A stretch of DNA of 64,000 nt from an uncultured Chloroflexia bacterium (GTDB taxonomy: Bacteria > Chloroflexota > UBA6077 > JACCZL01), in NCBI GenBank assembly GCA_963765765.1, contig CAVXYC010000015.1, positions 1 through 64,000 of the forward strand. The letters are read 5' to 3'. The position numbers and the translations under genes were made by a program. Of this stretch, positions 1 through 64,000 are shown piece after piece. A model generated the notes under the pieces. That model did not search any database, had not been told where the DNA came from, and saw only the letters and a list, made by a program, of their open reading frames with translations. Within the stretch, counting starts at the first letter, position 1, and each line of letters opens with the position of its first letter.

Positions 1-390
1 CCACGCCGGCAAGGTGCCGTGATACAGAGTCAGGAGACCGCAATGGCCAGCATTCGTGTAGGCTCGGAGAGGCTGGCCACGGGAAGCGGCCGCCGTGGAT
101 TCTTGGCGAGTGTGATACTCGCGATAGCGGGGCTGCCAACCCGAGCGGGGGAGCGGGCGGCACTGGCCACGCAGGTCACCGGGGATAGCAGCACAAGCAA
201 GCGCGGCGTCAGGGCCGACAATAGCTCAACCAATATCGCCCTGGCCGCCGTCAACGGGCAGCCATGCCAGCCCAGTCTGACCGGCCCCAGCCGCCGCTGT
301 ACGCCTTCAATAACAACAACCACAAGGCGGTACGCGGCGGTCCGGAGCCCGTACGTGCGGATGCTAAAACGAACCCGTATGCGGCTCCGT
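1..390 (-). CDS. 5' part of a probable membrane protein running off the left edge (frameshifted)
   Basis: Hydrophobic stretches in ORF 30..455(-) (RLVVVVIE, LLVLLSP, MLAIAV). It is co-oriented with the adjacent glycosylation genes. Start and frame are uncertain. Confidence 0.3.
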
Positions 391-636
391 TCAACGGCTG
401 CACGCGATGGTGGCGCTGAGCCATTGAACTTGTGCAAGGTCCGATAGGGTCGCACCTTCGACGGGCCGGGCGCGCGTTAGTGCTTATGGAGTCCAGTTTC
501 GTACTCGGAGCGATTCACGTCCTCTATGTTTCAACTGGCTTGACGAAAATGAAGAACGTGACGCCTGACACATCTTCTGAACCGAGAAGTTGCATCCGAT
601 CTTGGGCGAAGGCAAAAAGGCGCTCATGACTCGCCC

Positions 637-2221
637 TCACGCTGGCATCAGCGGGTAGTCGGGGAGCCATGGTGCCCGCTGGCTGGTCACAATCAACACG
701 TCGCTCTGCTGGGCTTCTCGAAGTACGTCCTCCTGACTGAGGGTTTCTTCTAATGGTCCGTGTCCCAGGCGTCCGCTCCTGATATCAAACCACTTCCCGG
801 ATCTCTCATACAGAACCACTTGTATAGTCGTGGAAGAGATCTCAACGTGATGAGCGTCGAGTGACAAGTGGAACGACTGATCTGGATGACTCACCACCCA
901 CGAGCCGACAGCGTCGATGATCTGAGTGTACCCAGAGAGTGCCGCCTGCGAAGGCAGCCCTCGAATGTTGACGCCCGTGTGCCGCCATTGAGCCGCTAAG
1001 CCAAGCGCGATGATGACGACGCCAACTAACGTGGCTAACGTGCTGCCCTGAAGCCGAGCCTTCCAGACGCGGCTGGACGTGCACCACGCGACCACCCCAC
1101 TGATCAATAAGACTATTGGGGCAACGAAAATGCCGGCAACCGGGCTACTTTTCTGCGCGTTCACCGTGAGAACCAGATAGGGGACCGCAATGGCAAGTCC
1201 AACAGTTCCCAGAAACCAGAACATTGGAGGGCGAGAAGCCTTCGCTCCGTCGAGTGATGTTGCACCGTAAGCTCGTCTAGTCTTGAGGCGAAAGAGGCAA
1301 CTCCCGATCAACAATGCGACGGAGAGTCCTATGAAGGCCGTACCCAGATGATCTGCAAGAACCCGGCGAGGATAAAAGACTAAATCGTCTTTCAAGCTCC
1401 ATACGCCCTCGGCCAAACGCCGAGCGCCGGCCTCGCCCTCCAGTAACGTGCCCGCGAATGTAGTAGTTGGAAAACGTCTCGAAATTGGTCCCGATGATCA
1501 ACGCCAGGGCGATGGCCCAGACCGCCGTGATCATCATCCACCAGCGCGCGGACGCGCCCAGGCCTCGTTCCTTTGCATTCAGGAGCATGGAAAGTGCAAT
1601 CAGGCTGATTCCAAATGGAACCAGATAAAATCCTGAGAGCAGCCTGGTTGTCATGAGGATCAGGCCCGAGGCCGCGACGATTACGTAGTACCACGGGCGC
1701 TCACGTCCAGTGGCGGTCGCGATGACCGCGACTAAACCTCCCCACAGGCACGTAGTGGCAAAGTCCAGTCGAAAGTCGAATGGCCCCCCGGGGCCCAGCG
1801 TAAAGGTCCCCGTGCTCACCAGTAACCCCAGCGCGCACAGTGAAACCCAGGCGCCGAATCGTTTCTTCAGGACGACCGTCGTGATTCCCAACCAAGCAAC
1901 CGCGAAGACGAAACTCAAGTCCAACGCCGCCATCCGGCTAGGACCGACCAGGCTCATGAAGAGCGACGCCATCGTCTGCAGCAGCCAACCCTGAGTTCGG
2001 GTTTGGCGAAGGGCCTCAACTGTGCCGGTGATTGGGCCGTCTCGTGCAATGAGATCGAATCCCTTGTACGCCTCGGCCAGGTATTGAATTTGATCGGCCC
2101 AGAGCGGAACGTACGGTGCCACCGTGTGCACGGCCGAGGATCGAAGAAACGTGAGTTGGAGAGCTAGGGCGACGATGACCGTCGCGGTCCACAATAACTC
2201 AGAGGATCTTAGCGAACGCAT
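637..2221 (-). CDS. Polytopic GT-C-like glycosyltransferase (frameshift near 1420)
   Basis: ORFs 1277..2353 and 637..1416 joined. ATG at 2221 (MRSLRSSELL). First-loop acidic motif WADQIQYL, DFRLDF, about 10+ TM segments. Lies downstream of a polyprenol-P GT2. Confidence 0.6.
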
Positions 2222-2420
2222 CGGTGACGTCCCCGGGCCGGGCTTGGTGGGAATTGTCCGATCTCTGTACGCGGTCCATGTTAAGCGTGGTGGGCTTCGA
2301 TGTGGTGCAGACTGTGACGACCGAGCATCGGCGGGCTCAGCACGACCAGTCAAAGGTCTGCGCGGTATTCGTGGCTCATCGTCGCGAACCGGGTGCTGAA
2401 CGGGCCCCGCAGGCCGGCGT

Positions 2421-2753
2421 ATGGGATGGTCAGGTGTTCCACATCGACTGGCTCTTTCAGAGCTCCGCGAGCGGGAACGACTGCTCGCTCCTCAGGACCT
2501 GGAGATCAGGCGCCTTGCGACAGCATTTGCTTCCGAGAGATTTGCACTCACCACAATTCGCGGGTCGCGTGCCTGGCAGGCCGTGGCGGCATTCTGGACA
2601 CTGAAGGCGAGGCTGCGAGATCGCCTGAAACTTAACCGGGCCGCGGGCACGCGACAAATGAGCTCCCTCGACGCGCATGGAAATCCACGCTGCGCCGCAG
2701 TGAATCGGTACGGGTTTCCGCTAACAGACCGCGCCCAAGCTCAATTGCGTTGA
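2421..2753 (+). CDS. Small coiled-coil/amphipathic-helix protein or fragment (SRAW...LKARLR motif)
   Basis: LRERERLLAPQDLEIRRL...TIRGSRAWQAVAAFWTLKARLR resembles the coiled-coil + SxSW amphipathic tail of glycan methyl/glycosyltransferases. Confidence 0.35.
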   Translation: MGWSGVPHRLALSELRERERLLAPQDLEIRRLATAFASERFALTTIRGSRAWQAVAAFWTLKARLRDRLKLNRAAGTRQMSSLDAHGNPRCAAVNRYGFPLTDRAQAQLR

Positions 2754-2934
2754 TCTTACCGCGGTCGACCAGCCCGCTGAGTAAACAGCACGTCTCCTAC
2801 TGAATCCGACCGGTCCTGAGTTTGCTACGGCAGGACCTATGGCAGTCTACCCGTTGTGTTCCACATTTGGACCGTCAGGCCACCATGATCGGGGTTGCAG
2901 CGGTCGAATAGTCAAACGTTGAATCTTCTAACGA

Positions 2935-3698
2935 CTAACTTGGCGGCATTACAGGTCGCGAAGCACCTGCGCGTACGGCCCTAGCGTCGGTATATCGCCC
3001 AGAGCGAATCCGCAATAGATCACGTGCGTTTCGGATATTCCCAGCCACGAGCTGCAGACGGGTGTCACCGTCATCACGCCAGACGATCCCGGTCTCCTTA
3101 ACGGGTACCCCAGTTTCTCCGCGAGCCACAGTATTTCGACGTCGCACATGTACCCATCAATTCGAGTGAGTGCAAAAATGTCCTGCGCGGCCTGGCGAGT
3201 AAAAAACTTGAACCCGCATTGCGTATCTTGAATCTGATTGAGGCCGACAAGGGCATGCATCAACAATCCGAACGCTCGAGATCCAATCTGTCGGAACCAT
3301 GGCTGATGCCGCTCGATGAGCGAGTCGCTGAGTGCTCGTGAGCCGATAACCAGATCGAATCCGTCGTTAAACCATGGCAGCAGCTTAGCCATCTCCCCGA
3401 TCGGCACTTTATAGTCAGCGTCCATAAAACCGACTATCTCTCCTTGCGCCATTCGCATTCCCTGCCGCAGACCATATCCCTTGCCGTGGCGGCCGCGCTC
3501 AAACGTGAGCTCGAGCGACGGCCATTCCGTTGCAATGCTCTTAACGACATCTGGAGTCGCGTCTGTTCCGTCCGCAGCGACGATTACCTGATAGGCATAG
3601 CTTTGTTCATCAAGGTATGCACGAATGGCGCTCAGGGCGCTACTGATGGCAGCTTCTTCGTTGAATGCGGGTAGTACCAAACTTAGATGTGGAGTCAC
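2935..3698 (-). CDS. GT2 polyprenyl/dolichyl-phosphate glycosyltransferase (ALG5/DPM1-like), frameshift near 3100
   Basis: LSLVLPAFNEE, AADGTD, GKGYGLRQG, FMDAD, DTQCGFKFF, DVEIL. The C-terminus continues in ORF 2935..3147 (KETGIVWRDDGDTRL). Confidence 0.85.
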
Positions 3699-3764
3699 GA
3701 GCGAAAAAAGTCCCCGGGCGTGGTCAGGAAGGAATGCAACGGGTCACGAGAATACCGTCTCCGT

Positions 3765-3794
3765 GGTGATGCTGTCAACGGTGATGCTGTCAAC
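3765..3794. repeat. Perfect 15-bp tandem duplication GGTGATGCTGTCAAC x2
   Basis: Read directly: 3765-3779 and 3780-3794, intergenic. Confidence 0.9.
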
Positions 3795-3825
3795 AACTGC
3801 CGCCGCATCAATCCCGCAGCGATAT

Positions 3826-4757
3826 TTACTTCACCAGAGTCATGGTGCACCGAATACCGAAGGGCCAGCGGCACCAACGACCGATGAACCGTTCCAGCCG
3901 TAGCAGCGTTCGCAGGAGGCCGCTTCCGCGACTTTGACGGATCTGTTCAGCTACACGTTGCTGCTTGGATTCCACGTCAGAGGATTGCGATCGCTGGTTC
4001 CGCATCTTGGCAATATAAAACGGCGGATATATGAACGCGCCAAGGTGGGACGCGCAAGTCACCCTGAAGCCCACCGATTTAGCCTTGTCGGCCAGTCCAC
4101 TCAAGGAATACCGTCGGTGGTGCATAAGTAGCTCGTCGTATATGTCGTATAGCTTGGGGCCGGCTGGGACTTCTATGATTGCCGCGCCGCCCGGCTTCAG
4201 AATGCGATAGATCTGGCGTAGCGCCTCGACATCGTCTTCGATATGCTCCAGTACGTTAAGCGTCACCACCGCATCGATGCTCTCTGACGGTAGGGGGCAC
4301 CGGTCAGGTCAAACTGGAGCAATGGTAGGCCGGGACCTCGGCGGGCGAGTTCATCCAGCGGACCGTGGACGTAGTCGGAACCAATTACCAGGGAGTTGGA
4401 GTGCCGTGCCCGAATTGCATCGAGCATATAACCCGATGAGCATCCCGCTTCCAGTATTACTGCGCCTTCCCTTGGGGCGATCGCACTAAGAGCGGCGAGT
4501 GCAATCGCCCGCGATGTGATCTCAATCGGATGGTTAGAGCCCGCCGCATCCTCGTGAAATGCTGTGAGCTCGTCAGTCCAGCCAGACTCCGAGGCTTCAT
4601 AGCGCAATACGGCTTCTTTGGAATCACCTACCCGAAAGCGCTTACCGTCCCAGATGGGACTCGGTCCATTCGGCTCAATGGGTGGGAACGGGTATGTACT
4701 GGAAGGTTGGACAGCAGGGCCCATCGGATCCTGCTCGCTCGCAACAGACTGACTCAC
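3826..4757 (-). CDS. Class I SAM-dependent methyltransferase (frameshift near 4300)
   Basis: Motif I ILEAGCSSGYML in ORF 4263..4757. LNVLEHIEDD, ILKPGG and HHRRYS in ORF 3826..4269. Confidence 0.85.
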
Positions 4758-5163
4758 GTTGAGAAGTGCGCTCCAATCATCGCCGCCGCCGAATCAGAGA
4801 AGTAAAGAGAACTGGCATGATTTACTCACTCCCAAATCGGCGCATGGAGGCTCCTAGGCAGGCCAATAATACCGTCGTGCAAGGGCGCGAAGTATCTGCG
4901 GACTGGTAAGCAACGGGAGCGAATCGAGACTGTATCGAAATCGTTACCAGATAGCTGGCTGCGTCCTTGTTCGTCAATGTCCATGTATGCGGTGGGTAAT
5001 CTAATACGGCGGGCACGCGAAGGCAAAGGCTATGCACGTCGGCAGTAGCGAAACGGAATCCCCGGCGAGCCTCGTGGGATCGCAATCCGAAACGTCGCCA
5101 TCTGTTAGGGCTTGGCGCGCCGTTTTGGCGGCTCTAGTCGTCAAGTTCTGAGATCCCTTCATA

Positions 5164-5193
5164 ATAACGATCAAACTCATAACGATCAAACTC
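5164..5193. repeat. Perfect 15-bp tandem duplication ATAACGATCAAACTC x2
   Basis: Read directly: 5164-5178 and 5179-5193, in the divergent intergenic region. Confidence 0.9.
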
Positions 5194-5469
5194 CGACCAG
5201 GCCGCGGCCGTCGACACCGCGCAGCAAGATAAGGTAGCTGACTCGCGAACAGTCAGTCACGAGCTTCCCCGCCTGCCTTGCGCGAATAGAGGTGGTTCCG
5301 CCGGAGTCTGGTTTGCTACGATCAGGGCCCCGTTTGTACATCGTCGTACTGCTAACTTAGCTGTTGCTGTGGTCGGCGGTGTTCGATGCCTTCAATCCTG
5401 TCGAGCCCTCGCTGAATTGGCTGCACCAGCGGCCCCCGACCATACTCTACCGTCATGGGAGTCGAATAG

Positions 5470-6420
5470 TTGCGCGTCTTCGTCACCGGTGGAGCGGGCT
5501 TCATTGGTAGTAACCTGGTGGATCGCCTGCTTGCCCGCGGTGACGATGTCACAGTGTTCGACAACCTTTCCACCGGTAGGCTGGAGTTTCTGAGCGGAGC
5601 ATCAGCGTCCGGGGCGCGGTTGGTGCGGGGCGACATCCTTGATCTGGATGCGTTGACCCACGCTGTGGGAGGTCATGATGTCGTGTTTCATCTCGCGGCA
5701 AACGCTGACGTGCGCTTTGGCCTGGAGCGACCACGGCGTGACCTTGAGCAGAATACTATTGCGACGCACAACGTTCTCGAAGCGATGCGGATAGCGGGAG
5801 TACCGCGAATCGGCTTTTCATCAACGGGCTCGATTTATGGCGAGCCGAGCGTTTACCCAACCCCCGAGGAGTGCCCATTTCCAGTCCAGACATCGCTTTA
5901 TGGCGCTTCGAAACTCGCGGCGGAGGGGCTCATAGGAGCCTATGCCACGGGCTTCGGAATCCAGGGCATGATCTTCCGCTTCGTATCGATTCTCGGCGAG
6001 CGATACACCCACGGTCATGTCGTGGATTTCTATCGAAAGCTGCATGCGAATCCCCGTGAGATTGAAGTCCTTGGGAACGGTAAGCAAAGGAAGTCGTATC
6101 TTTACGTACAAGATTGCATCGATGCCATTTTTACCGTTCTTGATGCTGAAACCGCACCCGTAGCGGTCTTCAACCTGGGGACAGATGAGCATTGCACGGT
6201 CGATGAATCCCTGGGCTGGATCTGCGAGGCGATGGACCTTAAACCGGAGCGCCGTTACTCAGGTGGCGACCGTGGCTGGGTGGGCGATAACCCGTTCATC
6301 TTTCTTGATACGACACGCATACGCTCGCTCGGTTGGTCGCCGAAGCTGACGATCCGCGAAGGCGTGCTGCGCACCCTGAGCTATCTGCGAGAACATCCGG
6401 AGCTGTTGCCTTCCGCATGA
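5470..6420 (+). CDS. NAD-dependent NDP-sugar epimerase/dehydratase (extended SDR)
   Basis: TGGAGFIG, HLAANADV, SSTGSIYG, YGASK. TTG start. Stop overlaps the next ATG. Confidence 0.92.
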   Translation: MRVFVTGGAGFIGSNLVDRLLARGDDVTVFDNLSTGRLEFLSGASASGARLVRGDILDLDALTHAVGGHDVVFHLAANADVRFGLERPRRDLEQNTIATHNVLEAMRIAGVPRIGFSSTGSIYGEPSVYPTPEECPFPVQTSLYGASKLAAEGLIGAYATGFGIQGMIFRFVSILGERYTHGHVVDFYRKLHANPREIEVLGNGKQRKSYLYVQDCIDAIFTVLDAETAPVAVFNLGTDEHCTVDESLGWICEAMDLKPERRYSGGDRGWVGDNPFIFLDTTRIRSLGWSPKLTIREGVLRTLSYLREHPELLPSA

Positions 6421-7720
6421 TGCCATCAACGTCGATTTGCGTGTTCGGAATCTGGCACCTTGGCTGTGTAACAGCGGCGTGCCTGGCTGCTGAGGGATTC
6501 GATGTAGTCGGGCTGGACACTGATGAAGAGCGCGTGTCTGAACTCGTTCGGGGGGATCCTCCGATCAGCGAGCCCGGACTTACGGAGCTCATGCAGGAGC
6601 AAATGGCCTCGGGCCGATTGCGCTTTACCACTGATCCGAACAGTGGACTTCGGGATGCGGATGTGCTGCTGGTAGCGATCGATACGCCTGTCAATGATGA
6701 TGACGTGGCGGATGTTGACTGGCTCTCGAACCAGCTCGAGGCTGTACGCTCGGCGGTGCGACCCACAGCTTGGTACTCATCACATCCCAGGTTCCGGTGG
6801 GATTCAGTCGCCGCCTGGAACGAGAATGGCAGAGCAGTGATCCAACGCTCAGCTTCGCCTATAGCCCGGAAAACGTGCGACTTGGCCAGGCCATTCAAGC
6901 CTTTCGGGTGCCCGGGCGAGTGGTCATTGGTCTCGGCGAGGGGGTGCCGCGAGAACGCCTCCAGCGGGTGTTTGAGCCATTCACCGGCACAATTGTATGG
7001 ATGTCACTTGAATCGGCGGAGATGACAAAGCACGCGATTAACGCGTTTCTGGCGATGTCGGTGGTGTACGCCAATGAGGTGGGGCGAGTCTGCGAGCAGG
7101 TGGGTGCCGACGCCCGAGAGGTGGAGAGAGGATTGCGATCGGAGCCGCGCATCGGCGAGCGCGCCTACGTTTCGGCTGGACCTGCGATCGCTGGAGGGAC
7201 GCTGGCGCGCGATGTCGCGTTCCTTTCCGAGTTGGCAAGTCGTCATAATATCGAGACTCCAGTGTTCAACGCGATCCGTGAAAGCGATGCCGTGCACAAT
7301 TTGTGGACGCAGCGTCATCTCGCACGGGTGTTGAGCGGTGTCGAGCAGCCGCGAGTGGCGCTTCTCGGCCTTACGTATAAAGTAGGGACCGATACGCTTC
7401 GCCGCTCTTCGGCCGTGGAGCTCGGCCGCTGGCTGCTCAACCAGGGTGTCAAGGTTGTCGCATTTGATCCTGCCGTCCAGGAGCGGCGTCCAGAGATCGA
7501 GGGCATGGAGCTTTGCTTCAATCTCGGTGACGTTCTGAGAGGGGCAGACGTGGCCATCATTGCAATCGCCTGGCCTCAATTTCGCGAGGTCAAGGGAGAC
7601 ACCATCGTGTCACTTATGCGACGGCCCACGGTCATAGATCAGGCTGCGGTCGCATCCCTACTCGAGGACGATTCCAGGGTGCAGTACATTCGCGTTGGCC
7701 GGCCTGTGGGGGCTGCTTGA
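6417..7720 (+). CDS. UDP-glucose/GDP-mannose dehydrogenase-family protein lacking the catalytic Cys (frameshift near 6770)
   Basis: PISEPGL, DTPV, YSPENVRLG, AEMTKHAINAFLA, LGLTYKVGTDTLRRS. The canonical GGSCxPKD reads AGGTLARD. Confidence 0.85.
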
Positions 7721-8587
7721 TGGAGCTCGTAGGCAGAGTCGCGCTGGTGACCGGCGGCAGCCGGGGCCTTGGCAAAGCCATCACCGAGGAGCTGCTACGA
7801 GGCGGCGCGCACGTGATGGTGATGGCCAGGGACCGTCCGGTCCTGAGTGAGGCGATGGCTCGAGTTTCAACTGAAAGTCTCAACCAGATCAGCAGGTGGT
7901 TGGCGGTCTCGGGCAGACGTGGCGCTGGCGGATGACGTCGACCGCGCTGTCGCCGAGACGTGCCAGGAGCTGGGGCGGTTGGACGTCCTGGTCTGCAACG
8001 CCGGTATCTACGGCCCGCTCGGCCGCATCGAAGACGTCTCCTGGGAAGCCTGGTCGGACACCATCGCCATCAATCTTTTTGGCGTGGTGCATTGTTGCCG
8101 AGCCGCTCTGCCTGTGATGCGCCAGCAGCGCTACGGAAAGATCATCGCACTCTCCGGCGGTGGCGCCACTGCGCCGCTACCACGGATAAGTGCCTACGCG
8201 GCCTCGAAAGCAGCCGTTGTGAGGTTTATCGAAACGCTGGCGCTCGAGGTAGCCAACGACGGCATCGACGTGAATTCGATTGCACCCGGCGCGCTGAATA
8301 CGCGTCTCCTGGATCAGGTGATCGATGCCGGACCGGACGTTGTGGGCACTGATTACTTTGCACGGATGGTGCGCGAGAAGGAGCGTGGGGGTACGCCATT
8401 GGAAACCGGCGCTGAGCTCGTTCGATTTCTCGCGTCGGCCGCATCTGATGGCATTACGGGGCGCATTATCTCGGCCGTTTGGGACGACTGGCGGCATATG
8501 CCTGATATGCGCGACCGACTTGCGACCAGTGACGTCTATACCCTGCGTCGGATCGTTCCTGAGGATCGGGGCTGGTCGGAAGAGTGA
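7720..8587 (+). CDS. Classical SDR oxidoreductase (frameshift near 7910)
   Basis: VALVTGGSRGLG in ORF 7717..7935. LVCNAG, YAASK and NSIAPG in ORF 7847..8587. Confidence 0.88.
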
Positions 8588-9564
8588 ACTTCGCGATTGT
8601 TGGTTGTGGCCTTATTGGACAAAAACGTGCTCGAGCACTCGGTGAGCATCGAGTTGTCGCATGCGCGGATCCGGCTCTGGCTCGCGCCGAGGCACTTGCC
8701 GCGCAGTACGCCGGCTCCATCGCATCGGCTCGGCACGAGGACGTGATCAAGCTACCCGAAGTGGAGGCGGTCATCGTGGCTACCACTAATGACTCGCTGG
8801 CATCACTGGCGCTCGCCGCGGCCGAGGCCGGTAAGCATGTGCTGGTGGAGAAGCCCGGTGGCCGCCGAGCATCCGAGCTCGCGTCTTTGCCAGCGGCTGC
8901 GGCGCGGCAGGGCGTTGTGGTCAAAGTTGGCTTCAACCATCGCTTCCATCCTGCTCTATGGAAGGCGCATGAGCTCGTTGACGATGGCGCTATCGGTCCA
9001 GTCAGCCACATCCGCGGACGCTACGGACATGGCGGTCGGCCCGGCTACGATCGGGAGTGGCGGGCCGATCCTCAGATTGCCGGAGGAGGCGAGATGCTGG
9101 ATCAAGGGACGCATCTCATCGATCTCTCGCGCTGGTTCATTGGCGACTTCGCTCATGTTACAGGTCACGTGACGACGAGCTACTGGCAGATGCCTGTTGA
9201 GGACAACGGCTTCATCTCACTCACGACCGATGCCGGTCAGACAGCATGGCTGCACGCGAGCTGCACGGAGTGGAAGAACCTGTTTTCGTTCGAGATTTTC
9301 GGTCGCGACGGCAAGCTTCAGATCGATGGATTGGGTGGAAGCTATGGCGTGGAGCGGCTGACCTATTACCGCATGCTTCCAGAGATGGGACCTCCCGAGA
9401 CCACGAGCTGGGAATTTCCTTTTGAAGATCGATCGTGGGATCGTGAGATCCAACACTTCGTTGACTGCATTCGTAGTGGCGAGACCGTATTGGGTTCTGT
9501 GCACGATGCAATGGCGGCACTGTCTATCGTGGAAGACGTGTATCGGCAGAGTGGCACGCTGTGA
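8584..9564 (+). CDS. Gfo/Idh/MocA-family oxidoreductase
   Basis: IVGCGLIG, HVLVEKP, GFNHRF, GGGEMLDQGTHLID. Confidence 0.92.
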   Translation: MNFAIVGCGLIGQKRARALGEHRVVACADPALARAEALAAQYAGSIASARHEDVIKLPEVEAVIVATTNDSLASLALAAAEAGKHVLVEKPGGRRASELASLPAAAARQGVVVKVGFNHRFHPALWKAHELVDDGAIGPVSHIRGRYGHGGRPGYDREWRADPQIAGGGEMLDQGTHLIDLSRWFIGDFAHVTGHVTTSYWQMPVEDNGFISLTTDAGQTAWLHASCTEWKNLFSFEIFGRDGKLQIDGLGGSYGVERLTYYRMLPEMGPPETTSWEFPFEDRSWDREIQHFVDCIRSGETVLGSVHDAMAALSIVEDVYRQSGTL

Positions 9565-10537
9565 TCATCACTCGTAGCCCACTACGCATCACGCTCGGCG
9601 GTGGCGGCACCGACCTTCCATCCTACTATGAGCGGCACGGCGGCTTTTTGATTGCCGCCGCGATCGACAAATACGTCTACATCACCGTCCACGATACCTT
9701 TGTAGATGATCTGATCGTGAAGTATTCGAAGCTCGAGCGAGTCAGCTCATCCAGCGATATCGAACACCCGATATTTCGCGAAGCGCTGCGACTGCTCGAC
9801 ATTCCAGGGCCCGGCGCTGGAGATCTCCAGCATGGCGGACATTCCGGCAGGGACAGGCCTGGGCTCGTCTGGCAGCTTCACAACGGCACTTGCTCAAGGC
9901 TCTTCATGCACACCAGAAGCATCTCATCCACCCTCGGGAGCTCGCCGAGGAGGCGTGTCACATTGAGATTGACTTGCTGAGGGAAGAGATTGGTAAGCAG
10001 GATCAGTACATCGCCGCGTTTGGCGGCGTGACCTGCTTCGAATTTGAGCCGGACGGCACCGTCGTCGCGGAAGCCGTTGACGGATGTCCACTGAGACGCT
10101 CTATAACCTCGAGGACAACCTTCTCTTGTTCTTCACCGGATATTCACGATCAGCGTCCCAGGTCTGCAGGATCAGAATCAGCGAACACTCCTGGCGACCA
10201 GGACGTAGAGCGAATCTCACGAGCTCAAGGAGATGCGCTCTCGCAGCCGCAACGCGCTCGAACTGGGGATCTCAGGCATTTGGCGGCTGCTCAACGTTCA
10301 GTGGGAGCAAAAGAAGAGAGCGGAGGCCCGACCACCAACGAGGACATCGATCGCTGGTACAGGATTGGAATCGAGAACAGTGCGCTCGGCGGAAAGCTGG
10401 TTGGAGCAGGCGGTGGCGGATTCCTGATGTTCTATGCCGAGGACAAGGTCCACCTTCGGGCAGCCATGAGCCGAGCGGGTCTCCGTGAGGTCCGTTTCCG
10501 ATTTGATTTCGAAGGATCGCGGATCGTCATTCAGTGA
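9561..10537 (+). CDS. GHMP sugar-phosphate kinase (HddA/LmbP-like), several frameshifts
   Basis: MIITRSPLRITLGGGGTD, PAGTGLGSSG (shifted frame), GKQDQY, GGKLVGAGGGGF. Confidence 0.88.
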
Positions 10538-10624
10538 CGCGGCATGAGGATCCGAGTGCGTCTGCCATAGATCTTTTGATTTGCGAAGCGAAGCCAATAA
10601 ATCCCGTAGTGCGCCGGAGTTGAG

Positions 10625-13600
10625 ATGGAAGGCATCGCCCTCGCTCTGTTCATTTTCGCGTACTGGGGGCTCCTTGGTTACGCGGCCCTAGCGCTATTCC
10701 ATTCCCAGCGAAGTTGCTGCGAAATCAACTGTCTGGCTCCTTGCGTCGGGTTGGCCATATGCCTAACGACGACCGCGCCGATCAGCATGTTGGGCTTCTC
10801 ATTCCAGCAATTCGCACTCTGGTACGTCGTATCCAGTGTGTTGATTTCGGTGATAGTCCTTTTGGTCAGGCGGCCACGGTTCCCCGTTCGCCAATACATT
10901 CCATTCTTCGCAGTGTTTGTGGCGGCGCTCGCAGCCGTCGGGCGCCCATTGTTCGAGTTCGGTCTGGACTGGATCAGCCTTGCCAATGGGGACATGGCAA
11001 ACTACTCGCTGCTGGCACAGAGACTCATTGAACGTGGGTTCTTAGACGTTCCTGCCAAAGAGGACGTGGTGAACGGGAGCCATTACAGCTCGCTTTACTG
11101 GTTCATCCACGTTCCTGGGTTGAATAGAGCCGGTACCGATCTCATCATGGCCTTATTCAGCGCGACGACAGGTCTCAATGCGCATAGGGCATTCATGCCC
11201 ATGATGTTGGCGCTTCATGTTGTGTTGATCAGCGCGGGAGGCGCGATGACACTTCAATCACGATTCGATCGGCGAATTGCCATTGTTGTCGTGGTACTTT
11301 TGTCAACCTCAGCACTAACAGCGCTTGGGACGATAAGTCAGCTGATAGCGCAGGTGTCCGGGGGTGGCCCTCCTGCTCGGGTGTGCAGTCCTGCTAATGA
11401 GGGCATGGGATCGAGTCCCCAAGAATCGAGTGCTTCCGGAAGTGATAATTTCCGGTGCGTTTTTGCTGCAGCTCTGATAATGTATCCCGAAATAGTGCCG
11501 TTCCTAGGACTGGCTGCCGCCGCGTATCTGGTGATGTCACTTTGGAGTCGCCCCGCGGTTCGAGCGCCGTTCCTGACTCGATTTGGTTTGGCGATCATCA
11601 TGTCGATGGTTTTTGCCCACCGACTCACTGTGCACGCTGTGGGATATCTTTTTCAGCAACTTGTAGGCAGCGGAATCACCGGGTAAGCCGCCCAGCGATT
11701 ATTTTTCCTGATTTTTTAATTCCGAGTGGTCTTGCAGAGTTCTGGGGTTTTCAGGAGCGGGCTGCCTGCCTCCTAGCCGCTGATGAGCATTACGGTAGTG
11801 GCAGGAGCTGTACTCCTCGGACTGGCCGTAATAGGCGCGCTCGTTTGCGCATTCCGAACGCAAGCGTCAGGTCTGATCGCCTCCGCGATGATTGCATTTG
11901 CAGTGTTGCTGAGCGGTGCGCCGAAACGATTTCGGCTTATTTAAATTGGCGATGTTTATCCAGCCGTTTATTGTCGCTTCTTTGGTTGATTCCTTCTAAG
12001 AGGCCGAGGATCACGTTCTGGAACGTCGCGCCGATTGCACTCATTGGAGTATTTGGATTTTACGGTCATTTTCCGATACGTCGAGTCTAGTCGCGGATTG
12101 GGCACACAGTCTGAATTGCATTTGGGATCAGAATCTCGTGTTATGGCTCAGTTTGACCGATCAATACGTGAGGCTGCTCCACAACATGTCATCATCGATT
12201 CAGACAGCCCTGTCTTGGCGAAACTGCAGTCTCTATACGTAGATAATAATACGACTCGCTTTCTTTTGCTATTATCCTTATTCACAAATTATGAACGATT
12301 ATTTACAGAATCCTATAGCCAATAGACAAGTATTTATAACATTTGGCACTAACGACAAAGCTAATAATAATCTTGTCGAGTTGATTAGAGAAAATTATCG
12401 AAAAATTCCATTTAATGCCGGTACATATCCAAATAATGTGTATGTTGATAATACAATAGGTGCGAGTATAGATTCGAATCAAGATGGCTGCGTATTTGTA
12501 TCGACTTCAGGGTCTCATTCAATATTCAACAGGACGGCAGGTGAGAGTATTTCGACACCTGGCGTGTTCGCGACACAACGTTGTGATTGCGTTAGGAATC
12601 GTCTGATCTTCGTGAATTGCCGGAGTTGGGTGAGCCATACATTGCGAACTACCCTCAGAGCGTGTCGGAATCAATAGATTAGAATAGTCGGATATTTTTT
12701 ATCCTGGGTGCACGTTTGCCGGGCTTGGTCGGATCATCCTACTTCAGGTATTCAACCTACAGAACGCTTGCGTGTTGTTATGGAGGTTACGGCTACATTG
12801 AAGGCGGACGGCAAGTCGGGTTGCCTCCCATGACGGTGTCAGGTGCAGCAGACAACGGGTTCAGTGGCTTAGGCCGGGGGAAAGTCGCGCGTCTGGTCTC
12901 GGATCAGATCGAACCAGCGTTTGCCGACGGTCGCCATTTCATCCCAACTTGATCTGGGGGAGAGTGGGAAAATGTTCCCGTCAATTCGGAGCGGGCTGAT
13001 GGCCCTCGACGGCCAAGATGTACTGCTCGATCGCCGTAAGATTACGGTATTTGCTCGGTAATATCTCTGTGATTTCGGACGAGGATTACAAGACTTGGAG
13101 AGCGCCTTCGGAACTGCGTGCTTTCCCGTCTGATTTGCAGAATCCAATGCTCGAGTACTCCGGTTTGTATGAGGATGGCTGGGCGGGTGAGTGGTTTTAC
13201 GCTGTTCTACAGCCTACGCCCGATGCGCGAACGGTAACCGTGAAGGGCGAGGTTCCACAGATTGGTGACTCCGACTTTCACACTACCGCCCGCTACACTT
13301 CTCGTTGACTGGATCGGCTATCGCAAGTGAATTTCTTGGTGTTGGGTCGTATGAGCTACGTGGGCAGTCGCCGCCGGTGGCTCTGGGAATCGCCGGGTGG
13401 AGATGCAGGTCAGTGCTTTGCAGAACCTTCCCGTGTGACGGGAGGCCCCTAGCAACGCGTGTGCATGGCATCGAGTTTGGCAGAACGGGAGTATTGCACC
13501 GCCCGACATAGTCCTGGGGACAGGGGTGGTACGGTTACGAAGAGTTTGCCGGTGAGTCATTCCGCTGGGTGGGCGGCGAGAGCTTATTAACGTTGGATGG

Positions 13601-14316
13601 GCGGCGCACCTCTGAAACCTTGGAGCTTGAAGTTGCCCGGGGCCCAGGCGCCGACCCGGTCGAGCCTCACGCTAGCACTCGTGGATCAGGATGGAGTTGT
13701 GCTCGGGCGCAATCGAGTCACTGATCGCCAAGTCATTCGCTTTACAGTTCCAAGACTTGGCGATACGCCTGTTGATTTGAGATTGCGTCCTAGGGGACTG
13801 TTACAGGGCCAGCATCGCCGATAGATCCTCGACAGCTCGATTTTCGAGTATTCCGCATGGGCTGGGCGGAACCCGCGGACATTGTAGGCTCGGACATAGC
13901 ACTCGGTCCCGCTGGTATGACTATGAGACTTTCGGAGGCGAATCATTCCGCTGGGCCTGCCGGGAAGCAGAGCTTTCGATCTCGACAACGCCTCAGGTCG
14001 CACACACTCTGGAACTCGATGTCGCGTCCGCCTGACGGGAACGTCGGCGGGACTCGTCCTCGCCCTGGTTGATGATCAAGGAACGGTGCTCAGTCATGAG
14101 CCCGTTGCCGAACGACGCACGGTCACCTTTTCTGTGCCGCAAAGTACGGCCTCGCAGCAAACCCTCAAGCTCCGAGCGGAAGGAACCAGCTCTGGCCATG
14201 CCGCCCCTGGCGACCCGCGAGAGCTGGATTTTCGGGTGTTCAAGCTCCAATCGAGGGCCAACGCAATAAGTCAGACGCCCGCTAAGTCTCCGTATGTCAG
14301 CATGACCCACCATTGA
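10625..14316 (+). CDS. Large GT-C-like membrane protein with repeated C-terminal beta-sandwich modules (many frameshifts)
   Basis: N-terminal multi-TM region with NGDMANY and YPEIVP. Then SGLYEDGW and repeated DPRxLDFRVF endings near 13825 and 14215. Fragments tile the + strand through to the stop at 14316. Confidence 0.55.
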
Positions 14317-14743
14317 CGTTCCGGTGCCTGCTCTGGACGGAGGGATGAGTTTGAAACTATCCAACTCAATGATCCAACTACACGTCCCGGTAATTGGGGC
14401 GACGTGATATTCGTCCACGAGCGTAAGCATGACCGCTTGATGCCAGTGTTGTATTGCTACGCGGAGGAAGTTCAGAGTCGCCTCTAAGGTGAGCCAATGA
14501 ATCGTTTCTCAAACCGAATTAGACTGTCAACATTGAACTTTTCTGACTAGCTTGGAATCGTCATGCGGAAGAATACTATTCAATGGATGAGGTCTATTGG
14601 CGACTGCACACGTCATAGACCCAGGATGTGACGTTCAAGCTATTGCCATGGAATGGCCGGAAATCAGATACTCGTGCTACGCTGGCCCCGCGTTTGTTGG
14701 TGGTTTGGGCCTTGAGGTCTCTTGACCAGCGTCAAATCTACCT

Positions 14744-16094
14744 ATGCAGTTGTACTCGGAGAGCGTTTACCTGTCATGCTTGACCCAGCTCCGGAACTCA
14801 ATGACACGCAACCGGACTCAGAAGGCGTCGACGAGCGGCGAGGTGGCCGCTCGAACGGCGGGCGTACTGGAGCTCGCTGAGCAGATTACCGGGCAGACGG
14901 TTGACGTGGAGCGTCTCTCGCGGCTCCTCGAGGCTCGCACAAATGGCCGGATAGCGGTTGACGAGCTGTACGCGATGGTCGCGCTGATGGCTCAGCAGCA
15001 GTATGAACGGCTCGAGACGCGAGTGCAGACTCTTGAATCCACGGTCGGCTCGATCGACGGGCTATGGGAGAGCGCGCAGCGGTTCCAGGAAGCCACGATA
15101 GCTCAACGTTTGCAAGATGCGGAAGACAAGGCGGAAGCTCGCCTTCGCGTAATTGAAGAGCAGCAACGCGCCCTGGATGCTTACCGATTCTGGGACTGGC
15201 GGGCGCGCTTTCGGCGTGCAATTCGGCCGCGACTGGGGATTCTGTATCAGTACGACCCACAGCCCCTGCGAATCCCGAGCAAGTACGCGACGACGCTAGT
15301 GCCGCCCAATCCGCCGTCGATCTCCATTGTGACGCCCAGCTTTAGGAGCGGCGCGTTCCTGGAGCGGACACTCTGCAGCGTGCTTGATCAAGACTATCCG
15401 GAGTTAGAGCTGGTTGTTCAGGATGGTGGATCCAAAGACAATACTGCCGAGATTCTCGACTCCTACAAGGATCGACTCTCGGCCGCGGTGATCGAGCCCG
15501 ATGAAGGCCAAGCGGATGCGATTAACAGAGGTTTCGCTCGAACGTCCGGTGAGATCATGGCATACCTGAACGCTGACGACCTTCTTCTCCCCGGGCAGCA
15601 TGGCGTATGTCGCTCAGTACTTCCGCGATCATCCGGAGGTCGACGTCGTCTATGGGCATCGAGTGATCATCGATGAGTACGACGCCGAGATTGGTCGCTG
15701 GGTCATGCCACCCCATGACGACGAGGTACTCAAGTGGGTTGATTATCTGCCTCAGGAAACGATGTTCTGGCGCCGTACTCTCTGGGAGCGTGCCGGGGGG
15801 CACATCGATGCTTCAATGAAGTTTGCGATGGATTGGGAGCTCATCCTGAGATTCCAGGAGGCGCATGCCCATTTCACGCGACTTCCACGGTTTCTCGGTG
15901 CATTTCGCGTACATCCCCACCAGAAAACGTCCGCAGAGCTTGAAAACGTTGGACTCGCTGAAATGGAGCGGCTGCGTACTGGCGTTCATTCGCGTCGGAT
16001 AAGTCCGATGGAAGCTTACCGGGAGGCGCGAAGGTATCTGCTGCGTCACCGGCTCCACCACTGGGGGTGGCGACTAGGGATCCTACGCTACTGA
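14744..16094 (+). CDS. GT2 glycosyltransferase with N-terminal coiled coil (frameshift near 15595)
   Basis: ISIVTPSF, DGGSKD, GQADAINRGF, YLNADD, then PQETMFWRR, MDWELILR and FRVHPHQKT. Confidence 0.88.
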
Positions 16095-16231
16095 TCCATC
16101 CTCAGGGCATGGCAATCTAACTGCGAGATCGCGTTCCGAACGGCTCGCTGGAAGGCTGGAGAGACTCGCGGCGTATTTGCGTGCGGGAGCCGTGGGACGC
16201 GAAATTTAAAAGTGCCCCCCATTGGATCGAG

Positions 16232-18442
<2,211 letters not shown>

Positions 18443-18614
18443 TCCGTTGTGGCGGACGACAGCCCTCAATCAAGCAAGCAGCCTGGCGACTCTCGAAGGC
18501 TGAGCACAAGATTGGTAATCAATCGATCGCGCGGCTCGTGGTAGAACGCGAAAGGCTGGGTGACGCCTCGAGTTGAATCTCAGGATGGATACCGTAGCGA
18601 CAGGCGGGGCACAT

Positions 18615-19772
18615 ATGACTCAAGCCGCAACCGTCCACGATCACGCCTGGGCCAGCGAATGCGTCATCTGCGCTACGGCGCTCGATGGGTTCGCCAGCCT
18701 TCCGTTTCGTCTCATGGGCGTGTCGCGTAGCGCTCGCAACCCCAACCTCTGCAATCGCTGCAATACGCATGCGGAGGAAGGCCGCGTCGCAGAGATCACC
18801 GTGCTGTTCGCGGACCTCTCATCATTCACGGAGCTCACTCATGAGCTTGGCCCGGAGCGAACGCACGAGGTTGTCGATGCCTTCCTGCAGATGGCGACGT
18901 ACTGCCTGGTTCGCCACGACGCGTTCATCGACAAATACGTCGGTGATGCAGTGATGGCCTTCTTCAATGTCCCCATCCGTAGAGTAGACCACTCTGCCCG
19001 TGCGGTTGCCGCGGCCCAAGATATCCTGGCGGGAATCCCGGCGCTCAACGAGCGTTTCGACTTGAACCTCAACGCGGTCGTATCCATCGCCGCCGGCTTC
19101 GCGCGGGTAGGCCGGCTCGGCTCATCGGATGGAAAGGACTACACCGCCATAGGCGAGGTGGTTAACCTTGCCGCCAGGCTGGAGGGTGTAGCACGTCGCG
19201 GCGAGATCGTCGTGGATGAAACAGTCTATTCGGCGGTGACGTCTGAAATCGGTGCCGTCACCGCTGAAGCTGTGAACCTGAAAGGTTTCAAGGGTCCCGT
19301 CCATGCCTATCGCATTGGCGTTGTCCCTGGCGCTCGGGCCATAGGCAGCACTATTTCAAGCAGCAGCGCGGACGAGCCCCGCATGCTGGTGACTCGACTC
19401 GGCTCGCTGGTGTTCGGGATTCTCGGAGCACCATGCGCCATCGGCACGCTCATTGGACCGCTGGCGGTGGCCGTCGGAGCGGGAGCGCTCTTCGGGACAC
19501 TTGCGTCCACTGTCTTCGATGTGCTGGATACCGCTCCCATTCGAATTCCGACACTCATCCTCGGCACGGTAGGGGCTATGGCCAATCTCTACACCGTCTG
19601 GCACGCTCGCCAGATTCGAAAGAGCGCTGCCGCGGGGAGTCCGCTTTCGATGACCACCACCCACGAGCGTCGCAGAGCCCGCATCGTGATTACGCTTGCT
19701 GTGTTGACGCTCGCGGTTATTTTCTTTGAGCTCTACGCCCATTCCAACATCATGGGCCGCTCCTGGCCGTAG
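18615..19772 (+). CDS. Class III adenylate cyclase with N-terminal CxxC-CxxC Zn ribbon and C-terminal 3-TM domain
   Basis: VLFADLSSFT, DKYVGDAVMA, YTAIGEVVNLAARLE. CVIC...CNRC at the N-terminus. Hydrophobic C-terminal segments. Confidence 0.88.
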   Translation: MTQAATVHDHAWASECVICATALDGFASLPFRLMGVSRSARNPNLCNRCNTHAEEGRVAEITVLFADLSSFTELTHELGPERTHEVVDAFLQMATYCLVRHDAFIDKYVGDAVMAFFNVPIRRVDHSARAVAAAQDILAGIPALNERFDLNLNAVVSIAAGFARVGRLGSSDGKDYTAIGEVVNLAARLEGVARRGEIVVDETVYSAVTSEIGAVTAEAVNLKGFKGPVHAYRIGVVPGARAIGSTISSSSADEPRMLVTRLGSLVFGILGAPCAIGTLIGPLAVAVGAGALFGTLASTVFDVLDTAPIRIPTLILGTVGAMANLYTVWHARQIRKSAAAGSPLSMTTTHERRRARIVITLAVLTLAVIFFELYAHSNIMGRSWP

Positions 19773-19893
19773 GGATCTTCGCTATTGGTCGGACGGTCCC
19801 AGACACTCCAAACGGCCGTGGTAGTTTGTTGACACGGGCACTCAGGCCCGACTCTTGCCAGTGTGAGGGAGTCACATCAGAAGTGAGTGGGGT

Positions 19894-20838
19894 ATGCCAC
19901 CCAAGCGCGTTTACGTAGTCATCAATCCCGCGGCCGGTCAGGACCGGCCAGTTCTCGCGATCTTGAATCGCGCCTTTCGTGGGGCGAATCTGGATTGGGA
20001 TATCGGTATCACCAAAGCCGAAGGCGACGCTGCACGCCTCGCTCGCTCCGCATGCGAAGCCGGGTACGATACCATCGCGGCTCTCGGTGGTGACGGTACC
20101 GTTATGGAAGTCGCGAGCAGCCTGGTAGGGAGGGAAACACCCCTCGCCATCTTGCCCGGCGGTACGGCTAATGTGATGTCAGTGGAGCTCGGAGTACCCA
20201 GCGATCTGACGCTGGCAACGTCGCTTATCACCGGACCGCACGAGATACGGGCGATCGATGTAGGGCATCTCCAGAATCGCAACTTCCTCTTACGGGTTGG
20301 TATCGGTCTCGAGGCTGCAATGGTCCAGGGAGCAGAGCGGGAGCTCAAGGACAGGGTCGGTGTGCTCGCTTACGGGGTCTCGGCCGTGCAGGCGTTGCGG
20401 GAGCCCATGCTCTCCCACTATCAGATCGTGCTGGATGGTGAGATTGTTGAGATCAACGGCGTCGGCTGCGTCATAGCAAACGTTGGAAGCGTCGGGCAGG
20501 GGCAGTTCTCAATACTCCCGGATATTTCCGTCGATGACGGCCTACTGGACGTCATTGTTTTCGAACGCGCGGATCTCGCCAGTGTGCTCAGCGTGGCCAC
20601 GTCAATGATTCGGGGAATCCCAGCGGAGCAGGGGGTACAGCGTTGGAAGGCGCGCGAGGTCACAGTACTGGCGGATCCTGAACAGCCAGTTCAGGTCGAT
20701 GGGGAGATCATTGAGCCCGGCCCCATCAGCGTGTGGGTGGAGCCAGGTGCTCTGCGTGTCATCGTGCCGGCAGTCGCTTTGCCTCTAGGTGAGGACCCGG
20801 TCGTCGGCTCAGAAACTGTAGCCCGACCTGGACTTTAG
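19894..20838 (+). CDS. Diacylglycerol/lipid kinase family (YegS/DgkB-like)
   Basis: INPAAG, GGDGTVMEV, LPGGTAN, DDGLLDV, QVDGE. Confidence 0.92.
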   Translation: MPPKRVYVVINPAAGQDRPVLAILNRAFRGANLDWDIGITKAEGDAARLARSACEAGYDTIAALGGDGTVMEVASSLVGRETPLAILPGGTANVMSVELGVPSDLTLATSLITGPHEIRAIDVGHLQNRNFLLRVGIGLEAAMVQGAERELKDRVGVLAYGVSAVQALREPMLSHYQIVLDGEIVEINGVGCVIANVGSVGQGQFSILPDISVDDGLLDVIVFERADLASVLSVATSMIRGIPAEQGVQRWKAREVTVLADPEQPVQVDGEIIEPGPISVWVEPGALRVIVPAVALPLGEDPVVGSETVARPGL

Positions 20839-22553
20839 CCGCGTGCGACGTCTCTAAAGCCATTGGTGATCGGCAATCGTCGATCACGGCCAAAGGCGCG
20901 TGCCGTGATCTTCACCCCCGGGGGCGCCTGCCGCCGTTTGTACTCGCTGAGATCCACAAGCCTAATGACCCGGCTCACAACATCCGGGTCAAAGCCTTGA
21001 CGCACGATCTCGTCGAAGCTCAAGTCCTCTTCCACATAGCTCTGTAGGATCGGATCGAGGATCGCGTACGCTGGCAGGCTATCCTCATCTTTTTGATCAG
21101 GTCGCAGCTCAGCCGATGGCGGCTTCACCAGCACGTCTCGCGGAATGACGTCCTTGCCCTCCACGCGGTTACGGTACTCGCAGACTTCATAGACGAGGGT
21201 CTTCGGCACGTCCTTGATCACCGCGAATCCGCCAGCCATGTCGCCATAAAGCGTGGCATATCCAGTCGCCATCTCACTCTTGTTGCCAGTGGTGAGCACC
21301 AACCAGCCAAACTTGTTTGATATTGACATAAGGAGCATCCCCCGGATGCGGGCCTGAAGGTTTTCCTCGGCAACATTCGGCTCCGTGCCTTCGAACACCG
21401 GTGCCAGCATTGAGAGATAGGCCTGGAACGCTGGCTCAATTGAGATTGTGTGAAGCGTAATCCCGAGATTCTCCGCTAAACGTTGGGCGTCACTTTTACT
21501 TCCGCTACTCGAGTATCTTGACGGCATGGATACGCCCACAACTCGATCCGGTCCAAGAGCATCGGCCGCCACGGCGGCAACCAGACTGGAATCGATGCCT
21601 CCGGAGAGCCCAATGAGCACTGAGCCGAATCCGTTCTTCGTCACGTAGTCGCGCGTGCCTAGCACCAGCGCTTTGTAGACCTCTTCCGCTCGCTCCAGCA
21701 CAGGCGGCTGAGTGCGGGCTGGCAGCGTCCCTTTTGGCCCCATGTCAGGAAGAGTCACCTCAACTGTAGGCAACACATTGAGGTCGAAGTTGCGCCAGCG
21801 TGGGTCGCGTAGTCGCTCGCGGAACACTGAGTCCAGGTCGACATCGCAGATAATGAGCTCTTCATCGAATGCTGTTCCGCGACAGATGGCCGTACCGTGC
21901 TGGTTATAGACGGTACTCTGCCCATCGAATACCAGCTCGTCCTGGCCACCCACCATATTCAGGTACACCAGGACGGCAGCACTGTCGCTGGCACGCGTGC
22001 CCAGCATGCGGTCTCGCTCTTTTGATTTGCCCAGATGGTACGGCGAGGCATTGATGTTGACGATAAGCTCGGCGCCCGCGGCAGACTGAACTGAGGCAGG
22101 CCCAGTCGGATACCAGATGTCTTCGCAGACATTGACCGCGAAAACGTCATCCCCAAGCTTGAAAAGCGGTCCCGGCCCGCCCGGCCGGAAATATCGCTCC
22201 TCGTCGAAGACACCATAGTTCGGTAGTCGCTCTTTCCGGCAGATACCCACAACGTTACCGTCGCAGATCACGGCGGCCGCGTTGTACACGGCTTCCGCAG
22301 CCTCCGGATATCCCACCACCACCAGGATGTCCTGGCTTGCGGAGACTATTTCATGCAACGCCGCCTCGCACTGACGCAGAAAGCTGGGCTTCAAGAGTAG
22401 GTCTTCGGGGGGATAACCACACACCGCTAGTTCTGGGAAAGCCACCAGGTCCGCGCCGTCAGCGCGAGCACGTCGAACGTAGTCAATGACCTTCGCGGTG
22501 TTCCCCGCGATATCTCCAACGGTGGAATTCATCTGGGCGAGTGCGAGACGCAT
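20835..22553 (-). CDS. nadE: Glutamine-dependent NAD+ synthetase
   Basis: Nitrilase domain (FPELAVCGYPPED, LPNYGVFDE, VCEDIW) plus SGGIDSS, ENLQARIRG, TGNKSE and SEYKRRQAPPG. Confidence 0.96.
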   Translation of the reverse strand: MRLALAQMNSTVGDIAGNTAKVIDYVRRARADGADLVAFPELAVCGYPPEDLLLKPSFLRQCEAALHEIVSASQDILVVVGYPEAAEAVYNAAAVICDGNVVGICRKERLPNYGVFDEERYFRPGGPGPLFKLGDDVFAVNVCEDIWYPTGPASVQSAAGAELIVNINASPYHLGKSKERDRMLGTRASDSAAVLVYLNMVGGQDELVFDGQSTVYNQHGTAICRGTAFDEELIICDVDLDSVFRERLRDPRWRNFDLNVLPTVEVTLPDMGPKGTLPARTQPPVLERAEEVYKALVLGTRDYVTKNGFGSVLIGLSGGIDSSLVAAVAADALGPDRVVGVSMPSRYSSSGSKSDAQRLAENLGITLHTISIEPAFQAYLSMLAPVFEGTEPNVAEENLQARIRGMLLMSISNKFGWLVLTTGNKSEMATGYATLYGDMAGGFAVIKDVPKTLVYEVCEYRNRVEGKDVIPRDVLVKPPSAELRPDQKDEDSLPAYAILDPILQSYVEEDLSFDEIVRQGFDPDVVSRVIRLVDLSEYKRRQAPPGVKITARAFGRDRRLPITNGFRDVARG

Positions 22554-22686
22554 AAGACCTCGTTGATTGGAGCTAGGGCCAGGAGAGTGGGCGGAGCATG
22601 CGCACGCACACCCCTTAACGACCTTAATTAGTGTACTTCAGAGTCAATCCGGCGCCCTGCCAGCCATTGATAGCCGCATGAGCGCG

Positions 22687-22692
22687 TACAAT
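22687..22692 (+). promoter_or_regulatory. -10 hexamer TACAAT 7 nt upstream of a GTG start (leaderless transcript candidate)
   Basis: TACAAT-ACCGTTC-GTG, with no SD-like sequence. Confidence 0.5.
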
Positions 22693-22699
22693 ACCGTTC

Positions 22700-22975
22700 G
22701 TGCCAACGTTGAAATATGAGCCGCTAGCAGAACACTTGGCGGCGCTCCCGTCCATGCAAAAGCGCGTCGTCATCTCATTTCAGAAGATCGAGTCGATACT
22801 CGGGGCGCCGTTGCCCGCCTCGGCTCGAAAATATGAGGAGTGGTGGATCGGCGGACGCCGCTGGACCCGTGTAGAGAACTCGCAGGTACAGGAGCGTGCC
22901 TGGCACGGAGTGGGCTGGTCCGTGGATGACGTTGATCCAAAACTCGGGCTGGTTACATTTCGCCGTCAGGGATAG
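22700..22975 (+). CDS. DUF7662-like small protein
   Basis: KYEPLAEHL...ISFQKIESILGAPLPASAR...WW...AWHGVGW...VTFRR family pattern. Confidence 0.7.
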   Translation: MPTLKYEPLAEHLAALPSMQKRVVISFQKIESILGAPLPASARKYEEWWIGGRRWTRVENSQVQERAWHGVGWSVDDVDPKLGLVTFRRQG

Positions 22976-23065
22976 AACTCGGAAAATTCCGGAGTATGAT
23001 GGCACCGTTTGAATTGTTCATTCGGTGCAGCATGATCATCGGCATATCCAATTGGCGACGATCGC

Positions 23066-24301
23066 GTGGCTGAGTCTCTGCAGCCGTCCAGCGCATCACC
23101 GGAACAATCTCGCTCCACCAGCTTCGTCCTTTTTCTGGTCATCGTCGCTCAGTCCATAACCTTCCTGAGTCTTTCGTTCGCACAGGGCTTTCTTCCCTTC
23201 TATCTCACCCAGGACCTCGGCGTGCCTGATGGGGAGCCGCTGGCCCTCTGGATTGGCGCAACCTCCGCGGTCGGCCCGCTCATGGTTGTCCTGTGGAGCC
23301 CGCTCTGGGGTGTGCTTTCGGATCGCTTCGGTCAGAAACCCATGATGGTGCGCGCGCTCGTCGGCAGCGGGCTTCTCCTGGCCATGAACGCGCTGGCGCA
23401 GGATCCGTGGCAATTTCTGGTTATCCGTCTCCTGTCCGGTATTGCCACAGGTGTCAACGCACCTACCATTGGACTCATCAGTGTGCTGGTGCCACGTGAG
23501 CGCCTTGGTCGAAGCTTGGGCTGGGCACAAACAGGTCGCGTCATCGGCATGAGTATCGGCCCCGTCATGGGCGGTGTTGCAGGTGATCTCGTAGGGTTTC
23601 GGGCCGCCTTCCTGGTGGCGGGCGTCATTGCGCTGTGCGCCTCGGCTCTTCTCATCCTTTATGTGCCCAATCCGCAGGCCGGTGAGCGGCGGCGACCCAC
23701 CAGTGGACTGCTGGACGGTTTCAAATACGTCGGGTCCAATCGTCAGCTCACCCTCGCCATCACACTCATTTACCTGGGTCAGCTCGGCGATAGCCTAGTT
23801 ACGCCGTTTATTCCTATTCGGATTCGCGATCTGGCGATGGACCGAACGAACATCGCCAGCCTGGCGGGTCTCGTGGTTTCGGCAGGTGCATTCTCAACCG
23901 CGTTTGGCGGTGTGTTGGCAGCAAGGTGGTCCGAAAGAGTCGGTTACGTCCTTCCACTAACGCTTGCGGCCATCGGCGGAAGCATTGTGCAGTTTGCTCA
24001 GGCGTTCGCCAACAGCCCGGAGACGCTCTTTGGCCTCAGGCTGCTCATGGGGCTCGTATTCGGCGGCACGCTTCCGCTTCTGAACGCCATTGCTGGCGTC
24101 CAGGTTCCGTCGGATCGTCGCGGCGTAGTCTTTGGCGTTACAACGAGCGCAAATGCCGGATCTAACCTGACCGGTCCTTTGATAGGGTCAGTTCTGTTTA
24201 CGCTCTTCAGTTACCGCGCCCCATGGATAGCCGGAGCCGGGGTGCTGCTGCTCACGGCCGTGCTAATCAAGCGAGGTATCCGCGAGCCAATTGAGAAATA
24301 A
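23066..24301 (+). CDS. MFS transporter (DHA1/MdtG-like)
   Basis: 12 TMs, motif A WGVLSDRFGQK, GPVMGG, RRGVVFG. Confidence 0.92.
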   Translation: MAESLQPSSASPEQSRSTSFVLFLVIVAQSITFLSLSFAQGFLPFYLTQDLGVPDGEPLALWIGATSAVGPLMVVLWSPLWGVLSDRFGQKPMMVRALVGSGLLLAMNALAQDPWQFLVIRLLSGIATGVNAPTIGLISVLVPRERLGRSLGWAQTGRVIGMSIGPVMGGVAGDLVGFRAAFLVAGVIALCASALLILYVPNPQAGERRRPTSGLLDGFKYVGSNRQLTLAITLIYLGQLGDSLVTPFIPIRIRDLAMDRTNIASLAGLVVSAGAFSTAFGGVLAARWSERVGYVLPLTLAAIGGSIVQFAQAFANSPETLFGLRLLMGLVFGGTLPLLNAIAGVQVPSDRRGVVFGVTTSANAGSNLTGPLIGSVLFTLFSYRAPWIAGAGVLLLTAVLIKRGIREPIEK

Positions 24302-24360
24302 GCCATGTCCCGACACTAAGTGATTCTGACCTACGCCGTGTGTCCCCAGAGTGGCCGGCT

Positions 24361-24530
24361 TGATACAATGGCACCAGCGATGAGCGAAGACCTTTCTGAC
24401 AGTAGACGCTACGGGCCATCGCGTCCCCTCGCGCTGGAGTCTGCTCCACGCGCCCTCGGCTAAGTCCGCCCCCGCGGCACTAGCCGCGGTCGCTTCCGGA
24501 ACGCCCTCCTGACGGGAGGGCGTTTGTGTG
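24361..24530 (+). promoter_or_regulatory. mgtE 5' leader: extended -10, 27-codon uORF and two hairpins (candidate attenuator)
   Basis: TGaTACAAT at 24361-24369. ATG 24380..TAA 24463. Hairpins CCGCGGC-ACTA-GCCGCGG (24472-24489) and AACGCCCTCC-TGACG-GGAGGGCGTT (24500-24524) followed by TGTGTG. Confidence 0.55.
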
Positions 24531-24546
24531 CCCTCTGGAGGCGGCG

Positions 24547-25874
24547 GTGGAAACACTCACCATCGACGTGCGCTCCGTTGATGTTGCTTTGTTGCGCGCA
24601 CTGCCGCGCGACGAGCTAACGGAGACGCTCTATAGCCTGAACGCCTCCGAGCTTGCCCTGCTCTTCACGCGCCTCGGTGATGAGGCGATTGCAGAGCTGT
24701 TGGCAGAGCTCGAGTCGTATGACGCTGCCCGCCTCATAAGCAAACTCAGTCGCCTGCAGGCCGCCGAGGTCCTCGAGGAGATGGACCCTGACGATGCCGC
24801 CGACGTCGTCGACGAGATGGAGCCCGTTGAGGCTGAGGCCATCCTGGTGGCAATGAGGCCAGATGACGCCAACGACCTCCGGGAGCTCCTGTCTTATCCG
24901 GCTCGAATCGGCGGGCGGGTTAATGACGCCCGGAGTACGTTGCCCTCACCCCCACGATGCGTGCGGATGAAGCGCTAAACGCGCTTCGGCGCGTTGCCGA
25001 AGAGGCGGAAACGATCTACTACACCTACGTGGTAGAGCCCGACTCGCGCAAGCTGCTCGGCGTGCTGTCGCTTCGTAATCTGGTACTTAGCCGTCCGTGG
25101 ACTCCTGTCCGCGATCTCATGGTTCAGGACGTCTTGCGGGTTCGGGTAGACGCAGACCAGGAGGAAGCCGCGCGTCTTCTAGATCAACACCACCTCATCG
25201 CTTTACCGGTGGTCGACGAAGACGACCGACTGCTGGGCATCATCACCGCGGACGATGCCGCGGACGTGCTGCTCGAGGAGGCGGAAGAAGATATTCAGCG
25301 GCTCGGCGGATCTCAGCCATTGGAGGAGCCGTATCTGCGCGCCTCCATTGCTCACTTGTTTCGCAAGCGCGCTCCGTGGCTGCTGTTTCTCTTTCTCGGT
25401 CAGGCGTACACCAGCTCGGTGCTCGCCGCATTTGAGGTCACCTTCTCTGAGATGGCCGTACTCGTGATCTTCATCCCAATGCTCATTGGCATCGGCGGAA
25501 ACGTTGGATCGCAGACAGTCACCACCCTTGTCCGTGCGATGGGCACTGGTGAAGTAGATCTCGGGGATGTGTTCCGCGTGCTCAAGCGTGAAATCATGGT
25601 GGGGACCATGCTTGGCGTGCTGATGGGCGCCGCGGCTTATGTTCGTGCCTGGACAATGGGCAGCACGGCGGTGAGCGTAGGTCCGGCAGTGGCAATGGCG
25701 GCACTGTGCATCGTGATCTGGGCAGCCACGGTGGCTGCTCTCCTACCGCTCGCCTTGAGCAAGCTGCGCGTCGATCCAGCCGTCGTGTCGGCGCCGTTCA
25801 TCACGACCCTCGTGGATGGAACTGGACTATTCATCTATTTCACGGTGGCCCGCATTCTACTGGGCCTTGACTGA
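24547..25874 (+). CDS. mgtE: Magnesium transporter MgtE (frameshifts near 24900-24960)
   Basis: GGAGG + GTG at 24547. MgtE-N domain (MDPDDAADV), CBS pair, and TM motifs PMLIGIGGNVGSQ and DPAVVSAPFITTLVDGTG. Confidence 0.93.
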
Positions 25875-25951
25875 AACCGAGCGAGCTCGCTCGGTCAAAT
25901 AATCCGCGGGAGCTACTCGCTGCTATCGCCAATAGTGCGCTGGCACAAAAG

Positions 25952-25986
25952 ATGAAGGGGCCGCGCCTTGTGCGCGGCCCCTTCAT
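25952..25986. terminator. Intrinsic terminator hairpin between convergent mgtE and RDD genes
   Basis: ATGAAGGGGCCGCGC-CTTGT-GCGCGGCCCCTTCAT. On the - strand it is followed by CTTTTG. Confidence 0.75.
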
Positions 25987-26015
25987 TAGGTCGGGCGGTT
26001 CGTGAGCCTAAAGAG

Positions 26016-26408
26016 TTACACGCGAATGACGAACGAGCCGGCTGCCTTGTCATGCCAGGTCTGCTTGTTGGGGTCCCAGAGCATCCAGAGATAGCCGATA
26101 CCAAGGGCAATGCCTGAGATGAATGCTACAAGAACGCGGATAAGTGCCTGTCCCGCGGTGAGAAGCTCTCCATTGGCATTGACGAGCTTGATGCTCATCA
26201 ACTTCATCGCCGGCGTTTGCCCGGTGGATGAAAAGAAGTACACCTCGTAAATCACTGCGATGAGCGTGCCGAGGCCGCTGCCAAGATTCGGGTTGATCGA
26301 TCCCAGGACCAGTCCTAACACGCCCTGGATGATGGCCAGAATAACGCCGTCGATGATTAACGAGACCAACCTTGGAAAGAACCCCGCGTAATTGGTGGCA
26401 ATTGCCAT
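26016..26408 (-). CDS. RDD family membrane protein
   Basis: YAGFFPRLVSLIID, GQTPAMK, KQTWHDKAAGS. GGAGG upstream of ATG 26408. Confidence 0.9.
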   Translation of the reverse strand: MAIATNYAGFFPRLVSLIIDGVILAIIQGVLGLVLGSINPNLGSGLGTLIAVIYEVYFFSSTGQTPAMKLMSIKLVNANGELLTAGQALIRVLVAFISGIALGIGYLWMLWDPNKQTWHDKAAGSFVIRV

Positions 26409-26534
26409 CACACTACCTCCGCGAGCACAAGAGTGCGGCCACTGTAGCACGTTTTCACGCGGCATTGGGCCTCCAGTTGAACCTTCAGACGACCCGATAA
26501 TTCGGCTCTGTTAGAATCCGATTGGGACTTCTCC

Positions 26535-27510
26535 TTGCCTCCGACTATCGTCGTCGAGCACCTCTCCAAGCACTACCTCGTCCACAAAAAGCCGCCCGGG
26601 CTTATTGCTTCCCTGCGCAGCCTCGTCCATCGTGAGTATCTCGATGTTCACGCTGTATCAGACGTGAGCTTCACGTTGGAGCAAGGGGAATTGGTGGGAT
26701 TCCTGGGACCAAATGGCGCGGGCAAGACCACCACCCTGAAGATGCTCTCGGGGCTGTTGCACCCGTCAGGCGGAACCGCCCGCGTGCTAGGGCACGAGCC
26801 GTGGAAGCGAGAAGCGCGATTTCAGCGTCGCTTCTCATTGGTCATGGGTCAGAAAAACCAGCTCTGGTGGGACCTGCCCGGCCATCGAGTCATTTCTGCT
26901 CAACAAGGAGATCTATCGTGTTCCGGATCGAAGGTTCCGTGAGACGCTGGATGAGCTGATTGATCTGCTCGGGTTGGAACCGCTCCTTCAGATCCAGGTT
27001 CGCCGACTCTCATTAGGCGAGCGCATGAAGTGCGAGCTCGCTGTCGCGCTCATCCACGAGCCGGAAGTGCTGTTCTTGGATGAGCCCACCATCGGTCTAG
27101 ACGTGCTGATGCAGCATGCGCTGCGCGATTTCATCCGCGTCTACAACCAGCGGCGGCGCTCCACGATCGTGCTGACCAGTCATTACATGGAAGATGTGAA
27201 AGAGCTCTGCGAGCGGGTCATCATCATCTCCAAGGGGCACCTGATCTATGACGGAAGGCTGGACGCCATCGTCGAGCGATACACCGATGAGCGTGACCTG
27301 ACGGCGACGTTCCAGGAGCCAGTGGCAGAGTCGGACCTGGCGATGCTCGGTGAGGTGATCGAGTATCGAGGCGAGCGTGTCACACTCCGCGTGCCGCGAT
27401 CTGCGCTCGCTGAACGTACATCGACTCTCCTAGCGCGCTTCCCGGTGAATGATCTCGCCGTGGCGGAGCCGGACGTGGAAGAGGTCATTCGGAAGGTCTT
27501 CAGTGAGTAG
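26535..27510 (+). CDS. ABC exporter ATP-binding protein (frameshift near 26880)
   Basis: [40 protein letters not shown]. Confidence 0.92.
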
Positions 27511-27529
27511 TCCTGGATGTTGGGCCCGT

Positions 27530-27637
27530 CACTTTGGGCCGCGGCGGTCTTCGCCGCTTTCTCGCGAGGCTGGAAACCGTTCTCCATGTCGCTCCGCTCG
27601 GTTGGAAAGCGGCCGAAAACCGCCGCGGTCCAAAGTG
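27530..27637. repeat. REP doublet (TTGGxxxGCGGCG...GCCGCTTTC family)
   Basis: CACTTTGGGCCGCGGCGGTCTTCGCCGCTTTC ... GAAAGCGGCCGAAAACCGCCGCGGTCCAAAGTG inverted pair inside the operon. Related to 35486-35547. Confidence 0.7.
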
Positions 27638-27651
27638 AGCCAGTCCACGAT

Positions 27652-28449
27652 ATGAGCCTCTACATCACCCTCTGGCGCATCGGATTACAAGACGCCATTC
27701 AATATCGGATCGAGGGCATCATCTGGTTCCTGTTTGATGTCGTTCCGCCCATCATGATGCTCTTCTTCTGGAGCGCGGCTTACGCAGACACTGATCAAGT
27801 GGCTGGTTACAGTCTGCCGGAGATGCTGGCGTATACACTCGGAGTCCTCGTGCTTCGAAACCTGGTCACCGTTCATGTCGAGTGGGATATCGACTACGAA
27901 GTGCGTCAGGGCACGCTTTCGAACTATCTCGTTCGACCGATCAGCCCCTGGATCGTGTGGTTTTTCAATCAGCTTAGCTGGCGAATGTGGCGAACGGCAC
28001 TTGTCTGTCCCATCCTGGCGATTGCCCTGATCACAGTCGCGCCGTCGCTCGAGCTGCCGTCCATGGATTCCACGCAGGTCTGGGGCTTCCTCGTCAGTTT
28101 GCTGCTGGCATACCTCGTCTGCTTCCTCTTCAAGCTGGTGCTTGGCTTCACGGCATTCTGGCTCACCAACATTCAAGCGGTGATCGGTCTCTCAGACGTG
28201 CTAGTCTATCTGTTTGGCGGAATCTTGATTCCAATGCAGCTTCTGCCCGAAGGACTGCAGCAGATCGCGCTCTACTTACCGCTGCAATCGATCTTTGCCT
28301 TCCCACTCAGTGTGATGCTTGGCCGCTCCCAGGGCGCCGATCTGATCGCCGGGCTGACCGGCCAGATCGTATGGTGCGGGCTTCTCGGTCTTCTCGCCGT
28401 CCTCATGTGGCGTACTGGTCTCCGACGGTACGAGGCGGTGGGCGGATGA
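27652..28449 (+). CDS. ABC-2 type permease (DUF990-like)
   Basis: QYR, IDYEVRQGTLSNYLVRP, GGILIPMQLLP, YEAVGG. ATG at 27652. Confidence 0.88.
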   Translation: MSLYITLWRIGLQDAIQYRIEGIIWFLFDVVPPIMMLFFWSAAYADTDQVAGYSLPEMLAYTLGVLVLRNLVTVHVEWDIDYEVRQGTLSNYLVRPISPWIVWFFNQLSWRMWRTALVCPILAIALITVAPSLELPSMDSTQVWGFLVSLLLAYLVCFLFKLVLGFTAFWLTNIQAVIGLSDVLVYLFGGILIPMQLLPEGLQQIALYLPLQSIFAFPLSVMLGRSQGADLIAGLTGQIVWCGLLGLLAVLMWRTGLRRYEAVGG

Positions 28450-29243
28450 GCAAGCTGCGTCACTACGCGTCGATTTACCTCGTGTTCGTGAGGACCTGTG
28501 TCATCCGTGAGATGGGGTTTCGTGGTCACTTTCTCCTGCTCGTGTTGAGCAACTCCGCCTGGACACTGCTTTCGCTCGCGTTCGCCGGATTCCTCTTCAC
28601 TAATGTCCGGTCCGTTGCAGGCTGGGACCTCAATTCCATGATTGTCCTCACAGGTACGTTCAGTCTTGTCCTGGGGCTCCTCGATGGGCTCTTCCAGACC
28701 AACATGTCCCGTCTCTCAGAGCAGGTAAATCGCGGCGAGCTCGACTACGTCCTCATCAAGCCGATCGACAGTCAGTTCTACGTGTCAACCCGATACCTCA
28801 ACCTGAACGAGATCCCAACTGTGCTGATCTCGATTGTGACCATTTCGGCTGGAATGGCTCGTCTGGGCCTGCAGCCTTCCGTCGCGGAGGTCTCCACATA
28901 TGTGCTTCTTGTGGTGTGCGCCGTAACGACCTTTTACGGTCTCTGGTTCGCAAGTGTCACGCTGGCGCTATGGTCCGGCCGAATCAACAACATCGCGTAC
29001 CTGATTCAGCCTATCGCCGATCTCGGGCGCATGCCGTCGGACATTTTTCAGGGGCTGTTTCGGATCATCTTTACGTTCATTCTGCCGGTGTCCTTGATCT
29101 CCACAGTTCCGGCTCGTTCACTGCTCGGCGTATTAGAGCCCGGGATGATCGGGTATGCGATAGTTGCCTCAGTCACCACCGTGCTCTTCTCTCGGTGGTT
29201 CTGGCAATTCTCTCTCAGTAGATACACGAGCGCCTCCAGTTAA
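28446..29243 (+). CDS. ABC-2 type permease (second subunit)
   Basis: VAGWD, GELDYVLIKPIDSQF, YTSASS. ATG overlaps the upstream stop. Confidence 0.88.
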   Translation: MSKLRHYASIYLVFVRTCVIREMGFRGHFLLLVLSNSAWTLLSLAFAGFLFTNVRSVAGWDLNSMIVLTGTFSLVLGLLDGLFQTNMSRLSEQVNRGELDYVLIKPIDSQFYVSTRYLNLNEIPTVLISIVTISAGMARLGLQPSVAEVSTYVLLVVCAVTTFYGLWFASVTLALWSGRINNIAYLIQPIADLGRMPSDIFQGLFRIIFTFILPVSLISTVPARSLLGVLEPGMIGYAIVASVTTVLFSRWFWQFSLSRYTSASS

Positions 29244-29271
29244 CCACTCAGGTCACCCATATACTCCCGCC

Positions 29272-30399
29272 ATGCGATGGATCGCGGTGGTGCTGGCGGC
29301 AGTTTTCGCCATACCTCTCATTCTTCTGGGGCCGCACGGAAGCGTGGTGGCATTCAAGACCGCGATGTTCGTTCCGGAGATATTTCCGGACGCACCCATC
29401 CAGCCGCTTCGCTGGATCACGAGCGCATCGAACGTGGAGCGATCAACCATCCCGTATCCTGGCGGCAATGCCAGGCTCGATGTGTACGTGCCGGCGCATG
29501 AGGGACAGCACCCGGCAGTCATTCTCATGCTGGGCGCCCGCCCGATTGACCAGGATGATCCCGTGATCACGCGGTTCGCCGATGGATTGAGCCGCATGGG
29601 CATCGTGGTCATGGTGCCCGCATCAGACGGTCTGTCTACAGGGGCAATCAGTCCCGATGAGATCGATCTCTTAGTGCGGGAGCTCATCTTGCTTCGTGAG
29701 CGACCCGACGTAGATAAGAGTCGCGTCGGCTACATTGGCCTCTCTGTGGGCGCATCGCTCTCGCTCGTGGCCGCCGCGGATGCTCGAATCCGGGATGACG
29801 TGCGATTCGTCAATGCTTTTGGTGGGTACTTTGACGTGCGCGATCTGTTCGTCGCGTTGTCTTCGAGGTCCCTGAATTACGCTGGCGAGACATCCGATTG
29901 GGAGCCGGCCCCACTTGCGCGAGAAGTCATGATCGAGAATGTTGCCATCGGGCTGCCCTCGGATGGTGAGCGGGAATGCGTCCGCCAGGTTTCGGAGAGC
30001 ACCGACTCTACTGGCTGGTGTGAGAGCGTCCCTCTCTCCCCAATGGGAAGGGACGCCCTGGCTCTTCTGGACGAGCCGGATACGGGGCGGGCCCAGCAGC
30101 TAGTGAATGTGTTGACGGCGCCGTCAATGAAGCGGTTGGATGCCATCTCGCCTCGGAGCATTGTTGCGGAGATCAAGGCCGACGTTCTGGTTATGCACGA
30201 CGTCAACGACAGATACATCCCCTACACGGAATCGCGGCGGCTGATTGCGGCGCTGCCGGAATCGAGGCTCCGCGCCTGGACCGAGCTGGAGCTGTTCGAT
30301 CATGTGATGCCGGGCCACGGGATGGATCCGGTCACTTTCTCTCGAGAGGTGGCGCAGCTCTTCCGTCACGTGTACCTGACCTTTATGGAGATGCTGTAA
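29272..30399 (+). CDS. Membrane-anchored alpha/beta hydrolase
   Basis: Nucleophile elbow GLSVG, HDVNDRYIP, FDHV. TATACT 6 nt upstream of the ATG. Confidence 0.75.
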   Translation: MRWIAVVLAAVFAIPLILLGPHGSVVAFKTAMFVPEIFPDAPIQPLRWITSASNVERSTIPYPGGNARLDVYVPAHEGQHPAVILMLGARPIDQDDPVITRFADGLSRMGIVVMVPASDGLSTGAISPDEIDLLVRELILLRERPDVDKSRVGYIGLSVGASLSLVAAADARIRDDVRFVNAFGGYFDVRDLFVALSSRSLNYAGETSDWEPAPLAREVMIENVAIGLPSDGERECVRQVSESTDSTGWCESVPLSPMGRDALALLDEPDTGRAQQLVNVLTAPSMKRLDAISPRSIVAEIKADVLVMHDVNDRYIPYTESRRLIAALPESRLRAWTELELFDHVMPGHGMDPVTFSREVAQLFRHVYLTFMEML

Positions 30400-30540
30400 T
30401 CACGGTGAGAGGTGCGAGCCTCATGCCCACGCTGCTCCACTGTGTACCTCCCTCAACTCCCCGGTCTGCCCGTCCGCTCAGGCGCGTTGTAAGCGCATAA
30501 TCAGCTCGTGGGTATACCGCCTGATCCAGCAATTCAACGA

Positions 30541-31938
30541 ATGGCGAGCGTCTTTGGCGCCCGCCTCCTGTCTGATTCCAGCTCTGCCTCTTTTCGCACC
30601 AGTGCGCTGGAGGTGCTGGCCGCGGCATTGACCGCCGTGGATCCCTATGCAGCCGTTAGACGCTCGATTGGGCCGTCTGATTCCATGCTCAGCGCTGGAC
30701 ATGGTCAATTCGACCTGGACCGGATCCGACGCATTGTCGTCGTGGGTGCGGGGAAGGCGGGTGGCCCGATGTCCGCCGCCGTGGAAGAAGTGCTTGGTGA
30801 ACGGATATCCGCCGGTTGGGTCAACGTGAAGACCGGGCACCTTACGCCGACGCGGTTCATCAATCTTCACGAGGCTGGTCATCCCATTCCTGACCAGTCA
30901 GGTTTGGATGGCTCGGAGCAAATCTCGAATCTTCTTGAGGGTCTGGATCGCGATGACCTCGTGGTGTGCCTGATCTCCGGTGGTGGGTCGGCGCTACTTG
31001 GGCTTCCCTATCCAGACATCACTCTGGCTGACATGCAGCAGGTGACGAACGCGCTCTTCCGAGCCGGCGCCAACATCAATCAGCTCAACTGCGTACGCAA
31101 GCACCTGGACCGTTTGAAAGGTGGTGGGCTGGCGCGATTGGCCGCCCCCGCGCGCGTTGTCACGCTTGTGCTCTCCGACGTCATTGGTGATCCCCTGGAC
31201 GTCATCGGGTCTGGCCCGACAGCGCCAGACCCTACAACGTTTGCCGACGCGTGGGATGTTATTGACCGATTTGATCTCCGAAGCGATATTCCTGCTTCAG
31301 TAGCGCAGCGGCTGCAGCGTGGCGTTGATGGAGATGAGCCTGAGACGCCGAAGGTCAATGACCCGATCTTCGAGCGCGTGGATTCAGTCATTGTGGGAAG
31401 CAACGCGCGTGCCGCCGAGGCTGCACTCTCCGCCGCGACGCACAGGGGATGGGCAACTCTGGATCTTGGCAGCATGATCGAAGGCGAAGCACGCGAAGTC
31501 GGCCGAGTCTTAGGAGCCCTCGCCCGCGGTATCGTCAGCGAAGGGCGTCCCCTGAAAGCGCCCGTGTGCATCGTGGCCGGCGGCGAGACTGTCGTGACAG
31601 TGAAAGGCAGCGGGCGGGGTGGGCGGAATCAGGAAGTGGCTCTGGGCGCGGCGTTGGCCATAGACGGGCTTGCTGAAACGCTTGTCATTAGCCTGGGGAC
31701 AGATGGGACGGACGGTCCGACCGACGCCGCAGGAGCCCTGGCTGATGGGACGACCATCCAGAGGGGTGCTAACCTCCACCTGGACCCGCATCGTTCTCTC
31801 GCGGAGAACGATGCCTACTCCTACTTCGACGCTCTGGGCGATCTCCTCATGACCGGCCCAACGCGCACAAACGTGAACGATATTATGTGTGTCTTCGTGG
31901 GGTTGCCAGAGTCAAAGTCCAAACTCGCCCGCGGGTAA
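30541..31938 (+). CDS. Glycerate kinase type 2 (TtuD/MOFRL family)
   Basis: GAGKA, EAGHPIPD, ISGGGSAL, LSDVIGD, GGETVV, GGRNQE, GTDGTDG, TGPTRTNVND. Confidence 0.93.
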   Translation: MASVFGARLLSDSSSASFRTSALEVLAAALTAVDPYAAVRRSIGPSDSMLSAGHGQFDLDRIRRIVVVGAGKAGGPMSAAVEEVLGERISAGWVNVKTGHLTPTRFINLHEAGHPIPDQSGLDGSEQISNLLEGLDRDDLVVCLISGGGSALLGLPYPDITLADMQQVTNALFRAGANINQLNCVRKHLDRLKGGGLARLAAPARVVTLVLSDVIGDPLDVIGSGPTAPDPTTFADAWDVIDRFDLRSDIPASVAQRLQRGVDGDEPETPKVNDPIFERVDSVIVGSNARAAEAALSAATHRGWATLDLGSMIEGEAREVGRVLGALARGIVSEGRPLKAPVCIVAGGETVVTVKGSGRGGRNQEVALGAALAIDGLAETLVISLGTDGTDGPTDAAGALADGTTIQRGANLHLDPHRSLAENDAYSYFDALGDLLMTGPTRTNVNDIMCVFVGLPESKSKLARG

Positions 31939-31975
31939 CTGCTCAGAAGGAGGGGAGAGCGAGGCCCTGTTGCCC

Positions 31976-32097
31976 GTAGCCCGGGGGCTTGTCCCCTGTG
32001 TCTGGACATCGGGCCGCCGATTTCGCGGTGTACGGTCCCGAGCGTGGCGGCGTCTGGGGCTCCAGGCACAGGGACAGCGGACAAGCCCCCGGGCTAC
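31976..32097. repeat. GTAG-family REPIN, copy 1
   Basis: GTAGCCCGGGGGCTTGTCC ... GGACAAGCCCCCGGGCTAC terminal inverted repeat. The internal sequence is shared with 34453-34564. Confidence 0.85.
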
Positions 32098-32363
32098 GAC
32101 CATCGTCCGGTGGATCGTCCGCGCAATTCTGAATACTTCCGCCCGCGATGCCGGATTGATTTGCGCATCGGTTAGAGGGTACCCTCGGCGCTGCCCGTGG
32201 TGGCTTTTCTCGCTTATGGGCTCGTGCTTAACGTAGTCGGAAGCCGTTACGCTCGGTGCGGTCGGCTTGGACAGCGGATCTGGGGCGATATGAATCGGGC
32301 CGATCTTCAACCACAGGCATCGGCAAATCTCCGCATCGAGATGATTGAAGAAAAAGGGTTGAC

Positions 32364-33065
32364 ATGAAGCTCTTCGTCGATAGCGCCAACCTCGAGGAGA
32401 TCGAGTCCGCATTGAGTCGTGGGTTCGCCAGCGGTATCACGACGAACCCGTCCATCCTTTCTAAGGAAGAGCGACGGGATTTTGGCGAGCACATTCGCGA
32501 CATCATCACGCTGCTGCGACGATACGATGCCGCCATTCCGCTCAGCGTCGAGGTGTTCACGGCCGATCCCGCGGAGATGCCGCGTCAGGCGCGCGCCTTT
32601 CTCGATCAATTCGGTGACTATGAGCAGCTCTACATCAAGGTGCCGATTGGCTGGGACGAGCTGAAGGTCATTCATGAGATCGTACGGGCCGGTGGCAAGG
32701 TCAACTGCACCTGCTGCATGTCCTACAACCAGGCGATGATGGCAGCCAATGCCGGCGCCTCATTCGTAAGCCTGTTCTGGGGACGCATACGCGATACGGG
32801 ATACGACGCGGCTTCCGTGGTGCAACAGGTTCATCGAACCCTGCGCGAGTGGCAGTCCCCGGCAGAAATCATCGTAGGCAGTATTCGGCAGATGGTCGAT
32901 GTCAACGAGGCGATCCAGGCGGGGGCGGACATCGTCACCGTTCCGGCGAAGTTCTTTCCTCAGATGTGCGTCCATCCGAAAACGGATGAGGCGGTGCAGC
33001 AGTTCGTTCGCGACTTTGCGGAGTGGAGCGCGCCCGTCGAAGCGTCAGCGCTATCGGCTCGCTAG
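32364..33065 (+). CDS. Transaldolase/fructose-6-phosphate aldolase family (short type)
   Basis: LFVDSAN, GITTNPS, Schiff-base Lys in YIKVP, VNCT, VSLFWGR, GSIR, HPKTD. Confidence 0.92.
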   Translation: MKLFVDSANLEEIESALSRGFASGITTNPSILSKEERRDFGEHIRDIITLLRRYDAAIPLSVEVFTADPAEMPRQARAFLDQFGDYEQLYIKVPIGWDELKVIHEIVRAGGKVNCTCCMSYNQAMMAANAGASFVSLFWGRIRDTGYDAASVVQQVHRTLREWQSPAEIIVGSIRQMVDVNEAIQAGADIVTVPAKFFPQMCVHPKTDEAVQQFVRDFAEWSAPVEASALSAR

Positions 33066-33085
33066 TTAAAGAACAAGGGGATTCC

Positions 33086-33701
33086 ATGGAGTTTATTGCC
33101 CGCTATTTAGCGGAAGTGCGGGAAGTCACCGAGCGGATCGACCAATCAGCCGTCGCCAGACTCATTGACCTGCTCGTGGATGTTCGGCAGGGCGGCGGGC
33201 GGTTGTTCTTCCTCGGCGTTGGTGGAAGCGCCGGCAATGCTTCACACGCGGTGAATGATTTCCGCAAGATCGCCGGATTCGAGGCGTATTCCCCGCTGGA
33301 CAACGTGTCGGAGCTTACGGCGCGAATCAATGACGATGGTTGGGAAGGCGCCCTGTCGGCCTGGCTACGAGGCAGCCGACTCAACGAGCGCGACATGCTC
33401 ATGATTTTCTCAGTGGGCGGGGGAGATCTGGAGCACAACGTGAGTATGAACCTGGTGCGCGCGATGGAATACGCGAAGACAGTTGGAGCGCGAATCGGTG
33501 GCATTGTCGGTCGCGATGGCGGCTTCACCGCCCAGGTGGCGGACGCTTGCGTGATCATTCCCGTGGTGCATCCGGAGACGATCACGCCACACAGCGAGGC
33601 TTTTCAGGCCGTCGTCTGGCACATGCTGGTCTCGCACCCGAGGCTGATTGCAGTCCGCGATGAAGTGGGAGTCGATACCGGCAACTACACCGGCCCGATA
33701 G
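33086..33701 (+). CDS. SIS-domain phosphosugar isomerase (GmhA/LmbN-like), frameshift near the C-terminus
   Basis: GVGGSAGNASHAVND, ELTARINDDG, FSVGGG, GRDGG, TPHSEAFQ. True end MKWESIPATTPAR* in the shifted frame. Confidence 0.88.
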
Positions 33702-33717
33702 TTCCCGAGAACCTTGG

Positions 33718-33759
33718 GGTAGGGCTGAGAGGGTTCGAACCTCCGACACCTGAGTCCCG
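33718..33759 (-). pseudogene. 3' half of a tRNA-Pro(CGG) gene (att-site-like scar)
   Basis: Minus strand reads CGGGA-CTCAG-GTGTC-GGAGG-TTCGAAC-CCTCT-CAGCCCT-ACC: anticodon, T-arm and 3' acceptor strand. No matching 5' acceptor strand or D-arm upstream. Confidence 0.75.
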
Positions 33760-33801
33760 TTTGGGGTGCTCGGTGAACTAATCCGCGTTAGAGGCCTCCT
33801 A

Positions 33802-34329
33802 TTAGCTGCCGAATCCGGGTCCGGGCTTCTCGATGCGGTCCACTGTCTTATTCTCCAGCGAAGCTCCGGGGATCTCTTTGCCGTCGGGCGTCATGCGAGC
33901 ATGGCTCTTGAATCCGGTTGGCGATGCGCCCACGCGGAGCATGACGAGGTTCTCGTCACCCCGGGCCTGGAACCAGTAGTTTGCGCCCTTCGGAATCATT
34001 ACACCCTGATAGCGGGTGAGGCGCTTGGTGTTCTCATCCGTGTCGAGATGGAACTCGGCTTCGCCCTCGAGCACGACGAAGGTGTGATCCTCGTCCAGGT
34101 GAGCGTGCATCGCGTTCTCACCGCCCTCGGCATACACCTTGATGGTGACCGTCATGATGTCGGTACGCGAGCGCACATCGGTGGTGCGGCCCTGGAGCAG
34201 GTAGGGGGTGCAGATGTCGAACACTTCACTGCTGCTGGCGGTCTCTGCCACTGATCGGATACTGCCGTTAAGCTGCTCGTTCACCGCTACCGATGTGCCG
34301 TCGGGGCGCCTGTCGCTGACCTGAACCAT
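33802..34329 (-). CDS. Cupin-domain protein
   Basis: GGENAMHAHLDEDHTFVVLEGEA, IPKGANYWF. GGAGG SD. Confidence 0.85.
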   Translation of the reverse strand: MVQVSDRRPDGTSVAVNEQLNGSIRSVAETASSSEVFDICTPYLLQGRTTDVRSRTDIMTVTIKVYAEGGENAMHAHLDEDHTFVVLEGEAEFHLDTDENTKRLTRYQGVMIPKGANYWFQARGDENLVMLRVGASPTGFKSHARMTPDGKEIPGASLENKTVDRIEKPGPGFGS

Positions 34330-34452
34330 TTCCCGCCTCCTGAAAAACTATGCGTCTATCCGGGCACGATAGTTTGTGAGGATCTTGACGTCAAGGAAGG
34401 CGCGAGTAATGTAACTGTTCAGCGTTGCGGGACGATCCACTGGACGATGCCT

Positions 34453-34564
34453 GTAGCACGGGGGCTTGTCCCCGGTGCCTGGACATCGGGCTGACGCTAT
34501 CGCGGTGTACGTCCCGAGCTTCGCGGCTGCTGGCGCTCCAGGCACGGGGAAAGCCCCGTGCTAC
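34453..34564. repeat. GTAG-family REPIN, copy 2
   Basis: GTAGCACGGGGGCTTGTCCCC...TGGACATCGGGC...TCGCGGTGTACG...CTCCAGGCAC...AAGCCCCGTGCTAC, colinear with copy 1. Confidence 0.85.
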
Positions 34565-34716
34565 GACCATCGACCCCGCGACTCTTAACACTCATCGAGT
34601 AATTCCCAAGCCTTGCGACACTTCGGTGGGCATGAGATTACGCAAGGCATAGCCTGTGCAGAGGCGATGCTCATCCAACTGGTGTGACGGGAAGGAGCCA
34701 GAGGATCGTGAGCTGC

Positions 34717-35457
34717 ATGAGGATCGGCACGTCAGGGTGGAGCTATCGCCATTGGCGAGGCACGTTTTATCCGCAGGGCATGGCTGTGTCGCGCTGGTTG
34801 GAGCATTACGCGCAGGTGTTCGACTGTGTTGAGGTGAACGGCTCCTTCTACAGATTGCCGAAGCGCTCGACATTCATTGACTGGGCCGCCCGAACACCTT
34901 CGGATTTCCGATTCGCCGTCAAGGGGAGCCGCTTCATCACGCACTACAAGCGGCTCCAAGAGCCCCGTGAGCATGTGGAGCGGTTTTTCGATGCGGCTAC
35001 GGGACTTGGCGAAAAGCTGGGGCCCGTGCTCTGGCAGCTTCCCCCGGACTTTGCCCGTGACGATCACGTCCTCGATGAATTTCTGGAGCACCTTCCGCGA
35101 TTCAGCTTGAATACGTTGGAGTTTCGGCACGAAAGCTGGCTGGTGGAGCCAGTCTTCGAAATGCTGCGGCGCCATGGAGTGTCGCTGTGCATTCCCCACC
35201 ATCCAAAGATGCCCATGGCGCCACTCCTGACGGTGCCCTGGACATATATTCGCTTTCACTACGGTCCGAGCTCTGATGGCGATTACCCAGATGATGCGCT
35301 GGGCCGCTGGGCCCGCTGGATTGAGGCGCTTCCCGAATCTAATCAACCGTCATGGGCCTTTTTCAACAACGACTGGCAGACGTATGCGCCAAGAAACGCT
35401 GTGACGCTTCGCAACCAGTTGCGTGCTAGTCAGGGTTTAAGGCTCGAGGCCGGCTGA
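34717..35457 (+). CDS. DUF72 (YecE-like) protein
   Basis: IGTSGWSY, VEVNGSFY, ITHYKRL, LWQLPP, EFRHESW, YIRFH, FFNND. Confidence 0.93.
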   Translation: MRIGTSGWSYRHWRGTFYPQGMAVSRWLEHYAQVFDCVEVNGSFYRLPKRSTFIDWAARTPSDFRFAVKGSRFITHYKRLQEPREHVERFFDAATGLGEKLGPVLWQLPPDFARDDHVLDEFLEHLPRFSLNTLEFRHESWLVEPVFEMLRRHGVSLCIPHHPKMPMAPLLTVPWTYIRFHYGPSSDGDYPDDALGRWARWIEALPESNQPSWAFFNNDWQTYAPRNAVTLRNQLRASQGLRLEAG

Positions 35458-35485
35458 CGTCTCCTGGCAAAGACAGCGCCCAGTA

Positions 35486-35547
35486 TTGCGCGAAGCGCCT
35501 TGGAAAGCGGCGCTCCCGCACGCCGCACTCCAAGGCGCTTCGCGCAA
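35486..35547. repeat. Palindromic REP element (TTGGAGTGCGGCG family)
   Basis: TTGCGCGAAGCGCCTTGGA...TCCAAGGCGCTTCGCGCAA 19-bp arms with an inner GCGGCG/CGCCGC stem. Confidence 0.75.
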
Positions 35548-35640
35548 AGTGTTCATTGACCCATGGATCAATCTAGGAAACAATTGCCACCGTGAATCGA
35601 ACAACGACGCGTCGGTCGGGGCCGACGCGATGATGCGCGC

Positions 35641-37083
35641 GTGGCTGTAACCGGGGCTGGCTCTTCTAGCGAAGCCTCTTCTCCGGCGAAGAAGCCACCC
35701 GGTGGCCGTAAGCTCACTACCGGCAGCATTCCTCACAATCTGTGGTTCCTCGCCTGGCCCGCCACGCTTTCCGGATCACTCCACACGGTGGACCTGCTCA
35801 TGGAGATCGTGTGGGCCGGGTTTCTGGGCACGTCCTCCATTGGCGGGATCGGGGTGGCTCAGGGCTGGGTGCAGCTTTTCAACACCGCGCGTACAGGGTT
35901 GGATTCGGCCACTCGCGCCATGGTGTCACGCGCGATCGGCGCAGGCGATCACCGAGCGGCGAGTCATGCTGCCATGCAGGCCTTGTTACTCAATGGGGGG
36001 CTGGCGCTGATTATCCTTGTGATCGGCAGCGCCCTGGCGTATCCACTCTTGCGAGTCATCGGAGTATCCGATGCCATTGCCGAGGAAGGCGCCAGCTATC
36101 TGCGTTGGCGGTTTATCTCGACCACGACATTCGCGGTGCTGATGGTAACGATGTCGATTTTGCAGGCCGCCGGTGATCCGATTACGCCGATGAAGGCCAA
36201 TATGGTCGGTCGTGTCATTCATATGATCGTGTCGCCATTTTTGATCTTCGGGTGGGGAGTACCCGGTATGGGTATCGCTGGCTCCGCCGCCGGATTCACC
36301 ATTGCCCAGATCATCAGTGTGGCGATCACCGCTCACGCACTGTTCTCGCCATCGGCGCGATTCCAATTGTCGCTCAAGGGCGTTTCGGTAGATTTCCCGA
36401 TGATGTGGCGCATGCTGAAGATCGGGCTTCCCGCGTCCGTGACAAGCGGTGAGCGCTCGCTCGCGCAGCTATTGCTCATCGGCATCGTGGCGCCTTTTGG
36501 CGACGTGGCCATCGCGGCGTTTGCGCTGGTGCAGCGGCTTCAGTCATTCGTCAATCTCGGACTTGTCGGCCTCGCCCAGGCGGCCGGCGTGCTGTCCAGT
36601 CAAAATCTGGGGGCTCAGCGGCTGGATCGCGCTCGCGCCTCAGCGAACTGGGCGGTGATCTTTACCGTCGTGCTGTGCATCGTCTTTGGAATTCTCTTTT
36701 ACGCCGTACCAGAGCAGATTCTGCATCTGTTCACACGTGATGAAGCGCTGGTGGCAACGGGAGTCACCTGGCTGCGCATCATGGCCATCGGATTTCTCTT
36801 CATGGGCGTTGGCGACGTCTTCATGTACGTGCTCAACACCGCGGGCGACACAGTCTTGCCTATGATCGTCAGCTTGCTGAGCATCTGGGCGGTGCAGCAG
36901 CCGGCCGCGATCTTCCTATCCGGCCAGACGGTTGGCATGGAGATCTTCGGACAGCCACTTCCTGTCCTCACAGGTCTCGGCGATCAAGGCGTTGTCTGGG
37001 CCATGGTCGTTGCGCTTATCTTTCGCCTGTGCATTTACGCGCCGTACTTCTACCTGGCGCCCTGGTATCGGAAGAAGATCTGA
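35641..37083 (+). CDS. MATE family efflux transporter
   Basis: LTTGSI...LAWP, AGDPITPM, GMGIAGSA, IGLPAS, QNLGA, AGDTVLPM. 12 TMs. Confidence 0.9.
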   Translation: MAVTGAGSSSEASSPAKKPPGGRKLTTGSIPHNLWFLAWPATLSGSLHTVDLLMEIVWAGFLGTSSIGGIGVAQGWVQLFNTARTGLDSATRAMVSRAIGAGDHRAASHAAMQALLLNGGLALIILVIGSALAYPLLRVIGVSDAIAEEGASYLRWRFISTTTFAVLMVTMSILQAAGDPITPMKANMVGRVIHMIVSPFLIFGWGVPGMGIAGSAAGFTIAQIISVAITAHALFSPSARFQLSLKGVSVDFPMMWRMLKIGLPASVTSGERSLAQLLLIGIVAPFGDVAIAAFALVQRLQSFVNLGLVGLAQAAGVLSSQNLGAQRLDRARASANWAVIFTVVLCIVFGILFYAVPEQILHLFTRDEALVATGVTWLRIMAIGFLFMGVGDVFMYVLNTAGDTVLPMIVSLLSIWAVQQPAAIFLSGQTVGMEIFGQPLPVLTGLGDQGVVWAMVVALIFRLCIYAPYFYLAPWYRKKI

Positions 37084-37126
37084 GTGTTGAGTGATCGCTC
37101 TAAAGCGCTTCGGGCCAATTTGAGGT

Positions 37127-37354
37127 TTACAACCACCCTGAGCGCCGGAACCCGATATAGAGCGCTGCACAGATGGCGGCCATCGCCCCAAGGATGGCCG
37201 GGTACCCGTACTCCCAGCGAAGCTCGGGCATGCCATCGAAGTTCATGCCGTACACGCCCGCGATCATGGTGGGAACCGCGATGATCGCCGCCCAGGTAGC
37301 CAGGCGTCGCTGCTGACGATTCTCCTGCGATGACGAAATCGCAAGCTGCCGCAT
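37127..37354 (-). pseudogene. corA: CorA C-terminal (TM-only) fragment
   Basis: WAAIIAVPTMIAGVYGMNFDGMPELRWEYGYP...FRRSGWL. The large cytoplasmic domain is absent. Confidence 0.75.
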
Positions 37355-37493
37355 CTCATCATTGATGGCTACACGCACTCCAAAGGGCTGGTAGTGGCCA
37401 CCGCGCGAATCAGTATTGCTTGAATGCCCATGAGCAGCATCGCTACAAGTTAGCCTAGTACGAGCTACCCAGCTCATCCGTGGAGGTCTCGCC

Positions 37494-38715
37494 ATGTGGA
37501 GGCAAATCCGGCCAGGGCATCGATGGTCCATCGGGACGTTCGTCATCGTCGCGCTTCAGCTCCTTGCCTGTGCCCCGGCGGCGCAGCCCTCGGCTGCGCC
37601 GCCAACAGCCGCACCGTCCGCGGAAGCGGCAGCCGCCCCGCAGCCGGCAGCGAACCCCGGTGCGGCGGGAAGCGCCAAGGAGAGCTGGCAAACAGAATGG
37701 GACCGCACCGTGGCGGCGGCCAAGCAGGAGAAGCTCGTCGTTATCACCCAGCCGTCCTCATTGGAAAAAGAGGTCATCGGCGAGTTTCAGAAGGCGTTTC
37801 CTGATATCCCCGTGGAGCACACCGGTGCTCGACCCAGCGATATCTCCCCCAAGATCATCACGGAGCAGCAGAACGGTGTCTTCGCCTGGGATGTGATGCA
37901 GGGCCCCGGGAACAACATGAACAACGTGCTACTGCCGGGCAGGCGCATATCAGGACATCCAGCCGTATTTCCTGCGTCCGGATGTCATGGACGACTCCAA
38001 GTGGGGTGGCGGCGGGTTCGAAATGTACTCGTCACCCAAGGGGCGCTTTATCTTCAACGACTTTGTCCAGTACAGCAACACGTCCGCCATCTTCATAAAT
38101 CGAGACAAGATACCGGCGAGCGACCTCAATGACTTCGACGATCTGCTCAAGCCGCAGTTCAAGGGCATGTTTGTAGCCGACGACTGCACTGTGGCCGCGC
38201 ACGGGCTGACCACCGTCTGGGGAATGTACAACTCCAAGGGGGAGGACTTTGTGCGCCGGCTCCTGACGGAGCAAAAGCCGGTATTTCAGGACACGATCCG
38301 CGTTACCACCGAGTGGATTGCAACGGGGCGGTATCCGATTGCCATTGGGATGGATGTGCCGACGTTACTCGAGTTCCAGAAGAACGGCATCGGCATGAAC
38401 ATCGATCGGATCAAGGCCTATCAGGTGAGCGCCCGTGGCGTGGCAGTGTTTAAGAACGCGCCGCACCCCAACGCCGCTAAGGTCTACGTGAACTGGGCCT
38501 TGAGCCGCGAGGGCCAGTCGGCCTGGGTGAACTCGAGCCAGAAATGGAACCCGCCCGGATGGAACTCGCGCCGCCTCGATGTCGCCGCATCGGACCCAGA
38601 GAATCAGGTGGACTGGACGAAATTCAATGCCGCCACGGAGCCTGTTTGGGGGAGTGACAGCGGAATTCCGGTGTCTGAAAAGCTCATCGCGATGTGTAAG
38701 GAAGCCAAGGGCTAG
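37494..38715 (+). CDS. ABC-type solute-binding lipoprotein (Fe3+/thiamine-like cluster), frameshift near 37940
   Basis: Lipobox LLAC, Pro/Ala linker, WDRTVAAAKQE, APHPNAAKVYVNWALSREGQ. Confidence 0.85.
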
Positions 38716-38810
38716 GGCGGTGTCCAGCAGAGGGACGACCCTATCCCAGCGGTCCCCGCGCACGGGGAGCGTTGGGATGGGGTCTCTCGCTAGCTCCTGG
38801 CGCCAAAGGC

Positions 38811-39206
38811 CTACGTCACCTTGACGATCAGGTCGATCTCCACAAGCCCCCCGAGAGCCAGGCCGGTGACACCGACGGTGGTGCGCCCCGGCAATTTTCC
38901 GGGCTCGAAGTAACTCGCGTACACGGCGTTCATCTGCGCGTAATCGTCTTCGAAGTTGCGTAGGTACACACGAGCGAAGACGACCTGATCCAGCGCCGTT
39001 CCGGCACCGGCCAGCACCGTCTGAAGATTACGCATTACCTGATGCGTTTGCTCGACGATGCCGCCCTCGACGAGCCGGTCGCCGGATACCGTGCCGAGTT
39101 GGCCTGTTACGAAAAGGAAGTCGCCCGCGCGGACGGCGTGACTATACGCTGCAGTCGGCGGTGGAGGTGGCGCGCCGGACGCCATGAGGAATTCAAGCTC
39201 AGCCAT
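38811..39206 (-). CDS. RidA/YjgF family enamine deaminase
   Basis: YSHAV, FVTGQ, MNAVYASYF, PGRTTVGV, LVEID. TAGAAT 7 nt upstream of the ATG. Confidence 0.92.
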   Translation of the reverse strand: MAELEFLMASGAPPPPPTAAYSHAVRAGDFLFVTGQLGTVSGDRLVEGGIVEQTHQVMRNLQTVLAGAGTALDQVVFARVYLRNFEDDYAQMNAVYASYFEPGKLPGRTTVGVTGLALGGLVEIDLIVKVT

Positions 39207-39419
39207 GAGCGGTATTCTAGGAGACTGGCTTGCACTTATCGGCAAAGTGGGATTCGGGATAAGTGGATGACCGACCCCTTCCAACTGCGTCAGGAAGGGG
39301 TGGGGTCATAGTTATCTGGAGGTTTAGGAGGGGCATGCGGCCACCATTTTTCTGTTCACGGCCCATCTCTGTCGCAGCGGGGGCGGCGGTGGAATCCTCC
39401 GCGCTACCTAATGAAAGCT

Positions 39420-40657
39420 CTACGTCGGCGTGTCCGCCTCGATTAATTTGTCCAGTCGCTCCATGACGGACTTCGGCAAGTGCAGATACTCAGTGATCAT
39501 CTGCTGGAGCCGATCGCCGGAAACGGGGATGACGTCGAGCTGTATCTGTTGGGCATCGGTCAAAAATAGCGGGTCGGCCATGGTTGCCGCGAACGCTGCT
39601 CGCAAGCCCTCGAGGGTCTTTTGGCTCCAGTTTCGGCGGCGCCATGAAGGGACGACCCCACTCGTTGGGCTGCGCAGTGAACGTCAAAAGCTGCTTGGCG
39701 TCCGCGTCTCGACTGGCGAAGAGCTCACTCGCCCGCGGCACTCCCGCCAGGAGCGGGTCGTCCAAGCGGTCACCAATGACCAGGACGGGCACCAGCGTGC
39801 CGTTCTGGATGTTCGCCAGCGCCGCGCGGCGTTGGCCGTCCCAACTGCTGACGATGGAGTCCACCTCGCCGCGCTCGATACCGAGCAGCCTGCCGGCTGT
39901 ACCCTCGTATCCAAAGACGCCCTTGATCTGCCACCCGAGCCCAGCATTGAGCAGGATCTGGTTGATGTGCGAGGCTCGAGCCGGGCGTGACCTGGGCGTT
40001 GGTCAGAGTCTTTGACTCGAGCTGCTTTATATTGGCGGGGGTGATACCCGTTCGCCTGTGGACCAGCAGACTATCGCCGAGTACCGTAGGGCTACCCAGC
40101 CAGCCGAATTGCTCGGCGTCGTAGCGAACGCCCTGCTCGGGGCCTTCGCCGCGGAGCTGGAAGGTCATGACGCCGTTATCGAACAACCCGATGGTGAGGC
40201 CATCGGGTTTGGCAGCGTAGATGAAGTTCGCGGCAATGCGGTCGCCGCCCCCCGGGATGTTCTGGACGATGACGTTTGGGTTACCTGGCAGGAAGCGACC
40301 GATGTGCCTTGCCACGACGCGGGCCGTGGAGTCAGTGCCTCCGCCCGGCGGCTGGCTCACGATGACCGTGAGCGTCTTACCTTCCCAGACGGGCGCCAGG
40401 CTTGCGTCCGCGGAGGCCGCTGGATTGGCCGCGGGTGCGGCTGCCGCTGGTGAGCTTGCGGGTTGCGGAGCTGGGGAAGCCGCGGAAGACGCGGCAGGTG
40501 AAGCTGCCGCGGGGGGCACGGCGGGTGCCGCGGACGCGGCCGGGGGCGGCTTGGGAGCCGCTGTTGTCGGACTGGCCGGCGCGGGCGCAGAGCACGCGCT
40601 ACCCATCACCAGAAGGCCTACTGATACCACCTCTAGCCATCGCTTACCGAGTCCCAT
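39420..40657 (-). CDS. Tripartite tricarboxylate transporter substrate-binding lipoprotein (Bug/TctC-like), several frameshifts
   Basis: Lipobox GSAC, PPGGGTDSTAR, PGNPNVIVQNIPGGG, KPDGLTIG, ERGEVD, GRPFMAPP, AFAATMADP. Confidence 0.85.
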
Positions 40658-40903
40658 CGCTCCACCTTCCGGGTGAGCCTGGTGTTTCGCCAGGTCACCG
40701 AGCTGTGTTCCCGATGCCAGTGCATGCGCGTCCCGGGTATTCGTGACGACAAGAGCCGGATGGCTGGACGCGCGGGCGGGTCGATCCTCGGGCGGCGGAT
40801 CTTGCGGCCGATTATATTGCGTGTGGACTCGGCTGGATAGTGTGCTGAGGTTGCTATGATGCGCATGGCCTATTGAGCGCATGAATTTCAGCGGGAGTAG
40901 ATC

Positions 40904-42591
40904 ATGACCTATGACGTGCTGATTCGCGGCGGTCGAGTCATCGATGGCTCGGGCCTGCCCGGGTACCGAGCGGACGTTGGAATTCGTGATGGGAAGATCG
41001 TCGAGATCGGACGACTTTCAGGCGGCGCAGCTCAGAACGATCGATGCTGACGGCCTGGTCGTTTCTCCTGGCTTTATCGACCACCACACGCACATGGACG
41101 CGCAGCTTTTCTGGGACCCGTTTGCCACGTGCGAGCCCCAGAATGGCGTCACCACCGCCATCATGGGCAACTGCGCCCTCACCTTAGCGCCCGTGAAAGA
41201 CGGCGATGAGGATCCGCTGGTCAGCAGCTTCGTCCGTGTGGAGGCGATGCCGCGACCGGCGCTCTCAGGCTGGGATTCCGTGGGGCTGGCACAGCTTTGG
41301 TGAGTACCTGGATGTGTTGAATGGCCGTGTTGGCATCAACGTTGGTGGCCTGGTCGGCCACATCGCCGTGCGACAGAACGTCATGGGCGAAGAGTCAGTT
41401 GAGCGCGCGGCTACCGATGATGAGGTGAAACGCATGCAGGGCGTAGTGGCTGAGTCACTTCGCGGTGGCGCGCTGGGCCTCTCCACGAACCGGAATCAGC
41501 GTCACATGCGTGAGGATATGAAGCCGATCGCCAGCCGAATGGCAACGGACGAGGAGTTCTTCCAGCTCGCCGACGTCCTGGGCGAGATGAACTCCGGCAT
41601 TCTTCAGGTCAGCCTCGGTATTCACGTCGTGGGGCACATCCCGTGGTATCACCGGCTCGCTCAGAGAAGCGGTCGCGCCGTGGTCTGGCAGAGTGTGCGA
41701 CACCGGTGGAACGAGCCCCATCTATGGCGTGAGCAGCTCGATGCCGTGGCACACACGTTTGCAGACGGTCACCGCACCTACGGCATCACCGAGACGTCCT
41801 CGTCCGTGAGTCGCTTCACCCTCAAGAACATGCAAACGTTTGATGAGTTTCCCACCTGGAAGAGCGTCATGTTTCTGCCTGAAGTCACCCGTAGGGAGGC
41901 GCTACGCGAGCCCGAGACACGTGACCGAATGCGCGCCGAGCTGGCGGAGGACCGACAGACCTCGTTCCACAAGCGCTGGAACCTGGTCTTCGTCAAGAAG
42001 GTCGCGCAGGATGCGCACAAAGAGTATGTCGGGAAGGACATCGGCACCATAGCGGCGTTACGCGGACAGGACCCGCTGGACGCGTTTCTGGATCTGGCGC
42101 TGGAGGAGAATTTCGAGACGCTCTTTGAGACAAACACGGTCGGCGGTGACGAGGACGTCACGGGACAAATTCTGCGTAGCCCGCACGTCATCATCGGTCA
42201 GTCCGACGCGGGGGCGCATATCCAGTACCAGGCCGACTTTGGCTACGGGACGCGCCTGCTGGGCCACTGGGTGCGCGACCGCGGTGTCATGACGCTGGAG
42301 CAGGCGATCAACAAGCTCACCTCCGAGGTGGCCTGGATCTACGGTATCCATGACCGAGGCCTGGTGCGCCCTGGTTACGCCGCCGATCTCATCGTGTTCA
42401 ACCCCGAGACGGTAGGCCCCTGCGAGCCAGAATGGGCTGAAGACTTTCCGGCTCAGACACGACGCATGATCCAGACATCGGACGGCGTCCAATGCACGCT
42501 GGTCAATGGTCGAGTGGTCTACGAGGATAGCCGGCTGACGGGAGATATGGCGGGATCAGTCTTGCGTGGGTCCGCGTACGCGGGGGCGTAG
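40904..42591 (+). CDS. N-acyl-D-amino-acid deacylase-like amidohydrolase (frameshifts)
   Basis: MTYDVLIRGGRVIDGSG, PGFIDHHTH, GNC, SDAGAH, DRGLVRPGYAAD. Confidence 0.88.
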
Positions 42592-42623
42592 ACGGGTTCC
42601 CTTTCGCGATCTCCGCAGAGAAG

Positions 42624-42647
42624 GAAGGCTACCGTAAGGTAGCCTTC
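42624..42647. terminator. Hairpin with GNRA loop between convergent paralogues
   Basis: GAAGGCTACC-GTAA-GGTAGCCTTC. Confidence 0.6.
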
Positions 42648-42675
42648 TCAATTCCAGTAACCCGTGGCGCTTTAG

Positions 42676-44374
42676 CTAGACCGCTACAGCCTCCCTTGAA
42701 TACGCAGACCCGCGCAGCACGCTACCAGGCAGATCGCCGCTGAGCTTGCCGTCGTCGAATACCACTCGACCATTCACGATGGTCTGGTGGATGCCCTCTG
42801 AGCTCTGGACCATGCGGCGGGTGTTGGCCGGGAAGTCCTCGGCCCACTCCGGGGGTGCAGGCATTGACCGTGTCCGGATCGAACACCACGAGATCCGCGG
42901 CGTAGCCCGGCTGGACGAGGCCGCGACCTTGAATGCCGTAGATCCAGGCGACCTGATAGGTGAGCTTATGTACGGCTTCTTCCAGTGACATGATGCCCTT
43001 GTCGCGCACCCAGTGACCCAGCAGCGTGGTGCCATAGCCAAAGTCGGCCTGGAATTGGATGTGCGCCCCCGCGTCAGACTGCCCTACCAGGATGTGCGGG
43101 TTGCACAGGATCTGGGCCGTCACGTCCTCATCGCCATCCGTGTTGCTGGATGAGTAGGTGGTCTCGAGATCTTCCTCAAGGCCAAGGTCAAGGAATGCAT
43201 CCAGCGGGTCCTGGCCGCGCATTTGAGCGACCTGCGCGATGCTTTTGTCTACAAAGCGCTCGTTCTCGGGCTTCGCCACCTTGCGAACGAATACGTATTC
43301 CCACTTGCGGTGGAAGGATGTCTGGCGATCGGTTGCCAGCTCCTCCCTGAAGCGCGCCCGCGTCTCTGGTTCCCTCAACGCCTGCTTCTTCACCTCGGTC
43401 GGCAGGAACATGACGTTTTTCCATGTAGGGAACTCGTCAAAGGTCTGGACGTTCTTCAGCGTGAATCGACCGTTGACCAGTCCGGCTTCGGTGATGCCGT
43501 AGGTGCGGTAACCGTCCGCGAAGGTCTTGGCAACGGCGTCAAGCTGCTCTCGCCAGAGGTCGGGCTCCGCCCAGCGATGATGCACGCTCTGCCAGATGAT
43601 GGGTCGGCCCGTCCGCTTAGCGAGCTCCGCATACCACGGAACATCTTCCACCACGTGGAGGCCGAGACTGATCTGCAGCAGGCCTGTGCTCATCTCGCCG
43701 CATACGTCGGCCAGCCTGAAGAACTCTTCATCCGTTGCCATGCGGCTGGCAATGGGCTTCATGTCCTCACGCATGTGGCGCTTATTGCGATTGGTCGAGA
43801 GGCCCAGCGCGCCCCCGCGGAGCGACTCGGCCACCACGCCGCGCATCTGCTCGACTTCCGCGTCCCTGGCCGCGCGCTCGACGGACTCCTCGCCCATTAC
43901 CGATTGGCGTACGGCAATGTGGCCCAGCAGTCCGCCAACATTGATCCCCACACGACCTTCCAGCGCGTCGAGGTACTCGCCGTACGTGTGCCAGCCCCAG
44001 GGGATGCCCGCTTCCAATGCAGCCCGCGGCATGGCCTCTACCCGAATGAAGCTCTGGAGCAGCGAGTCCTCATGGCCGTCCTTCACAGGCGCTAGGGTGA
44101 GCGCGCAGTTGCCCATGATGGCGGTGGTCACGCCGTTTTGCGGCTCGCAGGTGCCGTACGGATCCCAGAAGAGCTGGCCGTCCAGGTGGGTGTGATGATC
44201 GATGAAGCCCGGCGCCACCACCCTGCCACTGGCATCAATGGTGCGCGCCGCGCTGCCGCTGAGGCGGCCGATCTCGACCACCTTTCCGTCCTTCACGCCC
44301 ACATCGGCCACATAGCCCGGCAGTCCCGAGCCGTCCACCACCCGGCCACCCTTGATCAACAAATCGAATGTCAT
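42676..44374 (-). CDS. N-acyl-D-amino-acid deacylase-like amidohydrolase, paralogue 2 (frameshift near 42855)
   Basis: MTFDLLIKGGRVVDGSG, PGFIDHHTH, GNC, SDAGAH. The C-terminus is in ORF 42676..43041. Confidence 0.9.
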
Positions 44375-44425
44375 GGCTGCACCTCCTGCTTCCAACGTCA
44401 GTCGGTAGAGAGACCCGTTCAGGTC

Positions 44426-44504
44426 CGGTGGGACAGGCGTCTCTGCCTGTCCCGTCAAAATCAGCTCCTCACTTACTGGACAGGCAGAGACGCCTGTCCC
44501 ACCG
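44426..44504. repeat. REP doublet (GTGGGACAGGCGTCTCTGCCTGTC family), copy 1
   Basis: CGGTGGGACAGGCGTCTCTGCCTGTCC and its exact reverse complement at 44478-44504. Confidence 0.85.
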
Positions 44505-44505
44505 A

Positions 44506-45676
44506 CTAGCTCGCCGGCAGGCCAAGCGCCTCGAGGTACTTCGCCTCGTATTTCTTGTAATTCAGCTCGTACTCAAGCGGTGAGAGCTTCAGGGTCATGT
44601 TGTTCTCTTCCAGGATCTTGGCGGGGCCCGTGCCCGATCCTGGAAGCGGTTTGCCTTTGAAGCGCTCCTTATCCATCAGCGCCACGCCTTCTGGACCGAC
44701 AAACCAGTGCATGAAGAGTCGTCCCGCGTTCGGATGCGGCGCCTGTGCATGAACTGTGTAGCCCGGCCCCGGCTGGTTCGTATACACCTCTTGCAGTGGA
44801 ATGAACTCCCATGGCTGGCCCTTGGGTTTGAACTTGACCAGGTTGTGCAAGTAGGTGCCGATGGCAATGGGAAACTCGCCCGCAACCAGCAGTGTGTCTG
44901 TAGCCGTGTTCCCGGTCACCATACGTGGAGTCTGCTCTTTGAGCTTTTTCATGTACTCCACCACGGCCTCTTCGCCGCCCATGAACGGTGTGCCATAGAC
45001 AAACGGCCGCAAACGTGCCCTCCAGGCCAAGCTTGCCCTTCCACTTCGGGTCCAGAAAATCATTCCAGGTTTTGGGCAGCTCTTCCGACTTCACCAGGTT
45101 CGGGTTGTAAGAGGCCAGGTAGACCGTCCACTCAGGCGTGTAAGTGCCCTCGTACTGCTGCTCCATGGGCACGCCGGCGGCGACGAGTAGGTCGGCATTG
45201 TTTGTAAGAAGCTTCGCTTCCTTGTAGGCCTCGTAGCTCTGGCCCGTATCGATGAAGTCAAGGCTCACGCGCCCGGCCCGCGTCTCGGCGATGGCCTTTG
45301 GTCTCAGCTCATCGAGGTTGCCCTCGAGATACTCGAACTCAATGCCTGGATACGTCTTCTTGAAGCCGTCCATGAACGTCTGGGCCACGCGCAGCTCGTG
45401 CTGGTCCCACCAGACCACCTTGCCTTCCTTCTTAGCGCCTTCGTAGAGCTGGTCCACGACGTTGGCCGGCTTGGCGGCGGCAACGGCGGCCGCTGTTGGT
45501 GGCGGTGCGGCGCCGCTCGCGGGAGCCGCTGGAGCGGTGGTGGGGGCCGCCGCCTTTTGAGCGGGTGCCGCGGTGGGGGAAGGAGTGGTCGGCGCGGCAC
45601 AAGCGGCCATCAACGCACTGCCCGATCCCAGTAACACAAGGCGAAGGAAGCTTCGCCGGTTGGTCGTGCTCATCAT
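44506..45676 (-). CDS. Tat-lipoprotein ABC solute-binding protein (frameshift near 45020)
   Basis: NRRSFLR, lipobox MAAC, YEGAKKEGKVV, PKTWNDFLDPKWKGK, APHPNAGRLFMHW. Confidence 0.85.
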
Positions 45677-46041
45677 GATCCTCCCCTAGGCCGCCAAACC
45701 AACGCGGCCGACCAGACAATGGATCCCGGAACGCCCGAGTCTCAGTATGCATCCAAGCGGCGATTGCCTCAACGTATTAGAGGCTACGGGGAGGGGTTAG
45801 GGATAAGTACGCTGGGAGGATCCTGTTAATGGCCGGCAGCAAGCGCAAGGCCTTAAGGGTAGGGGCGTCTTCTCTCGCGCGCCTTGTTGATGACGGAAAC
45901 CAACGCGGGTCGCACCCTGGCATGGCAAAGGGCGAAAAGTCATTGCACACAAGCGACAAACAAGATGCAGTAGTCGCTTATGTCCTTGCTGTCCCTCGTG
46001 TCCTTTAAGGGACTTAGATTCGGCGAGTCGGTTCTAGTGCT

Positions 46042-46356
46042 CTACCAGACTGCCGTGGCCGGATGAAGATCGAGAAGCGTCTCGTGCCACGAGTGCTCGC
46101 TGGGGCCTGACTCGAGCCCCTCGAGTCTTTCCCGAGTTTGGGCGAATGCTTCGTCGGTGTGCCAGGCTTCCCACGCTGCGCGTGTCTCCCAGGTGCCCAC
46201 GATGATCCTCTTATTGAGAGCATCGATCGGCATCAGAAGCTGTCCACCAATCCAGCCTGGTTGTGCGCGCGCCGCCTCCAGACGTTCACGCATCGCCTCA
46301 TCCCAGGCGGGCTCCATCCCGTCCCGCAGCGTAACGGTCGTAATGATGGTCATCAT
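46042..46356 (-). CDS. Antibiotic biosynthesis monooxygenase (ABM) domain protein
   Basis: QPGWIGGQLL...WETRAAWEAWH dimeric alpha/beta barrel pattern. Confidence 0.8.
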   Translation of the reverse strand: MMTIITTVTLRDGMEPAWDEAMRERLEAARAQPGWIGGQLLMPIDALNKRIIVGTWETRAAWEAWHTDEAFAQTRERLEGLESGPSEHSWHETLLDLHPATAVW

Positions 46357-46520
46357 GAGGTGCACTCCCCGCGGGTCAGCTGTTGGCCATGATGCGATCG
46401 ATCCCGCTCAGGGGTGGGGCTCGCACGTGGCATGCCACCCCACTGGGGCCGCAAAGGCCCGCGCTTTGACCGCGGCGGTCTCTCTCGTTGATTGTGACTT
46501 GAGGAAGCTGAGAGCCATTC

Positions 46521-46552
46521 GTAGAGCGGGCGGGCAGGGACGCCCGCTCTAC
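46521..46552. repeat. GTAG-type palindrome
   Basis: GTAGAGCGGGCG-GGCAGGGA-CGCCCGCTCTAC, just after the Rieske gene stop. Confidence 0.65.
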
Positions 46553-46564
46553 AGAGGCGAGGGG

Positions 46565-47837
46565 TTACACCCGCGCTAGCTGAGCTTCCGCGGTGCCTTC
46601 ATCCCAGGCCGTCTCTCGTGGCAGCACCATTGATGTGGACCGCACATGGTACGCCTCACCGTGAGTGGCCGCGTACGGCTCCTTCCCGGCCTGGAGATCC
46701 CGGGCGCCTCTGAGCAAGCGCCGCCGTCCCTGAATCACCGCCAGGTCCGCCATGCCGAGGTGCTCCCTGGTCCGATCGTAGATACGGCCCATGCCCTCCT
46801 GAACGGCGCAGTCCTCCTCACGCACGCCGTAGATGCCGGTGTACGTGCGGCCCAGGCGCTGTTGTTCCCGATCGATTCCGTAGTCGTTTTCCTTGTTCCG
46901 CACAGGGATGAACTTCTCGTCCACTTCCATGTGGATACCAAGGAAGGACTTGCACTCACCCAGCACCTTCTCGGACAGCGGGCCGTCGGGATTCCAGGTC
47001 ACGGTGAACGCGTTGGTTGTCTCGTCGTCAATCGGGATTGCGGCCGTGAAGTGAATGCACTCGTCCAGGCTTGGCGGAATCATCGTGTATGTGGGCAGCA
47101 GGTACTGGGTGACGCGCCAGTAGTAGGCACCCTCTTCCGCTTCGCGGCGCGCGCCAAAGATCAAGCCGGCGTCCGTCTCCTTGCTGGAGAGCTTCGGCCG
47201 CTTGTCACGATACATATAGCCCGCGATCGAGTTGCGCAGGTCCGCTGGCCTGGGCTTCACTTCCGGATTGGGCTGGCTGTGCAGGAAGCCCACGTGGCTG
47301 GAGTCCAGCTCGCCTTCCAGGCTCTGCATAAAGTTCGATCGCTGCACGCGGCGGCTCACGTAGCGCGATTCCGGCGGCACGTGCATCCACTCGAGCTCGG
47401 GGATCCGCGCGCCCAGACCTTCCGGCCCCAGGTACGCCCAGAGGATGTCGCCTCGCTCCTCGCACGGGTACGCCGTGACCTTGACCTTGTGCTTGAAGTT
47501 GGACTCCGGCGGCTCATTGGGCATATCCACGCACTCACCGCGTGGCATTGAATTTCCAGCCGTGATAGACGCAGCGGAGACCCTCTTCCTCGTTGCGCCC
47601 GAAGAACAGGGACGCGCCGCGATGTGGGCAGTTCTCCGCTACGAGCCCTAATTTCCCGGTCGAGTCGCGGAACGCCACCAGGTTCTCGCCGAGCAGCCGC
47701 ATCCGCACCGGCGGACAATCCGGCTCGGGCAGCTCCGAGCTCAGCCCAAACGGCAGCCAGAACCTCCGCAGATAGTCGCCCATCGCCGTGCCAGGCCCTA
47801 CCCTGGTCAGGAGCTCATTGTCCTCGTGTGAGAGCAT
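46565..47837 (-). CDS. Rieske non-heme iron oxygenase alpha subunit (phthalate 4,5-dioxygenase/LigXa-like), frameshift near 47540
   Basis: NELLTRVGPGTAMG, CPHRG...CVYHGW, mononuclear Fe motif EGELDSSHVGFLH, EDCAVQEGMG. Confidence 0.92.
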
Positions 47838-48315
47838 GGGTCATCTCCTTTCGTCGCCATTGAATGCGGGATGGATAGCCAATACCTGACTGGCGCGCTG
47901 CTCCTCCGTTGTGCAAGACCTTCCGCCATGCCGGCATGACGCGGTCGGCCTTCCCATTGTGAGCGGAGACAGCATCCACGTCAAACGAATCGGAATAACC
48001 GGGATGTCAGCACCTGCTCAGCGCCGAGCGCCTTGGTGCGGCGCACGAGAGCACCAACAAGATCGTTGCATCCGGCTGGAGCCGATGAATCAGCGTCAGT
48101 CACAGTTCGCAGTCGGCGCGTGGACACCCGCGGGAGGACGCCCCCGATCGCGCGGGAACGGCTGCCTGGTCTTCCGTAACGTTTGGATGCGAAGCGGGCC
48201 TATCTACACCAGGCGCACTCCGCCTCGTCGGCTGTTCCAATTGCGGACTGATTGGGGCACGAACCAGGCGCGCTCGCGTACATTATTGGATCGCTATTGG
48301 TGAAGGGAGACTCGC

Positions 48316-49689
48316 ATGGCCCTCACACACGCATGGCAGGCTCACGCACCGGTCGACGATGTGGAGGTCGCATCGCGAGATAACACACTGATGCGGGTGT
48401 CCGCTCGGACCGCGAGCACGTGGGGACTGGCCGACTTCCTTGGTGCCCTCGTCCTCACCCTGCCCGTCACCCCCGTGGCTGCCTCGCTGATCACCGTGGT
48501 GGCCAGCGCGTCCGCATCTAGCGCGCCGCCGGGATCGCTAGACCTGCGCGGTCATCCGATGATCGTTCTGCCGCTGAATTTCCTGCTCTCCTGGCTGGGT
48601 CTCTCGCTGACGTGTTGCCTGCTCGGCCTGGCCCGGTCAGAGCGGGTCAATTTCAGTAGTTTCAGCGACCTCCGCACGCGGCTCAGCACGCTTGAGGTCT
48701 GGTGCGGCCCCACTCTGGACGTGGCAGTTGCCGACTGCAAGGGGCGAATTCGCGATGACCTAGACCGCTGCCGGGCCCGCGCAGAATTGCGCGGGCATGT
48801 GGTCGCCATTCGCACGGAGATGGCTACCAAGGGGCCCCAGTGGGTCCTCGGCGTCGGATACTTGTCGCTGTGGCGGCGGTTACATCGGGCGGAAGCTCTG
48901 TTGCCCTATCTCGAGTCGACCGGAAGCCTGCGTGCGAGAGCGGATCAGCTCCACCTCCAGATCGCCGGCTCAACCATCAGCGGCACCGCAACTGACCGGG
49001 TAGACGAGACGTTGAAGGCCCTCGGGAACTCCGACGATCCTGCCGAGGGAGAGCCTGACAGGCGAAACGGCACCACTCATCCCACCGGTAAGCTCGCGAC
49101 GAAGGGCTGGGCGGCACGGGCCTCGCTCAGCCAGACGCAGCTCTCCATTGACGAGTTCCGCGACGGCCGCTACGCCCAGTTGGTGTCAGCGCGCAATCAG
49201 CTGGCGGCGACCAACGCGGCGACCGGGATTGCCCTGTATGCCCTACTCTGGCTCGCCATTGTGGCCCAGGTCAATGAGCCGACCGTCCGGGCGGCCACGG
49301 CCTTCTATCTGGTTGGCGCCCTCGTCGGCCTCTTCAGCGTGCTGTATACCCAGTCGGGGGCCCAGTCGGCGGTCGACGATTACGGGCTGACGCTCACGCG
49401 CATGCTGGTCACGCCGCAACTGTCCGGCATCGCGGCGGTGCTCGGCGTCGTGATTACCACGATGCTATCCGTGGCCCAGTTCCAGAGCGATCCCCAGGTG
49501 GCCGCGACCTTCCACAGCCAGGGTCTGCTGGCCGACAGCTTCGATCTCATCCGACGCCCGGTCAACATCCTCACCGCGGCGGTCTTCGGCTTCTCGCCAG
49601 GGCTCGTGCTCGATCGCCTCCGGCGACAGACCGACCAAGCCAAGGATGACCTGCAACGCAGCCGAAGCGAGACACTCGGGCAAACGTGA
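48316..49689 (+). CDS. Uncharacterised 2TM + helical + 4TM membrane protein
   Basis: 457-aa uninterrupted ORF with a GGGAG SD. GALVGLFS and FGFSPGLVLDRL motifs. Confidence 0.75.
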   Translation: MALTHAWQAHAPVDDVEVASRDNTLMRVSARTASTWGLADFLGALVLTLPVTPVAASLITVVASASASSAPPGSLDLRGHPMIVLPLNFLLSWLGLSLTCCLLGLARSERVNFSSFSDLRTRLSTLEVWCGPTLDVAVADCKGRIRDDLDRCRARAELRGHVVAIRTEMATKGPQWVLGVGYLSLWRRLHRAEALLPYLESTGSLRARADQLHLQIAGSTISGTATDRVDETLKALGNSDDPAEGEPDRRNGTTHPTGKLATKGWAARASLSQTQLSIDEFRDGRYAQLVSARNQLAATNAATGIALYALLWLAIVAQVNEPTVRAATAFYLVGALVGLFSVLYTQSGAQSAVDDYGLTLTRMLVTPQLSGIAAVLGVVITTMLSVAQFQSDPQVAATFHSQGLLADSFDLIRRPVNILTAAVFGFSPGLVLDRLRRQTDQAKDDLQRSRSETLGQT

Positions 49690-50473
49690 GGCGACGGGGC
49701 GCCCGGTACGCATCCGGACCCGAATCCGGGTGTGGGATTGATGGTGATGATTCGCCGTCACTCCACTCGGTGGCTCCGTCCGTGTCGGACGTCCTCACTC
49801 TCTGATTTAAGCGCCGTGGGCATTCAGTGTGTGCCATCGCAGAGAGCTACCACGGGAGCTCAATGGCCCTGCGCGACTTGGTGTAACGCCCGCGCCGCAC
49901 CAGCACCTTATCTAGAGAGCGAGGTCGGCGCATAGGCCGTTCGGCACCTGGCACGTCGAAACGGGTGTGCGGGAGGCGAAACGACTGATGCATCCGCTCT
50001 CGATCCCCCACCTTGTGAGATTGGGGTGTCTTCATCGATGTCGGGGGCGAGGTGCCACGCCGCGCTCATGAAGCTCAGGCCGTGAGACTGCTGACAGCGC
50101 GCAGCTCGTCAGGTCTGCCCTGTCCGGATCCCGTCGCTCTCCGGAGCGCAGACGAGGCACCGGTGCCGACCGTGCGCGTGGCGTCCGGCCCGACCGGTGG
50201 GACGCAGTTCTATCGAAAAAGGGGAACGGTGATTCTTTTGCCCACCGGACACGGTCCGTCGTAAATCTACCCGGCCTCCCGTCTGGCGGCAATCGCTGTG
50301 ACGCGGCAACTCCTACAACGAGGAAATTCTCAAGCTGATTCACTCTCTTGTGCTATTGACTTACACGGGTGACGGCACTTTAAGTGGGCGTGGTCTATAG
50401 AGGGCGCCGCACAGTAATTTCCGTTGCGTTGTCCGTGCAATACCCAGGATGCATCCAGGAGCAAGAGCGAGAC

Positions 50474-51231
50474 GATGATGGAGCGCCGTTTGGTGTGGCG
50501 ATGGCTCGTTATCACGCTCCCTGTCGTTGCCGCATTCCTGTTTTTCACAGGGTATACGCCGCCTGCCGGGGCCGCTCCGTTGGGCCAGATCGTGACGGTC
50601 ACGACAACGACTGGCACCACGACCGCTACGGAAGTGGTGACAGCCGGTTCAACAAGTACCGTCACCACACAGGGAACTCTTACCCAGACGACGACGGTGC
50701 CCGTGATCGTCACGACGGACCAGACTAGCACTGTGACTTCGACCGTTGTCGTCGGGTCGACGACGACCATCCTGGCGACCACCACGTCTACCGTGACGAT
50801 CCCGGCGACCGCCACGTCCACGACGACGATCCCGGCGATGACCACGTCCACGACGACAATCCCGGCGACGACAACGTCCACGGAGACGATTCCGGCCACC
50901 CTGACCCTGACGACGACGATTCCGGCGACCGCCACGTCCACGGAGACGATCCCAGCGACGACCACGTCCACGGAGACGATTCCGGCAAGACCACGTCCAC
51001 GGAGACGATCCCGGCGACGACCACGTCCACGGAGACGATTCCGGCGACGACGACGTCGACGACGACGATCCCGGCGACGTTCAGCACCGGAACATCGACC
51101 GTCTCGACCACGACGACGATCAGCGTAACGACGACAACGACTTCCACCACAACGACAAGGTCTACCTTTTCATGCTTCCAGCTGAAGCCGCCCGGTGACT
51201 TGTCGTGCCCCAAAAAGCTCCAGCGACGTGA
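50474..51231 (+). CDS. Secreted Thr-rich repeat protein A (frameshift near 50987; stop inferred)
   Basis: Signal-like N-terminus, about 11 x T(T/E)TIPATTTS, then TFSC-x10-C. TGA at 51229 is in frame if the A5 run at 51212 is really A6. Otherwise it reads through into the next gene. Confidence 0.6.
50760..51079 (+). repeat. 30-nt coding tandem repeat array (about 11 units)
   Basis: Consensus ACG(A/G)(C/A)GACGATCCCGGCGACGACCACGTCC. Confidence 0.9.
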
Positions 51232-51295
51232 CCTGCCAGGTGCCTCGGTGACGGCGAAGGTTCAACTCGCCGCCCAATGGCTTGCAGGGCTCAAA

Positions 51296-52904
51296 GTGAC
51301 TGATCTGGCGCGTACGTTTCGGCGTAGAGCATTAGGCAACCTGTTGGTTGTGGGCGTCTTGCTAGCGCTTCAGATTGCGGTGGCTATGCCGGCGTTCGCA
51401 CAAGTCGGGCAGGGCGCCACCATGACGGTCTTACAGGGCTCGGTCGCCGTGATCCGCACCAATGGCTCAGCCGTCCAGCCCGCCCCCAGCGGCACGGAGG
51501 TCTTCCCGGGCGACGAGATCCGCACACTGACCCAGTCGGGCGCGTTGATCACCTTCTTCGCCGGTACAGAGATCGAGCTTGGCGCCGAGACCATCCTAGT
51601 GGTCCAGAGCGTCAGTCGGCCGGGGACCGGGTGGACATCTCCGCTCCGCCAGGTGGCCGGAACCTCGCTCAGCCGGGTGCAGACGATTGTGGACGCGGCG
51701 GCGATATCGGGTCGAGGCGGGCGGCGCCGTGGCACTGGTGCGCGGAAGTGAGCTGGGCGTGCTGGGCCCGCGCGACGGGATCGTGGTGTTCATCAATTTC
51801 GAATCGAGCGTACCGATCATCGTGCACGGATGCTTCCTGTCGCCCGGTGAGGTGTATGGCTACAGGTAGAGCCGGATGGCCGCGGCGGCTGGCGAGTGGT
51901 TTCCGGTTGAAATGAGTTCCGGGCGGACCTGCGCGGCGGACCCTGGGGGCGCGCTGGAGGAGGGCTTACCCTCGCGCAGCAGGCCGAGCAGGGCGAAACT
52001 AAGAAGAAACCGGCGGGCCAGGTACCGGGCCGGGCAGGTGCAGGAGATCAGGAACGAGCTAGAGAAGAAGAAAGACGACGACAACCCGCCGGTAACTTCG
52101 ACAACAACGACCGAGGCTGTCACGACAACGACGACCCAGCCGACCACCACAACGGTGACCCAACCGGTTTCGGCAACGACTACACAGCCGGTGACGACAA
52201 CCACACAGCCGGTTACGACCACGACCACGCAGCCTGCCACGAGTACAACAACGAGCGTGAGCTCGGGCACCACAGTGACCGTAGCACGTGGCGCGACAGT
52301 GACCACTACTAGAACGACGACCGTGCCGACGACGGTCACGACAGGAGAGACTTCGACTGAGTTCGTGACCGTTATCGCTTCGCAGACGACCACCATACCA
52401 TTCACGACGACGACATCCACCACCACAACAGTGCCGGCCACTACGACGTCCACGACGACAATTCCGGCGACCACGACTTCGACGACCACGATCCCGGCGA
52501 CGACGACTTCGACGGCAACGATCCCGACGACCACAACTTCGACGACGACGATTCCTGCGACCCTGATCGTGACGACGACGATTCCGGCAACGACCACGTC
52601 CACGGAGACCATTACGGCGACGACCACGTCCACGCAGACGATCCCGGAGACGACTACGTCCACGGAGACGATCCCGGCGACGACCACGTCCACTGAGACG
52701 ATCAGCGACAACTACGTCGACGCTGACGATCCCGGCGACGACCACGTCCACGACGACGGTGCCCGAACAACGACCACATCTCGATCGACGAGCATCGCTG
52801 TTACCAGCACCCGAACGATCACCAATGTAATCACAAGTACAACGACCACAACCACGTTCACATGTGGAAACTCCACGGTTGGTAGCATCCCGCCATGCAC
52901 GTAG
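51296..52904 (+). CDS. Secreted FecR-domain protein with a Thr-rich repeat stalk (several frameshifts)
   Basis: Signal peptide ending AFA-Q. FecR pattern GDEIRT...GALITFFAGTEIELG and YRVEAGGAVALVRGS. TQPVTTT and TTTIPATTTS repeats. Ends TFTCGNSTVGSIPPCT*. Confidence 0.7.
52385..52765 (+). repeat. 30-nt coding tandem repeat array (about 12-13 units)
   Basis: Same unit as 50760-51079. Confidence 0.9.
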
Positions 52905-53789
52905 CCGCGAGATAGCAGCGCAACATTCCAACGCGACAGTGCCCGTGTGTCGTATCGGCGAACGGGTGCACGCCTAGACTCGAAAACGGAGGTCATCTCA
53001 AGGGTCCAGCAGAGCCGCCAGTCAATAAGCGTGCTTGCGGCCGCAGGGTCGGAACACTGTAGTCGGGGTCAGGCGTCGGACTAACGACCCAGACGACGTG
53101 GTCGGTGGGTAAAGTGGAGTGAATGGCCAGAGCTGATCATGAAAACCAGGGTACTAACGGGATGACCCGAATCACATGTCGCCGAGTTCGCGAGTTCAGA
53201 CGCGCTCAACAATCGAGCGAATGACGCGCGCGGCGTCAGTCAGCCCGAGCATCCAGACGTGCGATGAACGCTTTGGAGATAGCGTCTGGGGTCATCAGCG
53301 AGTCGGAGCCTTGATTTCAACTTCTGTCGCAAAGTCAGCTCGAGGAGCAGTCAGCTCCGCAACTGCCACGCCCGGCTGAGAGCCGTATCGGATCTGACTC
53401 GCTCGACTCGATCTCCGTTGTCGGGTTGCGCAGCCGAAATGTGATGTTGACTACCCCGGCGGCCGTCGCGGCGAAGCGAGGCTTCCAACCCATATCGATC
53501 GCCATCCCGTTTTGGCTCGATGAGCCGTGTGTCAGACACTCTTACGGCTGCGCTGAGCGCAGCGGCTGGCGCATCGGCGACCGACGGTACGGGTCGATGA
53601 TTGCTCTGCAGCCAGACCCAAGGATTACCTCCGCGAGCTCGAAAGTAACGAGAGTCGCGGGCTTCACAATAGCTATTCCCCTCTTGGCGAGCCGCCGCCG
53701 GTTCAGCGCCGGGACTGGGATGCTGGCTGAAGGGCTGGGGACCACGCTACCTGCTTCCGACTTCTTCCACTGGCTCTCGCGCCATCTGG

Positions 53790-54154
53790 CGCTCTGCTGG
53801 CTGGACATTCGTTGACGTCTCGTCGCTCTGGGCCTGACGCTGCTGGGAGTACTGGTACAGATTCCCGGGGCGACGGTGAATTTTATGGACGCGGGGCTGG
53901 CCGGTCATGACCGAGTACGCCAGGCGATGGATGCGGTGCCTGACACGTTCGATTTCAGGGACTGGTACTACTTCACGCCGGCCAATTCGACATACCGGCT
54001 CCATGCCGAGCTACTGCTCGCGGGGAAATTGGATGTCGCCTGGCTTTCTTCGCCTCGGACCGGGCTTACTCCGCTTACAATCGGATTCTCCCTTCTCCTG
54101 ACTGCTGTAGGACTCGCGCTCATGCGTTCGGCACTGAGTGGGCACCACAAGTAA
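53790..54154 (+). pseudogene. C-terminal fragment of a membrane protein (GT-C-like tail)
   Basis: LVALGLTLLGVLVQIPGATVNFMD...LDVAW plus a terminal TM. No intact N-terminal part was found. Confidence 0.35.
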
Positions 54155-54422
54155 TTGCGACTCGGCTGTCGCGTCTCGCAACGTAGCAGTCTGCGCACGA
54201 CCGCGCCTGATACTGCCGGGAAAGACCGGGAGCCTCCTCATGGTCGGCGACCAGTGTTGCGGGCGCGGACACGATTACTGCGGAGATGAGTCGGGTATCA
54301 ATTCGACTAATCCGGCGATGCGACTCGTGCGATGTAGCAACGTCGGCGTACCGGCTCGCTATCCTGAGCCTCCGCCGCCGCACGCCCTCATAAGCTCAGT
54401 ACTGTCCGGGGTAAAGAATCAC

Positions 54423-54805
54423 GTGAAACACATCCCGCGCGCGCTCATTGGTCTGACAGCAACGCTGGCTGCCCTCGGTTCGTTCGGGTGTTCGCCGGTA
54501 CAGTCACCCGCGGGCCAGTTGCAGGCGCCTACTCCACCGCCCACGGTAGCAGTGAGCGGCATCCACGTCACGCCCCCGGACAGGTCGGTGGCGCGTATCG
54601 AATCGAAGCGACCATCAACCACACGACCTCTGGCGGCCCGGCCGACATCACCTTCCGTCTACGGAACAAGACGACGAGCGAAATCATCGAGTCGTCGGGC
54701 GGAGTAAATCTCACGCCGGGCGTGGCGCTCGCTGCTGTCGCAGAGCTGAGGGCGCCAGAAGGCGACTACACGCCGGAAGTCGAAGTCAAGTATCCAGCGC
54801 GCTAG
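54423..54805 (+). CDS. Small lipoprotein with an Ig-like domain (frameshift near 54575)
   Basis: GTG start, lipobox-like SFGC, Pro-rich linker, beta-rich YRIEATINH...PEVEVKYP. Confidence 0.65.
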
Positions 54806-54980
54806 GGCATGTGTGATGGACCTTGGCGGCTTCCAGCCGGTCGCCCTTCGGGGCTGGCGCGGCGGCGCCGGCTGCTTTGTACCCACAGCTTCGAGTCACG
54901 ACCACGACCTACCCTGCCTGGCCTCGTAAGGCTGACGACCCATAAGTGCCAGATATTTCGATTGGCGCTCGCGAAGGACC

Positions 54981-57154
54981 CTAGGACATCCGTAGACGGC
55001 TCGCCCGCGCTGCGCGACTCAAGCGGTGTTCCCACCGCCATATACCAAGCAGCACGGCCAAGGAAGCGATCGAGACGAGCAGGCCGGCCTCGAATCCGGC
55101 CGGAAGTACCGCAAGGTGATGGTGTGGCTGCCGGGTGCTAGTTGGACTCCGACTAGAGCGCCATCAACGGCGGCGACGGAGGCGGGCTCACCGTCCATCC
55201 GCGCTGTCCAGCCCGGATACCAGGGCTGGATTGTCACCAGCCAGCCTGGCCCCTCGGCCTGTATCTGGAGGAAACCAGAGCTCTCGTCGATCACGCTGGC
55301 CGGCCCGGGCGGCGCTAGCGGCTCTCGGGTGGTGGCGTCGGGCAAAGCGATGCAGGATTCCCGCGGAAAACCTGGCTCCCGTACCTGGAGCGCGGTGCCT
55401 GGCCACACGAGCGGGCGACCCAGGCTCGTGGTGGAGCCGGTTCCACAACTCCGAGCGATCTCTTCTCGCGATCGAACCAGCGGCTGTAGCCCAGTAATCG
55501 CAGGACCGGGTCATCGGGCCGAGTGATGTCGAAGGCGACCCCCGGGGTCGGATTGCCGAGCAGGAGCGCGGTGTACGCGCTATTGAAGAGAGCCGAATAC
55601 CCTGGCCGGGCTGCACCACTCGCGCTACGGGCCCATAATTCGCCAGGATCGCGCCTCCATCGCCGGCAACAACCACCCGATCCTGTCCCCGCATCGCCTC
55701 TGATTGGGAAATGTAGCCTCGAGGGTCCGACTGTGGAGCTCGAAACGGCTGCAGCACGAGCGTCAGCTCGCAAATTGCCAGCGCAAGCTGCGCCTGGGGC
55801 GCCCATGACGGCGGCAGGATCGCCGCAAGCGCCATGAGCGCCAGGACCAGGGCCGCGCCTTGCAAGCCGGGCGCTGCGAGTGCTGCCATGGACGCGGCGT
55901 CGGATGGCAGAGGCGGTGAGCCGGCCCCTCCAACGAGAGCCGCTAGAGGAGGGAACCATCTGCTGAACGTCAGGCTACCAATGACAAGCAGCCCCGCGCC
56001 GGCCAGGGCGGTCAGAGCGAAGCGCTGGCCGCGCAACCGCTGAATCCCCAATCCGGCGGCGAGCGACAGGGCCAGAGCAGCCAGACCCAGGTGTTTGCTC
56101 GGAATTCGAAATGTCTCGTAGCCCGGGCAGTATCTTCTGAACCCAGGCGTACCAGGGCACGTAGCGCCCGAAGGCGAGCGCAATAGCCAGAGCGGCGCAG
56201 CCCCAGCAGATCCAGCGCCAGCGTCCTTGCGCGCGGAAGGCGGCCACGAGCGGTACCACGCCAATGTACAGCAGGCGCTCATGCCATTCGTAGCCCGGAA
56301 CCGGGCCAGTAACCGCCCCGAGGTCGCCGAGAATCGTCGGTCCCAGCATCAGGAGCAGATGCCAGGGCGGCAGCGACGCTCCGGTGATGAAGTCCCAACC
56401 CATCCCGAATTGTCGAATGGAGACCGAGTAGAGCGCGGCGGTGGGCAGGAGCTGGACGGCGGCCAGGCCGCTCCCGAGCGCCAGACCAATGCCCACCCGG
56501 GCCAGCGCCTCGATCGCGGCCCTGAGTCCGTCCGCATGCCGAAAGCAGCGCCCACAGGTAGCCACCAGGAGGGCGAAGATGAGGAATTCCGGCCGCCCCG
56601 CCAGGATCATCAGCCAGACCACCAGTGCGAGAATGACAGTGGCCGGGCGCTGTCGAATTTGTATCGCAAGCCCGGTCGCGAGTGGCAGCCAGGCGCCGCC
56701 TTCGACCCAGTTCAGGTGACCGGCCCATAGCCGCGCGGTCATGGCGCTGCCGAGGGCATAGGCCACGCCGCTCAGAACCTGGCCTTCCCTGCTTGCCCCG
56801 AGCCTCCCTGCGCACCAGGCGGCGGCGAGTCCGGCCAGGAGAATATGCACGCCCTGACCCCAGTTCATCGCCGGGATCGGCGGCATCCAGACGAAGGCCC
56901 AGTGGAGCGGATAGAGATAGGCCGTCTGGGGGTGAGCGAAGGCCGGCACACCGCTGAAGGTATACGGGTTCCAGAACGGGAATCTGACCGGCGGCAAGAG
57001 CGTCCCGCCAGAGCACTTCCCAGGGGTAATAAATCAGCACAGCATCACCCCCGGAGACGATGTGACCTGTCGTTGTCCACATCGGCCAGAGCAGCACGCT
57101 CAGCAGCGCCGCTAAGACAGCCGTATGGCCAAAGCCACGCTGGTCCCCGCGCAA
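54981..57154 (-). CDS. YfhO-family GT-C membrane glycosyltransferase (many frameshifts)
   Basis: GDAVLIYYPW, PFWNPYTFSGVPAFAHPQ...YP, AVQLLPT, LYIG, FRIP, WYPGWTARMDG, GSHTITLRY. Confidence 0.85.
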
Positions 57155-58007
57155 GCGAGTGCCACGCGGGCAACTTCCCTACAACGGTCACCACCCGCAC
57201 GAGCCCCGGGGTGTGCGGCGGGGGCAGTTCACACGAGAGTACGAGTCGCGATGCGCGGCCAGCGGGGATACAAAGGAGCTCGCGTCCAGTCGAACCCGAG
57301 CGGCGGTGGGAAACAGATTCAGCGGGTTCATACGAGAATCGAGGGGGAGAACTGATGGAAGAATGAGTCAAGGACCATCCTTGTTGCGACCCCGGGGCCA
57401 GACCGAGGTAGAGAGTTGCACCGATAAAGACCAGGATGAACGCGATTGCTTGACCGACCGCGCTGCATGAGCCGCTTCCCGCGGGTTAGTGCCGCGAGAC
57501 GAGGCCCTCCGTGAGTAGCCTGCCCGGAGCTGCCAAGTGCCGATGCCGACGCGTGGGGTGAAAAATCTATCGTCCACGGCGTGGACCACTGAGACCATTG
57601 TGCCTTTACCGTTGCAGCCGAGCGCCGCAGTCGAGATTCAGGGCACGGTGCCGCTCCCGCCTCAAGCAGTGGGTGGATTCTAGGGACCGGTGCTGACACC
57701 AGGCAATCGTTCAGTGGAGCCCCCGTTGTCCCGCGAGCCACGCTGGAATAATGGAATTGGCAGGACACGTGTTCGGCAGCGCACAATACGTCCGTGCTGA
57801 CCGGGCGGGACGAGCCGCGAGGCCCGAGATAGTTACAGAGGAGCTCATGACTGATAGAGAAGAGAGTCACAGGGATCGGCCAGTCCGAGAGCCTTAGAGT
57901 GACGCAAAGGAGCCTCCCGATCAGGCCGACGCCACGCTGAGGAGGATTCCTGGGATCGAATCGGTCGAGCAATCGACCGATTCCTGCCAACCGAGCTGCA
58001 CATCCGA

Positions 58008-59212
58008 TTGCTCTGGCTGCTGCTGCTGGCGAGCTTGTTGCTGCGACTATTCTGGCTTGCCCGACCCGAGGGCGCGCTCATTTTCGACGAGAGCTACTAC
58101 GTGAATGCCGCTCGTGTGATCGCCGGGCTCCCGACAACTCAAGATCGTTACCCTAACGCTCCAGTCGGGCTTGATCCGAACACGGAGCACCCGCCGCTCG
58201 CCAAGCTCATCGTGGCCGGCTCGATTCGCGTGCTCGGGGACAACGCATATGGCTGGCGCATCCCCAGCGTCGTCTTCGGAACGCTGAGTATTGTGCTGAT
58301 GTACGGGATCACCCGTCGTCTGGGCGCTGGCCCGTACGTGGCGTTGCTGGCGGCTACACTCCTGGCGTTCGATAACCTGGTGTTCGTCCACAGCCGTATT
58401 TTTACGCTGGACATCTTCCAGCTCACCTTCATGCTCCTGGGCCTCTACTGGTACGTCGACCGACGCGCTACCCTTTCTGGCGTGGGGTTCGCGCTGGCCG
58501 CGCTCTGCAAGATTGGCGGGATATTTGGACCGCTCGCACTGATCGTCTATGAAGGCCTGCGTCTGGTACGCCGGGAGGGGCCGTGGCAGGCGGATCTGCG
58601 GCGCGCAACTCGGCGCCTGGTGCGCATGGGCGTCACCTTCATCGTCGCGTTCCTGCTGCTCCTGGGCATCACCGACCGCCTCTGGGTGGGGTACAGCCAG
58701 CCCTTTGAGCATCTCCAGCGGATCGTTGGCTACGGTCAACTACTCCGACGCGAGATTCCCCAGGGCATCGAGAGCTACCCCTGGCAGTGGCTCTGGAACG
58801 ACATCGAGATACCGTACCTGCGGGTTGACCAGGAGGTACGGGTGGGCGACGAGGTGCGTGAGAAGCGGCCGCTCATTTACTTCCTCGGAGCTATGAACCC
58901 ATTTGTCCTCGAGCTGTGGCCGTTGGCGCTTGCCTTCGTAGCCTACGCGTGGTGGTCGCGTCGACCGGAGCCGACCTGGGAGCGCTTGCGCTCGCCTGGT
59001 TCGCGGTGACCTATTTACCATTCGTCGTCCTGTCGCTGATCGGTCAGCGGATCTCCTACCTCTTTTACTTTCTCCCAAGCCTCCCGGCCATCGTGCTGGC
59101 TGGCAGCTACTTCTTGTTGAACATAGGTCTTCCCCGAGTGGTCATATGGACCTACGTCGGGGCTGTGCTACTCGCTTTCTACGGGTACTTCCCGTTCAAA
59201 CCCGTACCGTAG
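58008..59212 (+). CDS. Protein O-mannosyltransferase (PMT/GT39 family), frameshift near 58965; N-terminus may extend to ATG 57848
   Basis: FDESYYV, EHPPLAK, GWRIPS, SRIFTLDIF, SYPWQW, MNP, YLFYFLP. Confidence 0.85.
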
Positions 59213-59269
59213 GTAGCAGCAGCGGGCATTCCGATCTGCCCGCTGGTCGGCGGTCTGCCTGACCTGGAC

Positions 59270-59530
59270 TCAGGTGGCAGAGTGGCCGTTGTTGTCCGTG
59301 CAATAGGCCTGGGTGGTGAATTTGCTGATGAACGCGACCCAGCGCCCGTCGGGCTGCTCAGCCATGGTGCCGCTGTCTTGCCAGATGCCGTTCTCGCCCC
59401 ACCATGGGGAGTCGGCGGGATCACCCTGGTTCTGGTGGACGTTGTGCATGCCCAGGCCGGCCGTGAACGGCTCGCCCCACACGAGGATGCACTTGCCCGG
59501 GTGCACGATGCCTTCCAGGGCAGTGCTACG
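59270..59530 (-). pseudogene. DUF2278 (YukJ-like) C-terminal fragment
   Basis: WGEPF...GMHNVHQNQG...NGIWQD...FTTQAYCTD. The N-terminal half is not recognisable. Confidence 0.65.
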
Positions 59531-59728
59531 CCCAGAGGGTGTCGCCACTGGAACCGCCGACATCCTGTCGGCCCGGCCCCTAAAGGCCGCCTCCCGCACA
59601 CCATCGCCACCGAAGTCGAGTTCCCCGCCTGTGGCCCACTTGCAGCGTAGTCGGCGACGTTCCCTGCAACGGGAGCTTTCGGGAGGAGACTTTATGCTAC
59701 GGAAAACGCACCCAAGTTCCAGCCGCCC

Positions 59729-59757
59729 TGTCATCCTAAGCGTCTAGCGAAGGATCT
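59729..59757 (+). repeat. TGTCATCCT...GCGAAGGATCT-type REP, left copy (interrupted by the IS)
   Basis: TGTCATCCTAAGCGTCTAGCGAAGGATCT. It continues TTCCC after the IS. Confidence 0.75.
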
Positions 59758-60157
59758 TGTATCTTGAAATCCCAGCCCGTGGGCTGGGGATAACCCGCCG
59801 TCGTTGTCCGGGGGCTGCTGACGCGCCAGCAGGTGGCTTCGCTAGTCGGGTGGCCCCCTGGAACCGGGACAGCGGCAGCACGCAGGGCGGCGCCAGACGT
59901 GGGGCGGGCGCCGATCGGTGCGCGGCGCCCTGTATATGGGCACCTTGGTGGCCACGCGGTGCAACGGGGTGATCCGCGCGTTCTACCAGCGGCTGCTGAC
60001 CGCGGGGAAACCGAAGAAGGTGGCCTTGATCGCCTGCATGCGGAAACTCCTCACCACTCTGAACGCGATGAAGCGCACCGGCCAGTCATGGAACCCTCCG
60101 ATCCCATCCCCCGCCACCGAAACGGAGGCTGCGGCTTGATACGTCAAGACAGTTGCT
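59756..60157 (+). mobile_element. Internally deleted IS110-family (IS621-like) element with both ends, flanked by a CT core
   Basis: Recombinase C-terminus ASLVG(V)APWNRDSG...GGR...ALYM...GKPKKVALIACMRKLL. Left end CT|TGTATCTTGAA, right end CAAGACAGTTG|CT. Confidence 0.85.
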
Positions 60158-60183
60158 TTCCCGACGGCAACCTGGACACTGCT

Positions 60184-60216
60184 GGGGAAGATCCTTCGCT
60201 GCGCTCCAGGATGGAA
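60184..60216 (-). repeat. Same REP family, inverted right copy
   Basis: Reverse complement reads TTCCATCCTGGAGCGCAGCGAAGGATCTTCCCC. Confidence 0.75.
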
Positions 60217-60319
60217 TGGTGGCCTGATGCAGGATAGAGAAGACAGGGCGAAGAACGCTGGATAGTAAATGGCGTCAGACCGCTTAACCGAACCTCGCGC
60301 CAGAATGGTGGAATTGAAA

Positions 60320-60365
60320 CTCGCCCGGCTCGCGCTCTCCGGAATGAGACCGCGAGCCGGGCGAG
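60320..60365 (-). terminator. Hairpin/terminator downstream of the 61089 gene
   Basis: CTCGCCCGGCTCGCG ... CGCGAGCCGGGCGAG 15-bp arms, followed by TTTC on the - strand. Confidence 0.6.
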
Positions 60366-60373
60366 GCGTTTGC

Positions 60374-61089
60374 TCAAGGCTGACACCTCCGCGCGGCTGG
60401 AAGCCCCGAATCGGTGCGGTGCCTTGAGTGGGGGAGTTGCCCTCGGTTGGGGAGTTCCCGGTTTGGGGACGGCCGCCTCGCTGGCCCGCGTTCGCTGGCG
60501 CCTGACGATTGAGCTGCTGGTCTATCCGCTGATCGAGGCTCTGCTTCATAGCGTTCGCCTGCTCCGCAGTGAGCCGACCTGCAGTTACCGCCTGGTCGAT
60601 TCGCGTGATCGCCTCGTTCTTGAGAGCGCTCCCTACCGTGTTGGGGTCGACGCCATGCGCCCGTGCGACGTCAGCAAGCGTCTTGCCCGCAAGCTCCTGG
60701 CGTAGTTGGTTTGCTTCAATTCCGATTGCCCGCGCGGCTGCGTCAAGGCCAATGCCTGGTCCACCGCGCCCGCCCTGTGCACCGGACTTGGTATGCCCGC
60801 CCTGGCCGCGCTCAGGGATTCCAAGCTCTTGCCGTGTCTGTTGCATGGCCTGCTTGAGCTGGTCGACCGTGACATTCAGTTTGGCGGCCAGTGCCGCGAG
60901 GAAATTGTCCTGCTGGGCCTCCCGGTCGGCGCCCTGCGTCCCTGTGACGCCCTGACGGGGAGTCGGTGACTGGGCGGGGGTGGGCGTTTGTTGCGCCGAG
61001 ACCGTACCGGCTGCCATGCCGCCGAGCACGACGGTTGCCCCGCCAACGGCCAGCACTGCGACTGCCCGCTTCAATCCGTTCGAAACCAT
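60374..61089 (-). CDS. Secreted helical-repeat protein (true stop probably near 60374, obscured by an indel)
   Basis: Signal peptide ending VSA-Q. LAAKLNVTVDQLK, AARAIGIEANQLRQELAGKTLADVA, AVTAGRLTAEQA. The ORF-track extension to 59983 runs through a terminator and the IS. Confidence 0.7.
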
Positions 61090-61325
61090 GGTCCTGAGAC
61101 CTCCAATGTGTTGAGGCCAGCGGCGGCTTCTCCCGCCTACCGCGCCTCACATTGGTCACTTTAGGAAGCGAACCTTGGACAATCCTGAGAAAATCGATGC
61201 ATCCATGTGAATCGAGAGACTGACGGACGCACCGGGACGGAAATGCTCAGCGACTGCATGCGAGCTCGAGCGTCGGAAAAGATGGGCAGGGCCAGGCCTG
61301 AATGCGGTTAGGGTGATGCAGAAGA

Positions 61326-61405
61326 TGGTGGGACAGGCGTCTCTGCCTGTCTCATCGGAGGCCGGTTGCGGAGCCACAGGGCGCGCAGAGATGCCTGTCC
61401 CACCA
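61326..61405. repeat. REP doublet (GTGGGACAGGCGTCTCTGCCTGTC family), copy 2
   Basis: TGGTGGGACAGGCGTCTCTGCCTGTC ... GCAGAGATGCCTGTCCCACCA. Confidence 0.85.
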
Positions 61406-61498
61406 GTCAAGATCGTGGTCACGCCTCTTTACTAACCTCATTGGGCTTGCTCTCACCCGGCCGAGCTTCCGCGTGAACGGAGCAGAAATAAAAGGGGG

Positions 61499-61969
61499 CT
61501 ACGCTCCGACTTCCAAATCGTGCCGCCGAGCAATCTCAACGAGCTTTGGCACGTCCGGCGCCTCCGGTGCGATCTCCCGGTCAAGCTCCGCGAAGAAATG
61601 CGACGCGGCCTCTCGGGACGTCATCGAGAGCATCGCCCCGCCGCCCTTACCAAATCTGAACCAGTGGGTAGTTCCCGCGGGCAAGTGAACCAGCGTGCCT
61701 GTCGTTGCAGTGAGCTCCTTCTCGTCGATCCCGAAGGCGATCTCGCCTTGAAGCACATAGAAGGCTTCATCCCAGGGATGGTTGTGTGGAGGCGGCCCCG
61801 AGCCTTCTGGGCCGGCCTGATGGAATATCTCATAGCTGCCTGTCTGCGCTCCCGACGCAAGCACTCTGATCTGCTCGCCAACGACGTTGAGTGCAGTTGG
61901 TCCGTCCGGCAGCACTACCAGAGGATCGCGCGCCGAATCCATGGCGACGGTGGCTGGAGTCTGTGTCAT
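61499..61969 (-). CDS. Cupin-domain protein (quercetinase-like)
   Basis: GPPPHNHPWDEAFYVLQG, PAGTTHWF. Confidence 0.88.
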   Translation of the reverse strand: MTQTPATVAMDSARDPLVVLPDGPTALNVVGEQIRVLASGAQTGSYEIFHQAGPEGSGPPPHNHPWDEAFYVLQGEIAFGIDEKELTATTGTLVHLPAGTTHWFRFGKGGGAMLSMTSREAASHFFAELDREIAPEAPDVPKLVEIARRHDLEVGA

Positions 61970-62139
61970 GGTCGTGCCCCAATGCTGAGAAGTGTGCGTC
62001 CCGTGGACGCAGATGCTTGATCCACCTTAGCACCAAGTTAAACGATGCACGAGAATTGACAATCGTGGGTTCCCTGCCCGTCGGCAGGGCTATGATGCTG
62101 CTGAGATGCTCGCTGCACCCACTCGGAGGATTCGCAATC

Positions 62140-62666
62140 ATGCCTTCTATCGCACGACTCGGTCACGTCGGTATTCACGCCCACGATCTGGAAACCTGGT
62201 GACGTTCTATAGGGATGTGCTGGGACTTCAGGTGACGGATGAGGAGCCACGGGCGGGAATGGTCTTCATGAGCGCCCGTCCCGAGGAGGAGCACCATGAG
62301 CTACTCCTATGTTCCGGGCGCAACGTGGAGGATCGGGACGCCCACCTTCTCCAGCAGGTGTCATTTCGCTGCGACAGTCTGGATGACGTCATCGGCTACT
62401 ACAGGACGTTCCGGGAGCACCAGGTGCCCATTGACATGATCGTGTCGCACGGAAACGCCGTGGGACTCTACTTCCGCGATCCCGAGGGAAATCGCTGCGA
62501 AGTGTACTGGGGCACCGGGCTCAAAGCGCGACAGCCATATCTAGAGATGGTCAATCTAGAGGAAGAGCCAGACGAGATCATGCGCAAGATCCGTGAATCC
62601 GTGGCCGTGCACGGAGAGACGGGCGTGGTGGATCGCCGAGCGCTGGAGGCCCAGGATATTCGCTGA
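62140..62666 (+). CDS. VOC/glyoxalase-extradiol dioxygenase family protein (frameshift near 62195)
   Basis: MPSIARLGHVGI, FYRDVLGL, EHHEL, HGNAVGLYFRDPEGNRCE. GGAGG SD. Confidence 0.88.
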
Positions 62667-62709
62667 TACGCTACCATCCGACGAAATTGCCACATGACGG
62701 AGGCGAGGA

Positions 62710-63174
62710 ATGGCCGCTTCGATTGATCCGGCAAAGCTTGAAATGGTGCGAGAGATCAGCACGGCGGAGGCGTGGGCTGTGCTGCCCACGGCTCGCCCTG
62801 ACGGAACCGTTCAGTCGTCCATAGTCACGGCTAGACTGTCGGAGCACCCCAAGACCGGCGAGCCTGTCGTCGCATTCCTGTGTCGCGGTGGAACGGTGAA
62901 GATTCGAAACATGCGGCTGAGCCCGCGCGCAACCATCACCTTCCGGACGGGCTCGCGTTGGGTGACGATCGAAGGAGACCTGACGTTGGTGGGCCCGGAC
63001 GATCCAGCGAAGGGCTTCTCTCAGGATGAAGTGCCTGAGCTGCTGCGGAAGATCCAGACGGCGCTACGCGGTGACAACGACGATTGGCCCGCGTTTGACA
63101 AAACCATGGTTGAGCAGCGGCGTGCCGCTGCGTACATCAGCCTGGAACGAATCTATACGAACCCGGGTCGATAG
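62710..63174 (+). CDS. PPOX-class (F420-dependent-like) split-barrel protein
   Basis: TARPDGTVQSS, KIRNMRLSPRAT, WVTIEG, DWPAFDKTMVEQRR. Confidence 0.85.
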   Translation: MAASIDPAKLEMVREISTAEAWAVLPTARPDGTVQSSIVTARLSEHPKTGEPVVAFLCRGGTVKIRNMRLSPRATITFRTGSRWVTIEGDLTLVGPDDPAKGFSQDEVPELLRKIQTALRGDNDDWPAFDKTMVEQRRAAAYISLERIYTNPGR

Positions 63175-63248
63175 CGGAAATAGCGAAGAGCAGCACAAAA
63201 GGCGACCGAGTCTCGGTCGCCTTTTGTGCTGCTCTTCGCTATTTCCGC
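63174..63248. terminator. 75-bp perfect palindrome / bidirectional terminator
   Basis: 37-bp arms around a single T at 63211, with an inner AAAAGGCGACCGAG-T-CTCGGTCGCCTTTT terminator core. Lies between convergent genes. Confidence 0.85.
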
Positions 63249-63254
63249 CACTGG

Positions 63255-63647
63255 CTAATTGTTGTCGTTCTCTTGCCCATTGTCGTTCTCTTGCTCGTTG
63301 TCGTTCTTAGCCTGGTTGTCGTTGGTTGGATTGTCGGTAGCCAGTGATGCCGAACCAGGGCCGCCTTCGCAATCGGGGCCGTACTTAAGATAGGGGCTCG
63401 CATCGAAGTTTGAGGGCTGGCCGGCCGCGTTCCAGGCTTCCAGTAATGCGCGGGCCGCTGCGCGATCCACATTACCCTGGCCGTTCAGCGGGGCTCCGAT
63501 CGAGTAGAGCGACTGATACGGCGCGTCGTCGAGACCTCCGCCTGGCCACGCATCGCACGCCCCTGCTTGTTGCGTCGGCATACTAAGCCAAACGGCTGCG
63601 ATGGACAGGAGCCCTGTCACGCCAATGATTTTCACTTTCGCAAACAT
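63255..63647 (-). CDS. Small secreted protein with a C-terminal NDN repeat tail
   Basis: GGAGGAG SD, signal peptide, two Cys, tail TNDNQAKNDNEQENDNGQENDNN. Confidence 0.65.
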   Translation of the reverse strand: MFAKVKIIGVTGLLSIAAVWLSMPTQQAGACDAWPGGGLDDAPYQSLYSIGAPLNGQGNVDRAAARALLEAWNAAGQPSNFDASPYLKYGPDCEGGPGSASLATDNPTNDNQAKNDNEQENDNGQENDNN

Positions 63648-63862
63648 AACCGCGTCTCCTCCTGCCGGTGTCCTGAAAGGGCAGTGCACGAAAATCACCG
63701 TCGTCAGGACTTACCAGTAGATTAAACGTCACGACATGCGACCCGTTGCGTTTTTTCTGGCCGTTTCCTGAATGCTCGCGTTTTGGGCGCGGTTGCCGCG
63801 GCCGTGAAGCCTCACCTATGCTCGCTGGTCGCTGATCTTGCAGTTGGGGCTACAACCGCACA

Positions 63863-64000
63863 GTGAATTTTGAAGGCTCGATATCAATCAAAGCGCCCCG
63901 CGCAGAGGTGTGGGATCTACTGCTCGACATCGACCGATTTGCTGCCTGTGTGCCAGGTGTGGAATCGGTGACGCAAGTGGACGAGCGGACATTTGACGGC
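63863..64000 (+). CDS. CoxG/SRPBCC family protein, 5' part (runs off the right edge)
   Basis: GTG start, translated MNFEGSISIKAPRAEVWDLLLDIDRFAACVPGVES. Confidence 0.8.
   Translation, partial: MNFEGSISIKAPRAEVWDLLLDIDRFAACVPGVESVTQVDERTFDG

Follow-up and report, generated by a model that had tools for sequence, protein, structure and literature searches.

The 64,000-nucleotide stretch analysed here (the window; forward-strand positions 1 to 64,000 of contig CAVXYC010000015.1, from the assembly GCA_963765765.1 of an uncultured Chloroflexia bacterium) carries at 59758-60157 (+) a 400-bp element that is best read, with a probability of about 85%, as a decaying copy, with an internal deletion, of an IS110-group element from a lineage whose recombination is guided by a bridge RNA. 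The element, TGTAT...ACAGTTG-CT, is bracketed by CT at 59756-57 and 60156-57; its removal rejoins GCGAAGGAT-CT-TTCCC, and the minus strand of 60184-60199 reads GCGAAGGATCTTCCCC. An earlier note, made from the letters alone, had proposed an IS110/IS621-type element that has lost its interior, keeps its ends intact and is inserted at a CT core within a palindromic repeat, which reappears when the element is taken out. On re-reading, all its statements about the letters of 59729-60216 hold, the coordinates of the core and the near-identical partner arm among them, and the classification gains support from relatives with the same ends, core and target. There are no terminal inverted repeats, nor any target duplication beyond the shared 2-nt CT core, and CT is likewise shared at both junctions in the full-length relative on another contig of the same genome (C33), in the four copies of a second IS110 element of that genome (IS-B) and in 12 full-length elements considered below.

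Both ends have been retained in recognizable form. The left-end remnant (59758-59814, +, 57 nt; 86% identical with the left end of C33, 83% with that of the metagenome element L065) contains the right donor half TGTAT, a −10-like TATCTT (59760-59765), CTTGA (59763-67), a hairpin at 59771-88 made of CCCAGCCC (59771-78), GT and GGGCTGGG (59781-88), which the earlier note had picked out, and the conserved GGGGATAACCCGCCGTCGT (59786-59804). In the right end (60136-60157, +) a −35-like TTGATA (60136-60141) is followed by TCAAG (60144-48), which completes an intact 5-bp subterminal inverted repeat with CTTGA, by the left donor half ACAGTTG (60149-55) and by CT (60156-57). Joined, the ends read ACAGTTG-CT-TGTAT and would place TTGATA 18 nt (16 nt of right end and 2 nt of left end) before TATCTT, as the earlier note had it. 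These promoter-like halves are kept in relatives, and the pattern TTGAYA-N3-CAAGACAGTTGCT matched 28 stretches from many phyla. For the 400-bp element itself, a promoter and terminator scan of 59200-60700 found none, no circle or transcript of the element is seen in contigs from sequencing runs, which are without joints, and no RNA runs are listed.

Between the ends, what has been retained apart from the 57 nt of left end is the final ~345 nt, within which lies the recombinase C-terminus. The jump from one to the other that had been claimed is real; its position has been refined to a GGGG microhomology at 59811-59814 (+), common to both flanks of the lost ~0.88-0.90 kb, where the two blastn pieces overlap at query positions 82-85. 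The lost interval corresponds in L065, which is full length, to 229 to 1127 and in the C33 segment to 100 to 980, and had held the target and donor loops of the bridge RNA together with the RuvC domain. The remaining recombinase C-terminus (59811-60139, +, with its TGA stop at 60137-39) represents approximately residues 214-323 of 323, in the Tnp domain, on PF02371, NF033542 and P0001 alignments, P0001 being the 323-aa full-length recombinase that serves as reference throughout. Across 59811-60213 the alignment to the metagenome contig L064 has 363 of 405 identities (90% at the nucleotide level; E 1.6e-155) with two 1-nt gaps, and relative to L064 the remnant frame has two 1-nt deletions, at 59850/51 and 59887/88, which the earlier note did not record. 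One frame persists for the last 87 codons only, and because of the two frameshifts the D-S-G codons at 59878-86, correctly noted before, are separated from it; the role of the serine in the Tnp domain is treated in PMC11208158. The coding remnant matches NF033542 (E 7.2e-10) and has 90% amino acid identity to P0001 residues 237-323, with 77 residues from 59885-60115 reaching 95%. A six-frame search of the genome gave a partial PF02371 match at 59867-59989 (E 5.9e-4, 22.8 bits, profile 48-87), and the element's three raw ORFs had no Pfam match at E 0.1. PF01548, the DEDD RuvC-like domain, has no match in the element because that region is deleted, and the donor-loop motif is not found in the 57-nt left end. 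With the RuvC domain and the bridge RNA deleted, this is a remnant of an IS110-group member and not a working member, and, without loops or RuvC domain and with a broken tail, the copy cannot act on itself.

Full-length relatives, of the kind that the earlier note had recommended seeking as parents, exist both within the genome and outside it, and share ends, core and target. The C33 relative (18821-20107) has a left end 86% and a right part 75% identical to the window element, with ends CT|TGTATCTTG...ACAGTTG|CT inserted at GCGAAGGAT-CT-TCCCC; it is full length, with breaks at several points of the reading frame. L064 encodes an intact 323-aa protein with 99% identity to P0001, and its ends, ACAGTTGCT|TCCCCACCGG...GGGAAAGATCCTTCGCT, mark the same position of the palindrome at another locus. 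By alignment, P0001/L064 is the closest intact relative of the window element. P0001 has PF01548 and PF02371, scores 184 bits against NF033542, 'IS110 family RNA-guided transposase' (cut-off 140), and among PDB entries matches ISCro4 (9t56; E 4e-37, residues 6-309) and IS621 (8wt6; E 3.8e-35). L065 shares the ends, has 83% protein identity to P0001 and sits in an unrelated target, CAGGCGT-CT-CTGCC, with the loop AAGGCGUCU...GAGAG. PF01548 is present in P0001, IS-B and other relatives. Relatives of P0001 in species genomes are only 42-53% identical, and a protein search of 39 genomes of the order gave no close intact copy, the best outside the genome of the window being 58%. Truncated IS110 remnants are not confined to the window: at least seven of the best 120 listed proteins are ORFs of ~140-200 aa on contigs longer than 9 kb, six with PF02371 only and one without a Pfam domain. 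In the sources searched, of which ISfinder was not one, the P0001 clade has nothing beyond generic names such as 'transposase', and it may already be among the orthologues and guides listed in the supplements of the bridge-RNA papers.

IS-B, 1258 bp with a 320-aa frame, is 56% identical to P0001, has a different target loop and is apparently active. Three of its copies are 99-99.9% alike and the fourth is frameshifted; the four lie at C30:283426-284683 (-), C32:~94870-96130 (-), C16:~27750-29010 (-) and C28:31983-33236 (+). The three alike sit in GGAATGAATTCCGCA-CT-AC, and the fourth in CTCCCCA-CT-ACAG. Its loops are AUCCGCACU...UUGUAG and ACUGUUGCC...CAAG, and the donor loop (ACUGUUGC...CAAG) differs from the donor of the window element at one position.

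What the deleted interval would have specified can be read from the relatives. A pattern joining both ends was sought in 27 loci and found in 12, and the analysis is of these 12, the other 15 being left out; this genome contributes C33 and IS-B, and the remainder come from three further genomes of the order, from two metagenome contigs and from five MAGs that belong to other phyla. Every one of the 12 has CT at each junction and the donor AC(A/C)GTTG-CT-TGT(A/C)T, and in all of them the donor loop AC(A/U)GUUG...CAAG is present. A target loop lies ~70 nt upstream of the ACAGUUG...CAAG loop, its 5′ side identical with left flank and core, and its 3′ side complementary to core and right flank; in full-length relatives the loops are ~60-215 nt from the left end (147-217 in C33). 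The suggested folding of a parental left end has given the anticipated outcome, with two internal loops in C33 that match target and donor: UAAGGAUCC...GGGAAG for the target GAAGGAT-CT-TCCC, and ACAGUUGCC...CAAG for the donor ACAGTTG-CT-TG. When six left and six right positions were scored, the target loops of the 12 elements agreed with the flanks of the element that carries them at, on average, 11 of 12 positions, as against 5.98 with the flanks of other elements, and the own-flank total was reached by none of 20,000 permutations; a 1-nt shift of register lowers the left-hand score of the L048 row. The RNAalifold structure consists of two hairpins, each of stem, internal loop and stem, with 34 pairs, in which 92.1% of cells are paired vs 78.1% when shuffled and 32-44% with slid partners, and 20 pairs have compensatory changes on both sides. 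The L064 contig starts inside the target loop and keeps GGAAAG, the exact complement of CT-TTCC in the window. With their near-identical donor, the 12 elements address 10 different 11-nt targets, one being shared by the G002:C98 and Gemmatimonadales elements, and C33 and the G014 element having the right target half in common. An Rfam search of five loci at E up to 1 gave no family at gathering score, the only matches being weak antisense ones to sX15 (RF02234; L014:1533-1696 (+) at 28 bits and L003:2416-2573 (+) at 26 bits, for a gathering score of 55). They fall on the strand opposite to the bridge-RNA region, in IS-B and in the G002 element, and it may be that the Xanthomonas sRNA family sX15 models an IS110 left end in reverse orientation.

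The insertion site belongs to a repeat family. The left arm, up to and including the core CT (59728-59757, +), holds the left target half GAAGGAT; the remainder of the palindrome (60158-60214, +) supplies the right target half TTCC(C), a loop and the inverted arm GGGGAAGATCCTTCGCTGCGCTCCAGGATGG. The 'REP doublet' of the earlier note is indeed a palindromic repeat, though a single ~88-bp REPIN-like palindrome in place of a doublet, with the unit TGTCATCCTGAGCG..AGCGAAGGATCTtCCCC, loop and inverted arm, and its location is intergenic. Exact copies of the 11-mer GCGAAGGATCT number 84 across the 6.49-Mb genome vs 2.9 expected; 24 of them continue with TCCCC and two with TGTAT, the latter being the two IS copies. 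Convergent arm pairs less than 200 nt apart number 89, of which 41 are spaced 38-45 nt. A query with 31 arm bases at its left end had matches in eight of nine other genomes of the family; in six of those eight there were short matches of the arm only (G003, G004, G005, the unpublished G007 and part of G002 being named). The uninterrupted empty site at this locus would read GCGAAGGATCTTTCCC, and no orthologous empty site was found in five family genomes. The palindrome resembles REPs and REPINs in being extragenic, in having two inverted arms with a spacer and in its dozens of copies. It differs from them in that no GTAG/CGTC-type tag was noted, that no RAYT-like gene lies within 11 kb of it (none of the three Y1_Tnp, PF01797, genes of this genome is within that distance of an arm) and that the arm is exact across phyla. 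A search of the literature with the arm sequence returned only chance primer matches.

Several side observations attach to this palindrome. The 31-nt arm GTCATCCTGAGCNNAGCGAAGGATCTTCCCC is exact in 71 stretches (L084-L154) of very different phyla, which is unusual for a REP; hosts include Syntrophomonadaceae, with many copies, Coriobacteriia, Clostridia, Chloroflexota, Acidobacteriota, Gemmatimonadales, Bacteroidota, Saccharibacteria and Proteobacteria. In variant arms of the present genome ATCCT and AGGAT change together (ATGCT with AGCAT, ATCCC with GGGAT), and this co-variation hints at a hairpin within the arm. Other IS110 elements use a different CT of the same arm, GTCATC-CT-GAGCG, in G002:C98 (L025) and in a Gemmatimonadales MAG (L048/L050/L062), and carry the loop GCUCAG. 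In a Dehalococcoidales MAG (L076) there is a truncated IS110 left end at GCGAAGGAT-CT, with UAAGGAUCU in it. Small GIY-YIG genes, which we take to be COG2827-like, also keep company with the repeat: all three in this genome (G000:C15:138656-139092; C14:250040-250660; C15:732394-732555) have an arm within 53-137 nt, for which the chance at random points is ~0.026, and the C14 gene has one on both sides, while none of three large GIY-YIG genes and none of the three Y1_Tnp genes is near an arm. The relation may be a counterpart to that of REPs with RAYTs. When the C15 GIY-YIG protein was compared by tblastn with the 71 cross-phylum repeat loci, two matched, one of them 68 nt from an arm, too few to weigh for or against the link from the repeat side; the link was not found in the literature among the matches listed. 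An ambitious synthesis would have the palindrome not as a common REP bound to one lineage but as a cross-phylum mobile hairpin, possibly spread by the small GIY-YIG nucleases, that acts as a landing pad shared by several independent bridge-RNA lineages at the CT cores GTCATC-CT-GAGCG and GAAGGAT-CT-TCCC, with the relic in the window occasionally excised by IS-B through donor-only recognition; as a whole this is rather unlikely. The occurrence of the palindrome in many phyla and its link with small GIY-YIG genes may merit separate study.

The order of events and the deletion mechanism that we infer are as follows. An element of ~1.3 kb, near the P0001/L064 lineage, would have integrated as a circle, its bridge RNA pairing the target GAAGGAT-CT-TTCC with the circle-junction donor ACAGTTG-CT-TGTAT for recombination at the CT core. 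Some 0.9 kb would then have been lost between short GGGG, or perhaps CTGGGG, repeats, removing both loops and the DEDD RuvC domain, and the remainder would have drifted until it differed from its closest intact relative at ~10% of nucleotides, acquiring two frameshifts. That the recombinase itself made the deletion, by partial or 'half-match' recombination between internal pseudo-sites in place of replication slippage or illegitimate recombination at microhomology, is suggested by the C33 breakpoints, ...C-CT-GGGG and ...G-CT-GGG, with CT beside each, and by a preprint (10.64898/2026.08.14.744561) in which IS110 loci yield partial excision intermediates with flexible ends. However, the junction in the window is CCGGGGG without CT, the breakpoints resemble the donor and target guides only at CT, and 4-6 nt of microhomology suffices alone, which leaves this origin very improbable. 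Less credible still is that a full-length element was collapsed to 400 bp by assembly, even given a MAG-like genome in 33 contigs with 6.85% contamination and the frequency with which IS elements are mis-assembled. The junction lies at microhomology, and the divergence of 10-25% from every other copy leaves nothing for assembly to collapse onto. Moreover, a 241-nt contig, assembled independently from another soil run (X3), covers 59701-59940 with four other letters and one gap; within it lie 27 nt of flank outside the repeat, the left boundary and left end, the deletion junction and the two sites of frameshift. From run X1, a further contig covers 59848-60074 with one other letter. As the X3 contig shares the non-repeat flank it probably represents the same locus, and the two contigs together argue against assembly collapse and for a relic fixed at one locus.

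Against reading the element as a decayed relic is the intactness of both donor halves, the subterminal repeat and the −35 and −10 halves, which full neglect would be expected to erode. The same features are what a trans-acting enzyme could use, and the earlier note had suggested a MITE-like element that may still move in trans, which would here mean mobilization by a P0001-type element in the population or by IS-B, present in the genome and with its donor loop one mismatch away. There is precedent for the components of such movement: IS621 with guide and enzyme in trans works on a donor of 22 bp (PMC11208160), excision is reported to need recognition of the donor arm only, as a 'half-match' (preprint 10.64898/2026.08.31.748434), and MITEPpu9 is a MITE-like partner of ISPpu9 in REP sites (PMC12288879). 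Yet LD-guide mismatches are poorly tolerated by IS621 (PMC11208160), deletion of the bridge-RNA region abolished its excision (PMC13626964), and natural IS110 elements with truncated recombinases had no activity in a large survey (preprint 10.64898/2026.08.14.744561). The genome itself points the same way. In place of the several dispersed short copies of a MITE there is one copy, the search of the 6.49 Mb finding no other, and 41 perfect 12-nt targets stand empty; the earlier note had itself taken a lone copy without a parent as the mark of a dead remnant, towards which the case here leans. Bridge-RNA loci of this class in the genome are limited to the three IS-B copies and C33, the sole cognate one being that of the multiply frameshifted C33 copy. 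A recombinase both cognate and intact was not found in this genome, which is 91.8% complete, so that a partner could be unassembled. In species-representative genomes the left-junction pattern CGAAGGATCTTGTATCTT occurs in nine stretches, two of them IS110 left ends, L076 at the same point of the repeat and L080 in a different context, and the rest looking like chance; no second locus for the short form was found, the other sighting being apparently at the same locus. The run contigs are of low depth, with each run holding at most 15% of the sampled words of the stretch and none being RNA; they contain no joints, circle or empty site, and as most of the stretch is uncovered in each run that absence proves nothing. 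Continuing movement in trans is thus unsupported and distinctly unlikely, and from one genome and low-depth contigs, as distinct from reads, the relic looks immobile at present.

Among the neighbours of the relic, a PMT_2 glycosyltransferase frame at 58008-59009 (+) overlaps a second, membrane-like open frame at 58916-59212 (joint span 58008-59212, +), and the overlap may reflect a frameshift or an assembly indel near the 3′ end. The similarity of the frame at 59270-59734 (-) to DUF2278 is confined to the final third of the profile (135-204 of 206), and this frame, beside the palindrome, is probably a 5′-truncated or frameshifted gene. On the other side, the listed open frame 59983-61089 (-) of a gene for a secreted-looking protein runs into the element and the repeat, with a cupin gene further on.

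The relic itself is ordinary, and its value is as a pointer. With C33, L064 and L065 it gives the target, the donor and the bridge-RNA scaffold that go naturally with an uncharacterised clade of 323-aa recombinases, and the 12 elements with shared donor and varied targets amount to a small natural reprogramming series. Among known systems, a MITE-like IS110 partner in REP sites is already on record in MITEPpu9 of Pseudomonas putida, which like the present element is a short derivative with IS110-family ends and a 'tnp_end' remnant (PMC12288879). It differs in having eight copies, an sRNA gene and minicircles, as against a single copy with no sign of mobility and no evident cargo. The ISCro4 transposase (9t56) is the best solved-structure match to P0001, compared by entry name and alignment only. 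IS621 differs in its target, ATCAGGC-CT-AC as against GAAGGAT-CT-T(T/C)CC in a different repeat family; in the ~85 extra nt of left end and the duplicated GGGGATAAC motif of the present clade; and in possessing the loops and RuvC domain that the window copy is without. The likeness to IS621 nonetheless extends to the CT core, to insertion in a palindromic repeat, to the P0001 protein match (E 3.8e-35), to a −35-like sequence at the right end with a −10-like one at the left, to the left-end bridge RNA, with target and donor loops, of its full-length relatives, and to a donor identical at 12 of 14 positions, ACAGTTG-CT-TGTAT here and ACAGTAT-CT-TGTAT in IS621, the latter having been given correctly in the earlier note and being printed as ACAGTATCTTGTAT in the Methods of PMC13396178.
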